63,858 nt of DNA from a virus (lineage: Duplodnaviria > Caudoviricetes): positions 1 to 63,858 of IMG/VR virus record IMGVR_UViG_3300045282_000203. One strand, given 5' to 3'. A program made the translations under genes and the position numbers. Under the pieces are notes generated by a model that had not been told where the DNA came from, searched no databases, and was given only the letters and a program-made list of their open reading frames with translations. Within the stretch, counting starts at the first letter, position 1. Every line of letters begins with the position of its first letter. Positions 1 to 63,858 of this stretch are shown here, piece by piece.

Positions 1-146
1 CGAGGTTCGTGTTCTTCACTGGCTTGCGCTCGTAGAACAGCCCCATCTTCTCGAGCTCCGCTCTCGCGAAGTCGTGGAAGTCGATCCAGGGCTCAGCGTT
101 GTAGCGCTCCATCAGCAGCCCGCCGTCGAAGTGGGCAAGGATCCTC
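1..146. repeat. Terminal direct repeat (circular assembly overlap), copy 1
   Basis: 1-146 is identical to 63713-63858 except position 20 (T) vs 63732 (C). Confidence 0.97.
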
Positions 147-1480
147 GGCTCCTGCTGACTGTAGTCTCGGTCGAGGAGCAGGTGGCCTTTCTCGTAGGGG
201 ATGATGTAGCCCCTCACGAGTGGCAGGGGTGGGAGAGTGAACGGTACCTTGGGTGCGGTCTTCAACTGCTTCTTAAGCTTGTCGAGCTCCTTCTTGTCCT
301 TGGCCTCCTTAATGAGAGCCTCGATCTCGTGCTTGAAGATGGGGTCGAACTCCTTGGGGATGTTCATGAACCAGGTAGCACTGAGTCGCCCGGTCTTCGT
401 CCCGCTGCTGCGCTTGCCGTCTGAGCTCCTCGTCTGATTCCAGCTGGTGTGGATGAGGCCACCAGTCTCGGTAGCCATCTCCTCCCACGAGGTCATGTAG
501 GTACCTACGCAGGTCTTCAGCTGGGAGTTGTACTGCAGCATGCCAGCGAGGACCTTGTCGGTGATGGCGACGGTGAGGGTGTCCATGTCCGACGCCCACT
601 GACCGGTCTTCGTTCGTTCGAGCTTGCTCTCGTCAACCTTCCTCACCTTGATGAGCGCTTCCACCAGAGTGTCACCATTGCTCAGCTTCACGTCGGTGCC
701 GACCTTCAACTGCTTGCGGAGCCAGGCGTCGAGCTGCTTGAGCACCCCGGAGTAGAGCTTGACGTCCGCCCGCAGCCGCTTCAGGTCCACCCGCAACCCA
801 CGTCGCTCCATGTCGAGGAGGATGGGCATGAGCTCACGCTCACGGTCATACGCTCCGAGCATCTTCCTCTTCTTGAGCGATGGGTAGAGATGCTTGAAGA
901 TCTTCTCGGTCCTCAGTGTGTCGCCGTTGGCGTACGCACCCACGAGATCTCCGGGGGCGAGACAGATGTAGGCGCCGTAGTTGGTCTTGGTGATCTTCTC
1001 GATGAAGTGGTTCTTGTCGTTCTTCTCACTGGAGAGGTAGCCCTTCTCACGGAGTGCCTCTTGATTCTTGAGGAGCCAGTCGCGTACAGCGTCCTGCTCA
1101 TCGGGCAGGAGGTTGAAGAGACGCTCTGCAGAAGGCTTCAGCTTGAAGTTCGGCGCGAGTGGAAAGTCGAGGAACAGCATGAACATGGTGTCGTGCAGCC
1201 TCTCCCACGGGAGTTCCGGCAGTCCGAGGTGGGTGGTGGCCACCTCGTAGTCAAACTTCGCGTGATGCATGATCAGTGGCAGTCCACTGGCCCAGGCCTT
1301 CTTCAGAGCCTTGATCGCGTCCTCACGCTTGCAGTTGTTGTTGACCTTGTGACCCCACGCGTAGTAGTTGCCCTTCTTCTCATGTGAATATTTCACGCTG
1401 ACACCCACCGGCTTGGGCGGGTAATAGGGGCGAGAACGGATGGCCTCTGTTTCAAAATCGATGACCACGTAATCTTTCAT
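1..1480 (-). CDS. polA: DNA polymerase family A, N-terminal part (3'-5' exonuclease domain to motif A); continues across the circular junction
   Basis: Not in the ORF track because it runs off the edge. ATG at 1480 follows GGAG. Reads MKDYVVIDFETEAIRSRPYYPPKPVGVS (ExoI DxE), HAKFD, LHDTM, then motif A DYSQQEPRILAHF. Joined length 2028 nt (675 aa) is in frame. Confidence 0.93.
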   Translation of the reverse strand, partial: MKDYVVIDFETEAIRSRPYYPPKPVGVSVKYSHEKKGNYYAWGHKVNNNCKREDAIKALKKAWASGLPLIMHHAKFDYEVATTHLGLPELPWERLHDTMFMLFLDFPLAPNFKLKPSAERLFNLLPDEQDAVRDWLLKNQEALREKGYLSSEKNDKNHFIEKITKTNYGAYICLAPGDLVGAYANGDTLRTEKIFKHLYPSLKKRKMLGAYDRERELMPILLDMERRGLRVDLKRLRADVKLYSGVLKQLDAWLRKQLKVGTDVKLSNGDTLVEALIKVRKVDESKLERTKTGQWASDMDTLTVAITDKVLAGMLQYNSQLKTCVGTYMTSWEEMATETGGLIHTSWNQTRSSDGKRSSGTKTGRLSATWFMNIPKEFDPIFKHEIEALIKEAKDKKELDKLKKQLKTAPKVPFTLPPLPLVRGYIIPYEKGHLLLDRDYSQQEPRILAHFDGGLLMERYNAEPWIDFHDFARAELEKMGLFYERKPVKNTNL

Positions 1481-1490
1481 GACGGGCTCC

Positions 1491-1528
1491 AAAGATGAGG
1501 GACTGAGGCACGAAGCCCCAGCCCCTCA
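1491..1528 (-). terminator. Stem-loop (terminator or attenuator) between the SSB-like gene and polA
   Basis: TGAGGGGCTGGGGC-ttcgt-GCCTCAGTCCCTCA, 14 bp with G-U pairs on the - strand, then TCTTT. Confidence 0.55.
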
Positions 1529-1539
1529 GTCAGACCTGC

Positions 1540-2460
1540 TCAGTACCGCTTCGACTTCTGCACTCCCTTTGCCTTCTGGGCAGCAGTAGTAGGCTTGAAC
1601 CCGACACGTGACTTACCAGGCTTCTTGTCCTTCTTCGGTGAGTCATCAGAGAGCTGCGCGTAAGGAAACGCGATCGCAGCCACCGCTTCCTCGTGACGCT
1701 GCATGATCGTCTTCGAGAGACTGGCGGGGATGGAGTCCACGCACTCGAAGTTCACAGAGAACTGGTTGTCCCCGCCCTGGATGGTGAAGATGCGGGTGAA
1801 CACACCGTAGGGCGGGCGCTTGAGGCTTGTTGCCACCTGCTGGGTGTAGCCACCGAAGATCTTCGAAGAAGTCACCGGCGTCTTCAGGTAGGTGATCGGG
1901 GCTGTCATGTAGTGGTCGACGTCGGTGGTATCGATGGTGAACTGACCTTTCTTCGTGATGCCGAGAGCCAGGACCACACCGAGACGACGACGGTTCCCAC
2001 ACGCCTTGCCCCTGCCAGTCTTCGAGGTGCCGAACTGGTTCATGGGACACGTCTCGCAGTCGTGGTGCACGGGGTTGACCACCGACTTGTGAGGAGCCAT
2101 ACCTTCATCGGTAGCCGAGTCCATGTTGTCGATGCCGATGACCTTTTTGCTGCCGGCGTCGTAGCGACCATAAGCGAAGCACCGAGGTGCGCCCGGGTTG
2201 TCCTGATCGTAGTCATCTTCGTAGTAGACGTTCTCGAAGATGTTGTCCAGGATGACGCACCTGAACTCGTTGTTCGGGACAGGAGTACCGTTGATGGTGA
2301 TGACACCTGCCTTGAGGCCGATGAACTGACCCCCACCAGTAGAGGCCTCTTGCGCCGCAGCGATCTCGGCGTCAGCGAGCATCTGAGCTTCCCAACCCAC
2401 GACGCCACGCTTGCCACGGGTGACGACGCCAGTCTCTTCTTTTGCGCTCTTGCGAACCAT
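1540..2460 (-). CDS. Putative ssDNA-binding/annealing protein
   Basis: YYEDDYD..PRCF, CETCPMNQFGTSKTGRGKAC Zn motif typical of SSB-like proteins next to polA in phages; Lys-rich tail. Confidence 0.6.
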   Translation of the reverse strand: MVRKSAKEETGVVTRGKRGVVGWEAQMLADAEIAAAQEASTGGGQFIGLKAGVITINGTPVPNNEFRCVILDNIFENVYYEDDYDQDNPGAPRCFAYGRYDAGSKKVIGIDNMDSATDEGMAPHKSVVNPVHHDCETCPMNQFGTSKTGRGKACGNRRRLGVVLALGITKKGQFTIDTTDVDHYMTAPITYLKTPVTSSKIFGGYTQQVATSLKRPPYGVFTRIFTIQGGDNQFSVNFECVDSIPASLSKTIMQRHEEAVAAIAFPYAQLSDDSPKKDKKPGKSRVGFKPTTAAQKAKGVQKSKRY

Positions 2461-2508
2461 GTGATGTTCCTTCTGTGATGAGTGGTTAAGGGTGTGAGGT
2501 GTGAGATG

Positions 2509-2979
2509 CTACTTGACTTTGTTCAGGTGGACCTTCACGACGTTGAAGGTGCCGACCCCGGGGACGGTCTTCTTGGCTGCCCAGCGGAGCTGCACCGCCT
2601 CCTTCGAGAGCTTTGGCTTCTGCAGCAGGTCGGTCTGGCCGGTCTTGGTGATGTAGGCCATCAGCTTCTTCTCGTCGAGGATGACGGCAACTGCTTCGAC
2701 CTCGATGGTGGCACGCGCGACTTCACCGGCGACACCGGTCATGTCTCCTTTCGGGAGCTTGTTGATGAGGATGTCCTCGCAGATCTTCTCGTTCTTCTTC
2801 ATCGCCTGGAGCTGGTGCTGCAGCTTGAGCCGCGTCTGGCGGATGGTGTAGAGAAGATCGGCGACGCCGGGGAGCTTCTTAGGAGGAACGAACTTCTCTT
2901 CTTTGGGCGGTTTCTCCTTTGCGACCTTCTTGGCCGCGGGCTTGGGTGGTTGAGTGATGGTCTTCTTCACGACGGCCAT
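2509..2979 (-). CDS. Conserved replication-region hypothetical protein
   Basis: Clear ORF with GGAG RBS; coiled coil plus LLQKPKLSKEAV..VPGV. Confidence 0.6.
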   Translation of the reverse strand: MAVVKKTITQPPKPAAKKVAKEKPPKEEKFVPPKKLPGVADLLYTIRQTRLKLQHQLQAMKKNEKICEDILINKLPKGDMTGVAGEVARATIEVEAVAVILDEKKLMAYITKTGQTDLLQKPKLSKEAVQLRWAAKKTVPGVGTFNVVKVHLNKVK

Positions 2980-2987
2980 GGTGGCTC

Positions 2988-3998
2988 CTACGAGAGGGTG
3001 ATGAAGCCGAGCTCGGCAGCTTCCTTAACGTAGGAGAGCGGGACGTTGATGGGCTCACCATCGGAGGCGCGCTTCACGGTCTTCTTCAGTGCCTCGGCGA
3101 CCGTCGTGCACTTCATGACGATCTCGAACAGCTTGCGGCGGACGGTGCCCTCTCGGGTGATGCTGAGGTCTGCCTTGGGGTTGGCCTTGATCTTCTTGTT
3201 GACGATGTCCCCGCCCTTCGCAGGTGCGGTCTTGGTCTCGGCCTTCTTCTGGAAGGGCAGCGGGGTCTTCAGAGCAGCCTTGGTCTCGGTCTTAGCGGGC
3301 GGGGCTGTCTTCGTGGCGACCTTCTTCGTATCCTTCACGGTGGGCTTGGTGGTTGACTTCTTCGTGGGTTCCATGACTTCTCCTTTGACGATCGTGGGGT
3401 GGGTAGGTTCGCCTCCTTCAAGGGACTTCCCTACTTTGAGATTGGACTTCGACGGGGCACTGCAGACCATCGCGGTGGCGAACGGCAGTCCCTCGTCTGG
3501 CTCCTGCTCTTTGGTGGCTTCGGCCCTCGGCCTGCGGGTGAGCTGAACCGTGGGCTTCTTCGTCTCCTTCTCGGTTGACTTCTTTGTGACGGAGGGCGCG
3601 GGCTTCTTCGTCTCCTTCTCGGTTGCCTTCTTGGTAGGGGCGGGTGCTGGTTTCTTCATGTCTTTCTTCGCGGCCTGCTTGGTGGTAGGAGTGGGCCGGG
3701 CCACTGGTTCCTCCTCGGTGGGTTTGGGATTGGTGATGTCGGCGAACACGTGCCGCGCGGCTGGGGTGATGACCACCCCAAGGTTGACGAGATTCTGCCA
3801 CTTCTCGATGAGGTCGTGCACCGAGGTAGAGGTGGTCTCGTGATTGTAGGTGCTGTTGAACTTCGTGGTGATGAGCTGCTGGACGTCGACCTTGCGGGTG
3901 CCTCTGTCCTTCATCACTGACACGAAGATGGTGTGCTTCTCAGTCTCGGAGATCCTGAGGACGACATGACGCTGAGCATCGAAGCAGATGTCTGGCAT
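2988..3998 (-). CDS. Lys/Pro/Thr-rich protein with histone-H1-like central repeats
   Basis: Repeats KKATEKETKKP / KKSTEKETKKP; GAGG RBS. Confidence 0.65.
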   Translation of the reverse strand: MPDICFDAQRHVVLRISETEKHTIFVSVMKDRGTRKVDVQQLITTKFNSTYNHETTSTSVHDLIEKWQNLVNLGVVITPAARHVFADITNPKPTEEEPVARPTPTTKQAAKKDMKKPAPAPTKKATEKETKKPAPSVTKKSTEKETKKPTVQLTRRPRAEATKEQEPDEGLPFATAMVCSAPSKSNLKVGKSLEGGEPTHPTIVKGEVMEPTKKSTTKPTVKDTKKVATKTAPPAKTETKAALKTPLPFQKKAETKTAPAKGGDIVNKKIKANPKADLSITREGTVRRKLFEIVMKCTTVAEALKKTVKRASDGEPINVPLSYVKEAAELGFITLS

Positions 3999-4006
3999 GG
4001 ACCACC

Positions 4007-4399
4007 TCAGTAGGAAGGAAAGATCTTGACTTCGTGGATGTCGGAGCCGAACAGTTCGTTGATCTGCTGCTTGAGGGCGGCTCGTTGATCATTCAGCTTG
4101 TAGATGCTGCGAGCGTGTTCGGTGAAGGCTATCCCGAAGAGCTGGTGAGCCTCACGCTCTCGTAGTATGTCCTCCACCACCCAGAGCTTCTCATTCACCC
4201 AGGCGAGCTGCTCTCGGAGACCGCGCAACCGGCTGTCATCGTTGAAGCTGAGGGTACGAAGCGCGCCGTGCAGCTCGGTCAGCTCCAAGCTGATCTGAGC
4301 ACGTTGCGCGGAATCCTGCACGCGGGCTTCCTTGAGGTGGAGGATGGTGATCTTGTCGATCAGCTCACCGAGCGAGACGGGGATGTAGACTCTCATCAC
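4007..4399 (-). CDS. DUF6165-like protein
   Basis: VSLGELIDKITIL...LWVVEDILRE...ARSIYKLNDQRAALKQQIN...EVK signature. Confidence 0.7.
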   Translation of the reverse strand: MMRVYIPVSLGELIDKITILHLKEARVQDSAQRAQISLELTELHGALRTLSFNDDSRLRGLREQLAWVNEKLWVVEDILREREAHQLFGIAFTEHARSIYKLNDQRAALKQQINELFGSDIHEVKIFPSY

Positions 4400-4485
4400 T
4401 TACTCTCCTTCCAGGTGGTGAGGCGCTCAATGAACTCATCGAACTCATCCACCACCACTACCGGGATCTCGTGGGTAGACAGTGA

Positions 4486-4896
4486 TCACTTCTTCAGCTC
4501 TTCGTTCAGGTAGTGCAGGAACAGGAAGGTGTCACCGTGTTGCCTGAGCACCCCACTCGTCAGTAGTGCGTAGCACGGAGCGCAGAGATCTCCGATGAAG
4601 GTCCCCTCGTGCTTGTGATTGGTGCAGCCATGCACCAGACACTTGTCTTCGAGATCAGCCTCGGTAGGAAGCGGCACGTTGCAGAGTCGCCGGACCCACT
4701 GCACCCCTAGCGGGGTGACGGTGCAAAGACTGTTGTCATCACCGGGGCGCTCTTGCACGAGAACACCGTGAGAGATCATCGTAGCGATGTCTTCCTTGAC
4801 GGCGGGCGCGTGTTGCCGTGGGTGGGGACCTGAGCAAACGAAGAAGTGAAGAAGGACGTCGATGAAGTTCGGGGTGTTGGGGACTATCGGTTTCAT
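4486..4896 (-). CDS. Hypothetical protein with Cys/His cluster
   Basis: AAGGAG RBS; KCLVHGCTNH..CAPC. Confidence 0.6.
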   Translation of the reverse strand: MKPIVPNTPNFIDVLLHFFVCSGPHPRQHAPAVKEDIATMISHGVLVQERPGDDNSLCTVTPLGVQWVRRLCNVPLPTEADLEDKCLVHGCTNHKHEGTFIGDLCAPCYALLTSGVLRQHGDTFLFLHYLNEELKK

Positions 4897-4928
4897 ATGA
4901 GGCTCCTTGTGTTGGCAGTTGTGGTGGT

Positions 4929-5030
4929 TTAATCGATGAAGTCAGCGATGAGGTCCCACACGACGGAGACCACCACCCCAATCAGTAGACCGCTGAGAAT
5001 CCAACCGAGAATGCTTAAGAGTGTGCTCAT
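4929..5030 (-). CDS. Small membrane peptide (33 aa)
   Basis: MSTLLSILGWILSGLLIGVVVSVVWDLIADFID; ATGA overlap with the upstream gene. Confidence 0.5.
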   Translation of the reverse strand: MSTLLSILGWILSGLLIGVVVSVVWDLIADFID

Positions 5031-5377
5031 GGGTTCAACCTCCTGTACTCCTCGTTGTTGGCCCTGATGGCCTGGTTGACCGGGAACTGCATCGCACCAA
5101 ACAGACTCTTGCGCTTGTCGAGTGGCATGTACCTATCACTCTCGAGGATCTTTGCGATGATCTGCAACTCGCCCTGGGTGAAGGGTCGAGACACCGTTCG
5201 CTTGCTGCGCCCGAGCATGTTCTTCAGCTCATTGAGGAAGGCGCCCGGTCCAGGCTTGGCCGCGTCCCGGCACCTCGCATCGTAGTGATCCAGAGCCAAC
5301 CAGATGAGATCGTGGACCTCCGCCTGGTTGAACTGCATGACGGTCTTGATCTCGTACTCGAAGCCGAGGGCTTTCAT
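5027..5377 (-). CDS. Hypothetical protein
   Basis: ATGA-coupled ORF in the early operon. Confidence 0.6.
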   Translation of the reverse strand: MKALGFEYEIKTVMQFNQAEVHDLIWLALDHYDARCRDAAKPGPGAFLNELKNMLGRSKRTVSRPFTQGELQIIAKILESDRYMPLDKRKSLFGAMQFPVNQAIRANNEEYRRLNP

Positions 5378-5589
5378 CGGGCACCAACCTTGTTGACAGC
5401 ACTCTTGAGCTCAGCCCTCAGCTCCCGGGCTATCGACCTCACCTTATCAGCGCGACGCTTAGCCTCTGACAGCGTGATCTCAGCGTCAGCCGGACTGTAG
5501 TGCCCGGCTTGGCCCTGAGCGTGCTCTTCGATCAGGGCCGCGTGAGCGTTCAGGTACCGTACTATCGTGTTCATGATCTTGAGGTTCAT
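5374..5589 (-). CDS. Hypothetical protein
   Basis: AAGGAG RBS, ATGA coupling. Confidence 0.6.
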   Translation of the reverse strand: MNLKIMNTIVRYLNAHAALIEEHAQGQAGHYSPADAEITLSEAKRRADKVRSIARELRAELKSAVNKVGAR

Positions 5590-5789
5590 GTCTTCTCCTT
5601 GTGGTAGTGGAGGTTGAAGTGCTTGCTGCCGTAGCGGACGAGTGCCTCGAACACGTGACGCTCGAGGTAGACAGTGTCGGTGGGGTGTTCAAGATCATTG
5701 GCTCGCAGCTCGATCTGCCCGTTCACGAAGACGGCGTAGAGGGCATTACCGAGGTACTCGGGGTGAGAGGACTCATTGACGCTCATCAC
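5586..5789 (-). CDS. Hypothetical protein
   Basis: YLGNALYA..VYLE motif common in small phage proteins. Confidence 0.6.
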   Translation of the reverse strand: MMSVNESSHPEYLGNALYAVFVNGQIELRANDLEHPTDTVYLERHVFEALVRYGSKHFNLHYHKEKT

Positions 5790-5916
5790 TTCCTCCCTGA
5801 GTACATGCGCGTCTCAAAGAGACGATGATCGAGGGTGACGTTCACGATGTTTGGCATGTTCCTAAGGTGAAGCAACATCCCCATCGCAGATGGCCAGTTC
5901 CTGAACTCGCGTGTGA

Positions 5917-6795
5917 TCATACGTCCTCCCTGAAGCCCTTGAACACAGGGTGGCGGGGGCGGTCCTTCACACCTACGGGGAAGAAGCGGTAGGTGATCAC
6001 GCGATCGAGGAGTCGTTCCTCCCAGAGCTGCACTCGCTCGGCCTGCGTGAAGCCGGTGCCGACCTCGAACTCCACCCCGGTCTTGAGATCCCGCACGACG
6101 AGGGCGCCGAGGACACCGCCAGCAGACTTCCCAGCGGCGTGGTTCGTGCGCTTCCCGCTCGCGTCCTTCTCGTTGTGGTTGTGGCGAAGCTCAACCATGT
6201 CGATGATCACCGCTTCTGAGTCGTCGAACCGCTTCATCTTCAGCAGCCACCCCTCATTGAAGGTAGAGCGACCGTGCTTGTAGGGCCCGTGAGGGTGGCG
6301 GAGCATCACGCCCTCGTAGCCCTTCGTCACGCAGACCTCCTCGTAGCGGATGAGCTCTTCGTGGTTCTTCACGGTGATGTGCTGCACGAGCTTGATGTCT
6401 AACAAGCCGCGGACTGCTGCCCTCAGCTTCTGCAGACGCTCGGTGAAGCCCCGCTCATCGCCATCACCCCACCACCAATCGAAGACGTGAAAGGTGACAT
6501 CGGGTCTGCCATCACCCGACATCACTCCTCGTGTCGTGGTGTTGAAGCACTGTGAGTCGGTGGGCTCACCCACGATGAGCTCACCATCGAAGCCGATGAA
6601 GGCCTCATGACTAATGAGAGTCTGGGTGTGGCGGTTCCTGATGAGCTTGCCGTTGTAGCTGTAGAGCTTACCGTCGGGCTGGTTGAAAGCGCGGATGCCG
6701 TCGAGCTTCGGGCTGGCGAGCAGTGGGTACCGGAGCTGGTGGATGTTCTCAGTGGTGACCTTGTCACTCTTCATGAGCTTGATGAGGTTGGGCAT
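5917..6795 (-). CDS. lig: ATP-dependent DNA ligase
   Basis: SPKLDGIR (KxDG), FDGEL, FHVFD, GYEGVMLR, LLKMK, EVGTGF, RHPVF. Confidence 0.95.
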   Translation of the reverse strand: MPNLIKLMKSDKVTTENIHQLRYPLLASPKLDGIRAFNQPDGKLYSYNGKLIRNRHTQTLISHEAFIGFDGELIVGEPTDSQCFNTTTRGVMSGDGRPDVTFHVFDWWWGDGDERGFTERLQKLRAAVRGLLDIKLVQHITVKNHEELIRYEEVCVTKGYEGVMLRHPHGPYKHGRSTFNEGWLLKMKRFDDSEAVIIDMVELRHNHNEKDASGKRTNHAAGKSAGGVLGALVVRDLKTGVEFEVGTGFTQAERVQLWEERLLDRVITYRFFPVGVKDRPRHPVFKGFREDV

Positions 6796-6823
6796 GACTT
6801 CTCCTTGTGTTGGTGGAGGTGGG

Positions 6824-7000
6824 TTACTTGAGGATGGTGTTGATGAGGGTGGTCTTCCGCTCGGTGAGCTCGAGGAGGATGCTCTTGCGAGTGATCCTCA
6901 GCGAGCAGCCCGTCACGGTGAGAGGGCCGTACTGAGCGCGGTCGAGGAGCTCGATGAGGTCCTCGGTGGTAGACTCTTTGAGGAAGGCGGTGGGTGTCAT
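6824..7000 (-). CDS. Hypothetical protein (58 aa)
   Basis: MTPTAFLKESTTEDLIELLDR...; GGAGG upstream; below the ORF-track cutoff. Confidence 0.55.
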   Translation of the reverse strand: MTPTAFLKESTTEDLIELLDRAQYGPLTVTGCSLRITRKSILLELTERKTTLINTILK

Positions 7001-7003
7001 GAC

Positions 7004-7273
7004 TCAGTCCTCCAAGAAAGGAAGCGCGGTGAAGACGATGCGTTGCCACCCGCAGGAGCAGAGTGGGTAGGGATCATCGGTGAGGTTTCTTGAGCACTCA
7101 GGAGAGCAGTTACCGTGCTCCACCAGCTTCTTGATCACCTCTTGCTGCTCGTGGGCGAGACGAGCGTCGTGCTCCCACGCTCCTATCTGGTAATAGGCAC
7201 CTACTTCGAAGTTGGCATTGAGGTGCCCGGTGGGAGCGACGATGGTATGGAGCTTCTTAGACTTGACACTCAC
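7004..7273 (-). CDS. Hypothetical protein with Cys/His cluster
   Basis: GTG start overlaps the upstream stop, after GGAG; HxxCxxxC..CxC. Confidence 0.5.
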   Translation of the reverse strand: MSVKSKKLHTIVAPTGHLNANFEVGAYYQIGAWEHDARLAHEQQEVIKKLVEHGNCSPECSRNLTDDPYPLCSCGWQRIVFTALPFLED

Positions 7274-7509
7274 GGCTCCCTCCTCAGGATGATGTACTGG
7301 GTGAGGTAGTAGGCCTCGCACTCGGTGCTCTGGACCCGTGCCACCGTGTTCGAGTTGATGAGGTCCTGCAGGCAGTCACGGACCTGCAGCCACTTGCCTT
7401 TCCGGATCTGATGAACGCGAGCGATCTCGCGAGAGATCTCCTCCCAGTCGTGATTGATCCTCGGGTTAGACTCGAGCACCTTGATGATCGTCTCTTGGAT
7501 GGGCGTCAT
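7270..7509 (-). CDS. Hypothetical protein (possible winged helix)
   Basis: MTPIQETIIKVLE...LQDLINSNTV pattern. Confidence 0.5.
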   Translation of the reverse strand: MTPIQETIIKVLESNPRINHDWEEISREIARVHQIRKGKWLQVRDCLQDLINSNTVARVQSTECEAYYLTQYIILRREP

Positions 7510-7517
7510 GACTTCAC

Positions 7518-7781
7518 CTACGCGATCCAGCTGAGTTCGGTGATCTCGCTCAGCGACCACTCTTCATTGATGGAGTGGGTGTACTCAGGATCGAGGAGGA
7601 GCTGCTTGACATCGTCAGCGCTCTCGGCAGCGATGAAGAAGATCTGCTCTTCACACCTCGTAGAGAAGAGCTTCAGTTCTTTCTTGCGGGCGAGGTAACC
7701 AAGCTCGATGAGGTCTGTCAGATCATCTACATCTAGATCGGTGATGTCGAAGGTATGAAGGATGGGGAGGTGCTTGGTCAT
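7518..7781 (-). CDS. Hypothetical acidic protein
   Basis: GGAG RBS, tight packing. Confidence 0.55.
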   Translation of the reverse strand: MTKHLPILHTFDITDLDVDDLTDLIELGYLARKKELKLFSTRCEEQIFFIAAESADDVKQLLLDPEYTHSINEEWSLSEITELSWIA

Positions 7782-7782
7782 C

Positions 7783-8088
7783 TCAGCTCCTCTTCTCGGT
7801 GGTGGTTCGCACAGGCTTCAGCAGCACCGTCTCGCAGTAGTCGAGAGCTTCGGGGAGGAACTTCTTCACGTCCTCGATGGAGCAGCAGGGCCAGGTGTAG
7901 AAGTCTTCTTGATCTGCGGCACCAGCAATGATGAGTGCTTGACCGCCGCCAAAGCTGATGCTGAGCTCCTTACTGATGACGAACTCGGGATCGGTGCAAT
8001 CATAGCGGTTTGCAGGTGTGTAGATGATAGGTGGCCCAACGGCGACGAGCAGGGTGAGCTGCAGGCTCTGCTTGTTGATCCTCATCAC
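7783..8088 (-). CDS. Hypothetical protein
   Basis: GGAGG RBS, coupled to the upstream gene. Confidence 0.55.
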   Translation of the reverse strand: MMRINKQSLQLTLLVAVGPPIIYTPANRYDCTDPEFVISKELSISFGGGQALIIAGAADQEDFYTWPCCSIEDVKKFLPEALDYCETVLLKPVRTTTEKRS

Positions 8089-8309
8089 TGCACCTCCATC
8101 ATAGACTCGATGAGACGCTGACGGCGCTGGTACTCTTCCTGGAGTTCCTTGAAGGAGAAGGTGATGGAGAAGATTGACTTCTCACCGGCAATGAGAAGAA
8201 CTGCCTGTCCGCGCGTTTCTGCATGCTTCATCAGGCTGAAGAGGATGACCTCGGTGGTAGCCTGCAGCCGCTCTTCTCGGGTGGGGTAGACTTTCGTTGT
8301 TTCCTTCAT
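8085..8309 (-). CDS. Hypothetical protein, first ORF downstream of the hammerhead ribozyme
   Basis: ATG at 8309 preceded by AAGGAG; the ORF-track extension to 8402 overlaps the ribozyme. Confidence 0.65.
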   Translation of the reverse strand: MKETTKVYPTREERLQATTEVILFSLMKHAETRGQAVLLIAGEKSIFSITFSFKELQEEYQRRQRLIESMMEVQ

Positions 8310-8337
8310 GGTGATTCTCCTTGTGGTGGTGGAGTGG

Positions 8338-8420
8338 AACGCGCTTGGCTCATCAGCACCGCGGAGCGCGTTGTTGGGTGCGGTGTACCTCTCCTGCCTC
8401 ACGACGGTAGAGGTTTCGCC
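8338..8420 (-). ncRNA. Type II hammerhead ribozyme with loop I / 3'-tail pseudoknot
   Basis: Minus strand: GGC GAAA CCUCU-accgucgugaggcagg-AGAGG UA^ CACCGC-acccaacAACGCGCUcc-GCGGUG CUGAUGA GCC a AGCGCGUU. All core nucleotides and stems I-III are present; predicted cut between 8386 and 8385. Confidence 0.92.
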
Positions 8421-8426
8421 TGTTCG

Positions 8427-8745
8427 TGGTAGCTTCGCCTCACGGCGTGCCGGTGATGTCGACTGTTCACGGGTGTGGGATATCTCGTCCCACTGTCGAG
8501 GTTCTTAGTTCAGCGGCCCGCCACCAGGTGTCCGCTTGAGATCTGCGAGTGAAGCGCGTAGGAGGTCACCATCACTCCCCATCGTCATCATCTCACATCT
8601 GATCACTTGTCAAAGTCCTGGTCGCTACCTTCGCTTGGCTCGCACGTCCGCGGGATCTCACCGCGATGCCCTCAAGCGTTGTCAGTATCTCCAAGATCCT
8701 GGGTGCCCTCGAGCCCGCCCAATCAAGCAGCCCACCGGCTACCAT
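8427..8745 (-). ncRNA. Putative large structured non-coding RNA (~320 nt) of unknown class
   Basis: 5' end UGGUAGC/CGGUG pairs with CACCG/GCUACCA at the 3' end; many nested complementary segments; no credible ORF; promoter directly upstream. Confidence 0.7.
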
Positions 8746-8750
8746 GGTCC

Positions 8751-8780
8751 ATTATAATACTGTGCAAAGAAGAATAGCAA
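8751..8780 (-). promoter_or_regulatory. Sigma70-like promoter
   Basis: TTGCTA-N18-TATAAT on the - strand in an AT-rich patch; predicted +1 near 8743-8745, the first nucleotides of the closing stem. Confidence 0.75.
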
Positions 8781-8794
8781 CTTTTGTTGAATAC

Positions 8795-8820
8795 CTAAGT
8801 GTTGAGGTTGTAACACTTAG
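8795..8820. promoter_or_regulatory. Inverted repeat upstream of the promoter (operator candidate)
   Basis: CTAAGTGTT-gaggttgt-AACACTTAG. Confidence 0.45.
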
Positions 8821-8986
8821 CGTGATAGCCTACTCGCAACTGGCTCTAGAAGGCCTACTTACAGGGCCTTGTCATCCTTGCCACACCGTGTGCAGGTCAT
8901 CGTGAAGGTGGGCGCCTGGTATGGGCTGATGTGCAGGTGCACTACGTAGTCCCAGCGATGTCCGAGGAAGAAGCAGATGATCCTCT

Positions 8987-9493
8987 TCATAGGTCCGCCT
9001 GGGGAAGTCCTGGGAAGCCCTCGGTGATGTCCTGCACTGGGTGCGGGCCGGTGGGCGCATCATCTTGTGGGTGCTTCTCGATGATCTCGGGAGAGAGATC
9101 CTCAGCGCAAAGATCACTACCGTCTGACTGATCGGTGAGCAACTGCCACGCAACCTCAATATCGTGATCCTCGTAAACGAAGCATGCCATGAGGTGCTTT
9201 GCAGCCTCAGTCATCCGTCGCCGAAGCTCTGCCTCCGCATCACGCGAGGTGGTGAGTCGAGCCTTCAGGGAGCAGACACCGTTGTAGACTCCCACGGCGG
9301 TGATGCCAGCACTGTCTAGAGCAGCTCGGCACAGCTCTAGCTCTTGTGTAGCGCGCTGGTGGTTAGCGAGCTGAGTTCTCATCTCAGCGATGCGGGCGTG
9401 GCCTACGTCGTTGATGAAGCAGCGGAAGCGCTTCTCTGAGAAGCAGTAGCTCATCTCGATGCCGCAGTGTGGGCAGATGTTGTCGCTCATCAT
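8987..9493 (-). CDS. Hypothetical protein (N-terminal Zn ribbon, coiled coil)
   Basis: CPHC..C..H motif; AAGGAG RBS. Confidence 0.6.
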   Translation of the reverse strand: MMSDNICPHCGIEMSYCFSEKRFRCFINDVGHARIAEMRTQLANHQRATQELELCRAALDSAGITAVGVYNGVCSLKARLTTSRDAEAELRRRMTEAAKHLMACFVYEDHDIEVAWQLLTDQSDGSDLCAEDLSPEIIEKHPQDDAPTGPHPVQDITEGFPGLPQADL

Positions 9494-9690
9494 CTCTCCT
9501 TGTTAGATGCTGCGAACGCGAGGAGGGAGTTGCCAATCGCACACCCAAAGATAGTAAAGAGTAACGGCACACCACCCCACCACAGATCGCCTTTCGGTTG
9601 CAGGTGCTCAATCCAGGCCCAGAGCCACATGAGACCAAAGGCAACGACACCGGATAAAACCGAAAGTGTGATTAAGACTCGCTTAGTCAT
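9490..9690 (-). CDS. Small membrane protein (2 TM)
   Basis: MTKRVLITLSVLSGVVAFGLMWLW...GVPLLFTIFG; GAGG RBS. Confidence 0.55.
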   Translation of the reverse strand: MTKRVLITLSVLSGVVAFGLMWLWAWIEHLQPKGDLWWGGVPLLFTIFGCAIGNSLLAFAASNKER

Positions 9691-9691
9691 G

Positions 9692-10420
9692 TCATTCCTC
9701 CCCCGCCACGCGGGCGGCGCGGTAGACCGCTTCTTCAATACGATGAAGCGTGGTTTGATTCACGACGATTGAAGGATCGGCGCAGAGCCTCTCCCATGCG
9801 GCCTCCCGTTCCTCCCACCTCACCCGTTCGTCGTGCTCGGCCAGCGCGGTGGTGGCAGACGCTAAAGCGTCGGGGGCTGGGGCGGAGAGGGCATTCTCCG
9901 CAATGGCCATCCACTCGCAGAGCTTACAGTCAATGTTGCATCCAGGCTCAGCGCCACAGACACGACAAGCACTCACCCGCTCGGCATCGAAGACAGGTTG
10001 CAGCGCCTCCCGCAGCCTCGCGGCGTAGGCTTGGGAGGCGATCAAGTCATCCTGGACGCAGCACGGGCAATCCAAAATCCGAGGGTTGTGCCCGTGGCGG
10101 TCACATACCGTCTGGTGTTCCAGCTCCCGGACCCGCGCTTCCAGCTGCTCGCAGCGTTCACGGAAATCGGTTGGATAACTAAATCGAAGCACCCAATACC
10201 CGTCCTCCCTTTGAACCCACTCTCCGAATCTAATCGAGCGTCCACTCTGCTCAACTTCCACAAAGCGCCATGACTCATGGCTAGGAGGCCCGTCAAACAC
10301 GATGTCGATAGAGCCCCCGAGGGTGGCTGCGAGATGGTTCTGGAGACGCGCAAACTCATCTGTGTAGCATTCGCTTGAGTCTGTCCAGATTGCAGACAGG
10401 GCATCAGATAAATCACTCAT
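9692..10420 (-). CDS. Mosaic hypothetical protein (coiled coil, Cys motifs)
   Basis: Shares DNA modules with the neighbouring gene. Confidence 0.6.
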   Translation of the reverse strand: MSDLSDALSAIWTDSSECYTDEFARLQNHLAATLGGSIDIVFDGPPSHESWRFVEVEQSGRSIRFGEWVQREDGYWVLRFSYPTDFRERCEQLEARVRELEHQTVCDRHGHNPRILDCPCCVQDDLIASQAYAARLREALQPVFDAERVSACRVCGAEPGCNIDCKLCEWMAIAENALSAPAPDALASATTALAEHDERVRWEEREAAWERLCADPSIVVNQTTLHRIEEAVYRAARVAGEE

Positions 10421-11171
10421 CGGCGGCTCCTTTCTTGGCGAATGCGATGTAAAGCTCGTTAACCAGATCAGCGCTCAACGTCACTGGCATACTGTGGTCT
10501 TCCAAGTATTGAAGAGTGAACGCGAGGTTCACTGGGGCCGCATTCTTAGAGAGCGCGGATTCTATCGGTTCCCCAAGCACCCTCCAGTTCCCCACCCTCT
10601 CCAGCGTAGCCTTCAGCTCCTGGTCCTTGGCGGCGAGGGCGGCTTCCACTTCTTCAAGAATGTCCTCTGCCGCTTGGGTGCCAGCCTTCAGGCCAGCAAC
10701 ATCGCACATTGTTCGGAGTACCTTCATCGCTGTGGCCACCTTGGGCAGCGCCTCCCGCAGCCTCGCGGCGTAGGCTTGGGAGGCGAGGGTTTCGTACTCA
10801 AGTGCTTCGGCATCACAATCAAGCTTTTCAACCTCGGCCTTCAAACCATCCCGTTCAGATTCTAGATCCTTGAGATAGGCGACCAGCCCATCAATGGAGC
10901 AATCCGTGCCGCACTCGATACAGCAACCATCTTCATCCATGGGCGCACAGTCAGCGATGTCCGATACAGCGTTACATCCTGGGCAGTGCAAGCAATAAAG
11001 CCGGTAAATGGATAACTCTCTGACGCGGATTTCTAACATGAGGAGAGATTCCTCAGCACTCCGGGCACGAGCCATCGCCTTGAAGGTTTCGTCCTGAGAT
11101 GAAGACAACCGATCCTTGTATGGTTCCAGCTCCCGGACCCGCGCTTCCATCTGCTCGCAGCGTTCACACAT
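10413..11171 (-). CDS. Mosaic hypothetical coiled-coil protein with Zn motif
   Basis: ATG at 11171 after GAGGAGG (alternative GTG at 11231); CPGC..CIEC. Confidence 0.6.
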   Translation of the reverse strand: MCERCEQMEARVRELEPYKDRLSSSQDETFKAMARARSAEESLLMLEIRVRELSIYRLYCLHCPGCNAVSDIADCAPMDEDGCCIECGTDCSIDGLVAYLKDLESERDGLKAEVEKLDCDAEALEYETLASQAYAARLREALPKVATAMKVLRTMCDVAGLKAGTQAAEDILEEVEAALAAKDQELKATLERVGNWRVLGEPIESALSKNAAPVNLAFTLQYLEDHSMPVTLSADLVNELYIAFAKKGAADE

Positions 11172-11227
11172 TGGAATCCTCCTCTTCTTCAGGTGCGAAT
11201 CGTGTGCAGGAAGAGCGCCCGCAAATC

Positions 11228-11710
11228 TCACAGCTCATCGGCGGCTCCTTTCTTGGCTAGTAGGGTAGAGGCGATATTGTAGGCCGCGTTGATCTCACCC
11301 TGGCGTTTGACTTCACGCAAACCACCCTTCAACTCCACCACCCTCTCCAGCGCAGCGGACAGCTTCCGTTCACATGCAGTCAGATCGGCTTGCAAGGCAT
11401 CGCGGTCCTCTTCGAGCGCGTCAAGGTGGCGATTAGCTTTCTCTAGCTCCTGGGACTTGGCGAAGTGGGCGGATTGAGCTCGACCCGCAGCATCTCGGAA
11501 CATCGAGCCCTCGTCAATAGCATCGTCTAGGCATTTATGTAACCGTGCCACCTCAGCCTCCAGCGCATCGGCTCTGGCGATGAGGCTATCCCGCTCGGCT
11601 TCGAGGGCGGCGACATCAGGGTCTGTGCAGAATAGGTGGGAGCCTGAGGATAGCTCATCGCAAGTGGCGCTGTACCGCTTCAGCCTCGGGCGTGGGGTGG
11701 GGTCAGTCGG
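11228..11710 (-). CDS. Hypothetical coiled-coil protein
   Basis: MPTDPT start after GAGGAG; ends AKKGAADEL like its neighbour. Confidence 0.55.
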   Translation of the reverse strand, partial: PTDPTPRPRLKRYSATCDELSSGSHLFCTDPDVAALEAERDSLIARADALEAEVARLHKCLDDAIDEGSMFRDAAGRAQSAHFAKSQELEKANRHLDALEEDRDALQADLTACERKLSAALERVVELKGGLREVKRQGEINAAYNIASTLLAKKGAADEL

Positions 11711-12038
11711 CATGGGGAGACTCCTCAAGGGTCATCACAGCGATGATTACTTTCACGAGAAGCGGTTGTTTTCGGAGGAACCGGATCACAGATGCCGGGA
11801 CCCGCGCATCAAACCGCTTGAGATAGTCGACCGGGACGCCAAGGGCTTCCGCAATCTTGTCCAGCTTGTCCGTGTTTCGGCGGTCGTGCTCCAGGTCGCT
11901 CAGGAAGGGAGCAGAGACCGCCACCTTCTCAGCTAGACGCCGAAGCGTCATGCCCTTGAACTCCCGGAGCCTCCGTACGGCTTCGCCCAAGGTTTCGCAG
12001 CATAGAACAATGTCCGCTTCGGTTGGCCCGCTCATCAC
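11703..12038 (-). CDS. XRE-family helix-turn-helix regulator
   Basis: LGEAVRRLREFKGMTLRRLAEKVAVSAPFLSDLEHDRR..KIAEALGV. Confidence 0.85.
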   Translation of the reverse strand: MMSGPTEADIVLCCETLGEAVRRLREFKGMTLRRLAEKVAVSAPFLSDLEHDRRNTDKLDKIAEALGVPVDYLKRFDARVPASVIRFLRKQPLLVKVIIAVMTLEESPHAD

Positions 12039-12463
12039 GCCCCCTTCCGCTTCTGGTCACTCAGCGGTGCTTCGTTCCCCGTCGCTCCGTTCCGTCGCTT
12101 CTGCTGCACGGCCTTAACGAGGTCCATCACATAGTCGGGGATGGACGCACAGGTTCGGACTTTCCGTAGAACCTCATCCAATTCCGCCAGCTCCCGCTCC
12201 CGTTCCGCCAGCACAGCCTCAAGCTGTTCGGTGTGCTCCTGCTCTGCGATCAGCGCGGCCTTGGTTTCGCGGAGCTGGGCCTCATAGGCATCAAGCAAAC
12301 CCTTTGCAGATGCCGCACCCCTTTCAGAGCATTCACGTTCTTCACGGAGTTGGGCAGCTAGTAGAGTTCCCGCCGCTCGCATGGAGTGCGGGAAGTCGGT
12401 GTCTTTTACACGCTGCTCCCAGGTGTCTTCATCTACGATGGTGATTATAGTCTCTTTCATCAC
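12035..12463 (-). CDS. Hypothetical coiled-coil protein
   Basis: ORF in operon, GGAG RBS. Confidence 0.55.
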   Translation of the reverse strand: MMKETIITIVDEDTWEQRVKDTDFPHSMRAAGTLLAAQLREERECSERGAASAKGLLDAYEAQLRETKAALIAEQEHTEQLEAVLAERERELAELDEVLRKVRTCASIPDYVMDLVKAVQQKRRNGATGNEAPLSDQKRKGA

Positions 12464-12582
12464 TCACTCCAGAAAGGTTCGTTGCGGTAGATTTTCACCG
12501 CGTACGTGAACATCATCAGCGCAGCACCGAGCAGTAGCGCCAGCACCAAGAAGCGTAGATCACTCTTGCTCACGCGTCCTCC

Positions 12583-12867
12583 TCAGTTCGGGTAGCCGGA
12601 GCCACCACAGTCCGGGCAGGGCTGCTCAGTGAGCTTCCACCCCAGCTGCACCGAGATCTTGCCCCTCCCACCGCAGTTCTCACAGGGTCGCTCCTCAGCC
12701 TCAGCGAGAGCCTCCTGGTAGGCGGCGTGCAGCAGCCGGAACCGCTCAGGGTCAACACCGGGGACGGCGTCGGGGTGGTGGAGCAGCGAGAGCTGACGGA
12801 AGGCAGTCTTCACCTCTTCCACCGTGGGTGCAGGACCGAGACCGAGGAGTGCGGTGGCTTTGCTCAC
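12583..12867 (-). CDS. Mini J-domain protein with DnaJ-type Zn finger
   Basis: LLGL...VKTAFRQLSLLHHPD (HPD motif); CENCGGRG, CPDCGGSG. Confidence 0.85.
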   Translation of the reverse strand: MSKATALLGLGPAPTVEEVKTAFRQLSLLHHPDAVPGVDPERFRLLHAAYQEALAEAEERPCENCGGRGKISVQLGWKLTEQPCPDCGGSGYPN

Positions 12868-13355
12868 AGGGGCACCTTTGGTAGGTAAAGAACGGGCTCA
12901 AGGTCCGAGCGTAGATAGAGCGGGTGGCATGGGAAGTCATCCTTCGTCGTGCCGAGGCAGTGCACATCCTTGTGGACGCCGAGAAGGAGCAGCTCGTCCG
13001 CGTTCCGGTGAGAGCCGTGAACACCCCAGGCAGCCACGATCAGGCCCGCCTCGCGGCAGACGTTGAGGGTGACCTGTGCGTGGTCTCGGCCGAAGGGATC
13101 ACTCACCTTCTTCATCTCGGCGGGGTTGGTGGCTCGGTAGCCGAAGAGGTTCACCACGCATACCGCTCCGTAACCCCACCGCTTGGCAAACCCCACGCAG
13201 CGACGGATCGTTGGATCATCTTTCGTCTCGTCCGCGGTCGAGGGGTTGAGGCCGATGAAGACGACGTAGGGCAGCGTCTCGTCCCACGTCCGCCACAGTG
13301 AGTAGCGGTACTTCCGATCGGGCGAGAAGATGGTCTCTCTATCTCTGTGACGCAT
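12864..13355 (-). CDS. DUF1643 family protein
   Basis: YRYSLWRTW, IGLNPSTAD, DDPTIRRC, VNLF, AAWG, HPLY. Confidence 0.85.
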   Translation of the reverse strand: MRHRDRETIFSPDRKYRYSLWRTWDETLPYVVFIGLNPSTADETKDDPTIRRCVGFAKRWGYGAVCVVNLFGYRATNPAEMKKVSDPFGRDHAQVTLNVCREAGLIVAAWGVHGSHRNADELLLLGVHKDVHCLGTTKDDFPCHPLYLRSDLEPVLYLPKVPL

Positions 13356-13563
13356 ACCAGGCCTCCATCTCTTCGGTGGCTGGTGAGAGGACGTGCTGAA
13401 CCACCCTCCACTCACCGCGCTCAAGCACCTCGAGCACCCAGCCGTTGCGCGGCTCCTCGATCTCAGGGTGCTCCTTCGGCACCCAGTACTTCACACCGGC
13501 TTCACGGATGTCGGTGATAGGGTGGCAACACCATCGTACGTTCTCAGCGAGCTTGAGCATCAT
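13339..13563 (-). CDS. Hypothetical protein
   Basis: ORF overlapping its neighbours in the operon. Confidence 0.45.
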   Translation of the reverse strand: MMLKLAENVRWCCHPITDIREAGVKYWVPKEHPEIEEPRNGWVLEVLERGEWRVVQHVLSPATEEMEAWYASQR

Positions 13564-13918
13564 TGACTCCCTTCACCCTCTCACCGTGACGAGCGATGAG
13601 CAGCAACATCCGGTCGGTCCTCTCCTTCAGCGTCTCAGAGTTCTTTTCTTGATCATCATAGAGGAAGCACTGCCACCGGGGAAGGTTCTCGACGAGCTCA
13701 TCACCCTCACCGAACACCACCTTCAGGCACCGGACGTGCGGGTTGAGGTTGAAGATCTTTTTCACGTCGTGGTAGAAGCAGGATCGTGCGGTCTTCGAGA
13801 GTGACCATCGCTCGATGGTGGGCAGCTGCAGGTTCACGTGATAGATGTCACCGAGCTTCTTCCTGGCCTCGGGCAGCAGTGGGTCGCGGTGGTAGGGAAC
13901 GAGCCAGAAGATCTTCAT
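13544..13918 (-). CDS. Hypothetical protein
   Basis: ATGA-coupled ORF. Confidence 0.55.
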   Translation of the reverse strand: MKIFWLVPYHRDPLLPEARKKLGDIYHVNLQLPTIERWSLSKTARSCFYHDVKKIFNLNPHVRCLKVVFGEGDELVENLPRWQCFLYDDQEKNSETLKERTDRMLLLIARHGERVKGVNDAQAR

Positions 13919-14304
13919 GTGAGCAGCTCTCCTATCTTCTTCATCTCCTCAAGCACATCCTCTCTCGTGAGAGTACTGCCATCGGCATGATGAGGACCCA
14001 TGCTCATGAAGAGATCAAGCATCTCTTTTCGCACGGTGTTGTCGAACACCAGAAAGGCCTCGGCTGGACCGATCAAGCGCACGTGAGTGGTTGACGGGTC
14101 ACAGAGGGTGCCGGTGGCTTTGAGAACGAGATGCACATCACCTCGCGTGTCGGTGTCGAACCTCAGCACGCGCTCTTGGAGTTGAAGCTGGTCAATCTCA
14201 AAGTCCTGTGGTCGTGCACTAGCGATCGCCTCCCTTATGTCACGGTTGGTGTCGCAGAGCGCACACTCGTTCTCCTGGTTGCCGTGCCGGCAGCGTGGGC
14301 TCAT
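13915..14304 (-). CDS. Hypothetical protein
   Basis: AAGGAG RBS; CRHG..CALC. Confidence 0.55.
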   Translation of the reverse strand: MSPRCRHGNQENECALCDTNRDIREAIASARPQDFEIDQLQLQERVLRFDTDTRGDVHLVLKATGTLCDPSTTHVRLIGPAEAFLVFDNTVRKEMLDLFMSMGPHHADGSTLTREDVLEEMKKIGELLT

Positions 14305-14477
14305 GGTGTCTCCTTGTCTTTGAGAAGTGCGAAGCAGGTGGCTCGACCGAGGGAGAATGGGAGGACGGTCGGTCCGACGATGAGAGCCGCACAGAGCGCG
14401 AATATGTCACTACCGAAGATCTGATACACGAACCCCACCGAGAAGAGGTAGTAGGTGATGATCAGCAGCTCACTCAT
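14301..14477 (-). CDS. Small membrane protein (58 aa)
   Basis: MSELLIITYYLFSVGFVYQIF...; ATGA coupling at both ends. Confidence 0.5.
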   Translation of the reverse strand: MSELLIITYYLFSVGFVYQIFGSDIFALCAALIVGPTVLPFSLGRATCFALLKDKETP

Positions 14478-15382
14478 AGCAACACCTCCTTCATCTGATC
14501 TTGCTGAAGCTTAACAGCCACACCATCAACCACAACCGTTCGCAGGACTCGGGGATCCGCACGGCACTCGTTCTGGTAGGTCTTCCGGAGCTGGACCCAG
14601 CCACGCAGGTTGCCCTGGAGCTGAGGGAGCGTGATGATGTCCTCTGCGGTCGGTACCTTGGCGATGTGCTCGAAGGCGCTCCAGTGCCCAGAGTCACGCA
14701 AGCGGTCGTGGAGCTGAAGGTCCTTCTCTAGGCTCGGAGGTCCATCGAAGCTCTCGTAGGAGAGCCGGGCAGCGCGGGCCACCGCCACGCGAATCTTAAC
14801 GTCTTCAGGCCACGCAGGATCCATCGAGTTGCCGAAGGGGACGTGCCACTCACCGGGCTGGAGCACCTGCGGCAGGCTCTCGTTGTAGAGTGACAGCATC
14901 AGGCTCGCCAGGGCGCTGAAGGTGGGATCCGCGTCAGGGTGGGCGCGCAGGGCGAAGAAGTTGTGGTGCCCACTCTCTACCATGGTAAAGAGCACGGTGA
15001 TGTGAGACCAGGGCTCAGTGATGCGGTTGATCACCTGCTTGTGGGCGCCAAGAGCGATCATCTGCTCAGCGATGTTGACGATCTTGTTTCCCGCGCTGTG
15101 CCAGAGATTCTCCACTCGCTCTTGGATGGCGGGACTCAGCTCTTCCTCAGCCTGCATCCCCGGCTGGTTCTTCCCCCAGTGGGTGGGCGCGGCCGGGTTG
15201 TCTAAGATAGCCTGGACCCGCTTCTTCGAGGGGATCGCTCGGCTGCTGGAGGCGTTCCGGCTGGCCTGCCGGTGAGTCATGAGCTCGGAGTGGATGAACC
15301 GTGGGTAGGTCAGGAGCCACGTAGTCAGGCGGTGGTCTCCGCTGGCTTGCACGGAGTCGAGGAGGACCTTGGCCTCGATCAT
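14474..15382 (-). CDS. thyX: Flavin-dependent thymidylate synthase
   Basis: YPRFIHSELMTHRQASRNASSSRAIP (ThyX motif), HKQVINR, HWSAFEH. Confidence 0.9.
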   Translation of the reverse strand: MIEAKVLLDSVQASGDHRLTTWLLTYPRFIHSELMTHRQASRNASSSRAIPSKKRVQAILDNPAAPTHWGKNQPGMQAEEELSPAIQERVENLWHSAGNKIVNIAEQMIALGAHKQVINRITEPWSHITVLFTMVESGHHNFFALRAHPDADPTFSALASLMLSLYNESLPQVLQPGEWHVPFGNSMDPAWPEDVKIRVAVARAARLSYESFDGPPSLEKDLQLHDRLRDSGHWSAFEHIAKVPTAEDIITLPQLQGNLRGWVQLRKTYQNECRADPRVLRTVVVDGVAVKLQQDQMKEVLL

Positions 15383-15597
15383 AGCACCTCCTTCACGTAG
15401 CCCTGCTGCATGAGAGCGAAGCGCAAGAACCCATCGGTGGAGCAGTGCACGGTGGCGCAGCCCTTCTCGTCGAAGGCCACCTGACCGTCCTCACCTCTCA
15501 CCAGCCACGCGCTCCCGGCGAGTTGACGGATGGTGACGTCGGTGGCCTCGGCCGCATGCTGCTCGTTGCTGTGCAGCCTGACCTTGAAGGACTTCAT
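15379..15597 (-). CDS. Hypothetical protein
   Basis: ATGA-coupled ORF. Confidence 0.55.
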   Translation of the reverse strand: MKSFKVRLHSNEQHAAEATDVTIRQLAGSAWLVRGEDGQVAFDEKGCATVHCSTDGFLRFALMQQGYVKEVL

Positions 15598-15875
15598 CGC
15601 GCCACCTTCTCTTCTATCTGTTCACGTACTCGTGCTGCCACCGCCTTGATGTGGTGGGCCACCGCGTAGCAGAGCTCTCGCTCGGCGGGAGTGGCGATCC
15701 GGATGGCGGGGCGGATGAGGTGCTCTTCCTCGTTGAAGCCGACCGGTCGCTTGGTGATCCACCACCTGACCGCTGCCTCCACGATCTCTTTCTCTGTCGG
15801 GTGCACGTGACCTCCTCTGAGTTTAAACAACACCACCGAGCCCCTCACCATGAGAGGCCCGGTGGATGTGGTTAC
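15594..15875 (-). CDS. Hypothetical protein (start uncertain)
   Basis: ORF filling the operon gap. Confidence 0.45.
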   Translation of the reverse strand, partial: VTTSTGPLMVRGSVVLFKLRGGHVHPTEKEIVEAAVRWWITKRPVGFNEEEHLIRPAIRIATPAERELCYAVAHHIKAVAARVREQIEEKVAR

Positions 15876-16453
15876 TTCGTGTCGTGCTTCTCGAGTGTGG
15901 CCACCAGACGATCGATGTACCACTTTGCCTTCTTCGAGTCCTTGAGCGCCTCGCCCTTGAAGGGCAACCGCCAGAGGTAGCCGATGATCGTGGCGCGGAG
16001 GTGGCTCACGAAGCCGTCATGACCAAGGGCGGCCTCTTGCGCGTCGATGCACTCGATCTCACCCCGGGTGTAGTGGGACGGGTGGTTGATCAAGTCCTCT
16101 TTGGCCTCGGCCGCTCTGCGACTCGCCCAACCGATGAAGTCGCCCTCATCGTGATCCATGCACTCAGGTTTTCGATCGAACTTAGGACTCGCTTGAAACT
16201 GAGGCGCGGCGCATCCACGAGTGAGAGAGGCATCGATCTTCGCACCCTCTTCAGCGAGTCTGTCCACGTAAGCGTCAGAGGCAAGCTTCGGGAGGATCAC
16301 CACCTCTGTGCCCTTGAGCGGACCCTCAAGCACGGTGAACTTGCGGTGATCATCAGGGTTGACTCTGATCCTCGGCGAGAGCGCCTTCTGCCGCTCGCTG
16401 CGAGACGGTTTCATCGGTGCTCGAGGGTTCTTCTTGACGGCGCTGGCCATCAC
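15872..16453 (-). CDS. DUF3310 (SaV-like) domain protein
   Basis: INHPSHYTRGEIECID...YLWR..KG..LKDSKKAKWYIDRL. Confidence 0.85.
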   Translation of the reverse strand: MMASAVKKNPRAPMKPSRSERQKALSPRIRVNPDDHRKFTVLEGPLKGTEVVILPKLASDAYVDRLAEEGAKIDASLTRGCAAPQFQASPKFDRKPECMDHDEGDFIGWASRRAAEAKEDLINHPSHYTRGEIECIDAQEAALGHDGFVSHLRATIIGYLWRLPFKGEALKDSKKAKWYIDRLVATLEKHDTK

Positions 16454-16888
16454 TCACCGCCCTTTCTTCTTCGCGGGCTTCTTCACGGGAGCCTTCTTGG
16501 CAGTTGCCTTCTTCGTCGGCGGGGCCGCCTTCTTGGCAGGGGGAGGAGCGGGCTTCTTCACCGCCTTTGCGACGGCATTGTCCTTCTCCTTCTTAGGGTC
16601 AGGTTTGGGCTTCTGCTTGGCCGCCTTCTCAGCCTTCTTTGCCTCCTTATCGATGATCGTGAGGCCCTCAGGCATCTCGAAGTCTTCCTTGTTGTCCACA
16701 GCCTCGAGGAGACCGTTGAGGAAGGCGAGGAGGACGGGCTTCGCTGACTTCAGCTCCACCGGGTCGATCTCCACGTCCTTCTTCTTGACATCCCTCTCCT
16801 CGACCATGGCCTGGCGGAAGGCCCTTGCTTCCCCACCCGTGCTAGCGAGACGGACGCAGCCGGTGGTCTTCACCATGTACATGCGCAT
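16454..16888 (-). CDS. Protein with histone-H1-like Lys/Ala/Pro tail
   Basis: C-terminal KKPAPPPAKKAAPPTKKATAKKAPVKKPAKKK. Confidence 0.65.
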   Translation of the reverse strand: MRMYMVKTTGCVRLASTGGEARAFRQAMVEERDVKKKDVEIDPVELKSAKPVLLAFLNGLLEAVDNKEDFEMPEGLTIIDKEAKKAEKAAKQKPKPDPKKEKDNAVAKAVKKPAPPPAKKAAPPTKKATAKKAPVKKPAKKKGR

Positions 16889-16892
16889 GTGG

Positions 16893-17087
16893 CTACTCCT
16901 GACCAGCGGGAGCGAGCTTGGCCTCGAACTTCTCGATCTGCTTGTCCAGCTTCTCGATCGTCTTGCCGCTCGCAGCCGAGGCCTTCTCGTACTGCTTGGT
17001 GAGGGAGGCGAACTCCTTCTCAGCCGCCTTCTTCTCGCCCTGGAGCTGCTTGAGCGAGGCCTTCAGTTCCTTCGTGTTCTGAGCCAT
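16893..17087 (-). CDS. Small coiled-coil protein
   Basis: AAGGAG RBS; Lys-rich helix. Confidence 0.6.
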   Translation of the reverse strand: MAQNTKELKASLKQLQGEKKAAEKEFASLTKQYEKASAASGKTIEKLDKQIEKFEAKLAPAGQE

Positions 17088-17140
17088 GAGAGGCTCCTTC
17101 GTAGAGTGGCTCGGCGCACGGGCCGGAGCCGGGTTAAGAC

Positions 17141-17413
17141 TTAATCGAGCACATCAGTTAGCTTTTTCCAACCGTTCTCTTTTGCCCATTCGATGAGATC
17201 ACTGGTAGAACACTCATCAGGCTTTGGTTGGGCGCGCACGTCAGGTAACCTCTTCACAGAGTCGTGGATGATGTTGATGAGGTACTCACGACACTTGATG
17301 CAGAGATCGACGGTGGCGTCGTGCTGAGCCACCGAGGACTCGGGGCAGGTGAGCAGGATACGGAGCTGAAGCTCACGGGTGACGGGACGAGAGCAGCGAT
17401 CACAGCTGAACAT
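17141..17413 (-). CDS. Zn-finger hypothetical protein
   Basis: CDRC...DLCIKC; AAGGAGG RBS. Confidence 0.6.
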   Translation of the reverse strand: MFSCDRCSRPVTRELQLRILLTCPESSVAQHDATVDLCIKCREYLINIIHDSVKRLPDVRAQPKPDECSTSDLIEWAKENGWKKLTDVLD

Positions 17414-17466
17414 AGTGGCCTCCTTACGGGTTCAGGTTCATACGAGGGGTACCCTGACGCGTCATC

Positions 17467-18027
17467 TTAGTTCTCATCAGTCTGTGGACTCGCGCCGTGA
17501 CTCAGTGCTTGATCGCCCTCACAGAGGACCCGTGCCTGGTGCACGGCGTTGTGCAGCGCGTTGTGGTGGGTGCCCTCACGGGCCACGTCTACCAGAGGGA
17601 GAAAGGCCTTCAGCGTGCGGTAGCACCGATTGTTGTAGAACTTCCACGGCGCCTCGAGACCGAGGCTCTTGTAGGCGCTCGCGAGGATCACGTTGTCGAA
17701 GTCCGAGCCGTTGCCCCAGACCCGCACGTCACCGGAGAACTCTCGGTTGATGAAGCTGTGAAAAGCGTGCAGCGCCTCTCGCAGAGAGACCCGCCTCAGC
17801 TCATCGGTGAGCTCGGCGCGAGCGGCGTCGGACTGCTTCAACCACCACAGCACCGTGCTCATGTCCACGACACCACCCGCAGCGACGCTGCTCTCAAGGC
17901 TGATAGCATGGTAGAACGTGTCGCCGAGCTGGCCGGTCTCCGTGTCGAAGAACACCGCACCAAGCGCAACGATGGCTGCAGTAGGGCTCGTGCCCATGGT
18001 CTCGAGGTCGATCATCAGGTCACGCAT
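17467..18027 (-). CDS. DEDDh 3'-5' exonuclease (Exo VIII N-terminal/DUF5051-like)
   Basis: LMIDLETMG, WGNGSDFDNVIL, RCYRT, HNALHNA. Confidence 0.88.
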   Translation of the reverse strand: MRDLMIDLETMGTSPTAAIVALGAVFFDTETGQLGDTFYHAISLESSVAAGGVVDMSTVLWWLKQSDAARAELTDELRRVSLREALHAFHSFINREFSGDVRVWGNGSDFDNVILASAYKSLGLEAPWKFYNNRCYRTLKAFLPLVDVAREGTHHNALHNAVHQARVLCEGDQALSHGASPQTDEN

Positions 18028-18208
18028 GAGGGTTCTCCTCTTCGAGCTTGTTAAAACCTACACAGTCGGCGATGCCGCGTTGACTGGATTCGTTACAGGT
18101 ATGGGCCGCGAGCATCCTCTCATACCCGCTCTCTTTCATGAGGTCAAACTCACCAACAGAAAACAACTGATCACACCGTCGGCACCTGTAGACCCTGATC
18201 GCTCTCAT
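18020..18208 (-). CDS. Small Zn-finger protein (paralog of 26363-26554)
   Basis: YRCRRC...HTC...GIADCVGFN. Confidence 0.6.
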   Translation of the reverse strand: MRAIRVYRCRRCDQLFSVGEFDLMKESGYERMLAAHTCNESSQRGIADCVGFNKLEEENPHA

Positions 18209-18441
18209 GCGTCACCCTGCTCCTTAAGAAGGTCGCGGTGAGGTTCCTGGAAGCCAGTGGGTTTCTTCCCGTCTCGGAGGACGAGCTTGGGCGCCTCCAC
18301 GAAGTCGCGGAGCTTCTCGTCGATGAAGCGCTGGGCCACCTCGTTCGGCGTGGCACCGTAGATCCCCTGCGCCGAGAGCGAAGTGAGGAGTCGCAGCGAC
18401 TCATGGGAGAGGGCGAGCTTGAGCTCCTTAAGGCTAGGCAT
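18205..18441 (-). CDS. Hypothetical protein (possible ribbon-helix-helix)
   Basis: LKLAL..L..L...GIYGATPNEVAQRFI. Confidence 0.5.
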   Translation of the reverse strand: MPSLKELKLALSHESLRLLTSLSAQGIYGATPNEVAQRFIDEKLRDFVEAPKLVLRDGKKPTGFQEPHRDLLKEQGDA

Positions 18442-18703
18442 CGGTGGCCTCCTTGGGCGGGGCCTTCGGGGAGAAGGTCAGGGTGAAGGGGTGGGTGGTG
18501 TAGCTCACGGCACCGAGCGCGTCGGTGAACCTCAGCATGCGTGAGCGCTCGTAGAGGCAGACGTCACTGACACCCACGAGCACGTGCACCTCACCACTGG
18601 GGAGGTACAGGCAGAGCTTGTCGGGTCGCTGCTGGAAGGTAGAGACGTGGTCCTCAGCGACGTGGTGGATGCTGTGCTTCAGGAGCTCATCAACTTCTCT
18701 CAC
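18434..18703 (-). CDS. Hypothetical protein
   Basis: GGAG RBS, GTG start. Confidence 0.5.
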   Translation of the reverse strand: MREVDELLKHSIHHVAEDHVSTFQQRPDKLCLYLPSGEVHVLVGVSDVCLYERSRMLRFTDALGAVSYTTHPFTLTFSPKAPPKEATDA

Positions 18704-18711
18704 GGCAGCTC

Positions 18712-18897
18712 CTAGTCTCGCACGAAGTCGAGGACCTCACCCGTGGAGAGCATCCCCTCGTAGAGGACAGCGCTCGTGGGTGTGATCATGACAGCGACGT
18801 GAGGGTGGTACTCCTCACAGAGGTGCTGCAGGAGTGGGCGGACGAGCTCCTGGAACCGCTGCTGACGGGCCTCGTGGACTGAGTGTGGTGTGGGCAT
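18712..18897 (-). CDS. Hypothetical protein
   Basis: ATG after AAGGAGG; YHPHVAVMITPTSA motif. Confidence 0.55.
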   Translation of the reverse strand: MPTPHSVHEARQQRFQELVRPLLQHLCEEYHPHVAVMITPTSAVLYEGMLSTGEVLDFVRD

Positions 18898-18908
18898 GAG
18901 CGCCTCCT

Positions 18909-20951
18909 TTAGGTGATCGAGTCGATGTGCTTCGTGGCCTGGGCAGGTGTGGCTCTTGCCCACCTCCCTTCGTTGCGCACGACGAAGTAGCGGTGGACGC
19001 CCCTCTTGGTACGGAGGGTGATCCCATCTCTGAACAGTGGCACCCCACTGCGACGGAGCTCACGGCCGAGACCGTTCGCCGTGGCCGTCCTCCCGCCCGT
19101 GGGGTCGTAGTACCTCAGCAGCTCGTGCGCGGTGAAGAGATCGCCCACCACCGGCACCTTCCCCACCCTCAGCACGCTGCTGGGGTCAGACCGCAGCTGG
19201 GCAACCCACGCACCGAGGTCGGACTTCACGTCACTGATCATGTTCTCCTTCGCCATCGTGGTCAGCGCCTTCGCGTTCGGGTTGAAGTCACCCAGGGGTA
19301 GGCCGAGGAGGTAGTGGAACACCGCGCGAGCGAGCGCCTTCTCCTTGTCGTGCTTCAGAGCCCAGTCATAGCGCTGGTAGAACGCATCGGGGAGTGGGTC
19401 GACCATCACCTCCCAGATGAAAGAGCGCCGGTCATTGTTCTCAATGAAGAAGGCGTCGGGCTGGTTAGAGGTGAAGAGGTAGTTGATGCAGTCTGGGATC
19501 TTGAACTCGGGAACGTACTTGATGTTAATCTTCATCTCAAGCTGGGTAGTCAGCGTCTTGAGGATGTCAGCGTGCTTCCTGCTGTCGCTGCCCGTGATGT
19601 CGTCAGCGAGGATGAACTGCTTGTTCTCGCCCCACGCGGTGAACGAGTTCTCCAGGTCCGTCTGCTTGATCTCGTTGAAGTTCTGCCCATAGATCTGACC
19701 CACCGTGTACCCGATGAGTGACTTGCCGGTGCCCTGCTTGATCCCGTGCAGGAGAACGTTCGTGAACAGCTTCTTCCCCGGGTGCTGGAGTGGGTAGGCC
19801 AACCACCTCAAGAACCACATCTTCTCCGCCGGCGACGTTCCCATGAACACGTGGTCGATCAGCTGGGTGAAGAGGCTGATGTCACCCTTCTTCGGCTCGA
19901 CACCCCACCCCGGCCACGTGTTGAAGGCGCGGGTCTCCGGGATGATCTGGGGTGAACCAGGCACGTAGGTCAACCGGGAGGCCTCGGCCCTGAGTGGCCA
20001 CGCCATCCACCTGCTCGCCACCGGCATCAGCTTCAGGGACACGCTCCCATCGGCCCGGACCTCGCGCTCTGCCGCTGCTATGTTCGAGAAGGCGTGGGAC
20101 GTGAAGTTGTTCGGTGAGACCTTCTGGCTGGTGTCCCGGAGCAGGACGAGCCCCGGGTCGCGGATGTAGAGAGCCCGCTGGTTCATCTCCCAGAGCGGCT
20201 TAGCCAGCGTCAGCGCCTCCGCGTTGTCGTTGATCAGGTCCTTAAGCGCGTCCTTCTTCTTGCTCCGGATGAAGAAGTCGTCGAGCCCGGTCTTCCCACC
20301 GTCAGGGGTGAGGTCAGGGAGCGGCACGAAGTGGGGCTCGGCGCCGCGCTGGTAGAGCTGCTCAGCGAGGGCGTTCATCGCCATGCAGATGTGCTCGTTG
20401 GTCCTGAAGTCAGAGTCATAGATGATGAACACCGAGCGCTTGGTCCACACCACCTCCTCGAGCTCAGGGAGGAAGAGGGTGTTCAGCCGCGTGCTCATGA
20501 AGCTGCGCACACCACCGAGGCCGATGGTGGGGTAGCCCTCCTTGCATGCCTTCGCCGCCTTGAGCTCACCCTCGGTGATGATCAGAGGCTGGGTAGGGTC
20601 ACTCAGCAGCTTGGTCCAGTCGAGGTTCGTGGGGAAGTAGGCGCACACCCCAGAGTCAGGTGGTTGGATGTAGCGGAGTGGCTTCTTCCCACCGGGGACG
20701 GCCTCGCCTCCCTTGAGGTAGCGGAGGCGGTAGAAGGCAGGCCACTTCGGGCGGGGTGTGAGCGGCTTACCCGTGAGTGGATGGAAGTAGTTGATACGGA
20801 GGGAGGGGAGCGCCTTGAAGCAGTCCTCCAGCTTTGCGACCGCTGGTCCCTCTAAGACGTCGAGCCTCAAGATCTTGAGGTCAGCCTCAGCGAGCCCTGA
20901 TGAACGGAGCTTCGCCAGCGCCAGACCACGTGCCTCAGATGAGGTGGCCAT
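18909..20951 (-). CDS. Primase-helicase (DUF3854-type TOPRIM plus P-loop NTPase)
   Basis: LIITEGELKA, IGLGGV, IIYDSD, KTGLDDF; FNTWPG; Walker A QGTGKS; DRR. Confidence 0.88.
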   Translation of the reverse strand: MATSSEARGLALAKLRSSGLAEADLKILRLDVLEGPAVAKLEDCFKALPSLRINYFHPLTGKPLTPRPKWPAFYRLRYLKGGEAVPGGKKPLRYIQPPDSGVCAYFPTNLDWTKLLSDPTQPLIITEGELKAAKACKEGYPTIGLGGVRSFMSTRLNTLFLPELEEVVWTKRSVFIIYDSDFRTNEHICMAMNALAEQLYQRGAEPHFVPLPDLTPDGGKTGLDDFFIRSKKKDALKDLINDNAEALTLAKPLWEMNQRALYIRDPGLVLLRDTSQKVSPNNFTSHAFSNIAAAEREVRADGSVSLKLMPVASRWMAWPLRAEASRLTYVPGSPQIIPETRAFNTWPGWGVEPKKGDISLFTQLIDHVFMGTSPAEKMWFLRWLAYPLQHPGKKLFTNVLLHGIKQGTGKSLIGYTVGQIYGQNFNEIKQTDLENSFTAWGENKQFILADDITGSDSRKHADILKTLTTQLEMKINIKYVPEFKIPDCINYLFTSNQPDAFFIENNDRRSFIWEVMVDPLPDAFYQRYDWALKHDKEKALARAVFHYLLGLPLGDFNPNAKALTTMAKENMISDVKSDLGAWVAQLRSDPSSVLRVGKVPVVGDLFTAHELLRYYDPTGGRTATANGLGRELRRSGVPLFRDGITLRTKRGVHRYFVVRNEGRWARATPAQATKHIDSIT

Positions 20952-20954
20952 TGG

Positions 20955-21338
20955 TTACTCCGCGAGCTTGAGCCGTTTAACCGAGATGAGCTCGACGACG
21001 CCTTCGTTCTCGCGCTCGAGGTTGATGGTCCCCTTCATCGAGAGCTGAGAGCGGAGGGTGGAGACCTTCCAACCCAGCTCCTTGGCCATCGCCTCGATGG
21101 TGCGGACGGTGTAGGGCTCGCCGCCTCGCACTGTGACCTCGAAGAGCTGGCTCTCCCTGAACTTCTTCCAGTGGGCACCCCGGTAGTCACGGAAGCGCTC
21201 GGCGTAGAGAGCGGTGAGTGATGCGATCTCATCGAGCAGCTTCTTGTCCTTGAGCGAAGGACACTGATCGACGAGCTTCAGCATCACCGTCTGGTAGCGC
21301 CTGACGAGAGCGTTCTGCTGGGCCCTGTAACCTGCCAT
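20955..21338 (-). CDS. Putative DNA-binding protein (C-terminal HTH), first gene of the leftward operon
   Basis: TIEAMAKELGWKVSTLRSQLS; GAGG RBS. Confidence 0.6.
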   Translation of the reverse strand: MAGYRAQQNALVRRYQTVMLKLVDQCPSLKDKKLLDEIASLTALYAERFRDYRGAHWKKFRESQLFEVTVRGGEPYTVRTIEAMAKELGWKVSTLRSQLSMKGTINLERENEGVVELISVKRLKLAE

Positions 21339-21413
21339 GGAGACACCTCAGTGGGGTGGGTTGAGAGGAGGGTGCCGGGTGCGCGATGAGTGATGGAGGT
21401 CAGGACGAGGGTC

Positions 21414-21450
21414 AGACTACCATCAATAAAGTCACCTGTACAACTTTATT
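21414..21450 (-). promoter_or_regulatory. Leftward early promoter overlapped by an inverted repeat
   Basis: TTGTAC-N18-TAGTCT with extended TG; AATAAAGT-N10-ACTTTATT palindrome across the -35. Confidence 0.5.
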
Positions 21451-21459
21451 TGCCAGAGT

Positions 21460-22040
21460 GGCACAGCGAGTGGAGGAGGCTGGTGGAGGGGTGGAGAAAG
21501 GCGAGGGAGAGGAGAGGTGCCTAAGTGTTAGACTGGTCTTTTTTGAGGAGTGATGATGGAGAAGAGAAGAGAGGGGTGATGGGTAATGAGGGTGTCTCAC
21601 GAGGTCGCGAAAGAGATACGGGATACCAACGTGGAGATGATGAAGATGATGAAGCCCTGGTGGTGGGCCTGGCCGTGATGACTTTGCACTCTGCGACCCT
21701 GTAACTATGTACTCTGTATCTGCGTGGTGAACTATATATACTAATCATCCCTTTTACATAATACACCTCTCTATCTATTTTTTTCCTTTCTTTTCCTAAA
21801 TATTTATAGAATAAATAAATACAAAGATACAAATATGATTGAGCACCTGTAAGTACAGGCCTTCGGTCAGTATCCGATCGTCGAAAACGATGAGATACAT
21901 GAGATACAACCCGCTGCCCAAAGGTGACCGGAGCCCGATGGGTGCTAGACTTCTCACGTATCTCTTTGTGAGATCAGTTGTTCTAGCGGAGATGGAAGCG
22001 TTCCTCCCAGAGGCCCATATCAGATATACGATTCAACCTA
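21460..22040. other. Putative replication origin / divergent control region
   Basis: Non-coding, strongly purine-skewed stretch, very AT-rich core at ~21730-21840, repeated (A)GATAC motifs; lies between the divergent modules near the primase-helicase. Confidence 0.5.
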
Positions 22041-22062
22041 GCGCGACCATCCCCCGTTTACA

Positions 22063-22878
22063 TTGGTGCTCTCCGTGGCTCAGAACAGCGAAAATAAACC
22101 TAAGCCCAAGGCCAGAGTAGTTGGCCCTGTGGTGAAGCGCGCGAAGAAGCGAAAGAAGAAGCCCGCTGTGAACCTTCGCCACGTCAAGGAGCTCCCGAAG
22201 GACGGCGAGCCTTACGAGTCCAAGCTGAAGCTCAAGCGCAAGCCGGGTCGCCCGAAGAGCACGAAGCCCAAGAAGGCCGGTCCCGGTCGCCCGAAGAAGC
22301 TGATCACGTTGGAAGAGGCGAAGGCGAAGCTCAAGCCGAAGAAGGCACCCTTCGACGCGGAGAAGGCGTTCCAGGAGAACCAGAGGCGCCACGAGTCTCG
22401 GATGAGCCCGCACCCGTCTCAAGAGCGCACCGGTGGTGTGAACAACTCGCGGCCTACGAAAGCGCAGTACGAGAAGTTCTTCAAGGTGCTCGGTGAGTGC
22501 GCCAACGTCTCGCGCGCGTGTGAGCAAGCTTGCATCTCACGTGACCACGTCTACGATGTGAAGCGAGCGGACAAGGAGTTCTCGAAGCGGTGGGATGACG
22601 CCTACGAGCAGGGCTTCTACAAGTTTGAGGAAGAGGCGGCCCGCCGTGCCTTTGAGGGCTATGAGAAGCCGGTCTACCGCAACGGTGTCGTGGTGGACTA
22701 CGTGAAGGAGTACAGCGACACGCTGGTGAACCTCATGCTCAAGGGCCGCATGCGGAAGATCTACGGTGACCGCCAGGAGATCAAGATCGACCGCTCTGGT
22801 GATGCTCCTTACGCGAAGCTCAGCGATGAGCAGCTCGATGACCTCATCAAGAAGCAGCTCGGGGAGGACGACGAGTGA
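22063..22878 (+). CDS. terS: Terminase small subunit (start uncertain) with Lys-rich, AT-hook-like N terminus
   Basis: NVSRACEQACISR..Y..DKEF..W..A, EEAARRAFEG..KPVY, EYSDTL; directly upstream of terL. Confidence 0.8.
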   Translation: MVLSVAQNSENKPKPKARVVGPVVKRAKKRKKKPAVNLRHVKELPKDGEPYESKLKLKRKPGRPKSTKPKKAGPGRPKKLITLEEAKAKLKPKKAPFDAEKAFQENQRRHESRMSPHPSQERTGGVNNSRPTKAQYEKFFKVLGECANVSRACEQACISRDHVYDVKRADKEFSKRWDDAYEQGFYKFEEEAARRAFEGYEKPVYRNGVVVDYVKEYSDTLVNLMLKGRMRKIYGDRQEIKIDRSGDAPYAKLSDEQLDDLIKKQLGEDDE

Positions 22879-24428
22879 CCACCGCTCTCATCTCCACGCT
22901 CTCCTACACGGAGAAGGTCGCCCTGATGAAGGTGATCGAGGAGAAGGCGCGGCGGAGCCTCATCGCCTTCACGAAGTACACGAAGCCTGACTACAAGATG
23001 GGGTGGTTCAACAAGCGGCTCGCTCATGAGATGGACCACTTCCTCGATGACGTGGTGCACGAGCGATCACCTCGGCTGATCATTGAGGCCCCGCCCCGCC
23101 ACGGGAAGAGTGAGCTGGTGTCCAGGCGCTTCCCCGCCTACGCGCTGGGCCGCTACCCTGATCTCTCCTTCATCGGCACGTCGTATGCCAGTGACCTCGC
23201 CTCTCAGATGAACCGCGACGTGCAGCGCGTCATCGACTCCCCGGAGTATGGAGTCCTCTTCCCAGACACGCGGCTGTGGGGCAGCAACATCAGGACGGTG
23301 GCTGATGGCTCTTACCTGCGGAACTCGGACGTCTTCGAGATCGTGGGCCACGCTGGCGTGTACAAGTCAGCGGGCGTCGGCGCTGGCATCACCGGTCGAG
23401 GTGGCCGCGTGCTCCTCATCGACGACCCAGTCAAGGACGCAGCAGAGGCGCACTCTGAGACCGTGCGAAAGGGCATCTGGGAGTGGTTCAGCACCACGCT
23501 CTACACACGCTGCGAGCCCGGTGGTGGTATCGCGGTGATCATGACCCGCTGGCACCTCGATGACCTCGTGGGCAAGCTCCGTGAGAACATGAAGAAGGGC
23601 GGAGAGCAGTGGCGCATCGTGCGGTTCCCCGCTATCGCTGAGGAAGACGAGTTCGATGAGGACGGCACGCTGTACCGCCATGCTGGTGAGTGCTTGCACC
23701 GGGCGCGGTTCGATGAGGCTGCCCTGAAGCGCATCGAGGTGGGCACGGCGGATGAGGTGGGCGTGGGCTCACGCACGTGGGCAGCGCTCTACCAGCAGCG
23801 TCCCGCCGCAGCCGAGGGCAACATCTTCAAGCGCGAGAACTGGCAGTTCATCAAGCCACCCCGCGACCTTGAGCTGATGAGCCACAGCGAACGCGCCGCC
23901 TACTTCCTTCAGCTCGGCATCAGGTACGTGGTGCAGGGGTGGGACACCGCGCTCGGTGGGAAGAAGAAGAATGACTTCACCGCGTGCACCACGCTCGGTG
24001 TGGCGAGGAACCGCTACTACATCATCGACGTGTGGCGGGGCCGTCTCCAGTTCCCCGACGTGCTCAAGCAGGTGGAGCTGCAGTTCGACAAGTGGCGGCC
24101 TACTAGGGTCGTCGTAGAGGGTGGTGGCTCAGCGAGTGGCAAGGCCACGGTGCAGCTGCTCACGCGTCAGACCCGCATCCCCTTCAAGGAGGTGCCCACG
24201 GTGATGGACAAGGTCTTCCGCGCTGACCAGATCAGCCCCACGCAGGAGGCGAAGCTGATCACGATCATCCAGGGCGGCCAGTGGCCGTCGGGGTTCGTCG
24301 ATCAGTGCGCCAACTTCCCAAGCATCAAGATCGACGATGACGTAGACTCCTGGATGATCGCGATGGAAGATGCGATGAAGAGCAGCAAGCGTGAGATCAC
24401 CGACGAACTTCTCGACAGGATAGGGTGA
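22875..24428 (+). CDS. terL: Terminase large subunit
   Basis: PPRHGKSE Walker A, LLIDDPVKD, MTRWHLDDL, YQQRP, WDTA, DDDVD. Confidence 0.95.
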   Translation: MTTALISTLSYTEKVALMKVIEEKARRSLIAFTKYTKPDYKMGWFNKRLAHEMDHFLDDVVHERSPRLIIEAPPRHGKSELVSRRFPAYALGRYPDLSFIGTSYASDLASQMNRDVQRVIDSPEYGVLFPDTRLWGSNIRTVADGSYLRNSDVFEIVGHAGVYKSAGVGAGITGRGGRVLLIDDPVKDAAEAHSETVRKGIWEWFSTTLYTRCEPGGGIAVIMTRWHLDDLVGKLRENMKKGGEQWRIVRFPAIAEEDEFDEDGTLYRHAGECLHRARFDEAALKRIEVGTADEVGVGSRTWAALYQQRPAAAEGNIFKRENWQFIKPPRDLELMSHSERAAYFLQLGIRYVVQGWDTALGGKKKNDFTACTTLGVARNRYYIIDVWRGRLQFPDVLKQVELQFDKWRPTRVVVEGGGSASGKATVQLLTRQTRIPFKEVPTVMDKVFRADQISPTQEAKLITIIQGGQWPSGFVDQCANFPSIKIDDDVDSWMIAMEDAMKSSKREITDELLDRIG

Positions 24429-24431
24429 CGC

Positions 24432-26366
24432 ATGACTCACATGTTTGACTTCATCCGCTCTCGCTTCTGGCCAGTAAAGACGCCTGCGCCTCACGTGAAG
24501 ACGCCTGAGGAGCTCGTGCAGGAGAAGCGTGAGGCGTTCAGGGACAACGTGCGTCGCGCCGTGGAGGTCTACCACACCGAGCTCGGTGCTGGTGGTCTGG
24601 TCTTCCCGCGTTTCCCGTTTGAGCCCTACACCCCGCCCAAGGGCGTAGCCCCGGCTGGCAGTGTCCTAGCGCTGGACGTGGCGTGGCAGAACTTAGCGAG
24701 TGACGCCAACGTGAGCTTCAGCTCGGTGCTCACCACGATGAACGGGATCACCTCTTCCGTGCTCGACGGCATGGGCTTCCCAGGCTTCCCCTTCCTCACC
24801 GAGCTCACGCAGCTGACTGAGTACAGGGACATGTCAGAGCGCACCGCGGCTGAGATGACCCGCAAGTGGATCGAGCTGCGCAGCATCTCCCAGGACGACA
24901 ACAAGGAAGACATCATCGAGATGCTGGAGGGTGAGCTCAAGCGCCACGGCATCCGTCACCTCTTCCGTCAGGCCGCGGTGCTCGATGGCTTCATGGGCCG
25001 CTGCCAGCTGTTCATCAACCTCGGTGAGGTGGCTGGCCAGGAGCTCGAGACGCCTCTGATGCTCAACCCCTTCAAGGTGAAGAAGGGCTCGTTGCGTGGG
25101 TTCAAGCTCGTTGAGCCCATCACCACGTACCCCGCTGAGTACAACTCTAGCAACCCACTCGCCTCCAACTACTACAAGCCGAGCGCGTGGTTCGTGTACG
25201 GGCAGAAAGTGCACGACACGCGACTGCTCAGCTTCGTGTCGAGGCCGCTCCCCGACCTCCTCAAGCCGGTGTACAACTTCTCTGGCATGTCACTCAGCCA
25301 GCTCGCGCAGCCCTACGTGGACTACTGGTTCGGCACGCGGGACAGCGTGGGCAAGCTGCTGAGGAACTTCTCCGTCACCGTGCTGAACACGGACCTCGAC
25401 ATCCTCCTCGCGCCTTCCGGTGATGAGCTGTTGCGTCGCACGAAGATGTTCACCCGGATGAGGGACAACCAGGGCGTGTTCCTGCTGAACAAGCAGACGG
25501 AGAGCCTGGAGCAGCTGAACGTGCCGCTGTCAGGGCTCGCTGACCTGCAGGCCCAGGCCCAGGAGCACATGGCTGCAGTGGCCAAGACACCCTTGGTCAT
25601 CCTGCTCGGCATCACGCCTAAGGGCCTGAACGCCAGCGCTGAGGGCGACATCCGGATCTACTACGACTACGTCGCTGACCAGCAGGACAAGCTCTTCCGG
25701 CAGAACCTGGAGGTGGTGCTTAAGGTCATCATGCTCGACAAGCTCGGTTACGTCGACGAGGACATCACGTTCGACTTCGTGAACCTCTACGAGATGACCG
25801 GCAAGGAGCTCGCGATGATCAGGAAGAGCGACTCTGAGGTCGACGCCACCTACATCGACAAGGGCGTGATCGCGCGTGAGGAGGTCAGGGCCAAGGTCGC
25901 CACCGATCCTCAGTCGGGGTACGACAACCTCGACGTCGATGAGGTGCCACCTGAGCCCGTGGTAGCTGCTCCTGAGAAGGGGAAGAAGCCGGGTGAGACC
26001 GACTCGGTGACCGCTGAGGAGAACAACCCAGGAGCTGCGGACGTAGCCCTGGACGTGATGGCCCACGCAAAGAGACTCGCTCAGGACGGCGGCTTCCGGG
26101 GGAACCAGTTCCTCGGTGGCTACCCCGACAGCGAGTACCCATCCTCGGTGGCGATGCGACTCAGTGGCGCGGCCACAGCCGCCTCTCGCAGCGCGAGGAA
26201 GCTAGGGACAGGGCGCGCGCACGCAGCGGCTCGGTCCGCGCACAGCCGAGCCCTGAAGGCTCACCAACGCGCCCTGTCCCTAGCGCCTGACTCTGACAAG
26301 CATGTGCACGAGGGCTACATCCAGGCTCACAACGTCGCGTGCTTAGCCCACGGAGGTGTGGTGTGA
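24432..26366 (+). CDS. Portal protein (DUF1073-type) with C-terminal His/Ala-rich extension
   Basis: EMTRKWI, YNFSGMSLSQ, LSGLADL, PLVILLGITPKGLNASAEGDIRIYYD, DITFDF. Confidence 0.88.
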   Translation: MTHMFDFIRSRFWPVKTPAPHVKTPEELVQEKREAFRDNVRRAVEVYHTELGAGGLVFPRFPFEPYTPPKGVAPAGSVLALDVAWQNLASDANVSFSSVLTTMNGITSSVLDGMGFPGFPFLTELTQLTEYRDMSERTAAEMTRKWIELRSISQDDNKEDIIEMLEGELKRHGIRHLFRQAAVLDGFMGRCQLFINLGEVAGQELETPLMLNPFKVKKGSLRGFKLVEPITTYPAEYNSSNPLASNYYKPSAWFVYGQKVHDTRLLSFVSRPLPDLLKPVYNFSGMSLSQLAQPYVDYWFGTRDSVGKLLRNFSVTVLNTDLDILLAPSGDELLRRTKMFTRMRDNQGVFLLNKQTESLEQLNVPLSGLADLQAQAQEHMAAVAKTPLVILLGITPKGLNASAEGDIRIYYDYVADQQDKLFRQNLEVVLKVIMLDKLGYVDEDITFDFVNLYEMTGKELAMIRKSDSEVDATYIDKGVIAREEVRAKVATDPQSGYDNLDVDEVPPEPVVAAPEKGKKPGETDSVTAEENNPGAADVALDVMAHAKRLAQDGGFRGNQFLGGYPDSEYPSSVAMRLSGAATAASRSARKLGTGRAHAAARSAHSRALKAHQRALSLAPDSDKHVHEGYIQAHNVACLAHGGVV

Positions 26367-26554
26367 TCATCAGCTTCCTCTACAAGTGCCGGCGCTGTGG
26401 ACAGGCCTATCACCGGGTACTGCCCGAGGGCACTGAGCCACTTCTTGCCCAGATCTCCATTCACGAGTGCGGAGACACCACCGCTGATGGCCACCTCGTT
26501 CGCGGCATGAGCGAGATGATCGGGTTCAACGAGACCAACGAGGAGGACGCATGA
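26363..26554 (+). CDS. Small Zn-finger protein (paralog of 18020-18208)
   Basis: GTG overlaps the portal stop; YKCRRC...HEC...GMSEMIGFN. Confidence 0.6.
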   Translation: MIISFLYKCRRCGQAYHRVLPEGTEPLLAQISIHECGDTTADGHLVRGMSEMIGFNETNEEDA

Positions 26555-26841
26555 AGAGCGTTACGCGAGAAGATCTTGTTGTGCATGACTCCAACCCTGA
26601 GGGCGTCAACCAGTACACCGGTGCCGCGAGTTCAGCTAAAGAGGCGTCTAATAAGGCCGCTCAAGCAAACAGACTTGGAACAAAGGGTTCGAATCAACGA
26701 GCTGCATCAGCTCACACCAAAGCATATCAAGCACATCAAAAGGCGGGAGATTTAGCTCGAACTGATGCCCAATCAGAAAAACATGATGCCGCATCTAGAA
26801 ATCACATGAGTGCTTGGCGCGATCATGATGAGAGAAGCTAA
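26551..26841 (+). CDS. Stand-alone NPEGxNQYTG His/Ala-rich cassette protein
   Basis: [14 protein letters not shown] followed by AxxAHxxA helices; same module occurs twice in the protease. Confidence 0.75.
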   Translation: MKSVTREDLVVHDSNPEGVNQYTGAASSAKEASNKAAQANRLGTKGSNQRAASAHTKAYQAHQKAGDLARTDAQSEKHDAASRNHMSAWRDHDERS

Positions 26842-26842
26842 G

Positions 26843-27682
26843 ATGAAACTCCGCGCCCAGGGCACCCAGCCCATCCTGCTCACCGCCGTTCGCCCGAACG
26901 TGGGAGAGGCCGTGGCCTACCGGCACGCGCTGGAGCGGTTGATCGACGCGATGCACGCCAGCGTCTACTACTGGGTGCAGAGCGCGTGGCAGCGGAGCGG
27001 CCTGGCCCAGGACGCGCAGAGCCCGCGGGCTCAGCTCTCGGAGCAGATGGCCAAGCTCGCCCAGCAGTGGCAGAGCAGCTTCGACGAGCAGTCAGCGCTC
27101 ATCGCCCGTCGCTTCGCGAAGAACAGCAAGCGGCAGCACGACGTCTCCTTCAGCTCCTCGCTCAAGGAGGCAGGGTTCGCGGTCTCCGTGCAGAGCCTCC
27201 CTGAGATCGACTCCGTGCTCGAGGGCGTGGTGGTTGAGAACGTGGACCTGATCAAGAGCATCCCCGCCGAGTACTTCGAGGACGTCACGGCCCACATCAT
27301 GGAGAGCGTGGAGAAGGGGCGCGCGATGAAGGAGGTGACCCACTACCTGCAGGACCGCTACGGGATCACGCGTCGCAGGGCTGCGCTCATCGCCCGAGAC
27401 CAGAACAACAAGGCCTCTGCGCTCATCCACCGCGTGAGGCAGAAGCAGGTCGGCATCACTGAGGCGGTCTGGGTCCACACCACCGCGAGCAAGACGCCTC
27501 GTGAGGAGCACGAGGGGTGGGGTGATGAGGGCACGCGGTACAACATCGACGAGGGGATGTGGTCAGAGGAAGACGAGGAGTTCGTCTGGCCGGGTACCCC
27601 GGTGAACTGCGGGTGCACGTGCCTCTCGGTCGTGCCCGGGTCTGAGGAAGAGAGTGAAGGAGACGATGATGAAGTCGCTTAG
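26843..27682 (+). CDS. MuF/gp7-like head morphogenesis protein
   Basis: ENVDLIKSIP, RAALIARDQNNK, WVH..PREEH, PGTPVNCGC. Confidence 0.88.
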   Translation: MKLRAQGTQPILLTAVRPNVGEAVAYRHALERLIDAMHASVYYWVQSAWQRSGLAQDAQSPRAQLSEQMAKLAQQWQSSFDEQSALIARRFAKNSKRQHDVSFSSSLKEAGFAVSVQSLPEIDSVLEGVVVENVDLIKSIPAEYFEDVTAHIMESVEKGRAMKEVTHYLQDRYGITRRRAALIARDQNNKASALIHRVRQKQVGITEAVWVHTTASKTPREEHEGWGDEGTRYNIDEGMWSEEDEEFVWPGTPVNCGCTCLSVVPGSEEESEGDDDEVA

Positions 27683-27700
27683 TCCCACCAACCGAGGAGC

Positions 27701-28927
27701 TTGACCGTGCCCAAGCACCCGCTCATCCTAGCAGAAACGATCTCAGGTGTCTTTCAACTTCCAGATGACGGAGTTCCCGTGAAGCACCCACCTTTCTTAG
27801 CCCTCACTATCTCCGGCCTCTACCAGCTACCTGACAGCTACGGCACCGGTCCCTACCCCGTCGTCACGCTGGACACGATCACCGGTGCCAACTTCGGCCA
27901 GCTGCGTACGACGATGGATGGCGCACCTGTTCTCACCGCCACCCTCTCTGCCAACGATCAGGATGTCGCTGGCACCTACACGCTCAGGGCACGTGGCGCT
28001 CTGGTAGGCGGGGCCGGGGTCCCTGACGATGACCTCCTGCTCAAGTGGGCTGGGCAGACTCTCGGGGTGGCTGAGAGCTCTGAGCTCGTCCTCGCCTCTT
28101 CCTCAGACGTGGTATCTACCACGTTGCAGCTTGGCCTGACGCCTCCCGCCACCGATGCCACCAGCTCCACCGGGGTCGTGATCTTCGATCTCTACACCGA
28201 CGGTGTTCTCACCCAGGAGAACGCGGCATCGCTGGTGGTCAGCTTCACATCGGCGGTGTCAGGGGTGTTCGACTCGCCCGCACCCGCGTACATCTGGGAG
28301 AACCTCGTTCTCGTCCAGGGGTACAGTGCGGCTGTGGCCGCTGGCTACTCACAGGACTCGACACTGAGTGTGCAGAACCTGCAGGGGTGCACCTTCACCG
28401 GCACCTTCACCCCTCAACCGGCGCCTACCACCGGAGACATCACACAGAGCCGCTACCTCACCGGGTTCTCCGTCTCCTACACCTTCACCGCCTGCCCGCA
28501 GCACTTCACCTACGCGGGACTGAACTACCCAGGCCTCGGTGGCTTCATCGTTGATGGGGCTGCGGCCTTCGTCGCTGGTGGGGTGCTCAACTCGGTCACG
28601 CCACACCGGGTGGTGAGTCTCGTTACCACAGGGGCACACCTCACTCACACCTTCAGCTCCGCTGACCCTACCATCGAGGATGCGGGTCTGATCGCCAGGC
28701 CCTACCGCGCGTTCAGGATCGTAGCCACGCCTGGGCAGGTGCTCACCGCTGTCAACACACTGGGTGCTGATGTGGTGATGGAGGTCCTGAGCCCCTATGC
28801 GATCGTGACCGAGAGCCCCGCCAGCACCTGGACGCTCACCGATGGTGGTGAGTACCTGATCCGCTACATGCAGACCACCGGCATGCCGGTCTACGAAGCC
28901 TACGATAGCACTCTCACCCTCACCTAA
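27701..28927 (+). CDS. Putative virion structural/decoration protein
   Basis: Thr/Gly-rich beta-type sequence; tandem N-terminal repeat KHPxxLAxTISGxxQLPD. Confidence 0.5.
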   Translation: MTVPKHPLILAETISGVFQLPDDGVPVKHPPFLALTISGLYQLPDSYGTGPYPVVTLDTITGANFGQLRTTMDGAPVLTATLSANDQDVAGTYTLRARGALVGGAGVPDDDLLLKWAGQTLGVAESSELVLASSSDVVSTTLQLGLTPPATDATSSTGVVIFDLYTDGVLTQENAASLVVSFTSAVSGVFDSPAPAYIWENLVLVQGYSAAVAAGYSQDSTLSVQNLQGCTFTGTFTPQPAPTTGDITQSRYLTGFSVSYTFTACPQHFTYAGLNYPGLGGFIVDGAAAFVAGGVLNSVTPHRVVSLVTTGAHLTHTFSSADPTIEDAGLIARPYRAFRIVATPGQVLTAVNTLGADVVMEVLSPYAIVTESPASTWTLTDGGEYLIRYMQTTGMPVYEAYDSTLTLT

Positions 28928-28937
28928 GGAGATCACC

Positions 28938-29180
28938 ATGCACTACCGCAACGGACGTGAAGCTCAGAATGGCGATAAGATCGTGAAGCTGGAAGGTGGC
29001 AAGGTCGTGGCCTTCGGCACCCTGCAAGACGCCGTCCCCGGCAACGACTTCTGCAACGGCACCATCGTCATCGAGCAGCCCGCGAACGATTACGCTTGCC
29101 TCTGTGACTGCCTGCACGTCGATGATGTGGCTCAGCTCCTCACCGATGCCAACCTCAATCACCGTCCTGACGGCAAGTAG
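28938..29180 (+). CDS. Small conserved phage protein
   Basis: MHYRNGREAQNGD...CLCDCLHVDD; AAGGAG RBS. Confidence 0.65.
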   Translation: MHYRNGREAQNGDKIVKLEGGKVVAFGTLQDAVPGNDFCNGTIVIEQPANDYACLCDCLHVDDVAQLLTDANLNHRPDGK

Positions 29181-29201
29181 CTCTCACCAAGGAGAATCAG
29201 C

Positions 29202-29807
29202 ATGTCACTCTCGGTGGTCCGCACTTCCAACCCCGCCTTCTTCAACCTCGTTGATGGCAGCAACCCCGTGGGCACCGTCTCGGGAGTGATGGTCCTTGAC
29301 GGAGTGACCGGCAACCCGACGACACTGCCCACCGCGACGCGCACCTTCGTCAACACCGCTTACCGCTGCGTGTCAGCCTTCACGGGCGCGAGCGTCGGCG
29401 ACCTCATCTTCCAGTCTGATGAGTACGACCTCACCACCTCGCCGGCGACACTCGTCGGCACCGTCTGGCGCAACGCGACGCTCAGCACCGTGATCTCAGC
29501 CCCGGCTGCGACGAAGATCGTGCCCATCAGCCTGCCCACGGGGTACTCCTACACCAACGTGAACGCGAGTGGGAACACCACTATCGCCGCGGGTACGCTC
29601 AAGAGCCTGACCATCAACCGCAAGGGCACGGTGGCCTCCACCATCACCGTGTACGATGGCACCGACAACACCGGTCCAGTGGTCGCCATCCTCGACTCCC
29701 TGAACCTCTCCGGCACCTTCGAGCTCGGTCCGATCACCCTGGTCACCGGGCTCTTCATCGTGGCCACCGGCACCGTGGGCCCGAACTACACCGTCGCCTA
29801 CAAGTAG
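29202..29807 (+). CDS. Putative virion structural protein
   Basis: Thr-rich beta sequence; ITVYDG..GLFIV. Confidence 0.55.
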
Positions 29808-29815
29808 GAGCTGCC

Positions 29816-31309
29816 ATGACCACCACGCTCACCCGCCCACCTCGCCAGGACGTCGTCCTCACCGACAAGCAGTCCGCCCGTCGCATCGACGAGCAGGGCT
29901 TCCTGCACGTGGATGGCTGCAATATCTCCAAGGCCTGCGTGAACCCCTACCGTGGCTCTGAGATCCCGAACTACCAAGCACTGGGTCTTGACCCGGTTAA
30001 GGTGTACCGGCTCTTCCGTGACCCTGAGGAGCTGGAGAAGGCGGCCGACACCTTCAACAACCTGCCGCTGATGGACAACCACATCGAGGTCTCGGCGTTC
30101 GACCTGGAGGACCCCGAGATCAAGAAGCACTGGGTGGGGAGCATCGGCAATGACGTCCGCTTCAAGGCCCCGTACCTCGTAGGTGGGTTGGTGGTGAACA
30201 CCGCTGGCGCGATCATGGGTGAGCAGAGCAAGGAGCAGACCGAGCTCTCCTGCGCCTATCGCTACGAGCTGGACATGACACCTGGTGTCTTTGATGGCCA
30301 GGCTTACGACGGCCGCATGACCAACATCCGCGGCAACCACGTGGCTCTGGTCGATGAGGGACGCGCTGGGCACGATGTCACGGTGAAGGACTCTGCGAGC
30401 AAGCTCATCACCGAGGTGAGGTTAGACATCACCGACCTGAGGAAGATCGTCGATGAGAGTCTCCGTCCCATCCGCAGGATGCTCGGCCTGGAGAAGACGG
30501 GTGGTGTCACCGCTGATGAGAACCCTGAGGGCATCAACCAGTACACAGGCAATCAGCTCTCAGAGAAGGCTGGTTCTGCGAGTGAGAAGGCAGAGAAAGC
30601 GAGTCAGGGTGCTGGCACGAAGGCATCGTTGCAGAAGGCTGCGAACCTCCAGCGTCAGGCTGCCCAAGCTCACAAGGATGCTGCCCTGACTCACAAGGCT
30701 GAGGGAAATATGCAGCGGGCTGAGTATCATGCTGGCAAGGTCCGCGAGCACGGTGCCGCGCTTCAGCAGCACAACCAGGAGCTCTCAACGATGCACGACT
30801 CCGTCACTGCTGACGCCACACCCGACCTCGCCCTCGACATCATCAAGCACGTGAAGGGCCACAAGGACTCAGCTGGCAAGTCTGCTCCCTGGGTCATCGT
30901 CTCCGAGAAGACGGGCAAGGTCATCTGGAGCGGAGGCTCCAAGGAGGCAGCGGTGAAGCAGCTGAGGAACGTGGAAGGCCACAAGGCCGATGACAAGAAG
31001 ATGCCGGTGCGCTCGAAGGGCGTGACGGTCGAGGATGACAACCCTGAGGGTGTGAATCAGTACACTGGTGGCAGCGGGAACGCCAAGGGCGGAGCAGCTT
31101 ACACCAAAGCTTCGAACGAGGCCTCACGGCTCTCACGTCAAGCGAATCGCAGTGGTAAGAGTTCTCATCATATCGCCGCTGCCCAGGCTCATGAGAATGC
31201 CGCAAGAGTTTCTCTCAATCGAGAGAGCAAGGCTCGTCATGAGTCCCAGGCTCGCAACTACCGCACCTTCGCCGCTGGAGCTCACGATTCAATCACCATC
31301 GACACCTAA
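29816..31309 (+). CDS. Prohead protease (DUF2213-type) with C-terminal cargo cassettes
   Basis: [50 protein letters not shown]. Confidence 0.88.
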
Positions 31310-31423
31310 CACCTATCAGAGGAGGCCAAGACGACGATCACGCATGATGATCACCCACAACACAACGTAAGACCGGCCAGCGAGCCGAGAGCAGGTAACC
31401 CAACCAACCCAAGGAGGCCCACC

Positions 31424-32329
31424 ATGGCCCGAAAGATCACCAAGCTGGGGCACACCGTCAAGGGTGCTCTCGGTGCGTACATCCGCCCGCGTCTTGCGGC
31501 TGATGCCGCGTTCAAGCCCGGTGAGCTGGATCAGCTGCTGAAGGAAGTGCCCGTTGCATCCTTCAAGGAGCAGATCCCTCTCATCACTAAGTCCGTCAAG
31601 ACCACCTTCAAGGACCGCTTCGCGGCCGACTCCAAGCTCGACGATCTCGAGGAGATGCTCGAAGAGCTGCAGGAAGGAGACGATCCCGATGACCTCGAGG
31701 AGGGAGAGGACAAGAAGGCCAAGGACAAGAAGGGCGGCGCCACCGACGAGGACGACATGGGCGAAGACGCTGAGGAGAACCCCGGCGAGAAGCTCATGAA
31801 GATGCTCGGCACCTACGACATCCCCGATGATGACCTCGAGACCCTCAACGGCCTCATCAGCTCCATGTCCAAGGCTGGTGGAAAGGACAAGAAGGCCAAG
31901 GACGAGAAGAAGGACTCCAAGATGAAGGACGAGAAGAAGGATGGTAAGAAAGACGACAAGAACGATGCACCCATGAAGGAGGTTCCCGTGACCAAGCCCG
32001 CGATGGATGCCGCGATCAAGCTCGCGTCCGACACCGCCGCCAAGGAGACGCGCAAGCAGCTCGCCGAGCTCTATGACGCCGCCGCGAAGGTGAAGCCCTA
32101 CGTGGGTGATATCAACGTGCTCGCCTTCGACTCCGCCAGCTCCATCTTCAAGATGGCTCTCGACGCGCACGAGGTCGAGACCAAGGACGTCCACCCCAGC
32201 GCCTACAGCTCGCTGCTTCAGCTGATCGACGCCAAGACGACCAGGGCCTCCAGCCCCGCCCTGGCCACCGACGCCGCTTCTCAGGCTGACTTCGAGAAGC
32301 GCTACACCCACATCCCCGCCCGGGCTTAG
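31424..32329 (+). CDS. Capsid scaffolding protein
   Basis: Acidic and Lys-rich, repeated AxD motifs, VKPYVG..AFDSA..IFKMAL; upstream of the capsid genes. Confidence 0.75.
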   Translation: MARKITKLGHTVKGALGAYIRPRLAADAAFKPGELDQLLKEVPVASFKEQIPLITKSVKTTFKDRFAADSKLDDLEEMLEELQEGDDPDDLEEGEDKKAKDKKGGATDEDDMGEDAEENPGEKLMKMLGTYDIPDDDLETLNGLISSMSKAGGKDKKAKDEKKDSKMKDEKKDGKKDDKNDAPMKEVPVTKPAMDAAIKLASDTAAKETRKQLAELYDAAAKVKPYVGDINVLAFDSASSIFKMALDAHEVETKDVHPSAYSSLLQLIDAKTTRASSPALATDAASQADFEKRYTHIPARA

Positions 32330-32341
32330 GAGGATACAACC

Positions 32342-33316
32342 ATGGGTTTCCAGAATCAAGTCAACCTTCAGCCCGCGCCTGGGGTAGTGGGCGCCATCGC
32401 GTCCATGAACCCTCTCGCCACCGTCGATGCTGGTCCTGGCGGTCTCACCGCTGGTGCCAACGGGGTCGCGGTCGGTCGCTTTGCGTGGAACACCTACGCC
32501 GTTGCCGGTGGCCCCGGTGTCGCCAACAACACTGCTGGCGGTGTGCCTCGCAAGCCGGACGGCTTCATCTCCAACCAGCAGCAGGGTCTCATCACTACGT
32601 ACCTCGCCGAGAGTGGCCTGCTCATCCCCAAGGGCAAGGAGGTCACCGAGCATCAGCGTGGTGACTTCTGGGTTTCCAGCACCCTGTCCGAGGCGGTCCT
32701 TGGCTACAAGGCCTTCGCCAATCTCTTCAGCGGCCAGGTTCTCATCGCCGCCGCTGGCGCCTTCCCGGTGAACGTGGTCGGGGCCGCTGCTAGTGTCACC
32801 GCGAGCACCGTCGCTGGTTCCTACACGATGACCATCTCCGCTACCGGCACCGCCGGTGTCAAGGTGGGTCAGCTCGTCATCGGCCTCGGTGTTCCTCCGA
32901 GCACCTACGTCGAGTCCATCGGCACCTACAACGGCACGTCTGGTACGATCTTCCTGTCCCAGGCTGCCACGCTCACCGAGACCGCGAAGACCTACACCAC
33001 CGCTCTCCCTGAGGCCACCGGTGGCTGGTCCGCCTCAGACGTCGACCTACTCACCACGAACATGTTCGTCGAGACGCTCACCAACGGCGTCATCGTCCCC
33101 GGGCAGATCGTTTCCGGTACCGGCATCCCCGCTGGCACCTACATCGTCGCACAGGTGGATGGCACCCCCGGCGCTGGTGGCAACTACACGCTCTCCGCAA
33201 GCTGCACCACGGAAACTGCGGAAGCCGTCACCGGCTCCGCGTGGATCGAGACGGACTGGTACTGCAACAGCGCCGGCAACGTCATGGACCTCGTCAAAAT
33301 CGGCGTGCGGAACTAG
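32342..33316 (+). CDS. Head decoration / minor capsid protein
   Basis: FQNQVN..PAPGVVG, GRFAW, GDFW, IETDW; internal GIPAGTYIV repeats. Confidence 0.75.
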   Translation: MGFQNQVNLQPAPGVVGAIASMNPLATVDAGPGGLTAGANGVAVGRFAWNTYAVAGGPGVANNTAGGVPRKPDGFISNQQQGLITTYLAESGLLIPKGKEVTEHQRGDFWVSSTLSEAVLGYKAFANLFSGQVLIAAAGAFPVNVVGAAASVTASTVAGSYTMTISATGTAGVKVGQLVIGLGVPPSTYVESIGTYNGTSGTIFLSQAATLTETAKTYTTALPEATGGWSASDVDLLTTNMFVETLTNGVIVPGQIVSGTGIPAGTYIVAQVDGTPGAGGNYTLSASCTTETAEAVTGSAWIETDWYCNSAGNVMDLVKIGVRN

Positions 33317-33328
33317 GAGGCCGCCCAC

Positions 33329-34378
33329 ATGCGACAGAACCCTCACATCTCTCTCCTGGCTGACCGCTTCGGCATCGTCTTCCCAGGCGCGACCGACTAC
33401 CGCGACTCCCAAACCGGCCGCATCGCCGCTGATCGCCTCATGGCGTTCGATGCCGCCCCCACCAACGCTCTTCAGGCCCAGATGGTCACCGCCCCTAACT
33501 CGGGCGTGCCCTTCTACCTCACCAACTTCCTTGACCCTGAGCTCACCCGGGTGCTGACCGCACCTCTAGAAGCTGTGGAGATCTTCGGAGAAGCCAAGAA
33601 GGGCGACTGGACTACCGACACCGCCACCTTCCCCATCATCGAGTCCACCGGTGAAACGTCCACCTACGGCGACCTGAACAACAACGGTCTGTCCGGCGCG
33701 AACGCCAACTTCGAACCTCGTCAGTCGTACCACTACCAGACCTTCACCCGGTGGGGCGACCGCGAGCTTGACAAGATGGGCACCGCCAAGATTGACTGGG
33801 CGGCCGAGCAGAACGTGGCCAGCGCCCTGACGCTGAACACCTTCCAGAACAACAGCTACTTCTTCGGCGTGCAGAACCTGGACAACTTCGGTCTGCTCAA
33901 TGACCCCACGTTGCCCGCGCCGATCGTCCCTCTCGCCTCTGCCTGGTCAGCCTCCACCGGCTTGCAGATCTGGGCCGATATCCAGAACCTCTATAAGCAG
34001 CTCTCCCGCCAGACCTTCGGACTCGTCAAGATGACCGATCCTCTGGTGATGGTCATGGATCCCTTCACCGTGGCCTACCTCCTCACCCCGATGCAGAACG
34101 TCTACGGCAATGCCACCGTCGCCCAGATGATCAAGGAGAGCTTCCCGAAGCTGGTGGTCAAGACCGCTCCGCAGTACGTGACGGCCGCTGGCAACCTCGT
34201 GCAGCTGTTCGCTCCTACCATCAAGGCTCAGAAGGTCGGCTTCAACTCCTTCACTGAGAAGATGCGCGCTCACGCCATCGTGCGCGACACCTCCTCGACC
34301 TACCAGAAGAAGTCTGGTGGCACGTGGGGCGCGATCGTGAAGGTCCCCGCCGGCATCGCTCAGCTCTTGGGCGTGTAA
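33329..34378 (+). CDS. Major capsid protein (DUF2184-type)
   Basis: KKGDW, RQSYHYQT..WGDRE, FFGV..L.NFGLLNDP, QKKSGGTWGA. Confidence 0.9.
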   Translation: MRQNPHISLLADRFGIVFPGATDYRDSQTGRIAADRLMAFDAAPTNALQAQMVTAPNSGVPFYLTNFLDPELTRVLTAPLEAVEIFGEAKKGDWTTDTATFPIIESTGETSTYGDLNNNGLSGANANFEPRQSYHYQTFTRWGDRELDKMGTAKIDWAAEQNVASALTLNTFQNNSYFFGVQNLDNFGLLNDPTLPAPIVPLASAWSASTGLQIWADIQNLYKQLSRQTFGLVKMTDPLVMVMDPFTVAYLLTPMQNVYGNATVAQMIKESFPKLVVKTAPQYVTAAGNLVQLFAPTIKAQKVGFNSFTEKMRAHAIVRDTSSTYQKKSGGTWGAIVKVPAGIAQLLGV

Positions 34379-34387
34379 TCAAACAAC

Positions 34388-34416
34388 GAGAGCCGAGGCA
34401 GCGTGCTTCGGCTCTC
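34388..34416 (+). terminator. Stem-loop after the major capsid gene
   Basis: GAGAGCCGAGGCA-gcg-TGCTTCGGCTCTC; weak U tract. Confidence 0.55.
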
Positions 34417-34453
34417 ACTCTGATCCAAACAACCATACACCACGGTGAAAAAC

Positions 34454-34864
34454 ATGGCTGAAGAAAAGAACTCCGGAATGGTCCTCGTCGGCTGCAAGCT
34501 GCCGCACGGTCTCAACCTCGACCTCTATGACGCTGGCAACAACCTCAAGCATCGTCAGAAGCTCCGCGGGATCATGGGGTTTCACATCCCCAACCCAGAT
34601 CGGAAGTTCGTGAATCCCGAGACCAGTTTTGGGCACACCATCACGCCCGTGCCCAGGGCTCACTGGGACGCGTGGCTCGAGAAGAACAAGAATCATCCTG
34701 CGATCGTCAACGGCTTCATCTACGTCGCGAAGAGCCAGAGTGACGCGGTGGCGATTGCCAAGGAGCACGAGAACGAGCTCACCGGAGCTGAGCAGCTGGA
34801 CCCCAAGAAGCAGGGTGACGTCGTGAAGCTAGACGAAGACCCCCGACCCCTCGAAGCCCGCTAG
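34454..34864 (+). CDS. Conserved virion-associated protein
   Basis: VGCKLPHGL, WDAWL..NK..NGFI, TGAEQLDP. Confidence 0.7.
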   Translation: MAEEKNSGMVLVGCKLPHGLNLDLYDAGNNLKHRQKLRGIMGFHIPNPDRKFVNPETSFGHTITPVPRAHWDAWLEKNKNHPAIVNGFIYVAKSQSDAVAIAKEHENELTGAEQLDPKKQGDVVKLDEDPRPLEAR

Positions 34865-34875
34865 CGGAGGATGAC

Positions 34876-35313
34876 ATGGCTGTAGTCAAGTTTGATGAGG
34901 CTGATTTCCTCAATGAGTACCCGGAGTTCACTGCCACCGTTGCCCTCTACCCCAGCAACAACATCGCGCAGCGTTGCTTCAACCAGGCGACACTCTACCT
35001 CGACAACCGTGACTGCAGCCGTGTTCCCATCCCGCCTCGCAAAGATCTTCTCAACATGCTCACCGCTCACATCCTGTGCATCCGCTTCGGCGTTCGTGGC
35101 AAGCCGCCCTCCGGGGCGGTAGGCCGCGTCGCCTCAGCTGGTCAGGGTTCGGTGAACGTGTCGTTGGAGATGGGGCCTGCCACCGATCAGAAGGCCTGGT
35201 ACGAGCAGACACCCTACGGCGCTGCCTACTGGCGAGCCTCTATGGCTTACCGGTCAGCGATGTACGTGCCGCCCTGCCAGGAGCCCGTTGAGATCTTCCT
35301 GAGGGAGGGCTGA
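34876..35313 (+). CDS. Head-tail adaptor (DUF4054-type)
   Basis: FLNEYPEF, LTAH, GRVASA.QGSV.VS, WYEQTPYGAAYW. Confidence 0.85.
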   Translation: MAVVKFDEADFLNEYPEFTATVALYPSNNIAQRCFNQATLYLDNRDCSRVPIPPRKDLLNMLTAHILCIRFGVRGKPPSGAVGRVASAGQGSVNVSLEMGPATDQKAWYEQTPYGAAYWRASMAYRSAMYVPPCQEPVEIFLREG

Positions 35314-35314
35314 C

Positions 35315-35812
35315 ATGGGACTCAGTGGTGGCGCTAAGCTCAAGGCCTTTCTCGACAAGCTCACGAAGTCTGTCGGTGAGGGTCAGAAGGTGGTGAGGGT
35401 CGGTTTCCTCGAGAACAGCACGGCTGGCATCAACAACGACGCCTCAGCACCTGAGGTCGCCTTCATCCTCGACCGAGGGGCTCCGGCAGCGAACATCCCT
35501 CCTCGTCCCTTCTTCCGTCAGTTCATCGAGAAGCGTCACGTGAGCTGGGGTGGAACTCTTGAGGCCTTCCTGAAGAAGAATCACTACAACGCGAGGCTGG
35601 CGCTCCTCGGCACCGGTCTCGTCATGGGGGAGCAGCTGCAGCTCGAGATCACCGAGCTCACCGAACCCCGCAACAAAGACTGGGCCGTCAAGGCGAAGGG
35701 CCACACCAAGCCTCTCGAGTGGTCCAAGAACATGAAGCGTGCGGTGGCAGCTGAGATCGACGATGAACGTGTGCCCGTCGACTCCTCATCTGACTCTGCC
35801 GGGAGCAAGTGA
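35315..35812 (+). CDS. Tail completion / neck protein
   Basis: VRVGFL, IPPRPFFR, KG..KPL. Confidence 0.75.
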   Translation: MGLSGGAKLKAFLDKLTKSVGEGQKVVRVGFLENSTAGINNDASAPEVAFILDRGAPAANIPPRPFFRQFIEKRHVSWGGTLEAFLKKNHYNARLALLGTGLVMGEQLQLEITELTEPRNKDWAVKAKGHTKPLEWSKNMKRAVAAEIDDERVPVDSSSDSAGSK

Positions 35813-36180
35813 TGGACCTCAACTTCCTCGCCAACTCTGCTATCACCAGCGTCAACCCGAACATCACCGCTACCCTCAAGCAGAGCACCGGCTACACCAC
35901 CTCTTCAAGTGGCAAGCGCACACCCGCCTACGCGACTACCACCGGCGACATCCAGGTCCAGGGCATGTCCGCCCAGGACCTCAAGCACACTGATGGCCTC
36001 AACCTCTCAGGGGTCCTCCGTCATGTCTGGTTCGAGGGAGACTGGGAGAGCGTCGTCAGGAAAGGAGCGAAGGGCGGTGATCTCATGATCTTTGATGGTG
36101 ACACCTGGTTGGTGGTTCACGTCATGGAGACGTGGGCTGACTGGTCATCCGTCATTATCCAGCTGCAGGTGGACGCATGA
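35809..36180 (+). CDS. Head-tail joining / closure protein
   Basis: VNPN, VQ..S..DL, GGDL, WLVVHV.ETW.DW. Confidence 0.7.
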   Translation: MMDLNFLANSAITSVNPNITATLKQSTGYTTSSSGKRTPAYATTTGDIQVQGMSAQDLKHTDGLNLSGVLRHVWFEGDWESVVRKGAKGGDLMIFDGDTWLVVHVMETWADWSSVIIQLQVDA

Positions 36181-36698
36181 GCAAGCCTGGTGTTGACATC
36201 ACCGAAGAGCAGATCTTAGATGCTCTGCGAGCATGGTTGATCCAGTATCTGGACTGCGAGATCGTCCAGGCCCAGGACAACCGCGTAGCACAACCAGTTG
36301 GTCCATTTGTCACCATGACCGCCTTGAACAAGCCTCGGCTCTCGACCAACACTGAGACCTGGGACAGTGACGACAATCTTGTGAAGGATGAAGCTTCTCT
36401 CAAGCAAGGTATCCAGCTCGACATCTACGGTCCGCTGAGCGGTGACTGGGCCGCTACCATCTCCCAGATGTTTCGCTCGCAGCGCGCCTGCGAGTTCTTT
36501 GAGGCCTATAGCGCAACACCTCTCTACAATGACGACCCTCACCAAGCACCTCTCATCGATGGTGAGGAGCAGTACGAACAGCGGTGGACGATCGACGTCT
36601 ACCTGCAGTACAACCCCACAGTGTCTTCGCCGCAGGACTTCGCCGACAACGTTGTCGTCGACATCCACGAAGTAGACGCCACCTACCCGCCCTCATAG
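36177..36698 (+). CDS. Tail/neck terminator protein
   Basis: QxNRV, RLSTN, QLDIYG, PLY.DDP.Q.P, EQYEQRW. Confidence 0.75.
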   Translation: MSKPGVDITEEQILDALRAWLIQYLDCEIVQAQDNRVAQPVGPFVTMTALNKPRLSTNTETWDSDDNLVKDEASLKQGIQLDIYGPLSGDWAATISQMFRSQRACEFFEAYSATPLYNDDPHQAPLIDGEEQYEQRWTIDVYLQYNPTVSSPQDFADNVVVDIHEVDATYPPS

Positions 36699-36707
36699 GA
36701 GGCTCTC

Positions 36708-38399
36708 GTGATCCCAGCCAGTGATATCGTCAGCGTTGTCCCGAGCGTCCTCGCTGCGGGCGGCAACCCCTTGGCCCTGATCGGTCTCATCCTCAGTCAG
36801 TACAGCTCGCTTCCCGCCGGCCCGCCTCTGCCCTTCCCAGATGCGCCGTCAGTCGAAGCCTACTTCGGGCCCACCAGCCAGGAAGCGGTGATGGCCGACG
36901 TCTACTTCAAGGGCTATGACGGTGCGACTACTCGGCCCAACCAGCTCCTCTTCAAGCGCTTCGCCAGCGATCCCACCTCAGCCTTCCTGCGTGGGGCCGG
37001 CACCTCGCTCACCCTCGCTCAGGTCCAGGCCATCAAGAACGCAGTCAGCACCAGCAGTGCCTCCATCGCGGCCACAACCCTAACCATCGGTGGCATCTCG
37101 TCAGGCTCGTTCGTGGCTGGGATGCTGCTCACCGGTTCTGGCGTCACAGCTGGTACTCGCATCGTCTCACAGCTCACCGGCGCGACAGGTGGCATTGGCA
37201 CCTATCGGATCGACACCTCTCAGACGGTCGCTGGTCCCATCGTGATCACCGGTGCCTACGATCTTACCGTCACGATTGATGGGTCACCCGAGACCTTCGA
37301 CACCATCGACCTCTCTGGCGCTACCAGCCTCTCCGATGCGGCGAGTGAGATCGAGTCTGCCCTCGGTCTCGCCTCTGGTCAGGTTCAGTACAGCTCGACC
37401 TTCAGTGCTTTCGTGATCAACTCCGCCACCACCGGCGTCAGTTCCATTATCGGCTTCGGTTCTGAGCTGCTCGCTACCACCCTGAAGCTCACCGCCGCAC
37501 TCGGCGCCGTGACCAGTCAGGGCACCGCCACCAACGACCCCGTCACCGTCATGGATGATGTGATCGCTGTCACTCAGAACTGGGTCACCTTCGGGCACGC
37601 CTTCGACGCCACCATGGATCAGAAGAAGGGCTTCGCCACCTGGACCAATGCTCAGGATGGTCGTTACGCCTACGTGCCGTTTGAGACTGACGTCACCGCA
37701 GCTACCAGCACTTACTCCGGCTTCATGGCCTGGGTCAAGACAAACAACATCGCTGGTGTCGCTGATGTCTACTTCAGCAAGGACAAGGCCGCCTTCATCA
37801 TGGGTGCCATCGCCAGCATCGACTTCAGCCGCCCCGGTGGTCAGATCACCTTGAAGTTCAAGAGCCAGACCGGCCTTGCCGCCGACGTCAACGACTCCGT
37901 CTCAGCTGCAAACCTCACCGCCAATGGCCTGAACTACTACGGTGCATGGGCCACCGCTAACGACAGCTTCACCTTCCTCGCTGAGGGCATCATCTCCGGC
38001 CCGTTCAAGTGGATCAACTCCTACATCGGTGAGATCTGGTTGAACAACGAGGTCCAGCTCGCCTTCATGGTCCTCCTCACTACGCTCGGAAAGATCCCCT
38101 ACAATGCAGCCGGTAAGGCCGCTATCCGTGCCACGCTCGGCGGCCCTGTCGCTGCTGGTCTTCTCAATGGTGTCATCGAGCCTGGTGTCATTCTCTCTCC
38201 ATCGCAGATCCTCGACATCAATATCGCTACCGGTGTCCCCACCGCCGCGGACTCCGTCTCACGAGATGGGTACTACGTCTTCGTGGGTGACACCTCTCCG
38301 GAGCAACGAGCTCTCCGTAACTCCCCGCCTGTCTCCCTCTTCTACACGGATGGCGGTGCCGTTCATCGCATCAACGTCGCGTCTACCGACGTCCAATAA
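36708..38399 (+). CDS. Tail sheath protein (DUF3383-type)
   Basis: IPASDIVSVVPSVL, YFG..S.EA..A..YF.G, NWVTF, IPYN..G, FYTDGG.V. Confidence 0.9.
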   Translation: MIPASDIVSVVPSVLAAGGNPLALIGLILSQYSSLPAGPPLPFPDAPSVEAYFGPTSQEAVMADVYFKGYDGATTRPNQLLFKRFASDPTSAFLRGAGTSLTLAQVQAIKNAVSTSSASIAATTLTIGGISSGSFVAGMLLTGSGVTAGTRIVSQLTGATGGIGTYRIDTSQTVAGPIVITGAYDLTVTIDGSPETFDTIDLSGATSLSDAASEIESALGLASGQVQYSSTFSAFVINSATTGVSSIIGFGSELLATTLKLTAALGAVTSQGTATNDPVTVMDDVIAVTQNWVTFGHAFDATMDQKKGFATWTNAQDGRYAYVPFETDVTAATSTYSGFMAWVKTNNIAGVADVYFSKDKAAFIMGAIASIDFSRPGGQITLKFKSQTGLAADVNDSVSAANLTANGLNYYGAWATANDSFTFLAEGIISGPFKWINSYIGEIWLNNEVQLAFMVLLTTLGKIPYNAAGKAAIRATLGGPVAAGLLNGVIEPGVILSPSQILDINIATGVPTAADSVSRDGYYVFVGDTSPEQRALRNSPPVSLFYTDGGAVHRINVASTDVQ

Positions 38400-38412
38400 G
38401 GAGCCGTGAGCC

Positions 38413-38850
38413 ATGGCCAACCGACGTACGATCACCTCAAGCAACATCATCTTCTTCCTTTTGGTAGAGGACCTGCTCTCAAACACGCAGATCCAGGGGT
38501 ACGCCCCAGACGAGATCTTTGACTTCGGTGACATCCCACCGAACGAGGCCCTGATGGGCGCTGATGGTCTGCTCGCCGCTGGCAAGATCTTCACCGCCGT
38601 CAAGCAGAAGATCTCCTTGCAGGCTAACTCTCTGAGTGTGGACTTCTTCGATGTCTGGAAGCGTGGTGAGGACGAGTCAGGTGACAGCTTCCTTGCCACC
38701 GGCTACATCACCATCCCCAGCCTCGGCATGTCTTACACCTGCACAGGCGGGGTCCTAACTATGTACAAGCCGGTACCGGCCGCTAAGAAGGTCCTTCAAC
38801 CATCCCAGTTCGAGATTACCTGGGAAAAAGTCGTCCCCTCAAAGGTGTAA
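38413..38850 (+). CDS. Tail tube protein
   Basis: RTITS, QGYA.D, MGADG.L.AG, LQANS.S; follows the sheath gene. Confidence 0.85.
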   Translation: MANRRTITSSNIIFFLLVEDLLSNTQIQGYAPDEIFDFGDIPPNEALMGADGLLAAGKIFTAVKQKISLQANSLSVDFFDVWKRGEDESGDSFLATGYITIPSLGMSYTCTGGVLTMYKPVPAAKKVLQPSQFEITWEKVVPSKV

Positions 38851-38853
38851 CCG

Positions 38854-39363
38854 ATGATCAAGACCAAGCTCATTTCAATCCCACCCGATCCTACCGGCGA
38901 GAACCGTGATGCTGTGGCGGGGCGCATCTATCTCCTCACTGAGATGCCGGCATCTCAGGCTGAGATCTGGGCCTTCCGGATGCTGAACCTTCTGGCTGCC
39001 TCAGGCCTCACCATCCCCGACGAGATGCTCAACGCTGGCCTCGCCGGCCTAGCGGTCACCTTCTCTGGTGGTGACGTCTCTAAGATGTTCGCCAACTTCT
39101 CAGGTCTCGCCATCCCGGAGTTCGTGTCTCTCATGAACGAGATGTTCCAGTGCGTCCAGATCCAGTACGGTCACGCTGGTGCCCCACCCCTCTACCGACG
39201 CATCGTCGAAGAGGACATTGAAGAGGTCAGCACTCGCCTCAAGCTTCGGGGGGAGCTGTTCAAGATGCACATGGGTTTTTTGAAGGGCGCAAGGTCCCTC
39301 ACCTCGGCGCCCCCAGCGGAGACGAGTCTCCCTTCGAGTACGCAAACATCCCAGTCCTCATAG
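38854..39363 (+). CDS. Tail assembly chaperone (short form)
   Basis: LTEMPA.QAE.WA.R, DIEEV.T.LKLR; between tube and tape measure. Confidence 0.85.
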   Translation: MIKTKLISIPPDPTGENRDAVAGRIYLLTEMPASQAEIWAFRMLNLLAASGLTIPDEMLNAGLAGLAVTFSGGDVSKMFANFSGLAIPEFVSLMNEMFQCVQIQYGHAGAPPLYRRIVEEDIEEVSTRLKLRGELFKMHMGFLKGARSLTSAPPAETSLPSSTQTSQSS

Positions 39364-39497
39364 GCATCATCATCTCCCGACGCCTGGCAACACTCCACGA
39401 GCTCCAAACGATCTACAGCGCTGAGGATGCCTACAACATGTTCGAGATCATCGCAGTCAATGACGCCAACGAACGTGCGGTTAAGGCGAAGGAGTAG
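39273..39497 (+). CDS. -1 frameshift extension of the tail chaperone (long form)
   Basis: Slippery G GGT TTT at 39273-39279; -1 frame open to TAG 39497 with ATLHELQTIYSAEDAYNMFEI. Confidence 0.8.
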   Translation, partial: GFFEGRKVPHLGAPSGDESPFEYANIPVLIGIIISRRLATLHELQTIYSAEDAYNMFEIIAVNDANERAVKAKE

Positions 39498-39499
39498 TC

Positions 39500-41131
39500 A
39501 TGGCTTCCATCATCGACGCATTCCTCGTAACACTGGGGATGGACACCACAGGCCTAAAGAAGGGCGTTCACGAGGCCGTGGAAGATCAGGTTCGGCTCCG
39601 TGAAGAGGCCTCGAAGACCGCTGACCACATGAAGCACAGTGGTGGTGAAGCTTCGGAGTTCTTCACGGAGCTCATCGGGAAGGCATCAGAGCTCTTCGCC
39701 ATCTTCACCGGTGGCATGGAGCTGAAGGAGTTCATCCAGCACGAGAACGAGGCCGAGGTCTCCGCTGCTCGTTTCTCGCAGGTGCTCAAGGTGAACGTTG
39801 AGGACCTCGAGGCGCTGCAGGGGGTTGTTAAGCGCTTCGGTGGCAGCAAGGAGGGCTTCAACTCCACCCTCGGTTCCATCAACAAGAACCTGGCCCTGGC
39901 TCAGTCGGGTGGGAAGCTCGCCGCTCGCGCTATGCATCGCTTCGCTCTCTTCGGTATCGGGGCCGCTGATCTCAAGGGGAAGGACGCCATCAGCACCCTC
40001 GGTCTTCTCAGTGAGAAGCTGCAGAAGATGGACATCGGCAAAGCGGTCGGACTTGGCGCCCGGATGGGTCTGGATCAGTCGATGGTCCTGATGTACCGTG
40101 AGAGCGCTGGGCACATCGCTGAGATGGTCGCCCATCAGAAAGAGCTAGGTGTCGCCACGAAGGAGGAGACTGAGGATGCTCTGAAGCTGGAGGAGGCCCA
40201 GCTTGACTGGGAGGACTCGACCAACTCACTCGGTCGGACGATCAAGGGTCTTCTGATGCCGGTCATCAAGGGAGCCCTTGAGATCATGAACAAGATCGCG
40301 AAGTGGGCCCACGAGCATCCCGACGAGATCAAGGCTGCCTTCATCGGTATCGCTGCCGCGATCGGCGTGGTTGCGATCGCTCTCGTCCCCGTGGTGATCG
40401 AGCTCCTGCCCATCGAGCTCACCGTCCTCGCGATCGCCATCGCGGTCGGGCTCCTTACCTACGGCATCGTTCGTCTTACCCAGGAGTGGAAGAAGTGGGC
40501 TGCCGGTGGCAAGACCGAACTCGCTGGCTTCTTTGAGATCGCCACAAAGATCTGGAAGGCACTGAGTAACACGGTGCTCACTGAGCTGCGTACGATCTGG
40601 GACCTGGTGACCACCTACCTCTCGATCATCGGTGATGAGTTCAGTCTCTTCTTTGCTCTTCTCTCTGGGGATGACAAGAAGATCGAGGAGGCCTGGAGCA
40701 AGCTCTGGCACGATGTGCTCGATCTCTTCATCCTGATCAGGAACAAGCTGTACTACGAGTGGCTCGTGCTGAAGAACGCACTCGGTAGCATCTGGAAGGC
40801 GTGGTGGCAGCAGCAGAAGCAAGACGCTGCAAACGTGCTCGACTGGTTGGACATGCGTTTAAAGAAGCTCGGCCCCGTAGGCAAACTGATCGCTTTCACG
40901 AGTGGCACGGATGCCGTCGTCCCCTTCCTCGCTGGCAAGGCTCATCAAGCTCTCGAGCCCTCTCACCGTTCTTCAGGCGGGGCCTCGGGGGACTGGGGCA
41001 CCAAGAAGGTAGAGACCCACATCGAGAACATCAACATCAACGCGCCCAACGCGACTGATGCCGCTGGCATCGGGCGTGCGATCGCTCCCACCTTCCGTAA
41101 GCTCGCGCTTGACGCTGACGCGGGGTTCTGA
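39500..41131 (+). CDS. Tape measure protein
   Basis: IIDAFLVTLGMD start, helical, hydrophobic segment, Trp periodicity. Confidence 0.85.
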   Translation: MASIIDAFLVTLGMDTTGLKKGVHEAVEDQVRLREEASKTADHMKHSGGEASEFFTELIGKASELFAIFTGGMELKEFIQHENEAEVSAARFSQVLKVNVEDLEALQGVVKRFGGSKEGFNSTLGSINKNLALAQSGGKLAARAMHRFALFGIGAADLKGKDAISTLGLLSEKLQKMDIGKAVGLGARMGLDQSMVLMYRESAGHIAEMVAHQKELGVATKEETEDALKLEEAQLDWEDSTNSLGRTIKGLLMPVIKGALEIMNKIAKWAHEHPDEIKAAFIGIAAAIGVVAIALVPVVIELLPIELTVLAIAIAVGLLTYGIVRLTQEWKKWAAGGKTELAGFFEIATKIWKALSNTVLTELRTIWDLVTTYLSIIGDEFSLFFALLSGDDKKIEEAWSKLWHDVLDLFILIRNKLYYEWLVLKNALGSIWKAWWQQQKQDAANVLDWLDMRLKKLGPVGKLIAFTSGTDAVVPFLAGKAHQALEPSHRSSGGASGDWGTKKVETHIENININAPNATDAAGIGRAIAPTFRKLALDADAGF

Positions 41132-41724
41132 TGGCCGCCGTAGACACCACAGGGTTCGTTCCCGAGGTCTTCGACAACACCTGGGGCGTCTTCGACTCTG
41201 CCAATCTCCCCGTGTTCGACGTGGACACGTGCGTTGAAGTAGGGCTGGATGACTCGTCCAAGGTCTCTGACTTCCCGGTGGAGCAGGGTGGCTTCGTTGA
41301 CTACAACAAGGTCGTCCAGCCACAGCACTTCAAGCTTCGGCTCGCTGTGGGTGGTCGCACTCGCTGTGCGCTCTTCCTTGAGGCGCTGAGGGCAGAGAAG
41401 AACGGAGTTTTTCTTCGCAACATCGTCCTTCCTGAGATCTCCTACCTCAATGTGACGCTTGAGAAGTATGACTGGAAGCGCACTGCCAGCAGTGGTCAGA
41501 ACATGATCATCGCAGAGACGAGCTGGAAGGAGATCCGTGAGGTCACCCCTCAGTACGCCACCGTCGCGTTGCCTGCGGCCAAGGTGAAGAACCCAGCCTC
41601 AGCCTCAAAGCCGGACACTGGCAAGCAACAAGAGCAGGACCCCGATGGGGTGAGCCACAGTCTCAAGGGTCTCACACTGAAGCAGGTCGAGGCGCAGTTC
41701 AACAAAGAGCGCGGACTGGAGTGA
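41131..41724 (+). CDS. Baseplate/tail tube initiator (Dit-like) protein
   Basis: VSDFPVEQGGFVDYNKV..P. Confidence 0.75.
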   Translation: MAAVDTTGFVPEVFDNTWGVFDSANLPVFDVDTCVEVGLDDSSKVSDFPVEQGGFVDYNKVVQPQHFKLRLAVGGRTRCALFLEALRAEKNGVFLRNIVLPEISYLNVTLEKYDWKRTASSGQNMIIAETSWKEIREVTPQYATVALPAAKVKNPASASKPDTGKQQEQDPDGVSHSLKGLTLKQVEAQFNKERGLE

Positions 41725-41728
41725 TCAG

Positions 41729-42091
41729 ATGATCTACTGCGATCTCACCGTCAATGGCCAGCCAGTCTGGTTCGGCGTGCCTTGCCTCGGTGGTGTGTCA
41801 CTGAAGTCCGAAGCCTACCTCGGCTTCATCGGTGATCTGATCTTCACTGATCTCCAGGGCACCGGTGATCCCACCTTCGACGGTCTGGGTTCCCGCTTCC
41901 CACTTCTCTACTACGGTGACCAGGCGTTGTCACCAGTGATCGTCCCCCTGCAGGCTGTCCCAGCCCAGCAGTTCAGCATCGTTCTCAACGGACAGAACTG
42001 CATCCTGAGCTTCTACTACAAGACGACACCCTGCTTCAGGGTCGTCTACGCCAACAACTACGCCCGTGGTTACTACCAAGGAGCCTGCTGA
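41729..42091 (+). CDS. Baseplate protein
   Basis: YLGFIGDLIFTDLQG..DP...GLGSRF.L.Y; LQAVPAQQFSIVL.GQ.C. Confidence 0.7.
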   Translation: MIYCDLTVNGQPVWFGVPCLGGVSLKSEAYLGFIGDLIFTDLQGTGDPTFDGLGSRFPLLYYGDQALSPVIVPLQAVPAQQFSIVLNGQNCILSFYYKTTPCFRVVYANNYARGYYQGAC

Positions 42092-42996
42092 TGCCTCGCA
42101 CATTCAGTCCTCTACTTCGCTCAGCCTTCCCGCCTGGTGAGGCAGGTGAGCTCTCCGCTGATCAGGTTGATTCGAACATGACCGGGGTGGTCGGCGTCGC
42201 CAACGCTGCCGCGAAGGTCGTCTACGCCGCGGATCAAACGGCGATGCTCGCACTCGACACTGCGGTTCAGGTGGGCGACCTCTGTCGTCGCGGTGATGTC
42301 CCCGGCTCACTCTTTGAGCTCACGGCACTGCCCGCCGCCACCCTCGGGAACTGGGACCAGATCGGGGGAGGCGGCGGGGGCGGCACTACGCCCCCTTGGA
42401 TCACCCCTAACCCACTGACTCCCCCGCAACCGGCGGATTTCACCGAGGGGCAGAACCACGGCACCAGCGTGGATCTTCCGCTTGGGACGGGCGGGCAAGG
42501 TATCGTCGTGCTCGGCTCTGGTGTGACGCTCGACGTGGGGTGGGAGACGCTTGTGCAAACGTGGGCCAACGTGAATGGGTCTGTTGCCCACGCTTGCTTT
42601 CAGGCGCTTCTCGTGGGGCCTGACGCTTACGTGGGGCTTGTGCTGGCTGCGTCTGGCACAGGCAAGTTCGTGTTCTTCGGGTTGTACTGGGATGGTGTCG
42701 GGGCCCCTGTCCTTCGCGCCGAGAAGTTCAACGCTGATGGGACTTCTGCGGGAACCCTGGGGGCGGATGTCTCCGTGCTCCTGAGCGGAGAGCAGATGTT
42801 TGAGCTGAGCGTGACCTGCAACAACCCCAGTAATAGCTACACGCTCGCGCTTGGCAATGGCGGCGTCCCCCAGGCCGTAGGTATAAGCATTGACCCCTCG
42901 GCGCACCTTACGCCCGACCAAGTGGGGGTTGGTTGCACCAACGCGCAGAATGGAAGCTACACGGCCATGAACTTCGTCCACTGGAGCAATGCCTGA
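42091..42996 (+). CDS. Fibre/appendage-like protein inserted in the baseplate cluster
   Basis: LS.DQVDSN, MLAL...VGDLC.R.D N-terminus, poly-Gly linker, beta-sandwich-like C terminus. Confidence 0.5.
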   Translation: MPRTFSPLLRSAFPPGEAGELSADQVDSNMTGVVGVANAAAKVVYAADQTAMLALDTAVQVGDLCRRGDVPGSLFELTALPAATLGNWDQIGGGGGGGTTPPWITPNPLTPPQPADFTEGQNHGTSVDLPLGTGGQGIVVLGSGVTLDVGWETLVQTWANVNGSVAHACFQALLVGPDAYVGLVLAASGTGKFVFFGLYWDGVGAPVLRAEKFNADGTSAGTLGADVSVLLSGEQMFELSVTCNNPSNSYTLALGNGGVPQAVGISIDPSAHLTPDQVGVGCTNAQNGSYTAMNFVHWSNA

Positions 42997-43862
42997 TGTC
43001 CTCCTTCACCAAAAAAGTCCTCCAAGCCTGGGTCACCCTCGGCGAGGGGGATTTTGGTGCGGACACTGGGAACACTGTGATCTTCTCCGGCCTGCGCATG
43101 AGTGCGGAGATCGAGAAGGGTGGGCACCCGTCAAAGAACAAGGCCAAGATCAAGATCTACGGTGCGTTGCGTAGTCAGATGAACGCGGTGATGCCGAAGA
43201 CCCACAAGCCTCTAGCTATCCGGAAGAACCTCCTTGCTATCTTCGCCGGTGATGAGGGTGCGAAGCCTGATCTGGTCTTCAGGGGTGAGATCACGAACTC
43301 ACATCAGAGCTACCAGAGCCCGCCCAATCTCGACTTTGTGATCGAGGCCGCGAGTGGGTACTATCACGCGATCGCTCCCGCCACCCCAAAGAGCTACCAG
43401 GGCTCAACCAGTGTGGCTGAGATGCTGGGCACTCTCGCTCACGACATGGGGCTCACACTCGAGAACATGAACGTGGACGTCCACCTCGCTAGTCCTTACC
43501 TCAGTGGGAGCGCCTATCAGCAGGCGGCCCAGGTCGCTGACGCCGCCGACATCGAGTTCGGGGTGGATGATGGCGTCATGTTCATCACACCACGTGGTCA
43601 GGTGCGTAGTGGGACCGTCCCACTCATCTCCAAGGACACCGGCATGAAGGAGTACCCGATCTATGACTCCAAGGGTCTCAAGCTCCTGACGCTCTTCAAT
43701 CCCGCTATCCAGCTTGGTGGTGCGATCAAGGTGGTGTCCCAGGTCGAGAACGCGACGGGTGTGTGGCGAGTGCACGGCCTCAAGCACCATCTCGAGTGTG
43801 AGCACCCGGGTGGTGCGTGGTTGTCAAACGTGCAGGCTTCTTATATTGGAGACCCATCATGA
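42996..43862 (+). CDS. Baseplate hub protein
   Basis: SFTKK.L, GLRMSA.I, A.IKIYG, AGD..VF.GEI, IS..TG..YP, LFNP.I.LGG. Confidence 0.8.
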   Translation: MSSFTKKVLQAWVTLGEGDFGADTGNTVIFSGLRMSAEIEKGGHPSKNKAKIKIYGALRSQMNAVMPKTHKPLAIRKNLLAIFAGDEGAKPDLVFRGEITNSHQSYQSPPNLDFVIEAASGYYHAIAPATPKSYQGSTSVAEMLGTLAHDMGLTLENMNVDVHLASPYLSGSAYQQAAQVADAADIEFGVDDGVMFITPRGQVRSGTVPLISKDTGMKEYPIYDSKGLKLLTLFNPAIQLGGAIKVVSQVENATGVWRVHGLKHHLECEHPGGAWLSNVQASYIGDPS

Positions 43863-44521
43863 GCCAAGCGCGGCAGGATGGTGTCTTCCCTCAGCAACAG
43901 CTGGCGACTGACAACACCGACTTCAACGTTCTCTCCTTTGTCATCCAGCAGCTGCTGGGTCGAGTCAACGTGGCTACTCTGGTGCGGGTGGAGGCGGTGC
44001 ACACCACGGGGCGTGTCGGTCCAGTCGGCTTTGTGGACGTGACACCTCTCGTGAACCAGCTCGATGGTGCCGGGCAGGCTGTGTCCCACACCACCGTGTA
44101 CGGGCTGCCCTACCTGCGGAGCCAGGGCGGTGCGAACGCCGTGATCGTTGATCCGAAGGTGGGTGACATCGGCATCTGCGTCTTTGCCGACCGAGACATC
44201 TCGTCAGCGAAAGCGGCGGGTGCCCAAGCCACTCCCGGCAGTTTGCGTCGCTTCGACTTCGCTGACGGCGTCTACCTCCCCGGTTGGAACCATGCGACAG
44301 CTCCCGAGCGCTACATCGTTGTTGATGATGACGGCATCAAGATTGAAGCCGGTCCTCTTCTCGATGAGAACGCGGATGACATCCAGATCACCGCACGAGT
44401 CTCCTGCACCGTTACCGCCCCGGAGGTCACCGTAAACGCTACCGCGACAGCAACCGTCACCTCACCTCTCACCACCGTGAATGGCCCTGTGGTCATCAAC
44501 GGATCTCTGAGTATCATCTGA
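43859..44521 (+). CDS. Baseplate central spike (Gp138-like)
   Basis: VDVTPLV.Q, PY.R.QGG..AVIVDP.VGDIG..FADRDIS, R.FD.ADG. Confidence 0.85.
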   Translation: MSQARQDGVFPQQQLATDNTDFNVLSFVIQQLLGRVNVATLVRVEAVHTTGRVGPVGFVDVTPLVNQLDGAGQAVSHTTVYGLPYLRSQGGANAVIVDPKVGDIGICVFADRDISSAKAAGAQATPGSLRRFDFADGVYLPGWNHATAPERYIVVDDDGIKIEAGPLLDENADDIQITARVSCTVTAPEVTVNATATATVTSPLTTVNGPVVINGSLSII

Positions 44522-45033
44522 TGCCTAACAACGCAACCGCCACCGGCACCTTCAATGGGATGAAGGCTCCGTCTGATGCGTTGCCGTACCCTCAGGGTAC
44601 GGCAGACCCAGGCATCAGCTCTTACGTCTCGCGAGCTGATCACGTCCACCCAGCTGGTGCGCCTGGACCCGTGTCACCAGTGCTGGTCATCGTTGGCGAT
44701 GATGCGCTCGCAGCCCATCAGCCCTACAGACTGGTACTTGGTGTTGCCACGATCGTAACCAGTCAGGACGTGGCTGTACCCTTCGTTGACGGAGTCACAC
44801 TCGAGAGCGGGGGCAGTGATGACACCGTCAAGGCGGGTAACCTCGGCCAAGCCGTCTATCTCACCGCAGGTACACTGCCTAGTGGAGATGTCTACTATCT
44901 CGGACAAGACGGCAAACTTACATCAACCGTTCCTTCCGCACTCGCTGGTGATCTCTGGCAAGTAGCGGTGGCTCGTAAGATCGACTCGACTCATCTCGTC
45001 TTCACCCCTCAAGAACCGATCGCCCTTTCTTAG
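44521..45033 (+). CDS. Tail fibre-associated protein
   Basis: SRADHVHP motif, YYLG..GKL. Confidence 0.55.
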   Translation: MPNNATATGTFNGMKAPSDALPYPQGTADPGISSYVSRADHVHPAGAPGPVSPVLVIVGDDALAAHQPYRLVLGVATIVTSQDVAVPFVDGVTLESGGSDDTVKAGNLGQAVYLTAGTLPSGDVYYLGQDGKLTSTVPSALAGDLWQVAVARKIDSTHLVFTPQEPIALS

Positions 45034-45042
45034 GAGCCAGTC

Positions 45043-45582
45043 GTGAGCACGAAGAAACCTATCATCTTGGTGTCTGGTCAACCAACCCAGTACACCCCGC
45101 CGACAACCTCTGCTGGGTCTGGCAACGCTGGTGACATCCCTGGTCTGGATAGCAGTGGTCGCCTTGATACTACCTTCATGCCGGTGGGCGTCGGACCGGA
45201 CACCATCACCGCCACCGCCTCACAGACCCTCACCGCCGGTATGTTCGTCAACGTCTATGACAACGCCGGGACCAAGTCGGTGCGGAAGGCGGTGGCCACC
45301 GACGCGACAAAGCCCGCCAACGGGTACGTCCTGGCCGGGTACGCCATCAGCGACCCTGCGACGGTCTACATGGGCAGCGGTCAGAACACCCTGGTGCCTG
45401 TCGGCTCCTTCGTGGCCGCGGACGTCGGAAAGCAGGTCTTCCTTGACCCGACGACCGGGGGATCGTGCACCCTGACGCCACCTAGCACCGCAGGACAGCT
45501 GCAGCAGCTCCTTGGTACTGTCTCAGATGTTGGTGCGACTGCCAGCGTCCAGTTCGACTTCTGCCAGGGTTACGTGATGTAG
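45043..45582 (+). CDS. Putative virion structural protein
   Basis: LD..GRLD...MP.G.G.D, A.A.D..KPANGYV, VFL.P...G. Confidence 0.6.
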   Translation: MSTKKPIILVSGQPTQYTPPTTSAGSGNAGDIPGLDSSGRLDTTFMPVGVGPDTITATASQTLTAGMFVNVYDNAGTKSVRKAVATDATKPANGYVLAGYAISDPATVYMGSGQNTLVPVGSFVAADVGKQVFLDPTTGGSCTLTPPSTAGQLQQLLGTVSDVGATASVQFDFCQGYVM

Positions 45583-45592
45583 AGGGGTCGTC

Positions 45593-48028
45593 ATGACCGC
45601 AAGGAAGTTCGTATCGCTCACCAGTGGCCAGCCTACGCAATATCAGGTCCAGTTCCACGACCTGATCGGCGTGGGCGAGGTGGCGCCGTCGAACCCCGCC
45701 TTTGGGTATCAGATCTCCTGGGTCGACAGCACCAGCGGGGTGCTCAGTATCAAGGACAGCTCTGGCACCACCTGGACGCCCATCCTTCAGGGGCAGAGCG
45801 GATCCGCGCACCAGTTCGCCATCGGCACCGCGACCACGGGTGGCGCCCTGCTCTTCGCGCAGCCCGACTTCACGGATCTAACTGGGGCGGCGACAGCTGG
45901 ACAGTTGCCAGCACTCAATGCCATCACCGCGCCAACGGCAGATCTAAGCCTCAACGGTCACAAGATCACGAGCCTTGCTGATCCAATCGGCAACCAGGAT
46001 GCCGTCAATCTTCAAACCCTGATCTCCTATCTGAACGATCAGGACAGTAAGGCTGAATGCGCCTATGCGACGGCGGCAGCCCTTGCGGCCAACTCGTACG
46101 CGAACGGTTCTAGTGGTGTAGGCGCTACGCTCACCGCTTCCGCAAATGGTCCACTCATCATCGACGGGATCACCACGGTTCTCGCGGCAGCGGGTCTGCG
46201 TGTGATCGTTAACAACGAGACTGGCTCTCACAACGGCATCTACACGATCACGCAGCAAGGCATCATCGCCGTGCAGCCGTGGATCCTCACTAGGGCTACG
46301 GACTTCGACCAGCCTGCTGAGATCAATCCTGGCGACATCATCCCGGTCAAAGCTCCGAGTGGGTTATCGGCGGGACTCACGAATGATGGCAAGGTCTTCA
46401 TCACGGTAGCACCTAACCCATTCACGGTTGGCACCGACACGGTAAGTTTCTCGATCACCGGCAACACCTATTCTGCTGGCACCGGACTAACACTGACGGG
46501 CACGTCCTTCTCCGTGAACTACGGCACAACCGCCGGGACATCCTGTGCTGGAAACGATTCCCGACTTGGCGATGCCCGGACCCCCGTTGGGACCGCACTC
46601 CTGTCCGCCAAGTTCTGGGTGGGCAACGGGTCAGATGTCGCGGCGGCCGTCAGCCCGACCGGGGACGTGACCTTCGATAACGCCGGCGTCTTCAGCATCG
46701 GCGCCAACAAGGTGGTGACGGCGAAGATCGCCGACTCCAACGTCACCTTGGCGAAGATCGCCAACATCGGTGATCAGACCCTCCTGGGCAACAACACCGG
46801 TGGTGCCGCTGCCCCAGTCGCCCTCACGGCAACCCAGGCGACGGCCGTGCTGAACGCCATGATCGGGGACGCGGGGTTAGGTGGGACCAAGGGCCTCGTG
46901 CCTGCCCCCGCCGCCGGCGACGCCGCCAAGGTGCTCTCGGGCGCGGGGACCTGGATCGCCAACGGCGGTGGGTCCGGGACCGTCACCAGCGTGGCTATGT
47001 CCGTCCCCAGCTTCCTCAGCGTCAGCGGCAGCCCCATCACGGCCTCCGGCACCCTGGTGGTGACCCTGGCCAACGCCAACGCGAACACTGCCCTCTACGG
47101 GCCGGCTTCTGGAAGTCCCGCTGCACCAACGATCCGAACCATGGTGGGTGCTGATCTGGTGGACCCCTTGGCAACCCAGAATCACAACTCTTCCGACCCA
47201 TCGACACCTGCCGCTGGCTGGGCATCGATCTACTCTCGGCGCATGGCTGGTCTGACGATGTTGCGGATCAGGGGTGAAGACGGACAGGCCTACAACTGCC
47301 AACCCAGCCTTCATGACCTGTTCCAGTTCAACGGCGTCTTCTACAATGGAGCGGCGACAACCACCAACTTAGGTCTCGTTGCTACGGCCACGGGGACGGT
47401 AGCAGCTATCAGCCCTGGGACGGGTTCCTATTCAGGGTCGTGGCAGAGACTGAAGACCACGGCCACAGCGACTTCTAGCAACCTCAGTTCCGGTTACGTC
47501 TTCCCGGTCAACGCCAATCAGCCCGGCCCTTTCTGGGCTGCCACTGGGTCGAACACCGGTTCAGGGTTCTACGTCTCCATGGACTGGTGCCTCGTCACAA
47601 GTACCAGCAACTCCTCGGGGTTCTGTGGGCTCTTTGCGGCCGCAACGCTCATTGGCGCCAACGATCCTGATACCAGAACCAACATCTTCGGACTCGGGTT
47701 CAGACAGGGTGACGCCCCCGGTAACTGGGGGATCGTCAGGAACGACAATGGCACAGCCTCGTTCACGGATCTGGGCAGCAGCGCTCCACGCAATACATCA
47801 ACGGTCCTGTCCTTCCATATCGGCGTCACTCCCGACGTGGGCGGGACCTACTACGCCCGGGTCGTGAATAAATCGACCAATACTCTTGTCCTGGACACCA
47901 GCTACACCTCGTCAATCCCCAGTGCCAGCACGATGATGTCGGCCCAGATGAGCGTGAACAATCGTGCCTCTGGCACCGCTCAGTCCATCTCGTTCGGGAC
48001 TAAGCTCGTTCTCGGCTACACCCTCTAG
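45593..48028 (+). CDS. Tail fibre protein
   Basis: KITSLADP..QDAV, NGIY..W.LTRATDFD, VT.AKI repeats, GLVPAPAAG, GTVTSV. Confidence 0.8.
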   Translation: MTARKFVSLTSGQPTQYQVQFHDLIGVGEVAPSNPAFGYQISWVDSTSGVLSIKDSSGTTWTPILQGQSGSAHQFAIGTATTGGALLFAQPDFTDLTGAATAGQLPALNAITAPTADLSLNGHKITSLADPIGNQDAVNLQTLISYLNDQDSKAECAYATAAALAANSYANGSSGVGATLTASANGPLIIDGITTVLAAAGLRVIVNNETGSHNGIYTITQQGIIAVQPWILTRATDFDQPAEINPGDIIPVKAPSGLSAGLTNDGKVFITVAPNPFTVGTDTVSFSITGNTYSAGTGLTLTGTSFSVNYGTTAGTSCAGNDSRLGDARTPVGTALLSAKFWVGNGSDVAAAVSPTGDVTFDNAGVFSIGANKVVTAKIADSNVTLAKIANIGDQTLLGNNTGGAAAPVALTATQATAVLNAMIGDAGLGGTKGLVPAPAAGDAAKVLSGAGTWIANGGGSGTVTSVAMSVPSFLSVSGSPITASGTLVVTLANANANTALYGPASGSPAAPTIRTMVGADLVDPLATQNHNSSDPSTPAAGWASIYSRRMAGLTMLRIRGEDGQAYNCQPSLHDLFQFNGVFYNGAATTTNLGLVATATGTVAAISPGTGSYSGSWQRLKTTATATSSNLSSGYVFPVNANQPGPFWAATGSNTGSGFYVSMDWCLVTSTSNSSGFCGLFAAATLIGANDPDTRTNIFGLGFRQGDAPGNWGIVRNDNGTASFTDLGSSAPRNTSTVLSFHIGVTPDVGGTYYARVVNKSTNTLVLDTSYTSSIPSASTMMSAQMSVNNRASGTAQSISFGTKLVLGYTL

Positions 48029-48037
48029 GAGCCCACC

Positions 48038-48400
48038 ATGGCCAATAAACCTGACCTCTCCTTGCTGCTCGTCGCACTCAACCGTGCCCGCATCCCCTTC
48101 CAGATCGTTTCCCTGGACGACGGAGATATCCACTTCCGCGTTCGCATCACCAACTCTGACGGTCTTATGCAGGAAGGGACCATCGGCGACGTCTACCTCG
48201 CTGGATCCTGGCTCTACACTGAAGCGGTGAAGGGCTGGCCAGATAAGGTGCTCGACTTCAGCCCTATCAGGTCTGAGCTAGTTCAATCAACTCCTGGTGA
48301 TGAGATGTGGCAGCAGGCCCCCGTGCTAGGAACACAGAATGACGGTTCTCCGGCTCTCACCACTACCCGCGTGGCACCTGATGCCGAGGTGCAACCGTGA
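48038..48400 (+). CDS. Hypothetical protein (possible fibre chaperone)
   Basis: Follows the fibre gene; GGAG RBS. Confidence 0.5.
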   Translation: MANKPDLSLLLVALNRARIPFQIVSLDDGDIHFRVRITNSDGLMQEGTIGDVYLAGSWLYTEAVKGWPDKVLDFSPIRSELVQSTPGDEMWQQAPVLGTQNDGSPALTTTRVAPDAEVQP

Positions 48401-48750
48401 AGTCCTTAGCTCTCAGCCCTCAACCAGTCTGGGATCTCACTGTCGATGCCATCGGAAACATCGCCACCGTTGATGGACCTGCCGCCATGGAGCAGAACGT
48501 CGCCTGCGCCGCGAAGACCTTCCTCGGCGAGCTCTACTACAACACCAGCGCTGGTGTTCCCTACTTCCGTGACGTTCTCGGTCGACGCTACAACCCCACC
48601 CTCCTCCAGGCCTACCTGAACAAAGCCGCGCTGACGGTGACGGGTGTCGTTAAGGCCAGGACCATCATCACCGGCTTTGTTGATCGCACCATCACCGGGC
48701 GGATCGAGTTCATCGACACCGACGGTCAGTCCCGTGGCGTAAACTTCTAA
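48397..48750 (+). CDS. Baseplate wedge (gp25/W-like) protein
   Basis: WDL.VD..GNIA, Q.VA...TF.GE.YY...GVPY. Confidence 0.8.
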   Translation: MKSLALSPQPVWDLTVDAIGNIATVDGPAAMEQNVACAAKTFLGELYYNTSAGVPYFRDVLGRRYNPTLLQAYLNKAALTVTGVVKARTIITGFVDRTITGRIEFIDTDGQSRGVNF

Positions 48751-48760
48751 CGAGGCTCTC

Positions 48761-49987
48761 ATGTCTACCGTCCCACAACCAGTCCTCGGTCCAGCAGGTT
48801 TCGTCGCCCCTGACGAAGCCACCATCCTCTCAGCGGTCCAGGCCGACATCGACACCGCCTTCGGTGGTGGGCTAGACCCAGGTCCGAGCACACCTCAGGG
48901 TCAGTTGGCGACCAGCGAGACGGCGATCATCGCTGAGAAGGACTCGATGTTCCTCTACTACGTCTCGCAGACCGATCCGCGCTACGCCCAGGGTCGGATG
49001 CAGGACGCTCTCGGCTACATCTACTTCATGGACCGAGACCCGGCTGAGCCCACCGTTGTCACCTGCACCTGCACCGGGCTCTCTGGGACGGTAATCCCAA
49101 CGAACGCTCAGGCCACTGATGCCTCAGGAAACATCTACTTCTGTCTCGCTGGCGCTACCATCCCTGGTGGTGGTTCTATCAGCCTCCAGTTCGCCAACGT
49201 GAAGACCGGCCCTATCCCATGTCTCGCTGGCACTCTCAACCGGATCTACGTCGCCATCCCGGGGTGGGACACGATCACGAACGCTGCAGATGGCATCCTC
49301 GGTCGTAATGTGGAGACCGCTCAGGCCTTTGAGTTTCGCAGGAAGAACAGTGTGGCCCTGAACGCCATCGGTAGTCTCCCTTCCGTCTACGCTGCGGTGT
49401 TCTCAGCTGGCACCGTTCCACCCTCGGATGTGTACGCGACTGAGAACACCACCAGTGTGCCCATCGTGGTAGGTGGTGTCACCCTCGCCGCGCACTCGCT
49501 CTACATCGCCGCTGTAGGTGGTGACAACCAGTCCATCGGTGAGGCGATGTGGAAGAAGAAGGCAGTGGGCTGTGACTACAACGGGAACACCACCGTCACC
49601 GTCACTGATTCTGGTAGCGCGACCAACCCATACGCAACGCCTCTACCGACCTACACGGTGAAGTTCGAGCGCCCGGCTTCTCATACCATCTACTTCAAGG
49701 TGAGCATCGTCAATGACCCAGCTCTGCCTGGTAACATCGCGGATCTGATCAAGGCTGCGGTGGTCGCGACCTTCACGGGCACCGACGGCAGTGCCCCTGA
49801 GCGAATCGGCTCGACGGTCTACGCCAGCAAGTTCTACGCAGCTGTTCTGAGCACCGACCCATCGGTGCAGATCATCTCGATCTTCGTAGGCACCGCACCC
49901 AGTCCTTCCTCAGGGCTTAGTGTTTCCAATCGCATCGACCAGTACCCAGTAACTGCTCTTGGTGATATCGTCGTGGTGCTCGTGTGA
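48761..49987 (+). CDS. Baseplate J-like wedge protein
   Basis: TPQGQL, DP..A.GRMQDA.G.IYF..R, IPGWD.ITN, E....FE.RR..SVA. Confidence 0.88.
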   Translation: MSTVPQPVLGPAGFVAPDEATILSAVQADIDTAFGGGLDPGPSTPQGQLATSETAIIAEKDSMFLYYVSQTDPRYAQGRMQDALGYIYFMDRDPAEPTVVTCTCTGLSGTVIPTNAQATDASGNIYFCLAGATIPGGGSISLQFANVKTGPIPCLAGTLNRIYVAIPGWDTITNAADGILGRNVETAQAFEFRRKNSVALNAIGSLPSVYAAVFSAGTVPPSDVYATENTTSVPIVVGGVTLAAHSLYIAAVGGDNQSIGEAMWKKKAVGCDYNGNTTVTVTDSGSATNPYATPLPTYTVKFERPASHTIYFKVSIVNDPALPGNIADLIKAAVVATFTGTDGSAPERIGSTVYASKFYAAVLSTDPSVQIISIFVGTAPSPSSGLSVSNRIDQYPVTALGDIVVVLV

Positions 49988-50547
49988 TCAACCTTGAGTC
50001 TACCATCCTCAGCCAGTTCGCCACCAGCCCAGTGCTGATGCAGCTGATCTCAGACTTCAACGTCAACGTGGACCCCACCGCGAACTTTAATGAGTTCTTC
50101 AACAAGGTCTGGAACATCAAGACGGCGGAGACCTACGGTCTTGACAACTGGGGACGGATCGTCGGGGTGCGTCGCACCTTCTCCTACCTCGGGGCCTCCT
50201 ACACCCTCGATGATGAGTCCTTCCTCACCCTGATCCTCGTGAAGGCGTTGGCCAACATCACCAACTGCTCTGCCCCCGTGTTCAACCAGCTCATCAGCCA
50301 ACTCTTTGCCGCTGATGGACGTTGCTACGTCACCGATCCTGGTGGTATGACGATGATCTATGCCTTTGAGTTCATCATCAGTAGCATCGATGAAGCCATC
50401 CTCGCAGGTTCAGGCGCTCTCCCCCACCCCACGGGAGTCAAGACGATCCTTCTCTCACTCATCATCGCCGACACCTTCGGGTTCAAGGACAGCGGCTTCC
50501 AGCCGTTCAACCAGGGAACCTTCGCCAAGCAGATCCACGTCGCCTAG
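49984..50547 (+). CDS. Baseplate wedge protein (DUF2612-type)
   Basis: TILSQFA.SP, VWNI.TA..YGLD.WGRIVGV.R, LP.P.GV, FGF..PFNQG.F. Confidence 0.85.
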   Translation: MINLESTILSQFATSPVLMQLISDFNVNVDPTANFNEFFNKVWNIKTAETYGLDNWGRIVGVRRTFSYLGASYTLDDESFLTLILVKALANITNCSAPVFNQLISQLFAADGRCYVTDPGGMTMIYAFEFIISSIDEAILAGSGALPHPTGVKTILLSLIIADTFGFKDSGFQPFNQGTFAKQIHVA

Positions 50548-50555
50548 GAGCCACC

Positions 50556-51662
50556 ATGCCCCTCACCCCACCACCCCTCCTCCCTGAGCCCTTCGCGAGC
50601 GCGGGCGACAGGAACTCCATCCCTACCAGCCCCGCCAGCCCGGCAGCGAGCCTTCACCAGGGCTGGCCACCGGTGACGAGTGACCCACTCAATGCGGGTG
50701 GCGTGCCGCCTGATAGGCTGGACTTCAACGGCATCTTCTACTGGCTCTCTCAGATCAATCAGTGGCAGCAGGCTGGTGGTCCGGTGACCTGGGACTCCAC
50801 CTTCGAGACCGCCATCGGTGGCTACCCTCAGGGCTCAGTGGTGATGCTGGATGACTTCAGCGCCGTCTACGTGGCACTGCTGGATCCTACCACCACCGAC
50901 CCGAATGACGTGGCGACGCACGGCGTATCTTGGGCCCTGTGGGCTGGTGAACCTACGACAGGCCTCGCACGACTGGCTGCGGTGAGCGGGACGGCGGATG
51001 CCATCATCCTTACCTCAGCGATCGCTCCTGTAGGCGTTGGAGTCAACGTCCTCTTCTTCGTGGTTGCTTCGAACAACACGACGGCGGTGACCCTTACCGT
51101 GGACGGTGCGAGCCCAGTGGCGCTCAGTAGAGATGACGGATCACCCCTCAGCGCGGATGACCTGGTGGCTGGGACAACCTACCAGGCCCTGTACAACGGC
51201 ACTGACTGGCGGTTGTTGAACGAGGTCCCCTCTCAGGCCCCGCCTCCTGTGTACGCTGCGAATGAGGCCGTTGATCAGGCACCCGCGAACACGAGCTCTG
51301 GCACCGCTAAGATGCAGGGGATCGGGGCGCTGATCACTCCGTCGAGCACCGGAAGAGTACTGGTCATCATCTCCGGAGTGATGGGGAACGCTACCGCCAA
51401 CGCTGGTGGTATCACCAACCTGCGCACCGGTACTGGTACGCCGCCTGCTAACGGTGACGCCGTGACCGGTACTCTGCTAGCCGGCACCATGCGGGAGGGT
51501 GTCTACCCAGGCGCGTCTGAGGTGACACCGTTCTCATCTCAGCGAGTTCTCGATGGGCTGACGGTCGGGACGCCTTACTGGTTCGATGCCGATCTCGCTA
51601 CCACCGGTGCTGGAACAGCTTATCTCACTGCCACGACCATCAGTCTCGTAGAGCTTCCGTAG
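50556..51662 (+). CDS. Tail fibre protein
   Basis: PFA..GD.N.IP, AS...G.PP.T.....GG.PP...DFNG, IGGYP.G. Confidence 0.8.
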   Translation: MPLTPPPLLPEPFASAGDRNSIPTSPASPAASLHQGWPPVTSDPLNAGGVPPDRLDFNGIFYWLSQINQWQQAGGPVTWDSTFETAIGGYPQGSVVMLDDFSAVYVALLDPTTTDPNDVATHGVSWALWAGEPTTGLARLAAVSGTADAIILTSAIAPVGVGVNVLFFVVASNNTTAVTLTVDGASPVALSRDDGSPLSADDLVAGTTYQALYNGTDWRLLNEVPSQAPPPVYAANEAVDQAPANTSSGTAKMQGIGALITPSSTGRVLVIISGVMGNATANAGGITNLRTGTGTPPANGDAVTGTLLAGTMREGVYPGASEVTPFSSQRVLDGLTVGTPYWFDADLATTGAGTAYLTATTISLVELP

Positions 51663-51676
51663 CTTAATACTCATCT

Positions 51677-52069
51677 GTGGAGACTAAGATGGGACCGCTT
51701 CTCAAAGATTTCCCACCGTCATTGCTGGTAGCGATCATCATCCTCATGGGCGGAGCGCTGAGCCTCGTTGGTGGGATGCTCTACATCGCCGTTCGGATGA
51801 TCACAAATGGCTTCAAAGAGGCCATCGACAAGATGGACAAGCGGTTGCTAGAGCGTGAACACGACTCTGATCTGATCTGGAAAGATCTAGCCAACGTACG
51901 ACTCGAACGTGAGACGGTCCGAAGGCAACACCCAACGTTTGAGGAACTGCGTGAGCGATTGAAGCCGATGAACCTCCGACTCACCTACCTCGAGACCGCC
52001 AGCAACCCGAACGCGCCACGTCGGCGACTAGATGATCCCGACTCCGGCCCCAATCAAGGAGTGAAGTGA
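51677..52069 (+). CDS. Membrane protein (holin candidate)
   Basis: Single N-terminal TM plus coiled coil, upstream of the endolysin. Confidence 0.5.
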   Translation: METKMGPLLKDFPPSLLVAIIILMGGALSLVGGMLYIAVRMITNGFKEAIDKMDKRLLEREHDSDLIWKDLANVRLERETVRRQHPTFEELRERLKPMNLRLTYLETASNPNAPRRRLDDPDSGPNQGVK

Positions 52070-52641
52070 TGAGTGTTCAACTCACCGAAGACGTCCTGCT
52101 CAGCGTCATGCCTCACGCGCATCAACGCGCTGAGCTCTTTCTCAAGCCGCTTCAGGATGCGGTGGATCGCTACTTCATCAGCGACTCACATACCCGCATC
52201 GCGATGTTCCTCGCCTCCATCGCTGAGGAGAGTGGTGAGCTGCGCTACACGGCGGAGATCGCCTCTGGCTCAGCGTACGAGGGGCGGGCTGACCTGGGCA
52301 ACACCGAGCCGGGAGATGGGGTGAAGTTCAAGGGGCGCGGTCTCATCCAGATCACGGGGAAGGCGAACTACACCAAGATGTCACAAGATCTCTATGGTGA
52401 TGATCGCCTCGTGCAGGACCCCACCCCCATTGAGGAACCTGAGCTTGCGGCGCTCTCAGCGGCGTGGTTCTGGGACTCTCGGAGCCTGAACTTCATCGCC
52501 GATGGTGGGATGGAGCACGCCTTCCTGCGTGTCTCCGAACGAATCAACGGGATCAACCACCTCACTGGCCTGCCCAATCACTGGGCCGAGCGCTGCTTCT
52601 ACTGGGACGCTGCGAAGAAGGCGCTCGAGGTGACGACGTGA
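52066..52641 (+). CDS. Endolysin, glycoside hydrolase family 19
   Basis: AMFLA...EES..L.Y..E, LGN...GDG..FKGRGLIQITG..NY, SAAWFW, ING. Confidence 0.92.
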   Translation: MMSVQLTEDVLLSVMPHAHQRAELFLKPLQDAVDRYFISDSHTRIAMFLASIAEESGELRYTAEIASGSAYEGRADLGNTEPGDGVKFKGRGLIQITGKANYTKMSQDLYGDDRLVQDPTPIEEPELAALSAAWFWDSRSLNFIADGGMEHAFLRVSERINGINHLTGLPNHWAERCFYWDAAKKALEVTT

Positions 52642-53039
52642 CTATCTCTGTGGAGCAGATCAAGAGCATGCTTCCTGAGTCAGGGCTGCTCAAGCTGGCC
52701 GTCTTCCAGACGGGTGGCGAGGGCCCCAGCTCTACGAAGATCGTTTACCTTAACGTAGGACTGATAGCCATCTACGGGTGGCTTCTCATGGTGATCACCT
52801 TCTGCGCCGTCTACGCTTGCAGCGGTGAGGCAGATGGTGTTTTCGCGGGCGTTATCGGATCAGTGCTGCTCGCTATCGTTGGCTTCGCCACCAACGCGCA
52901 AAACACCAAGAACAAAGCGACGGCCGATGCTAGCAAGGTCGTCTCAACTTCGGTGCGGGAAAGCACACCACCGCCCCCGTCAGGAAGCACAACGAAAGTC
53001 ACTGATATCGTAAGTCAACCTGCAGGAGGCACACCATGA
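52638..53039 (+). CDS. Holin-like 2-TM protein
   Basis: GTG overlaps the endolysin stop; SSTK followed by two TM segments. Confidence 0.55.
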   Translation: MTISVEQIKSMLPESGLLKLAVFQTGGEGPSSTKIVYLNVGLIAIYGWLLMVITFCAVYACSGEADGVFAGVIGSVLLAIVGFATNAQNTKNKATADASKVVSTSVRESTPPPPSGSTTKVTDIVSQPAGGTP

Positions 53040-53203
53040 TCGCAATCATCTGGCCGCTCTTCATCGCCGTCATCGGCCTCGTCATGTACTTGATCTCTAC
53101 CAACCCGAAAGTCGCCGAGCTCGGAAAGATACTCTTTCAGGTAGGTGCGCTCTGGACTACCTATGCACTGCTCGGTGCGTCCTTCACCATCGGGAAAGGG
53201 TAG
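53036..53203 (+). CDS. Small 2-TM membrane protein (55 aa)
   Basis: MIAIIWPLFIAVIGLVMYLISTNPKVAELGKILFQVG...; GGAGG RBS. Confidence 0.6.
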   Translation: MIAIIWPLFIAVIGLVMYLISTNPKVAELGKILFQVGALWTTYALLGASFTIGKG

Positions 53204-53206
53204 CTC

Positions 53207-53851
53207 ATGTGGCCAGCGATCAGCGTCTCAGACCAGTTCCTGCAGAGATTCAAGATCGCCGTGCTCTGGTTCGTCGGTGTCGTGGTGGTGATCTCAGGCA
53301 TCTTCGGTCTGGGCTACTGGGTGGCTCTCGGTCATGTGGCCAAGACCGTTACCCAGCAGACGGAGGCTGCCAAGCACTTCGACACCGCGGCTAAGCAGGC
53401 CGATGCCGCAGCCCAGCTCACGGCGAAGCAGGCCCAGACTGAACACGAGTTAGGAGACAGGGTCACCCCTCAGTTGGCGGCTGACACAAAGAGGCTAGCT
53501 CAGACGAGGGCGAGAGTGGGCGCGCTGAAGCCACCGGTGAACCTCCCACTGACCGCCGAGACACCACTCATTGTCGCACTGCAGGAGGAGAACCAAGCAC
53601 ATGAGGCGGTCGAGGCAGACCTGCGCAAGAAGCTCACTCTGAAGACCCTGGAGGCGGATGACTGGCACCGGTCTCGTGATCAGGAGCACGAGGCCTTCGT
53701 GCAGGAGCGGTTGCACAGCCTGGCCCTTGATGGGGTGATCGCTGCTAACGCTGCCCAGGAGAAGAAGGATATCTTCAAGGCTGAGCTCAAGGGCGGCACC
53801 ATCGGCATCGGTATTGGTCTGCTCGGTGGGGCCATCCTCTTCAAGAAGTAG
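53207..53851 (+). CDS. Spanin-like protein
   Basis: N-terminal TM, long Ala-rich coiled coil, C-terminal hydrophobic Gly-rich segment. Confidence 0.55.
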   Translation: MWPAISVSDQFLQRFKIAVLWFVGVVVVISGIFGLGYWVALGHVAKTVTQQTEAAKHFDTAAKQADAAAQLTAKQAQTEHELGDRVTPQLAADTKRLAQTRARVGALKPPVNLPLTAETPLIVALQEENQAHEAVEADLRKKLTLKTLEADDWHRSRDQEHEAFVQERLHSLALDGVIAANAAQEKKDIFKAELKGGTIGIGIGLLGGAILFKK

Positions 53852-53857
53852 ACGCAG

Positions 53858-53900
53858 CAAGAGCCCCGGTGGCCTCTGTGGAAGAGGATCGGGGCTCTTG
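53858..53900. terminator. Stem-loop between the convergent late and early modules
   Basis: CAAGAGCCCCGGT...ATCGGGGCTCTTG. Confidence 0.65.
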
Positions 53901-53902
53901 GT

Positions 53903-54103
53903 CTACTTCGATGAGGTTGTGAGATCTTCAGGCGGGGTGGTGTCTGATCGTTGTAGATCAACAGAGAGAAGCTTCTTAACCACGTCGCGAAGCTTGCTGT
54001 AGCGCTCTTGCTCCGCCTTGATCACCGCATCACGGTAGGACTCCTCCATACTGAGGATGTCTTGGGTTATGGCCTGTCGCCTCTCAGCGGGAATGAGACT
54101 CAT
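53903..54103 (-). CDS. Hypothetical protein
   Basis: MSLIPAERR after GGAG. Confidence 0.5.
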   Translation of the reverse strand: MSLIPAERRQAITQDILSMEESYRDAVIKAEQERYSKLRDVVKKLLSVDLQRSDTTPPEDLTTSSK

Positions 54104-54305
54104 GGGTGCTCCGAGCACGGTGGTTGAGGTGGGTGACGGTGACGAGCAGACTGATCAGTAGCAGTCCGATGAGGAGATAGATCATCAGCACCTCGAGGTG
54201 AGGACGTGGGCTGTGTGGTCGCCACGGTTGTGGTTGTGGCAACTTCGGGCGGTTGTATCCAAGCTGCTTGCGGTGTCGCCAGGTCTTAAAGCGCTGCAAC
54301 ATCAC
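54084..54305 (-). CDS. Hypothetical membrane protein
   Basis: GGAGG RBS; hydrophobic segment. Confidence 0.45.
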   Translation of the reverse strand: MMLQRFKTWRHRKQLGYNRPKLPQPQPWRPHSPRPHLEVLMIYLLIGLLLISLLVTVTHLNHRARSTHESHSR

Positions 54306-54630
54306 AACCTCCTTCGATGATCTTCAGGCTAAGGAACTGACCGAGCAGCACCTCCTTGCGTGAGCCCTTGCTACCCTCCCACCCCGGCGAGAGCACCACG
54401 ACGTCGCGATCCTTGTCGAGACCCCTGATGACGTGAGTACAGTAGTCGAGCGCCTCGTCCCAGCTGAGGTGGTGGGTGTGCATCATGTGGGGTAGCACCG
54501 GCAGGTAGCCTCGCTGAGCTGCCCAGATGGCGGTGATGGCCGCCCGCTTTACGTTCTCGAGGATGACGAGCGGGTCGTCATTGGAGTAGGGTCCGACGAT
54601 GTAGGCCCGCGGGAGAGGTGGTAGGCTCAT
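54286..54630 (-). CDS. DUF4406/DUF1937-like (nucleoside deoxyribosyltransferase-fold) protein
   Basis: AYIVGPYS, G.LP..PH, LSPGWEGSKGSRKE. Confidence 0.7.
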   Translation of the reverse strand: MSLPPLPRAYIVGPYSNDDPLVILENVKRAAITAIWAAQRGYLPVLPHMMHTHHLSWDEALDYCTHVIRGLDKDRDVVVLSPGWEGSKGSRKEVLLGQFLSLKIIEGGCDVAAL

Positions 54631-55121
54631 CGTAGCTGCTCCCAGAGACGGCCTGCTGAGACCCACATCTCTTTCGCGTGGGGCTGGGGGTACTCCTCGT
54701 CGAACACGATGCGCTGACAGCTGGTGTTGAGCAGGAGCTTCACGCACGTGATGCAGGGGCTTGTCGTGCAGTAGCACGTGTGCAGTTGGTAGACGTCTCT
54801 GATCTGCAAAAGCGCGTTTTGCTCGGCGTGGATGGCCTCGCACCCATCGAGGTTGGTGCCGCTCGGGCTGCACGCGCCCGGGCAGGCGTGTGGGAACTCG
54901 GGTACATTTCGACCGAGCTTGCGGTTGATGGTAGGTATGGGATCACGCTCGTTGCAGTGAGGCAGCCCTGCCGCGACACCGTTGTACCCGGTTGAAAGCA
55001 CGTGGCCTCGCTCACTCAGTAGCACACAACCCACCGCTCGGCGGAGACAGGTGGAGCGCTTGGCCGTGACCCTGGCGACTTCCATCGCCCAGCTATCTCG
55101 TGAGGACCTCATAACCACCAC
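54627..55121 (-). CDS. dCMP deaminase
   Basis: RSTCLRRAVG, STGYNG, HAEQNAL, SPCITC. Confidence 0.92.
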   Translation of the reverse strand: MVVMRSSRDSWAMEVARVTAKRSTCLRRAVGCVLLSERGHVLSTGYNGVAAGLPHCNERDPIPTINRKLGRNVPEFPHACPGACSPSGTNLDGCEAIHAEQNALLQIRDVYQLHTCYCTTSPCITCVKLLLNTSCQRIVFDEEYPQPHAKEMWVSAGRLWEQLR

Positions 55122-55951
55122 CTCTTCTCCTTGCTCTCACGCAGCTCCTTGAGCAGCTCGATGAGGGCGTCGGGGTCCTGGGCCAGCTCGGGCGGTACCG
55201 GCTGCTGAGGCACGTGCGGGCACCTCTGCTGAGCGTACCCATCATTGAACTTCTTCAGGTCACTCATGATCGCGGTAGCGGCCTCAGCGTTGGTGTCGTA
55301 GAGGTGGCTGCTCACCGTGGTGAGGGCGAGGTGCCCCAGCTTGACTGGCGGGAGCTGGATCACCTGGCTAACACGCTCCTGGTTCACCCGCCCGGCGACG
55401 AGCCAGGCCAGCATGCTGAAGCTGAAGACGTCGTAGGGCAGACCCAACCACACATCAGATGAGCGCATGAACACGTGCACGTTGAGCTCATCCTCTCGGA
55501 TGCTGAACCAGATCGCTACCGTGCAGGGGATGTCACGGGAGGGTGTCGGCATGTCCTTCCAGATGACGAGCCCGGCCTGCCTCGTGCTGGGATCGATGAG
55601 GAGCTTGTCGACGACCCAGGCCAGCTGACTCTTGATCCGGGGGCCGTAGGCGCCGGTGAACTTCGTTCCGTCGTCACTGAACTGGGCGATGTGGGAGTTG
55701 TACGGGGCGATGCCCGCGACGGTGTCGTCCCCCGTGAGGATCCAGAACGCTTCCGCGGCCATGAACGCGTAATTCAGCTTGCGCTGAGGGACGCGGACCA
55801 CCGGCTTGTTCAGGTCGATGAAGAAGGTCTGGTGCAGCAGCTCCTTCGTGCCGAGGTTGCGTGGTGCCGAGCGGGCCCCGGTGTAGAAGATGTTGGCGAG
55901 AGCTCTGAGCCACTCCATGGTGGCATCTTGAGAGATGATGGGTGGGTTCAT
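55109..55951 (-). CDS. Thymidylate synthase homolog with cytosine-type Asp (putative dCMP hydroxymethylase)
   Basis: YGPR, TRQA, DIPCT, MRSSDVWLGLPYD (D at the ThyA N177 position), SHLY. Confidence 0.85.
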   Translation of the reverse strand: MNPPIISQDATMEWLRALANIFYTGARSAPRNLGTKELLHQTFFIDLNKPVVRVPQRKLNYAFMAAEAFWILTGDDTVAGIAPYNSHIAQFSDDGTKFTGAYGPRIKSQLAWVVDKLLIDPSTRQAGLVIWKDMPTPSRDIPCTVAIWFSIREDELNVHVFMRSSDVWLGLPYDVFSFSMLAWLVAGRVNQERVSQVIQLPPVKLGHLALTTVSSHLYDTNAEAATAIMSDLKKFNDGYAQQRCPHVPQQPVPPELAQDPDALIELLKELRESKEKRWWL

Positions 55952-56898
55952 GCGTTCTCCTTCATGCGGGCCTGCTGGATGAGACCGATGAGCGGGTAGG
56001 GCTCGTGGTGATGGAAGCGCTTCGCGTGCTGAGGGTGGTCCACGGTGACGTGGTGGATGTCGAGGGCTGTGAGTCGCTCGTGGGCCTTCTGCCCGAGAGC
56101 GAAGACATGAGGATAGTGGAGACGATCGTCGTTGTCGATCACGAGATCTTCATTGAAGGCCTCAAGCTCATCAGAGTTCACCCAGAGGAGCTCACTCTCT
56201 GGGATGTCTGCCTCAACCAGCTGATCGGTGAGCCACGTGCTGCAGCCCAGCCGAGTCAACGCGGCGAATGGCCACTGGTAGAGAGTGTCACCGTCCTGCC
56301 TCTCTCCGAACTCATCGCCCACGAGAACGATCCTCGCAAGGAGGTTCCCCGCTCCGTGGTGGCTCGTGGACAGGGTGACACCACTCAGAGTTCCACGTCG
56401 CACAAGATCGATCACGGCATCTTTGGTGTAGTCGAACCTGAGCACCTCGAGATCGGTCTGAGACTCGAGACGGTTGTACAGCTCGTAGACCTCGGTGAGC
56501 TGCTTCTCGTTGTCGAGGAGCTCGAGCTGCCTCCGTTCCCTGTAGGTCCGCAGCACCACCTCAAGGGGCGGGAGGCAGAGCACCACGGTGGGGTCGCAGC
56601 GCAGCGCGAGACGCTCGAGGTGACGACGGTAGGTCACGCCCAGGCGGTTCTCCCCACCGCGGAAGACCTTCCCGTAGATGGGCTCGCTGAGCCAGCTGCG
56701 ATCGAGAACCGTGGTGGTGAAGCCGAGGACCGCGGGCAGCATCGACTCGACGTAGAGCCGAGCGAGGCCGCCGCTCACGTTCTTGTAGGGGCCGTGGTGG
56801 ACCACATGTGTGTTGATGCCGGTGACGAGCTTCTTGATCGTGGTTGTCTTCCCACCGCCATCAGGGCCCTCGAAGATGATCAGCTTCTCACTGTCCAC
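55948..56898 (-). CDS. Nucleotide (thymidylate-type) kinase fused to a UDG-like domain
   Basis: EGPDGGGKTT, LDRSWLSE.IYG; C-terminal VLVGDEFG..PF..W.N..ALG..A..DHP. Confidence 0.8.
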   Translation of the reverse strand: MDSEKLIIFEGPDGGGKTTTIKKLVTGINTHVVHHGPYKNVSGGLARLYVESMLPAVLGFTTTVLDRSWLSEPIYGKVFRGGENRLGVTYRRHLERLALRCDPTVVLCLPPLEVVLRTYRERRQLELLDNEKQLTEVYELYNRLESQTDLEVLRFDYTKDAVIDLVRRGTLSGVTLSTSHHGAGNLLARIVLVGDEFGERQDGDTLYQWPFAALTRLGCSTWLTDQLVEADIPESELLWVNSDELEAFNEDLVIDNDDRLHYPHVFALGQKAHERLTALDIHHVTVDHPQHAKRFHHHEPYPLIGLIQQARMKENA

Positions 56899-57424
56899 CG
56901 TGCACCTCCGTGTGATACACCGCATCATCCGAGCAGAGCGCGTCGTGCACCTCTCCGTTCACCTCGAAGTCGAAGCGTCGGTAGCCCGCGTGCCTCAGCA
57001 ATGCCTCATGACGAGGTGGCACCCAGCCAGCTGGCTTCACCACGTCTACCTGATGACCGCGCTTCCCGATACCGTTGACCTTGCTCATGTTCGCCCGCTG
57101 CACCTCGTCCCAGCCGTCTGACCACATCGCTCGGAGGCCGAGCATCTGTGCGGTGCCCTTGGCGAAGTAGACGAGATCAAGAAGAGCGTCGAACTGGCCC
57201 ACGAGGTCCTGTGAGTCGACGGCGTCCTCGAACTCGTTCAGCTCCTCACGAAGGCAAGCGAGCCGCTCACGGAGCTTGCGGCGGGTGAGGTGCGTGGGTT
57301 CATCATTGAGAAGATGATCGAACTTCTTCTGGAACCGGCGCACGTCCTCCATCTCTGGATCGAGGTGGCCGATGAAGAAGAGCTGGTCCAGCCAGCTGCA
57401 GAGGTTTTCCCAGAGGCTTTTCAT
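56888..57424 (-). CDS. MazG-like/all-alpha NTP pyrophosphatase (putative dCTPase)
   Basis: LREELNEF, DALLDLVYFAKG, WDEVQRANMSK, KPAGW.PP. Confidence 0.85.
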   Translation of the reverse strand: MKSLWENLCSWLDQLFFIGHLDPEMEDVRRFQKKFDHLLNDEPTHLTRRKLRERLACLREELNEFEDAVDSQDLVGQFDALLDLVYFAKGTAQMLGLRAMWSDGWDEVQRANMSKVNGIGKRGHQVDVVKPAGWVPPRHEALLRHAGYRRFDFEVNGEVHDALCSDDAVYHTEVHGGQ

Positions 57425-57551
57425 AAGTTCTTTCCTTTCAGCAAATATAACATTAAACATGTGTTCAGTTAGAGGAGATCAGGATGACCCAGGTGGTGGC
57501 CAGGGTCTCTAGCTGCTGACCCACGAACGAGGATCTCGCGATCATCTGGGG

Positions 57552-58523
57552 TCATCTGGCACCCACCGTCAACCGCTTGTCCCAGGCCTTGAGGACCTCC
57601 TTTCTCAGCAGCTGGTGGTAGCTCTGGTGCCAGGCCTGCTGGGCCTGGAAGATCTTCGAGCGGCGCTTGAGGAAGTACTCGATCTGGTCGACGTCCTCAA
57701 GGACGTAGGGCCTGATGTCGATGCCCACTGCCTCGAACCGCGGCACCGCCTCCTCCTGGAACACCATCGGCAGCCCAGCACCCAGCATCTCGTAGAAGCG
57801 TGCCGCTGGGTTGACGAAGAACCTGACCTCGTCCTGGAGGTAGAGTCCCAGTGAGTAGGCGCCGATCGCGTCAGCGAGCTGATGATGGGGCACAGGTGGC
57901 GCGAGCTGCAGATGCGGGTAGCGCTCCAGCCAGCGCTCATTCTGAGTGGTGTTGGTCATCACCGTCACGTCGGGGCTTTCAGCAGAGAAGAAGCGATCAA
58001 ACGTCTTCACCCGCCCGGTGCGCATGGCCCCGTAGTAGAGGAGGTTGCGGACCTTGGGGCGCTGCGGGGTGATCCTGTTGTAGAACAGGTAGTCCCAGTG
58101 GATCAGCTTGCTGAACTCCGAGCGCTCCGTGTAGTGGGGCACCGTCGTCCAGAAGTCGAGGTTGAGACCGCGGTCGAGTGCCTCCCTGATGGCGACGAGG
58201 ACAGGGCTGGCTGAGGACTTCGTGTTGTGGCTCGGCTTCTCCAGGTGGTAGTCGTTCACCACCCAGATGACCTGCTTCGCCTTGCGGATGACGGCGGCGA
58301 GTTCCTGCTGGGCGTGACAGTGATGCATGAGCCCGTTGATGACGAAGAGGGTGTCTGGCTGGTAGGCCAGGAGCTCTTCACCTCCTCGCCTCCCGGTAGC
58401 CTTGTTCTTGCTGTCACCCCAGACGGGGATCTTCAGGGTCTCGCTGAGGAACAGCGCGAGGAGGCTGTTGCAGTTGATCGCGCCCTCATTGAGGGCTGTC
58501 AGGTTGAAGACTGCGACTTTCAT
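57552..58523 (-). CDS. DNA glycosyltransferase, T4 beta-glucosyltransferase-like (GT-B)
   Basis: MKVAVFN start; LLYYGAMRTGR resembles T4 BGT VIYGGSFRSGQR; RFYEML resembles RVWETM; similar length (recalled comparison). Confidence 0.7.
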   Translation of the reverse strand: MKVAVFNLTALNEGAINCNSLLALFLSETLKIPVWGDSKNKATGRRGGEELLAYQPDTLFVINGLMHHCHAQQELAAVIRKAKQVIWVVNDYHLEKPSHNTKSSASPVLVAIREALDRGLNLDFWTTVPHYTERSEFSKLIHWDYLFYNRITPQRPKVRNLLYYGAMRTGRVKTFDRFFSAESPDVTVMTNTTQNERWLERYPHLQLAPPVPHHQLADAIGAYSLGLYLQDEVRFFVNPAARFYEMLGAGLPMVFQEEAVPRFEAVGIDIRPYVLEDVDQIEYFLKRRSKIFQAQQAWHQSYHQLLRKEVLKAWDKRLTVGAR

Positions 58524-59551
58524 AGGTCCTCCTCTTCGATGGTGGGTGACAAGATCTTCACGAGACGGTACTTGGGATCACCTCGCAGAGGTGGCTTGAT
58601 GAGACCGCCCTTGACGGCATTGGCCAACCACTCACCCGCGGGGGCGAGGACAGTACGCGAGAGCAGCCCACTGATCGCGCCCAGCTTGTCAGATTCGATC
58701 TTCCAGGTCTTCGGCAGGCCGCTAATCGCGAGCATCTCCTTGTACGAGAGACGACGTGGTTCGTCGTAGTGACGGCAGGAGCCTGGGAAGAACACCCCGC
58801 AGATCTCGTCGGGTCTGAAGCGCTTGGCCAGCCAGTTCGGTTTGCAGGTGATTTTCTTCTGCTGGGCGGCGGGGAGACTGCGATACGCCTCTGAGTACTT
58901 GTAGTGGTGCTTGGGGCAGATCTTCCAGAGGAAGATGTCACCGTCCGTCTCCGACCACTTCTCTGCTGGCTTCACCTTGATGCTCTTCAGCAGGCTCCCC
59001 ACCGTCGGGTGCTTGGTCACCACCTTGGGCCACACGAGTGGGTGCTGGTGGGCGATGAAGAACATGCGCTTGCGATGCTGAGGCGCACCGAGGTAGAGGT
59101 TGTTCTGGATGAGCACCGTGACGTGGTAGCCGCGATCCATCCACAGCTTGGCCTTCTTGTCGACGAAGTTCCTGCCCTTTCCCCACGCCTGGGTGACGGA
59201 CTCCCAGACGAAGGTCTTGGTCTTCATCCTGAGGCCGGCATCCATGAGGCTCTCCACGCAGTCGAGGCGAGGATCAACGTCCCACGTGTGGGCTCGGCCG
59301 GCTGAGAGGGTGGACCAGGGCGCGCAGGGCGGGTTGCTGTAGAGAAGATCGACCTTGCCGAAACTGTCGGCAGCCCAGTTCTCCTTCCCGATGCGGATGT
59401 CGAGGTGTGGGAAGTTGAGCTTCGCTGTCTTCACCCCGTACGCCACGTGCTCGAGGTGCACATCGACCTCGAACCCCGCCTTCATGACGCCGTGGGTGAA
59501 GGCGCCGGCGAAGCAGTCACCGCCGACTGCAACGAACCTTGATCTGACCAT
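58520..59551 (-). CDS. Divergent DNA C5-cytosine methyltransferase-family protein
   Basis: CFAGAF (motif I), NPPC (IV), WESV (VI), PQHRKRMF (VIII), RRLSYKE..GLP (IX). Confidence 0.8.
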   Translation of the reverse strand: MVRSRFVAVGGDCFAGAFTHGVMKAGFEVDVHLEHVAYGVKTAKLNFPHLDIRIGKENWAADSFGKVDLLYSNPPCAPWSTLSAGRAHTWDVDPRLDCVESLMDAGLRMKTKTFVWESVTQAWGKGRNFVDKKAKLWMDRGYHVTVLIQNNLYLGAPQHRKRMFFIAHQHPLVWPKVVTKHPTVGSLLKSIKVKPAEKWSETDGDIFLWKICPKHHYKYSEAYRSLPAAQQKKITCKPNWLAKRFRPDEICGVFFPGSCRHYDEPRRLSYKEMLAISGLPKTWKIESDKLGAISGLLSRTVLAPAGEWLANAVKGGLIKPPLRGDPKYRLVKILSPTIEEEDL

Positions 59552-59576
59552 GTGAGTCTCCTTGATGGGCGATTAT

Positions 59577-61058
59577 TCAGGCTGCGCGCCTACGGTGCTT
59601 GGCGAGGTTGAGAAGTGCGGTGAAGAGCTTCTGCTGACCACCTTCTTTCTCAGTGAGCGTAGGCATCATCACAAGATCTTCGACGGTGTCACGCATGAGG
59701 AGACGGTGGATCATCGTGTGCTTCCTGGTATTGCCGGAGCGGATGACCCGGCTGTTGAACTGATCGTAGAGGTCCTGGTCCCACGTGGGTGTGTGCCAGC
59801 AGAGATCAGCCTCGCACCCCTGGAGGTTGAGACCGGTGCCGATGGACTGGGGATGACCGAACATCACTGGGACGTCGCCGGCGTTCCACTTGTCTTCTAC
59901 CTTGGTGTAGTCCTTGTCCTTTACGTCACTGATGAACACCGCCTTCGGGAACCTCTTCTTGAGACGATCGACGTCGTGGTGGAAGTCGTAAGCGACGAGA
60001 AGTGGGCGGTGCTGCATCTCATCAATGAGGTCCTCCAGGGCGTCGGTCTTCTGATCGTGGATGTTGATCCACTCTCGCTTCCGCATCTTCAGGTTGATGC
60101 TCAGAGTCTTCACCACCTCGGGGTCGAGGTAGATCCCACCTGAGCAGATCTGACGACACTTCACACTCTTGGCGCCAGCTGTCCCAGCCTTCACGAGATT
60201 GCCGTTGATCTCAGCGATCATGAGAGCTTCCATCTCCTCATAGATGCGACGGTAATCTTCATCGAAGTCGATGAGGATGTCGTTCTCGACCCGCTCGGGG
60301 AGGTCGATCTCTGAGCTCGGGACGTGCATCATGAGGTGGGAGAGCTTCTCATAGATGCGCTCCTCAGCGTCGAGCTTAGGCACGAGCTCGTAGGGCCCCA
60401 CCTGATCAAAGAACTCTCTCCGGAAGTACGTGATGTACTGGCCGAGAGCGTTACCCATGTCGAGGACGTAGGTCTCTCCGAAGAGATCTTCGAGACCGTT
60501 CGACCCCGCGCTGCCGGTGAGACCCCATCGTCGCCCGAAGGTGTGGAGGATCGTCTTGAGGGTCTTGAAGCGGAGTGAGGTAGTGTGCTTGAACTTCTGC
60601 AGCTCATCCACGACGAGAAGATCGAAGCCGAGCTTCTTGAAGGCGCGGACATCGACATCGACGTAGGACTTGTTCTTCGCATCCTTGGTGACGGTGGGAC
60701 CAAGAAGCCACTGCAGCCCCTCAGGGGTGATCGTGTAGATGTCCGCGTCGCGGCGCAATGCCTTCTCACGGTCCTTGCCGTGGAGGATCTCAACCTTGAG
60801 ATGCTTGAAGTCCTCCCACTTCGCCACCTCGCCCGGCCAGACCGCGTAGCACGGCCGCTTCGGAGCGATGACGAGGACCTTGTGAACGAGGCCCTGCTTC
60901 TTGAGGAGACTGATGGCGGCGAGGGTCGTGCTGGTCTTGCGGAGTCCCGGCTTGAACAGGAGTCCAGCGCAAGCGTGTGATAGGAGGAACTTCATTCCTC
61001 TCTTCTGGAACTTCGCGGGCTTCCACTTCTGGGGTGGCTTCTTGATCAGGTCATTCAT
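59577..61058 (-). CDS. SNF2-family helicase
   Basis: PGLRKT, LVIAP, VVDE, GLTGS, GTGLNLQ, Q...R..RSG. Confidence 0.9.
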   Translation of the reverse strand: MNDLIKKPPQKWKPAKFQKRGMKFLLSHACAGLLFKPGLRKTSTTLAAISLLKKQGLVHKVLVIAPKRPCYAVWPGEVAKWEDFKHLKVEILHGKDREKALRRDADIYTITPEGLQWLLGPTVTKDAKNKSYVDVDVRAFKKLGFDLLVVDELQKFKHTTSLRFKTLKTILHTFGRRWGLTGSAGSNGLEDLFGETYVLDMGNALGQYITYFRREFFDQVGPYELVPKLDAEERIYEKLSHLMMHVPSSEIDLPERVENDILIDFDEDYRRIYEEMEALMIAEINGNLVKAGTAGAKSVKCRQICSGGIYLDPEVVKTLSINLKMRKREWINIHDQKTDALEDLIDEMQHRPLLVAYDFHHDVDRLKKRFPKAVFISDVKDKDYTKVEDKWNAGDVPVMFGHPQSIGTGLNLQGCEADLCWHTPTWDQDLYDQFNSRVIRSGNTRKHTMIHRLLMRDTVEDLVMMPTLTEKEGGQQKLFTALLNLAKHRRRAA

Positions 61059-61536
61059 GAAATCTCCATCGACGTTTTGCAGATTCACTCATCTTTCTTT
61101 TTGTTGCATCAGAATGTTTCCGTCCCAGTCCAGCATTTCTCACCTTCTCCCGTGTTTCTAAGGAGAGTGTTGTCCCTAATCTAGCATTTCGGATTTTCTT
61201 CTTAGACTCTGTTGAATGTTTTCTTCCAAGCCACGTTTGTCTTATCTTCTCTCGCCCCTCTTTTGACAATCTCGATTTTAGTCGTCCCTTCTCTGAAGCA
61301 TCCCACATGTTATCTTTGCAAGTGCCGAGAAAGTGATGCTCATCTCTGATGCACCGTGGGTTATCACATGTATGACAGACGAAGATCTTACTTGAGGCAA
61401 TAGGTCCGTGACGCATCTGATAAAGACGACGCGAAACCCCATTTGCAGTTGTATCACATTGAGCCGGACGGACTAAGCATTTGCCCTCCCAATGAGATTC
61501 ATTTTCGTAATCCTGAATTGTTTTTCTTCGTCCCAT
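61051..61536 (-). CDS. HNH homing endonuclease with NUMOD3-like repeats
   Basis: VCHTCDNPRC...H..LGT..DNM.D..KGR; GRKHS.E.K.KI repeats; low GC. Confidence 0.88.
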   Translation of the reverse strand: MGRRKTIQDYENESHWEGKCLVRPAQCDTTANGVSRRLYQMRHGPIASSKIFVCHTCDNPRCIRDEHHFLGTCKDNMWDASEKGRLKSRLSKEGREKIRQTWLGRKHSTESKKKIRNARLGTTLSLETREKVRNAGLGRKHSDATKRKMSESAKRRWRFHE

Positions 61537-61843
61537 TTGCCTCCTCCCATTTTTGCTTAATCAGTTGTTTACCAATCAACGTGTCATTGATGACATGCAC
61601 ATCATATCCAAGAGATTTTAATTGATCATGAGTTGCTGCTTGAAGCGCAGAAAGTTTTCCAATCTCGCTCTTAAACTCAATGAGAAGTGGTAAGCCGCCG
61701 GGGATCCAAATAATAAAATCTGGGAGGCCCGATACTTGGAAAACTGAGCCCGAACTAAGTTTATCGCATCGTATTCCTTGCTTCTTCGCCCACCCGATGA
61801 CCGAGGACTGGATGCTCTTCTCGAGGTTCCTGGATACTCTCAT
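61499..61843 (-). CDS. VRR-NUC nuclease
   Basis: EKSIQ, GLPD, IEFK..GKLSALQ, LG..V.V. Confidence 0.88.
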   Translation of the reverse strand: MRVSRNLEKSIQSSVIGWAKKQGIRCDKLSSGSVFQVSGLPDFIIWIPGGLPLLIEFKSEIGKLSALQAATHDQLKSLGYDVHVINDTLIGKQLIKQKWEEANGTKKNNSGLRK

Positions 61844-62184
61844 GCCACCCTCCACCAACGATGATGAGTGGCGTCATCTGAGAGACGAGATACAAACCTC
61901 CACTCTTTCATGATTGAGTGATTGCGTTGCCAGTTGCGCAGAGCGGTAAAGACTCGATCACGGCTTATTATGTGAGTACTGCTGCACGGGTCGAGTGTTG
62001 GGACAGCAAAACTGTCGCCAACCTCCATCAGGATGAAAGGATACTTTAACTCTCGTGATTCATGATTATGAACCGTTTTCACTCTGGCCCAGACAGAGAT
62101 GTTCTTCTCGATCTTGTAGACGAAATCTTCCTTGGTCATCTTATCTACATCATACATGATCATCTCCTCAGTCAGTACTGACAT
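61840..62184 (-). CDS. Hypothetical protein (start uncertain)
   Basis: KYPF..MEVGDSF motif; low GC. Confidence 0.6.
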   Translation of the reverse strand: MSVLTEEMIMYDVDKMTKEDFVYKIEKNISVWARVKTVHNHESRELKYPFILMEVGDSFAVPTLDPCSSTHIISRDRVFTALRNWQRNHSIMKEWRFVSRLSDDATHHRWWRVA

Positions 62185-62909
62185 GGTCCAGAGTTGTCTT
62201 TCCTAAAGTGGCAGTTCTTGCAGTAGGCCCCCGGGCGAGGTGCGAACCGCGTGTCGCGGAGCATGGGGCTGGTGCGCTTGTGCCACGCCAGCTTCAGGCC
62301 CTTCAGGTCCTTGTGGGTGTACCTGATCTCGCCGGAGGTCTTCGGGTAGAAGAAGTTGTGGTCGGTGTAGACGAGTTGGGGCCAGACCTCGTCCACGTCG
62401 GGGTAGATGAGCAGCCCAGCAAGAGCGTAGAGGTCCAGCTGCTCGAGGTACTCCTCGTTCTTCTGCTCCCTGAACTTCCCGGTCTTCCAGTCGGTGATGA
62501 TGAGCACCTTCTTCGGCTTCTTCCCCGGGATCACCTCCACGTGGGCGAAATCGAGCTTGATGCGCACGACGCACCTAGCCCAGTCATCCCACACGGTCTT
62601 CTGCCAGTCGTGGGTGAAGGCCCAGGTGTCCTCACACACGGCGTCGGCTTCGTTCTTCTTTTTCTTGAAGAAGTCTCGGCAGGTCTTCAGGAACTCACCG
62701 ACCTTCACAAGGTCCTTAGGGACGACGCGCTTCTTCCCTTTGATGAAGTCCTCAGCCTGCTGGTGGATCTCAGTGCCACGGTCCATGTACTTGTTGCCCG
62801 GCTCCTTGAGCTTATCGATGAACTTGAGTTTCGCGCGATAAGGGCACTCGCGATAGGTGGTGTAGCGGCTGAAGGACCAGCTCGTGATCCGCTTCGTGCC
62901 GGAGCTCAC
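62172..62909 (-). CDS. PD-(D/E)xK (Cas4/RecB-like) exonuclease
   Basis: WSFS..Y.ECP, RGT.IH, D..DWKTGK, QL.LY, C..C..C. Confidence 0.88.
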   Translation of the reverse strand: MSSGTKRITSWSFSRYTTYRECPYRAKLKFIDKLKEPGNKYMDRGTEIHQQAEDFIKGKKRVVPKDLVKVGEFLKTCRDFFKKKKNEADAVCEDTWAFTHDWQKTVWDDWARCVVRIKLDFAHVEVIPGKKPKKVLIITDWKTGKFREQKNEEYLEQLDLYALAGLLIYPDVDEVWPQLVYTDHNFFYPKTSGEIRYTHKDLKGLKLAWHKRTSPMLRDTRFAPRPGAYCKNCHFRKDNSGPCQY

Positions 62910-63163
62910 TTGGACACCCGCGTCTTCCGGTGAAGGCGTACCACATCAGTTCGTTGCCACCGAGACTCGAAGCGCCTCTCACTCATCCGTTCCCACGCAC
63001 CGGTGGGGCCAACACGGTAGGCCGCCCCATCAGAGTGGTGATGAACGAGACCAGGCTGGTGGTTGCACCGGCTCTGAGTGATCCTGCGTTGAATCTCCGC
63101 GGCGCGCTGATCTTTTTCGTGCTGAGTGTCCGCCCTCTTCTTGCTTGTCGATTTCTCCTTCAT
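62906..63163 (-). CDS. Hypothetical basic protein
   Basis: GAGG RBS after the polA stop. Confidence 0.55.
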   Translation of the reverse strand: MKEKSTSKKRADTQHEKDQRAAEIQRRITQSRCNHQPGLVHHHSDGAAYRVGPTGAWERMSERRFESRWQRTDVVRLHRKTRVSK

Positions 63164-63164
63164 C

Positions 63165-63858
63165 TCATCTCCTCTTCGTCTTGTAGACGAGCTGGCCCTT
63201 CTTGTCGTAGTCCGTCATCGCCGCCCAGTTGAGCTTTGACACGGTGCCCTCGGTGAGCATAGGTACTTCAAACGGCACGGACTCCATAGCTATTCTTAGC
63301 ATTTCCATTGCCTCTGGTGCTTCACTCTTGGGGGCGGAGATGAGGAGCTCATCGTGAATCTGGCTGAGGATGAGCCATCTCCCTTTCTTCTTGCGACGGA
63401 TGATCTCCTTCGTGGCGTTGATGACGGCCTGCTTGGTGCAGTCGGCGGCGGAGCCCTGAACAAGAACGTTTACCATTTTGTAGTCATACGTCTGCATGCG
63501 GTTGTTGATGACCTTGGCCGGTTCGCAGTAGTATTCCCGTCCACCCCACGTGCGGAGTGGTTCGTTGTTCTTCGCTCTCTGCTTCATGTCCTCGTAGATC
63601 GCCTTGAGGCCTGGGTAGAGAGTCAGGATCGCCTTCTTCAGCTGGCTGGCCTCGTTGACGGTCATGCCGTTCTGCGCCGCGAGCTTGCCGTTCCCCATGC
63701 CATAGATGAGGCCGAGGTTCGTGTTCTTCACCGGCTTGCGCTCGTAGAACAGCCCCATCTTCTCGAGCTCCGCTCTCGCGAAGTCGTGGAAGTCGATCCA
63801 GGGCTCAGCGTTGTAGCGCTCCATCAGCAGCCCGCCGTCGAAGTGGGCAAGGATCCTC
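63165..63858 (-). CDS. polA: DNA polymerase family A, C-terminal part (motifs B and C)
   Basis: RKPVKNTNLGLIYGMG (motif B), NVLVQGSAAD, QIHDEL (motif C). Confidence 0.95.
   Translation of the reverse strand, partial: RILAHFDGGLLMERYNAEPWIDFHDFARAELEKMGLFYERKPVKNTNLGLIYGMGNGKLAAQNGMTVNEASQLKKAILTLYPGLKAIYEDMKQRAKNNEPLRTWGGREYYCEPAKVINNRMQTYDYKMVNVLVQGSAADCTKQAVINATKEIIRRKKKGRWLILSQIHDELLISAPKSEAPEAMEMLRIAMESVPFEVPMLTEGTVSKLNWAAMTDYDKKGQLVYKTKRR
63713..63858. repeat. Terminal direct repeat (circular assembly overlap), copy 2
   Basis: Matches 1-146 with one mismatch. Confidence 0.97.

Follow-up and report, generated by a model that had tools for sequence, protein, structure and literature searches.

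Type II hammerhead ribozymes of bacteriophages were described in 2011 by Perreault and colleagues (PLoS Comput Biol, PMC3088659), whose type II consensus already includes a pseudoknot between loop I and the 3' tail. In the portions of that paper that deal with this contact, the pseudoknot is recorded in the majority of members and not in all of them, pseudoknot mutants are stated to lose fast cleavage and compensatory mutants to regain it, and changed lengths around the pseudoknot are stated to be capable of lowering the rate by orders of magnitude. The portions on genomic setting describe prophage contexts in which several hammerheads flank single genes, mention a halovirus whose mapped 5' end falls within three nucleotides of the hammerhead cleavage site, and propose that phages cut their long transcripts into mRNAs of gene length (Perreault 2011, PMC3088659). 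In Desulfovibrio vulgaris, according to the available sections of Olzog 2021 (PMC8782182), three type II hammerheads cleave in vivo, and both of the resulting ends, the 2',3'-cyclic phosphate (2',3'-cP) and the 5'-OH, were captured from total RNA. The part of the de la Pena 2017 review (PMC6155905) that concerns prokaryotes places their hammerheads beside small non-conserved ORFs and regards their role as still open.

The site analysed here belongs to IMGVR_UViG_3300045282_000203, a virus record of 63,858 bp whose whole length is called the window in what follows and whose completeness is put at 100% by CheckV estimate. The window, an uncultured tailed phage, encodes a T4-type large terminase (TerL) and a portal, and the best named match of its terminase is Aggregatibacter phage S1249, with 42% identity. 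Among sequencing runs, one DNA run from a soil metagenome contains the stretch and may be its source, and no RNA run was listed. Terminase, portal and further long ORFs occupy a plus-strand arm at about 22-54 kb, and a minus-strand arm at 1-21 kb carries replication and nucleotide-metabolism genes, namely those for a DUF3854/DUF5906 protein, an exonuclease, a thymidylate synthase and an ATP-dependent DNA ligase; a tRNA search of the window returned none. The hammerhead sits in the minus-strand arm, within a 677-nt gap between the ORFs 9493-8987 and 8309-8085, a setting that agrees with the phage or prophage location, between or before small genes, given for the class in the relevant part of Perreault 2011. 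Apart from this setting by small genes, the window site shares with the class, as characterized in the same part, the core, the circular permutation and the pseudoknot just 3' of stem II. The likeness to the D. vulgaris hammerheads lies in the ribozyme type and in the bacteriophage-origin genes that the available sections of Olzog 2021 (PMC8782182) place near one of those loci; the D. vulgaris ribozymes come with direct in vivo evidence from a cultured host, whereas the window ribozyme is known from metagenomic phage sequence alone.

Relatives of the locus itself were sought in several collections. The blastn comparison of 7900-9100 with GenBank phages gave no match, no close relatives emerged when IMG/VR was scanned by protein words of the ligase and of the ORFs on either side, and among metagenome contigs neither the downstream ORF (JGI contigs) nor an exact pattern built from stem III and the core of this ribozyme was found, all of these searches being of a kind that detects close relatives only and from which the window's own record was possibly excluded.

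The sequence-only reading had placed a complete type II hammerhead on the minus strand at 8420-8338, and every element named in it was recovered at its position, with all core bases and three stems in the type II arrangement. Along the minus strand, to which all of the following coordinates refer, the elements succeed one another in the order stem II strand, GAA, stem III hairpin, H17, stem I hairpin, CUGAUGA and stem II strand; loops cap stems I and III, and stem II is open and holds the 5' and 3' ends. The 5'-proximal strand of stem II, GGC (8420-8418), pairs with the 3'-proximal strand GCC (8349-8347), where C8418 corresponds to C11.1 and G8349 to G10.1, and the G10.1-C11.1 pair is present. 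The former strand is followed by the core bases G12, A13 and A14 (8417-8415), which are aligned to the invariant GAA of the Rfam family Hammerhead_II (RF02276), and by the stem III hairpin (8414-8387), whose six pairs comprise A15.1-U16.1 (8414/8387) and five more, and whose 16-nt loop is able, in the predicted fold, to form a further GUGA-capped extension. H17 is the A at 8386, and the scissile phosphate is predicted between 8386 and 8385, a position which we take to follow from established hammerhead numbering; the same cut had been put forward from the sequence and agrees with the hammerhead layout. The stem I hairpin (8385-8357) consists of six pairs and a loop I of 17 nt, in which 8372-8365 provide one strand of the pseudoknot, and the core bases C3, U4, G5, A6, U7, G8 and A9 (CUGAUGA, 8356-8350) were assigned both by reading of the sequence and by the RF02276 alignment. 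Behind stem II stand a single A (8346) and the tail strand of the pseudoknot (8345-8338), which starts 1 nt after stem II and forms eight Watson-Crick pairs with 8372-8365.

All invariant parts of the hammerhead core (C3-A9, GAA, A15.1-U16.1 and an H17 other than G) are present with zero core deviations, and the three helices, with 6 bp in stem I, 3 bp in stem II and 6 bp in stem III, are contiguous from the core. None of the core-adjacent mispairs (N10.1-N11.1, N1.1-N2.1 and 15.1-16.1) on which candidates were rejected, according to the corresponding part of Perreault 2011, occurs at the window site. The pseudoknot, for which at least 4 bp between loop I and the bases right after stem II are expected in type II, extends over 8 bp; the complementarity between loop I and the 3' tail is perfect, as had been claimed, and such a tertiary contact is typical of the class in the pertinent part of Perreault 2011 (PMC3088659). 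The predicted energy is -25.7 kcal/mol when the three stems are enforced, to which the pseudoknot duplex adds -11.7 kcal/mol, and the best nested fold amounts to -30.8 kcal/mol, with the pseudoknot helix replacing stem I.

The rarity of such an arrangement was assessed with a strict type II descriptor, composed of the exact core, the core-adjacent pairs, at least 4 pairs each in stem I and stem III (A15.1-U16.1 being excluded from the count for stem III) and at least 2 pairs in stem II. Over the two strands of the window (63,858 bp), this descriptor matched exactly one site, compared with 0 in 300 dinucleotide-preserving shuffles, and the heptamer CTGATGA alone occurs 27 times in the window. 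A relaxed descriptor, which allows N at core position 7 and shorter stems, led to the same single site in the window and to 19 hits over 200 first-order Markov simulations. With respect to the pseudoknot, a helix of 8 Watson-Crick pairs joining loop I to the tail's first 12 nucleotides was reached by 25 of 200,000 shuffled tails. No second ribozyme was detected in the window by Rfam or by the strict and relaxed descriptors.

Comparison with the Rfam hammerhead models, which the sequence-only reading had suggested, gave a divided result. Under permissive filters, RF02276 aligns from end to end with 8421-8343 (model positions 1-66) and all core columns match, but the score of 25.5 bits stays below the gathering cut-off of 37 bits, and at gathering thresholds the whole window yields 0 Rfam matches. 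The E-value of the site is 0.013 in a 1.1-kb scan and 0.73 in the whole-window scan, and at E <= 10 the model finds matches in 11 of 14 control genomes, none of them above the cut-off. The departures from the model are confined to loop insertions, a tail deletion and H17, namely a 9-nt insertion in loop III, a loop I of 17 instead of 10 nt, a 3-position deletion in the tail and A for C at the cleavage site. The cut-off is a database threshold and not a property of the ribozyme, and the score alone does not decide whether the site is real, while the independent tests are clear. At E <= 1, the whole-window scan listed the hammerhead and two sub-threshold matches to eukaryotic families, which were taken as chance. 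A match to the vertebrate lncRNA HOTTIP_1 (48051-48101, minus strand; E = 0.0088, 31.7 bits where the cut-off is 50) is almost certainly fortuitous in a phage.

Beyond the pseudoknot, a spacer of 15 nt (8337-8323) that is composed of C, A and T only and contains no G leads to the Shine-Dalgarno sequence AAGGAG (8322-8317), 7 nt before the ATG at 8309-8307, which is situated 37 nt from the end of stem II and opens the downstream ORF P0001 (8309-8085, 74 aa, no known family), the first gene of the predicted cleaved mRNA. A strong ribosome-binding site and a start codon shortly after the ribozyme, as had been asserted, are both in place, and the layout recurs in relatives. An ORF of 105 aa (8402-8085) also opens at an in-frame GTG (8402), and if this were the real gene, the hammerhead-like sequence would be its N-terminal extension; however, there is no Shine-Dalgarno-like sequence before 8402 whereas AAGGAG stands 7 nt before the ATG at 8309, the equivalent ribozymes of two related phages (G013 and G002) lie between ORFs, and the stems and the pseudoknot would be left unexplained, so that a coding origin of the motif appears hardly tenable.

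Ribozymes comparable to the window hammerhead were found in phages related to it through the portal. Portal relatives amounted to 390 confirmed sequences, the best 80 of 390 were kept, and the 38 virus records with the longest contigs were searched whole with RF02276. At E <= 1, matches were obtained in 10 of the 38 records, and since convincing matches (at least 35 bits) are restricted to 2 of the 38, the ribozyme is a sporadic element in this phage group and not a fixed feature. The first of the two records, G002 (57,216 bp, portal 71% identical), harbors three Hammerhead_II matches of 39.2, 38.9 and 36.2 bits within 1.3 kb, and the second, G013, harbors one of 35.2 bits; the remaining matches in the portal-related records do not exceed 14.1 bits. 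The five ribozymes (one from the window, three from G002 and one from G013) were parsed by script. Stem II is GGC/GCC in all five, the pseudoknots comprise 8, 6, 5, 5 and 5 pairs, have four different sequences and start 0-1 nt after stem II, and each ribozyme is followed by a G-poor spacer (8-13 nt in the four relatives), then AAGGAG, then an ATG 26-37 nt after stem II.

In G002, three consecutive genes are each preceded by a ribozyme of their own, and in G013 the stop codon of the upstream ORF overlaps the first base of the ribozyme. Copies B and C of G002 (L097 3415-3565 and 4320-4470, minus strand) agree at 52 of 56 positions over the stretch that begins with the CUGAUGA core and ends with codon five of the following gene, the genes being otherwise different, and the differences in stems I and III compensate one another. 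The similarity of the two copies suggests a duplication or a recombination at the ribozyme cassette. In related phages the architecture is retained with compensating changes, which is covariation unobtainable from a single site. The window site and its relatives have in common the GGC/GCC stem II, the pseudoknot 0-1 nt behind it, the G-poor spacer, AAGGAG, the ATG and small ORFan genes downstream. In contrast, the hammerheads of G002 and G013 have C at H17, 6-11 nt in loop I and 5-6 bp in the pseudoknot, while the window copy has A, 17 nt and 8 bp; G002 carries three in tandem and the window a single copy; and the downstream genes of the window bear no detectable relation to those of G002 and G013, the sites being not syntenic. 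None of the genes behind the window, G002 and G013 ribozymes reached a Pfam family, and two genes of G002 gave weak PHROG matches to families of unknown function; they are small ORFs of the kind described in the prokaryotic part of the de la Pena 2017 review (PMC6155905).

Two further features of these relatives were recorded. Around L097 5265-5425, G002 contains a tandem direct repeat of two overlapping 86-nt copies that are 88% identical and offset by 75 nt, which follows closely on a gene (819 aa) resembling DNA polymerase III alpha and stands upstream of the leader that precedes the first hammerhead. In G013 (L098 3430-3786, minus strand), two genes upstream of the hammerhead, an ORF reads by eye as a J-domain protein, with an HPD motif after 'YWALALKHHPDK' and a Cys-rich C-terminus.

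A wider sample was drawn from IMG/VR with a pattern (fixed GGCGAAAC, GTMC, CTGATGAGCCA) taken from these ribozymes, which led to at least 119 loci (L099-L217). Within these loci the descriptor gave 346 instances among the matches listed, 264 of them unique; because the pattern was derived from these very ribozymes, there is a bias in the frequencies for stem II and H17, and the numbers do not amount to a census. A Shine-Dalgarno-like motif with a start codon 10-34 nt after stem II accompanies 174 of the 264 unique hammerheads among the matches listed, compared with 565 of 5,280 random same-strand positions. As for the upstream side, the stop codon of the preceding ORF (at least 60 aa) is less than 50 nt away for 197 of 258 hammerheads among the matches listed, and an upstream gap above 300 nt is found for 6 of the 258. 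The mean length of the Watson-Crick pseudoknot among the matches listed is 3.76, against 2.93 for shuffled tails. At least two unique copies per locus occur in 54 of the 98 loci with a unique parsed hammerhead among the matches listed, with up to nine in one locus.

Measured against this sample, the window copy is atypical. H17 is A in 4 of 264 hammerheads among the matches listed, a frequency subject to the bias just mentioned, a loop I of at least 16 nt is present in 5 of 264 among the matches listed (17 nt in the window), and the longest Watson-Crick pseudoknot among them has 7 bp (4 of 264), none reaching the 8 bp of the window. Since changed lengths around the pseudoknot can lower the rate by orders of magnitude, as stated in the mechanistic part of Perreault 2011, the activity of this outlier geometry is not to be assumed. 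A rival view takes the motif as a product of chance or decay that does not cleave, in a region that is a plain 5' UTR, a view to which the sub-threshold Rfam score, the unusual loop I length, the A at H17 and the failure to find an orthologue that would show conservation lend themselves. It is opposed by the strict descriptor, matched in 0 of 300 shuffles, by the pseudoknot, reached in only 25 of 200,000 shuffled tails, by the core, free of deviations, and by the succession of ribozyme, spacer, AAGGAG and ATG that is repeated in relatives, and we regard it as very unlikely. The window ribozyme is very probably real.

Upstream of the ribozyme extends a long leader (8745-8421, minus strand) of about 325 nt, purine- and G-rich and ORF-poor, which separates it from a sigma-70-like promoter match (8780-8751, minus strand; TTGCTA, 18 nt, TATAAT; 10 of 12 positions) that is a consensus match only. 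Two promoter-like sites are present in the region, against 0.7 +/- 0.9 in shuffles. If the site at 8780-8751 is used, the 5' product would start near 8745 and measure about 360 nt. Upstream of it, 14 nt from the promoter-like -35 hexamer, ends an inverted repeat (8795-8820) of 9 perfectly matched bp around an 8-nt spacer, which, as no T-run follows, resembles a site for a regulator more than a terminator. On the minus strand at 8593-8745, an ATG 5 nt after the TATAAT hexamer opens a frame of 50 aa, and a leaderless small ORF is conceivable there, although the stretch is treated here as presumptively non-coding. An ATG at a similar place in the leader is seen by eye in G002, with a frame of 17 codons, and there is none in L111, one of the loci of the wider sample.

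The sequence-only reading had described the 5' product as a large ncRNA, and this designation could not be sustained. The leader 8745-8421 matched no Rfam family, its fold is not significantly more stable than those of shuffles (z = -1.67, equalled by 8 of 100), it contains no ORF that has a ribosome-binding site, and no homologue was detected: short-word blastn against all fetched loci gave chance matches only (best E = 0.36), and the G002 leader, compared at the nucleotide level and as peptides in three frames, gave no match with an E-value under 0.38. Leaders of about 400 nt likewise precede the first hammerhead of G002 and of L111, and in a MAFFT alignment of the three the leaders of G002 and L111 align to each other whereas that of the window does not do so convincingly. 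The leaders of G002 (L097 4812-5215, minus strand) and L111 (5287-5700, minus strand) share several conserved blocks, and an exact-pattern IMG/VR scan with such a block recovered only these two and one AT-rich chance match; these two sequences could represent a small unnamed leader-RNA family that ends in a ribozyme.

It might still be argued that the very purpose of the window ribozyme is to release a functional ncRNA of about 360 nt (8745-8386) with a cyclic-phosphate 3' end, the mRNA being a by-product. Such a purpose would fit the promoter-like site about 360 nt upstream of the predicted cut, a stretch devoid of any ORF having a ribosome-binding site, the stable hairpin in which the 5' product would end, the occurrence of leaders of about 400 nt in G002 and L111 as well, and the rarity of upstream gaps above 300 nt (6 of 258 among the matches listed). 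It is countered by the missing Rfam match, by a fold that 8 of 100 shuffles equal, by the dissimilarity of the leader, at the DNA and the peptide level, to all fetched loci including the G002 and L111 leaders, and by the fact that most phage hammerheads lack such a leader, 197 of 258 among the matches listed lying less than 50 nt behind an ORF. We conclude that the window sequence is a long leader and that its reading as an ncRNA, although unlikely, is the rival of most weight.

A different role for the leader is suggested by an exact 10-nt direct repeat, in which the stem II/tail strand 8351-8342 recurs at 8641-8632, 290 nt upstream. Were this copy of the 3' strand to refold with the strands of the ribozyme, cleavage would be delayed or gated, with processing dependent on transcription speed or on a factor, and regulated folding was raised as a possibility for the class in one part of Perreault 2011 (PMC3088659). 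The repeat may nevertheless be due to chance, a 10-nt repeat in 700 nt being not beyond expectation (about 0.2 by rough estimate), the predicted leader fold leaves the ribozyme uninvolved, and comparative support is lacking, which renders a conditional ribozyme of this type highly improbable.

Taken as a whole, the evidence favours, with a probability of roughly 0.82, a functional pseudoknot-stabilized type II hammerhead of the kind common in phages, which would uncouple the downstream message from what lies upstream of it and most likely shortens the transcript to a point close before its ribosome-binding site. During transcription of the minus strand, stems III and I would fold as hairpins, the 3-bp stem II would close the core, and the 8-bp helix between loop I and the tail would hold stems I and II fixed next to each other. 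The 2'-OH of A8386 would then attack the phosphate between 8386 and 8385, by a chemistry that is established for the class and presumed to operate here. The 5' product would carry its 2',3'-cyclic phosphate end directly after the stem III hairpin, and in read-through transcripts, instead of measuring about 360 nt, it would include the upstream cistrons. The 3' product would have its 5'-OH on C8385, a base that is by then part of stem I, and continue with the pseudoknot, the spacer, AAGGAG and the ATG at 8309. Because only the 3-bp stem II joins the two products, their release would be fast and the cut effectively irreversible, and the leader would most likely be discarded after cleavage.

For the downstream message, the expected gain is a defined, structured 5'-OH end together with a standard, open ribosome-binding context. 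RNases that depend on the 5' end disfavour paired 5'-OH ends. The translation and the decay of the downstream mRNA would accordingly be freed from the upstream context, and its stability and translation may be altered. In insulators of the RiboJ type, a hammerhead between the promoter or leader and the ribosome-binding site removes the variable 5' context; RiboJ itself was reportedly engineered by Lou et al. in 2012 from a satellite-RNA hammerhead of another topology. By analogy with that device, the arrangement in the window would work in a similar manner, with the difference that its ribozyme is natural and of type II.

A bolder proposal, which we offer as speculative and improbable as a whole though not far-fetched, is that the unit of type II hammerhead, G-poor spacer, strong Shine-Dalgarno sequence and ATG constitutes a natural insulator cassette that is portable and that phages set before accessory genes of rapid evolution. 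At the RNA level, each gene would obtain its own defined and protected 5'-OH end and a context-free ribosome-binding site; at the DNA level, the conserved 3' half, as in the G002 copies with 52 of 56 identical positions, would serve as a recombination joint for gene swapping; and in the window the cassette would also free the cyclic-phosphate leader of about 360 nt, with a role of its own.

The window ribozyme is a new example and not a new kind, such elements having been known in phages since 2011, and the finding alone would not surprise a specialist. It is set apart from the RF02276 class by its score (25.5 against 37 bits) and by an 8-bp pseudoknot longer than any of the 264 among the matches listed, and it represents a well-formed but atypical member, with a long loop I, this extended pseudoknot and an A at the cleavage site. 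The Rfam cut-off misses copies of this sort, and sub-threshold matches in phage intergenic regions therefore merit a check by descriptor and pseudoknot. Within the sample, the ribozyme keeps a highly regular position with respect to the start codon (174 of 264 among the matches listed, compared with 565 of 5,280 random positions), and no quantification of this spacing was found in the accessible portions of the class literature. It is this regular spacing that makes testable the idea that phage type II hammerheads may act as insulators of the ribosome-binding site or as protectors of the 5' end.

What the first reader, a model, noticed from the sequence alone, without database searches (positions are those of the whole stretch)
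8427..8780. Promoter-driven ~320-nt highly structured non-coding RNA of unknown class, released by the ribozyme
Seen: TTGCTA-N18-TATAAT puts +1 at about 8743-8745, where a closing stem starts. UGGUAGC (8744-8738) pairs with GCUACCA (8433-8427), and CGGUG (8737-8733) pairs with CACCG (8455-8451), around a CGCC-GUGA-GGCG GNRA hairpin. Nested inside are UCGAGG/CCUCGA (8712-07 with 8501-8496), CCAGG/CCUGG (8702-8698 with 8528-24), CGCUUGAG/CUCAAGCG (8678-71 with 8540-33), UGCGAG/CUCGCA, AAGCG/CGCUU, GUAG/CUAC and ACCA/UGGU. Side hairpins lie at 8649-8665 and 8475-8493. The rod ends in a ~47-nt purine/GAU-rich loop containing UUGACA. There is no credible ORF, and I see no tRNA, tmRNA, RNase P or group I/II intron hallmarks. 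Inference: a discrete, abundant early phage RNA matured by its own ribozyme. Possible roles are an RNAP/sigma decoy (6S-like rod), a protein sponge or an anti-defence RNA. This is my best candidate for a previously undescribed system in the genome.
Basis: partly seen in the sequence, partly recalled or inferred. Interest (0 to 1): 0.9.

Follow-up and report, generated by a model that had tools for sequence, protein, structure and literature searches.

The report
Hammerhead-cut non-coding phage leader RNA
A soil phage has a promoter followed by about 360 bases of non-coding RNA that a hammerhead ribozyme probably cuts off just ahead of the next gene; the ribozyme is ordinary for phages, and it cannot yet be told whether the cut-off RNA does anything of its own.

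Summary
The sequence features are real. On the minus strand there is a sigma70-type promoter (8780-8751) and about 320 nt with no coding signal whose two ends pair. A type II hammerhead follows (8421-8343), with predicted cut A8386|C8385, 76 nt before the next ATG. The hammerhead scores below Rfam's cut-off (25.5 vs 37 bits). It nevertheless has the full core, all three stems, and an 8-bp loop I/3'-tail pseudoknot that 1 of 5000 tail shuffles reaches.

"Highly structured" is not beyond background. Folding z-scores run from -1.1 to -2.0, and 30% of same-length windows in this genome fold as stably.

No homologue of the RNA, or of either flanking gene, turned up in any collection, so covariation cannot be tested.

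In 93 counted phage type II hammerheads the ribozyme usually sits right after a gene's stop (median 5 nt). Some sit behind promoters after short leaders, or inside tRNA arrays.

Best reading: a promoter-proximal non-coding leader removed by an ordinary phage hammerhead. An independent function for the released 360-nt RNA is possible but unsupported. Interest is modest.

The parts
8795..8820 (.). Perfect 9-bp palindrome CTAAGTGTT-N8-AACACTTAG. It lies between the stop of the upstream 43-aa gene (8859) and the -35 box. It is a candidate operator, or a U-tract-less hairpin ending the upstream transcript.
   Evidence: the only inverted repeat found in 8300-8900. (1 match in the window; 0 of 100 shuffles give any). 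(as RNA -10.6 kcal/mol, z -4.28, 0 of 200 shuffles as stable).
8751..8780 (-). Sigma70-type promoter TTGCTA-18-TATAAT, with predicted +1 at about 8745.
   Evidence: It is the only >=10/12 site with >=5/6 in the -10 box in the genome, though the null expects about 1. It lies in a 30% GC patch.
8386..8745 (-). Predicted 5' cleavage product (~360 nt). It comprises the non-coding leader, the 5' strand of hammerhead stem II, GAAA and the stem III hairpin, and would end in a 2',3'-cyclic phosphate.
   Evidence: Inferred from the promoter position and the hammerhead cleavage site. Non-coding.
8427..8744 (-). Leader body. Its ends pair through P1 (8744-8738 with 8433-8427), P2 (8737-8733 with 8455-8451) and P3 (8712-8707 with 8501-8496). 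It has hairpins at 8665-8649, 8493-8475 and 8447-8436, and a G/A-rich centre at about 8618-8570.
8343..8421 (-). Candidate type II hammerhead ribozyme. It has CGAAA (8418-8414), a stem III hairpin, the cleavage triplet GUA (8388-8386), stem I CACCGC/GCGGUG (8385-8380 / 8362-8357) with a 17-nt loop, CUGAUGA (8356-8350), and a 3-bp open stem II GGC/GCC.
   Evidence: 25.5 bits, all 66 model positions aligned. (on its own the MFE is the three-way junction). (sequence).
8385..8386 (-). Predicted self-cleavage site, between A8386 and C8385.
   Evidence: Read from the sequence and the Rfam alignment, using the established hammerhead rule that the cut falls 3' of the NUH triplet.
8338..8372 (-). Pseudoknot strands: loop I AACGCGCU (8372-8365) pairs with the 3' tail AGCGCGUU (8345-8338), 8 bp.
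   Evidence: 1 of 5000 tail shuffles reaches 8 bp. It is named as a class hallmark in passages of PMC3088659.
8307..8322 (-). Shine-Dalgarno AAGGAG (8322-8317) and the ATG (8309-8307) of the first downstream gene. The ATG is 76 nt after the cut.
8085..8309 (-). First gene of the unit (74 aa, orphan).
   Evidence: Positive codon score. The only match was the 105-aa GTG-start form of the same window ORF (100% identity, same 63,858-bp contig); nothing else among 5.8 billion proteins. No Pfam or PHROG family.

Best explanation
The finding is the promoter and long non-coding 5' leader of a phage transcription unit on the minus strand, ended by an ordinary phage type II hammerhead. Host RNA polymerase would start at about 8745. 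The first ~320 nt fold back so that the 5' end pairs with the sequence just before the ribozyme (P1-P3). The hammerhead (8421-8343) then folds, stabilised by an 8-bp loop I/tail pseudoknot, and cuts between A8386 and C8385. That separates a ~360-nt leader RNA (2',3'-cyclic phosphate end) from an mRNA that begins with a 5'-OH and the stem I hairpin, 76 nt before the ATG of the first gene. The most likely job of the ribozyme is to give the downstream mRNA a defined, leader-free 5' end. The self-closed leader keeps out of the ribozyme's fold and may carry cis-regulatory signals. Shown: the sequence features. Inferred: promoter use, cleavage, and the fates of the two products.
For: Promoter: in a 30% GC patch, with a unique perfect palindrome just upstream.

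Non-coding.

Hammerhead: all 66 Rfam model positions align, with the CUGAUGA and GAAA cores intact. E is 0.008 for 701 nt and 0.73 for the whole window. Those E-values are multiplied by 4227 families; my own division gives about 1.7e-4 for this one family. On its own the ribozyme's MFE is the canonical three-way junction. The 8-bp loop I/tail pseudoknot is reached by 1 of 5000 shuffles, and passages of PMC3088659 name it as typical of type II hammerheads.

A sub-threshold Rfam score is common for such phage hammerheads: only 3 of 12 pattern-matching ones in 9 loci reach the cut-off.

Context is typical. At least 119 IMG/VR stretches carry the same core pattern, and many are followed shortly by an SD and a start codon. 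Promoter-proximal cases exist: L123 has a promoter-like site 75 nt upstream, and L060 has a first hammerhead about 105 nt after a promoter-like site. PMC3088659 also reports a halovirus hammerhead 13 nt before the first early ORF, with the transcript's 5' end mapped within 3 nt of the cleavage site.

End closure of the leader: 1 of 400 shuffles.
Against: The promoter count (1) equals the Markov expectation of 0.97.

The hammerhead is below Rfam's gathering score, 25.5 vs 37 bits.

No expression data exist, and cleavage is untested.

A 330-nt leader that is merely discarded is odd in a compact phage. Among 93 counted phage hammerheads the median distance from the upstream ORF's stop is 5 nt, and only 9.7% have gaps of 400 nt or more. 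The length therefore hints at some function that this explanation does not name.

In the 446-nt fold the 5' AUGGU pairs with ACCAU at the start codon instead of forming the start of P1. The predicted hammerhead region is also rearranged there, because the pseudoknot helix replaces stem I. The folding order therefore matters.
Confidence: 0.55

Rival explanations
1. The ~360-nt released RNA is itself the product: a stable, trans-acting structured ncRNA of a new class (decoy, sponge, anti-defence or regulator). It is expressed from the strongest host-type promoter of the phage and matured at its 3' end by the hammerhead.
For: It is 320 nt of non-coding sequence kept in a genome where nearly all long gaps turned out to be coding. 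The 5' end is paired from nt 2 and the 3' end carries a hairpin, which would favour stability (the stability is inference). End closure is reached by 1 of 400 shuffles. Three hairpins have GNRA-type loops: GUGA, and GAGA within two 7-nt loops. GAUG is enriched, 5 observed vs 1.4 expected, p about 0.012, tested post hoc. There is precedent for structured RNAs lying directly upstream of phage type II hammerheads: tRNAs in L042.
Against: Thermodynamic stability and well-definedness are not exceptional. Two of the five located helices are disfavoured. There is no homologue anywhere, so no covariation evidence. GAGAU x4 is not significant: 1050 of 2000 shuffles have some 5-mer four times. There is no GGA enrichment and no strong complementarity to other parts of the genome (best 14 nt, E 0.11).
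Confidence: 0.25
2. Evolutionary debris. The usual phage arrangement is gene, then hammerhead, then gene. Here the gene between the promoter and the ribozyme has decayed, or foreign sequence was inserted, and the leader has no function.
For: The typical hammerhead sits 5 nt after a stop codon. L043/L088 show promoter, small gene, hammerhead, gene. The fold is not exceptional. A 50-aa ORF starts at the predicted +1.
Against: No residual codon signal appears in any 96-nt window or frame. Phage genomes usually lose dead sequence. The ends of the leader pair more than shuffles do.
Confidence: 0.12
3. A DNA-level element: a replication origin primed by transcription from the promoter, or a regulatory region. 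The RNA fold would be incidental.
For: The element lies inside the replication and nucleotide-metabolism module: ligase, ThyX, an exonuclease, and a 680-aa DUF3854/DUF5906 protein that I read as a primase-helicase (my inference). It has an AT-rich patch and a palindrome next to a promoter. The transcript centre is G/A-rich, which would favour an RNA-DNA hybrid (inference).
Against: No iteron families were found, only three two-copy repeats of 10-11 nt. The 4 GATC sites in 160 nt are unremarkable in a genome with 7.6 GATC per kb. The GC-skew profile shows no switch here.
Confidence: 0.05
4. A leaderless small protein: the 50-aa ORF 8745-8593, whose AUG is at the predicted +1.
For: The ATG lies exactly 6 nt after the -10 box.
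Against: The codon score is -0.41 and GC3 is 0.65 against 0.79 in genes. The neighbouring genes use AAGGAG Shine-Dalgarno sites.
Confidence: 0.03

Closest known systems
Type II hammerhead ribozymes of bacteria and phages (Rfam RF02276; Perreault et al. 2011, PMC3088659, passages read)
   Same: Same core, the three-stem layout with stem II open, the loop I/3'-tail pseudoknot, and a position in a phage intergenic spacer on the gene strand shortly before an RBS.
   Different: It scores below Rfam's cut-off because of a longer stem III and a 17-nt loop I. It sits about 330 nt after a promoter in non-coding sequence, not right after a stop codon (median 5 nt among 93 counted).
HHphage of haloviruses HF1/HF2 (as described in PMC3088659)
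   Same: A hammerhead just upstream of the first ORF of a polycistronic phage transcript. The mapped 5' end there coincides with the cleavage site, so the ribozyme sets the mRNA's 5' end.
   Different: That one is an archaeal virus with a variant hammerhead, 13 nt before the start codon. No long structured leader is described in the passages I read.
Hammerheads punctuating phage tRNA arrays (locus L042, an IMG/VR contig)
   Same: Structured non-coding RNAs lie directly upstream of a type II hammerhead (a tRNA ends 3 nt before it). 'ncRNA followed by a hammerhead' is therefore an existing phage layout.
   Different: There the RNAs are tRNAs. Here ARAGORN and Rfam find no tRNA or any known family.
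RAGATH RNAs: structured RNA motifs found near hammerhead/twister-associated genes (meaning of the name recalled; RAGATH-16 seen 1.1 kb from a hammerhead in L023)
   Same: Non-coding structured candidates in phage-like regions close to self-cleaving ribozymes.
   Different: No RAGATH or other Rfam model matches the leader, even at E <= 10. RAGATH motifs are defined by covariation among many copies, whereas this RNA is a singleton.
Leader-derived processed regulatory RNAs of P1/P7 (c4) and P4 (CI) (recalled, not from a call)
   Same: The concept matches: a small RNA cut out of the leader of an operon transcript that then acts as a regulator.
   Different: Those are about 70-80 nt, are cut by host RNase P, and have known complementary target sites. 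Here the cut is by a ribozyme, the RNA is 360 nt, and no target complementarity above chance was seen.
6S RNA
   Same: A long, largely paired RNA expressed from a strong promoter.
   Different: No Rfam 6S model matches. The predicted fold is multibranched with a terminal G/A-rich loop, not a rod with a central open-promoter-like bubble (the 6S architecture is recalled).

Membership tests
Type II hammerhead ribozyme | Conserved catalytic core: CUGAUGA box and GAAA box, with the G10.1-C11.1 pair closing stem II. | tested here: met
   CUGAUGA-G at 8356-8349 and C-GAAA at 8418-8414, aligned to the Rfam consensus.
Type II hammerhead ribozyme | Three helices around the core. [quoted passage not shown] | tested here: met
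   The Rfam alignment covers model positions 1-66. The MFE of 8425-8343 alone gives a 3-bp stem II, a stem III hairpin and a 6-bp stem I.
Type II hammerhead ribozyme | Cleavage triplet NUH between stems III and I. | tested here: met
   GUA at 8388-8386 followed by C8385, which opens stem I. The NUH rule comes from established hammerhead knowledge.
Type II hammerhead ribozyme | Tertiary contact: a pseudoknot of 4 bp or more between loop I and the nucleotides just 3' of stem II (present in the majority of type II members, per PMC3088659). | tested here: met
   8 bp, 8372-8365 with 8345-8338. It is reached by 1 of 5000 tail shuffles. Among 127 distinct phage examples, 44% have 5 nt or more against 19% with shuffled tails.
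Type II hammerhead ribozyme | Rfam curated gathering score of 37 bits. This is a database threshold, not a structural feature. | tested here: not met
   25.5 bits. For calibration, only 3 of 12 pattern-matching phage hammerheads in 9 loci reach it. For this reason I call it a candidate.
Type II hammerhead ribozyme | Self-cleavage of the transcript. | not testable with these tools
   Needs in vitro transcription and mapping of the products.
6S RNA | Match to 6S covariance models, and a rod with a central asymmetric bubble. | tested here: not met
   No Rfam match at E <= 10. The predicted fold is multibranched with a terminal loop.
tRNA / tmRNA / RNase P / group I-II introns / other self-cleaving ribozymes / RAGATH and drum motifs | Match to the family's model. 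| tested here: not met
   ARAGORN finds 0 genes. Rfam finds nothing at gathering score. In the leader at E <= 10 there are only two noise snoRNA hits.
Conserved structured ncRNA class (any) | Homologues with compensatory base changes in the proposed helices. | not testable with these tools
   No homologue was found. The flanking proteins matched only this window's own ORFs.

The most novel reading that the evidence does not exclude
The 360-nt RNA is the founding member of a new kind of phage non-coding RNA. It would be made in quantity from the phage's best host-type promoter. Its ends would be protected by a 5'-terminal helix and by the hammerhead's stem III hairpin with a cyclic phosphate, and it would act in trans on a host or phage protein. 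A refinement: the leader carries copies of both pseudoknot strands (GAGCCAAGCG at 8641-8632 and ACGCGCU at 8559-8553). It could therefore hold the ribozyme in an off-state until something binds it, making this a regulated hammerhead.
Probability: 0.15. Interest if true: 0.7.

Novelty: new variant of a known kind. Interest (0 to 1): 0.3.

Why it matters
What hammerheads do in phages is still largely open. A case where a single promoter, a long non-coding leader, a ribozyme and the first gene lie in one 470-nt cassette is a compact object for bench tests. It would allow a test of whether these ribozymes serve to trim mRNA 5' ends, to release RNAs, or to switch expression. If the released RNA proved functional it would be a new phage RNA. 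If not, the locus is one more phage hammerhead with an unusually long leader.

Tried and rejected
HOMOLOGUE SEARCHES, all blank for the RNA.
- blastn (distant mode) of 8300-8870 against 50,697 phage records: no match.
- blastn (distant mode) of 8330-8790 against 72,556 plasmids: no match.
- Close-relative scans of IMG/VR with the downstream 74-aa protein, the upstream 168-aa protein, the ligase and the 680-aa DUF3854/DUF5906 protein: none.
- The 74-aa and 168-aa proteins against 5.8 billion proteins: each matched only its own ORF in this window.
- TerL relatives in IMG/VR are at most 62% identical and are fragments (17 loci). Five of those records hold no Hammerhead_II at E <= 1.
- TerL in 185,579 species genomes: none.
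- nhmmer of the 319-nt leader against 136 fetched loci, L002-L137 (119 of them, L019-L137, hammerhead-bearing IMG/VR stretches): no hit at E <= 10.
- A second, narrower hammerhead pattern gave 5 loci with 7 hammerheads, none with a related upstream region.
- A 20-mer from the central loop in metagenome contigs gave 26 stretches. All are an unrelated, recurrent G+C-rich context. The nhmmer hits (E 0.054 and 1.3) are confined to the GAT-rich stretch.
- A 20-mer from hairpin A in genome contigs gave one 26-nt chance match in a Planctomycetaceae MAG.
- A 19-mer from hairpin B in IMG/VR: none.

SEQUENCING RUNS. No RNA holder is listed. The one DNA run listed may be the source of the window. Laying it showed the source contig only, with no variants.

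MOTIF IDEAS REJECTED.
- GAGAU x4: 1050 of 2000 shuffles have some 5-mer four times.
- CsrA-type GGA sites: 7 observed vs 8.3 expected.
- GATC cluster: the genome has 7.6 per kb.
- Iterons: none.
- Antisense targets in the genome: best 14 nt, E 0.11.
- The weak C/D-box snoRNA hits and the HOTTIP_1 hit at 48051-48101 (fold z -0.09) are noise.

PSEUDOGENE IDEA. No residual coding signal.

LITERATURE. Two full-text searches listed no paper on a long promoter-proximal leader RNA released by a phage hammerhead. That is a narrow search and is not proof of absence. I read passages of PMC3088659, PMC5737381 and PMC13725137, and search listings only for the rest. No supplementary files were opened. The alignments and gene-context files of PMC3088659 might show similar leaders.

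Full report
WHAT THE WINDOW IS. The window is a complete 63,858-bp IMG/VR virus record. It was seen in one soil-metagenome run that may be its own source. Genes from about 21.4 kb down to 1 are on the minus strand. They form a replication and nucleotide-metabolism module: a 680-aa DUF3854/DUF5906 protein (which I read as a primase-helicase), an Rv2179c-like exonuclease, ThyX, DUF1643, an XRE-type regulator and an ATP-dependent DNA ligase. The structural genes run on the plus strand from 22 kb; the closest cultured relatives have 42% identical TerL. The finding lies on the minus strand in a 549-nt gap. The gap runs from the stop of a 43-aa gene (8859; weak PHROG match) to the ATG of a 74-aa orphan gene (8309).

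CHECKING THE OBSERVATION. It is the only site of that quality on either strand of the genome. Simulated genomes give 0.97 such sites on average, so the match alone proves nothing. Its context does add weight. It sits in a 30% GC patch, inside a non-coding gap, on the gene strand. It lies just downstream of a perfect 9-bp palindrome (8795-8820) that no shuffle reproduces.

All five helices given with coordinates are perfectly complementary, and the named hairpins exist. The stretch is truly non-coding. All six frames score negative on a codon model trained on 25 long ORFs, GC3 is about 0.6 against 0.79 in genes, and no 96-nt window between 8862 and about 8430 shows a coding signal. There is no tRNA or tmRNA and no Rfam family.

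IS IT 'HIGHLY STRUCTURED'? Not beyond background.
- Folding-energy z-scores are -1.42 (331 nt; 8 of 100 shuffles as good), -2.04 (320 nt with exact ends; 3% of 400) and -1.06 (446 nt including the ribozyme and start codon; 15 of 100).
- Of 848 windows of the same length in this genome, 30% fold at least as stably, or 18% after correcting for GC.
- Positional entropy is matched by 15% of 150 shuffles.
- In the partition function P1, P2 and P3 are strongly favoured. CCAGG/CCUGG (0.03) and CGCUUGAG/CUCAAGCG (0.11) are not.
- The one feature above chance is the closure of the two ends: 16 pairs between the first 20 and last 35 nt, reached by 1 of 400 shuffles. I chose those window sizes after seeing the fold. 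With 15 x 15 nt, 18% of shuffles do as well.

THE RIBOZYME. Rfam's Hammerhead_II model aligns over all 66 positions at 8421-8343 with 25.5 bits, below the 37-bit cut-off. E is 0.008 in 701 nt and 0.73 in the whole window. Those E-values are multiplied by 4227 families; my own division gives about 1.7e-4 for this one family. Reading the sequence gives the following:
- C-GAAA and CUGAUGA-G are intact.
- Stem II is GGC/GCC.
- Stem III is a long hairpin.
- The cleavage triplet is GUA.
- Stem I is CACCGC/GCGGUG, with a 17-nt loop.

On its own the element's minimum-energy fold is exactly this three-way junction. The covariance model cannot score one further feature: loop I (AACGCGCU, 8372-8365) pairs over 8 bp with the tail just after stem II (AGCGCGUU, 8345-8338). 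Only 1 of 5000 shuffled tails does this. Perreault et al. 2011 describe precisely this pseudoknot as typical of type II hammerheads (PMC3088659, passages). A score below the Rfam cut-off is common for phage examples: in nine IMG/VR loci only 3 of 12 pattern-matching hammerheads reach it. I regard the hammerhead as very probably real. The predicted cut is between A8386 and C8385.

WHAT PHAGE HAMMERHEADS OF THIS TYPE USUALLY LOOK LIKE. I left out 38 matches that lay inside an ORF of 70 aa or more and 5 that had no upstream ORF in the locus. Among the 93 counted, the median distance from the stop of the upstream ORF to the hammerhead is 5 nt. The 75th percentile is 49 nt, and 9.7% have 400 nt or more. 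The window scores 451 nt by the same measure. Many are followed shortly by an SD and a start codon.

Among 126 hammerheads with 600 nt of upstream sequence, 6 promoter-like sites were found at 5 hammerheads (two of which are identical sequences). In L123 a promoter-like site lies 75 nt upstream. In L060 a first hammerhead follows a promoter-like site by about 105 nt. In L043/L088 the order is promoter, small gene, hammerhead, gene. In L042 the 'gap' upstream of a hammerhead is a tRNA array, with a tRNA ending 3 nt before the ribozyme. Hammerheads that trim leaders, or that follow structured RNAs, are therefore an existing phage layout. The paper also reports a halovirus hammerhead 13 nt before the first early ORF, with the mapped transcript end at the cleavage site. 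What is unusual here is the length of the non-coding leader.

HOMOLOGUES. Searches of phage and plasmid records by DNA, of IMG/VR with four neighbouring proteins, and of 5.8 billion proteins with both flanking genes found no relatives; each flanking-gene search matched only its own ORF in this window. Searches of species genomes with TerL were also blank, as were exact-pattern scans with three leader oligomers and nhmmer against all 136 fetched loci. Where anything appeared, it was a chance match. The only run holding the sequence shows no variants.

HOW IT MOST LIKELY WORKS. Transcription from the promoter yields a leader whose 5' end pairs with the sequence just before the ribozyme. This keeps the leader to itself and leaves the hammerhead free to fold. 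Cleavage then gives an mRNA with a 5'-OH and the stem I hairpin, 76 nt upstream of the ATG, and a 360-nt leader RNA. These steps are inferred from sequence and none is shown.

I put 0.55 on this 'leader removed by an ordinary phage hammerhead' reading.

The main argument for an independent function is economy: 320 nt of non-coding sequence in a compact genome, with protected ends. The arguments against are the unexceptional fold statistics and the complete lack of relatives.

A speculative refinement concerns regulation of the ribozyme. The leader contains a 10-nt copy of the ribozyme's GAGCCAAGCG (8641-8632 vs 8351-8342) and a 7-nt copy of loop I's ACGCGCU (8559-8553). It could therefore compete for the pseudoknot strands and delay cleavage. 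By my rough estimate repeats of that size are near chance (about 0.1 expected for the 10-mer, several for 7-mers). In the uncleaved 446-nt fold the 5' AUGGU pairs with ACCAU at the start codon, which cleavage would relieve. That is a 5-bp prediction only.

VERDICT. The ribozyme is a new member of a well-known phage family in a recognisable role. The long self-closing leader is an unusual variant of that arrangement, and its independent function is unproven. Interest 0.3.

Noticed in passing
window 8795-8820: A perfect palindrome CTAAGTGTT-N8-AACACTTAG lies just upstream of the -35 box. It is unique in the genome, and 0 of 100 shuffles give a match. It is a candidate operator for the promoter, or a hairpin ending the upstream transcript (as RNA z -4.28).
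   Followed up: partly
window 21521-21529: A third exact copy of the half-site AACACTTAG lies in the 724-nt divergent intergenic region between the two gene arms. No palindromic partner is nearby. One regulator might bind both control regions; an XRE-type protein is encoded at 11703-12038. Counting 1-mismatch sites, 5 matches against 5.2 expected is not an enrichment.
   Followed up: partly
window 8315-8334, 6799-6818, 5593-5612: A 20-nt stretch containing the Shine-Dalgarno site (…CCACAAGGAGAAUCACC…) recurs at 95% identity upstream of three minus-strand genes: the 74-aa gene, the ligase, and a 71-aa gene. This is a shared translation-initiation region.
   Followed up: no
window 61051-61858: A low-GC patch (0.52 against about 0.60) is coding, not a gap. 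It holds an HNH/NUMOD3 homing-endonuclease-like gene (61051-61536) and a VRR-NUC nuclease gene (61499-61858). It is probably a recently acquired mobile cassette.
   Followed up: partly
L042 2721-4705 (IMG/VR contig): A phage tRNA array has two type II hammerheads (51 bits each) inserted between tRNAs. One tRNA ends 3 nt before a ribozyme.
   Followed up: partly
L023 1983-2055: A RAGATH-16 RNA (88.9 bits) lies 1.1 kb upstream of a type II hammerhead. That hammerhead has an 802-nt ORF-poor stretch before it.
   Followed up: no
L103, L131, L023, L044 (IMG/VR contigs): Other type II hammerheads are preceded by 500-800 nt without a same-strand ORF of 70 aa or more, and with no Rfam family in the gap. 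Long non-coding stretches before phage hammerheads may be a recurrent but heterogeneous feature.
   Followed up: partly
window 8641-8632 / 8351-8342 and 8559-8553 / 8371-8365: The leader carries copies of both strands of the ribozyme's pseudoknot region (GAGCCAAGCG and ACGCGCU). Alternative pairings that would disable the hammerhead can therefore be drawn. By my rough estimate the repeats are near chance in size.
   Followed up: partly
window 8745-8741 with 8313-8309: In the fold of the uncleaved 446-nt transcript, the 5' AUGGU pairs with ACCAU overlapping the start codon of the first gene. This is a 5-bp prediction only.
   Followed up: no
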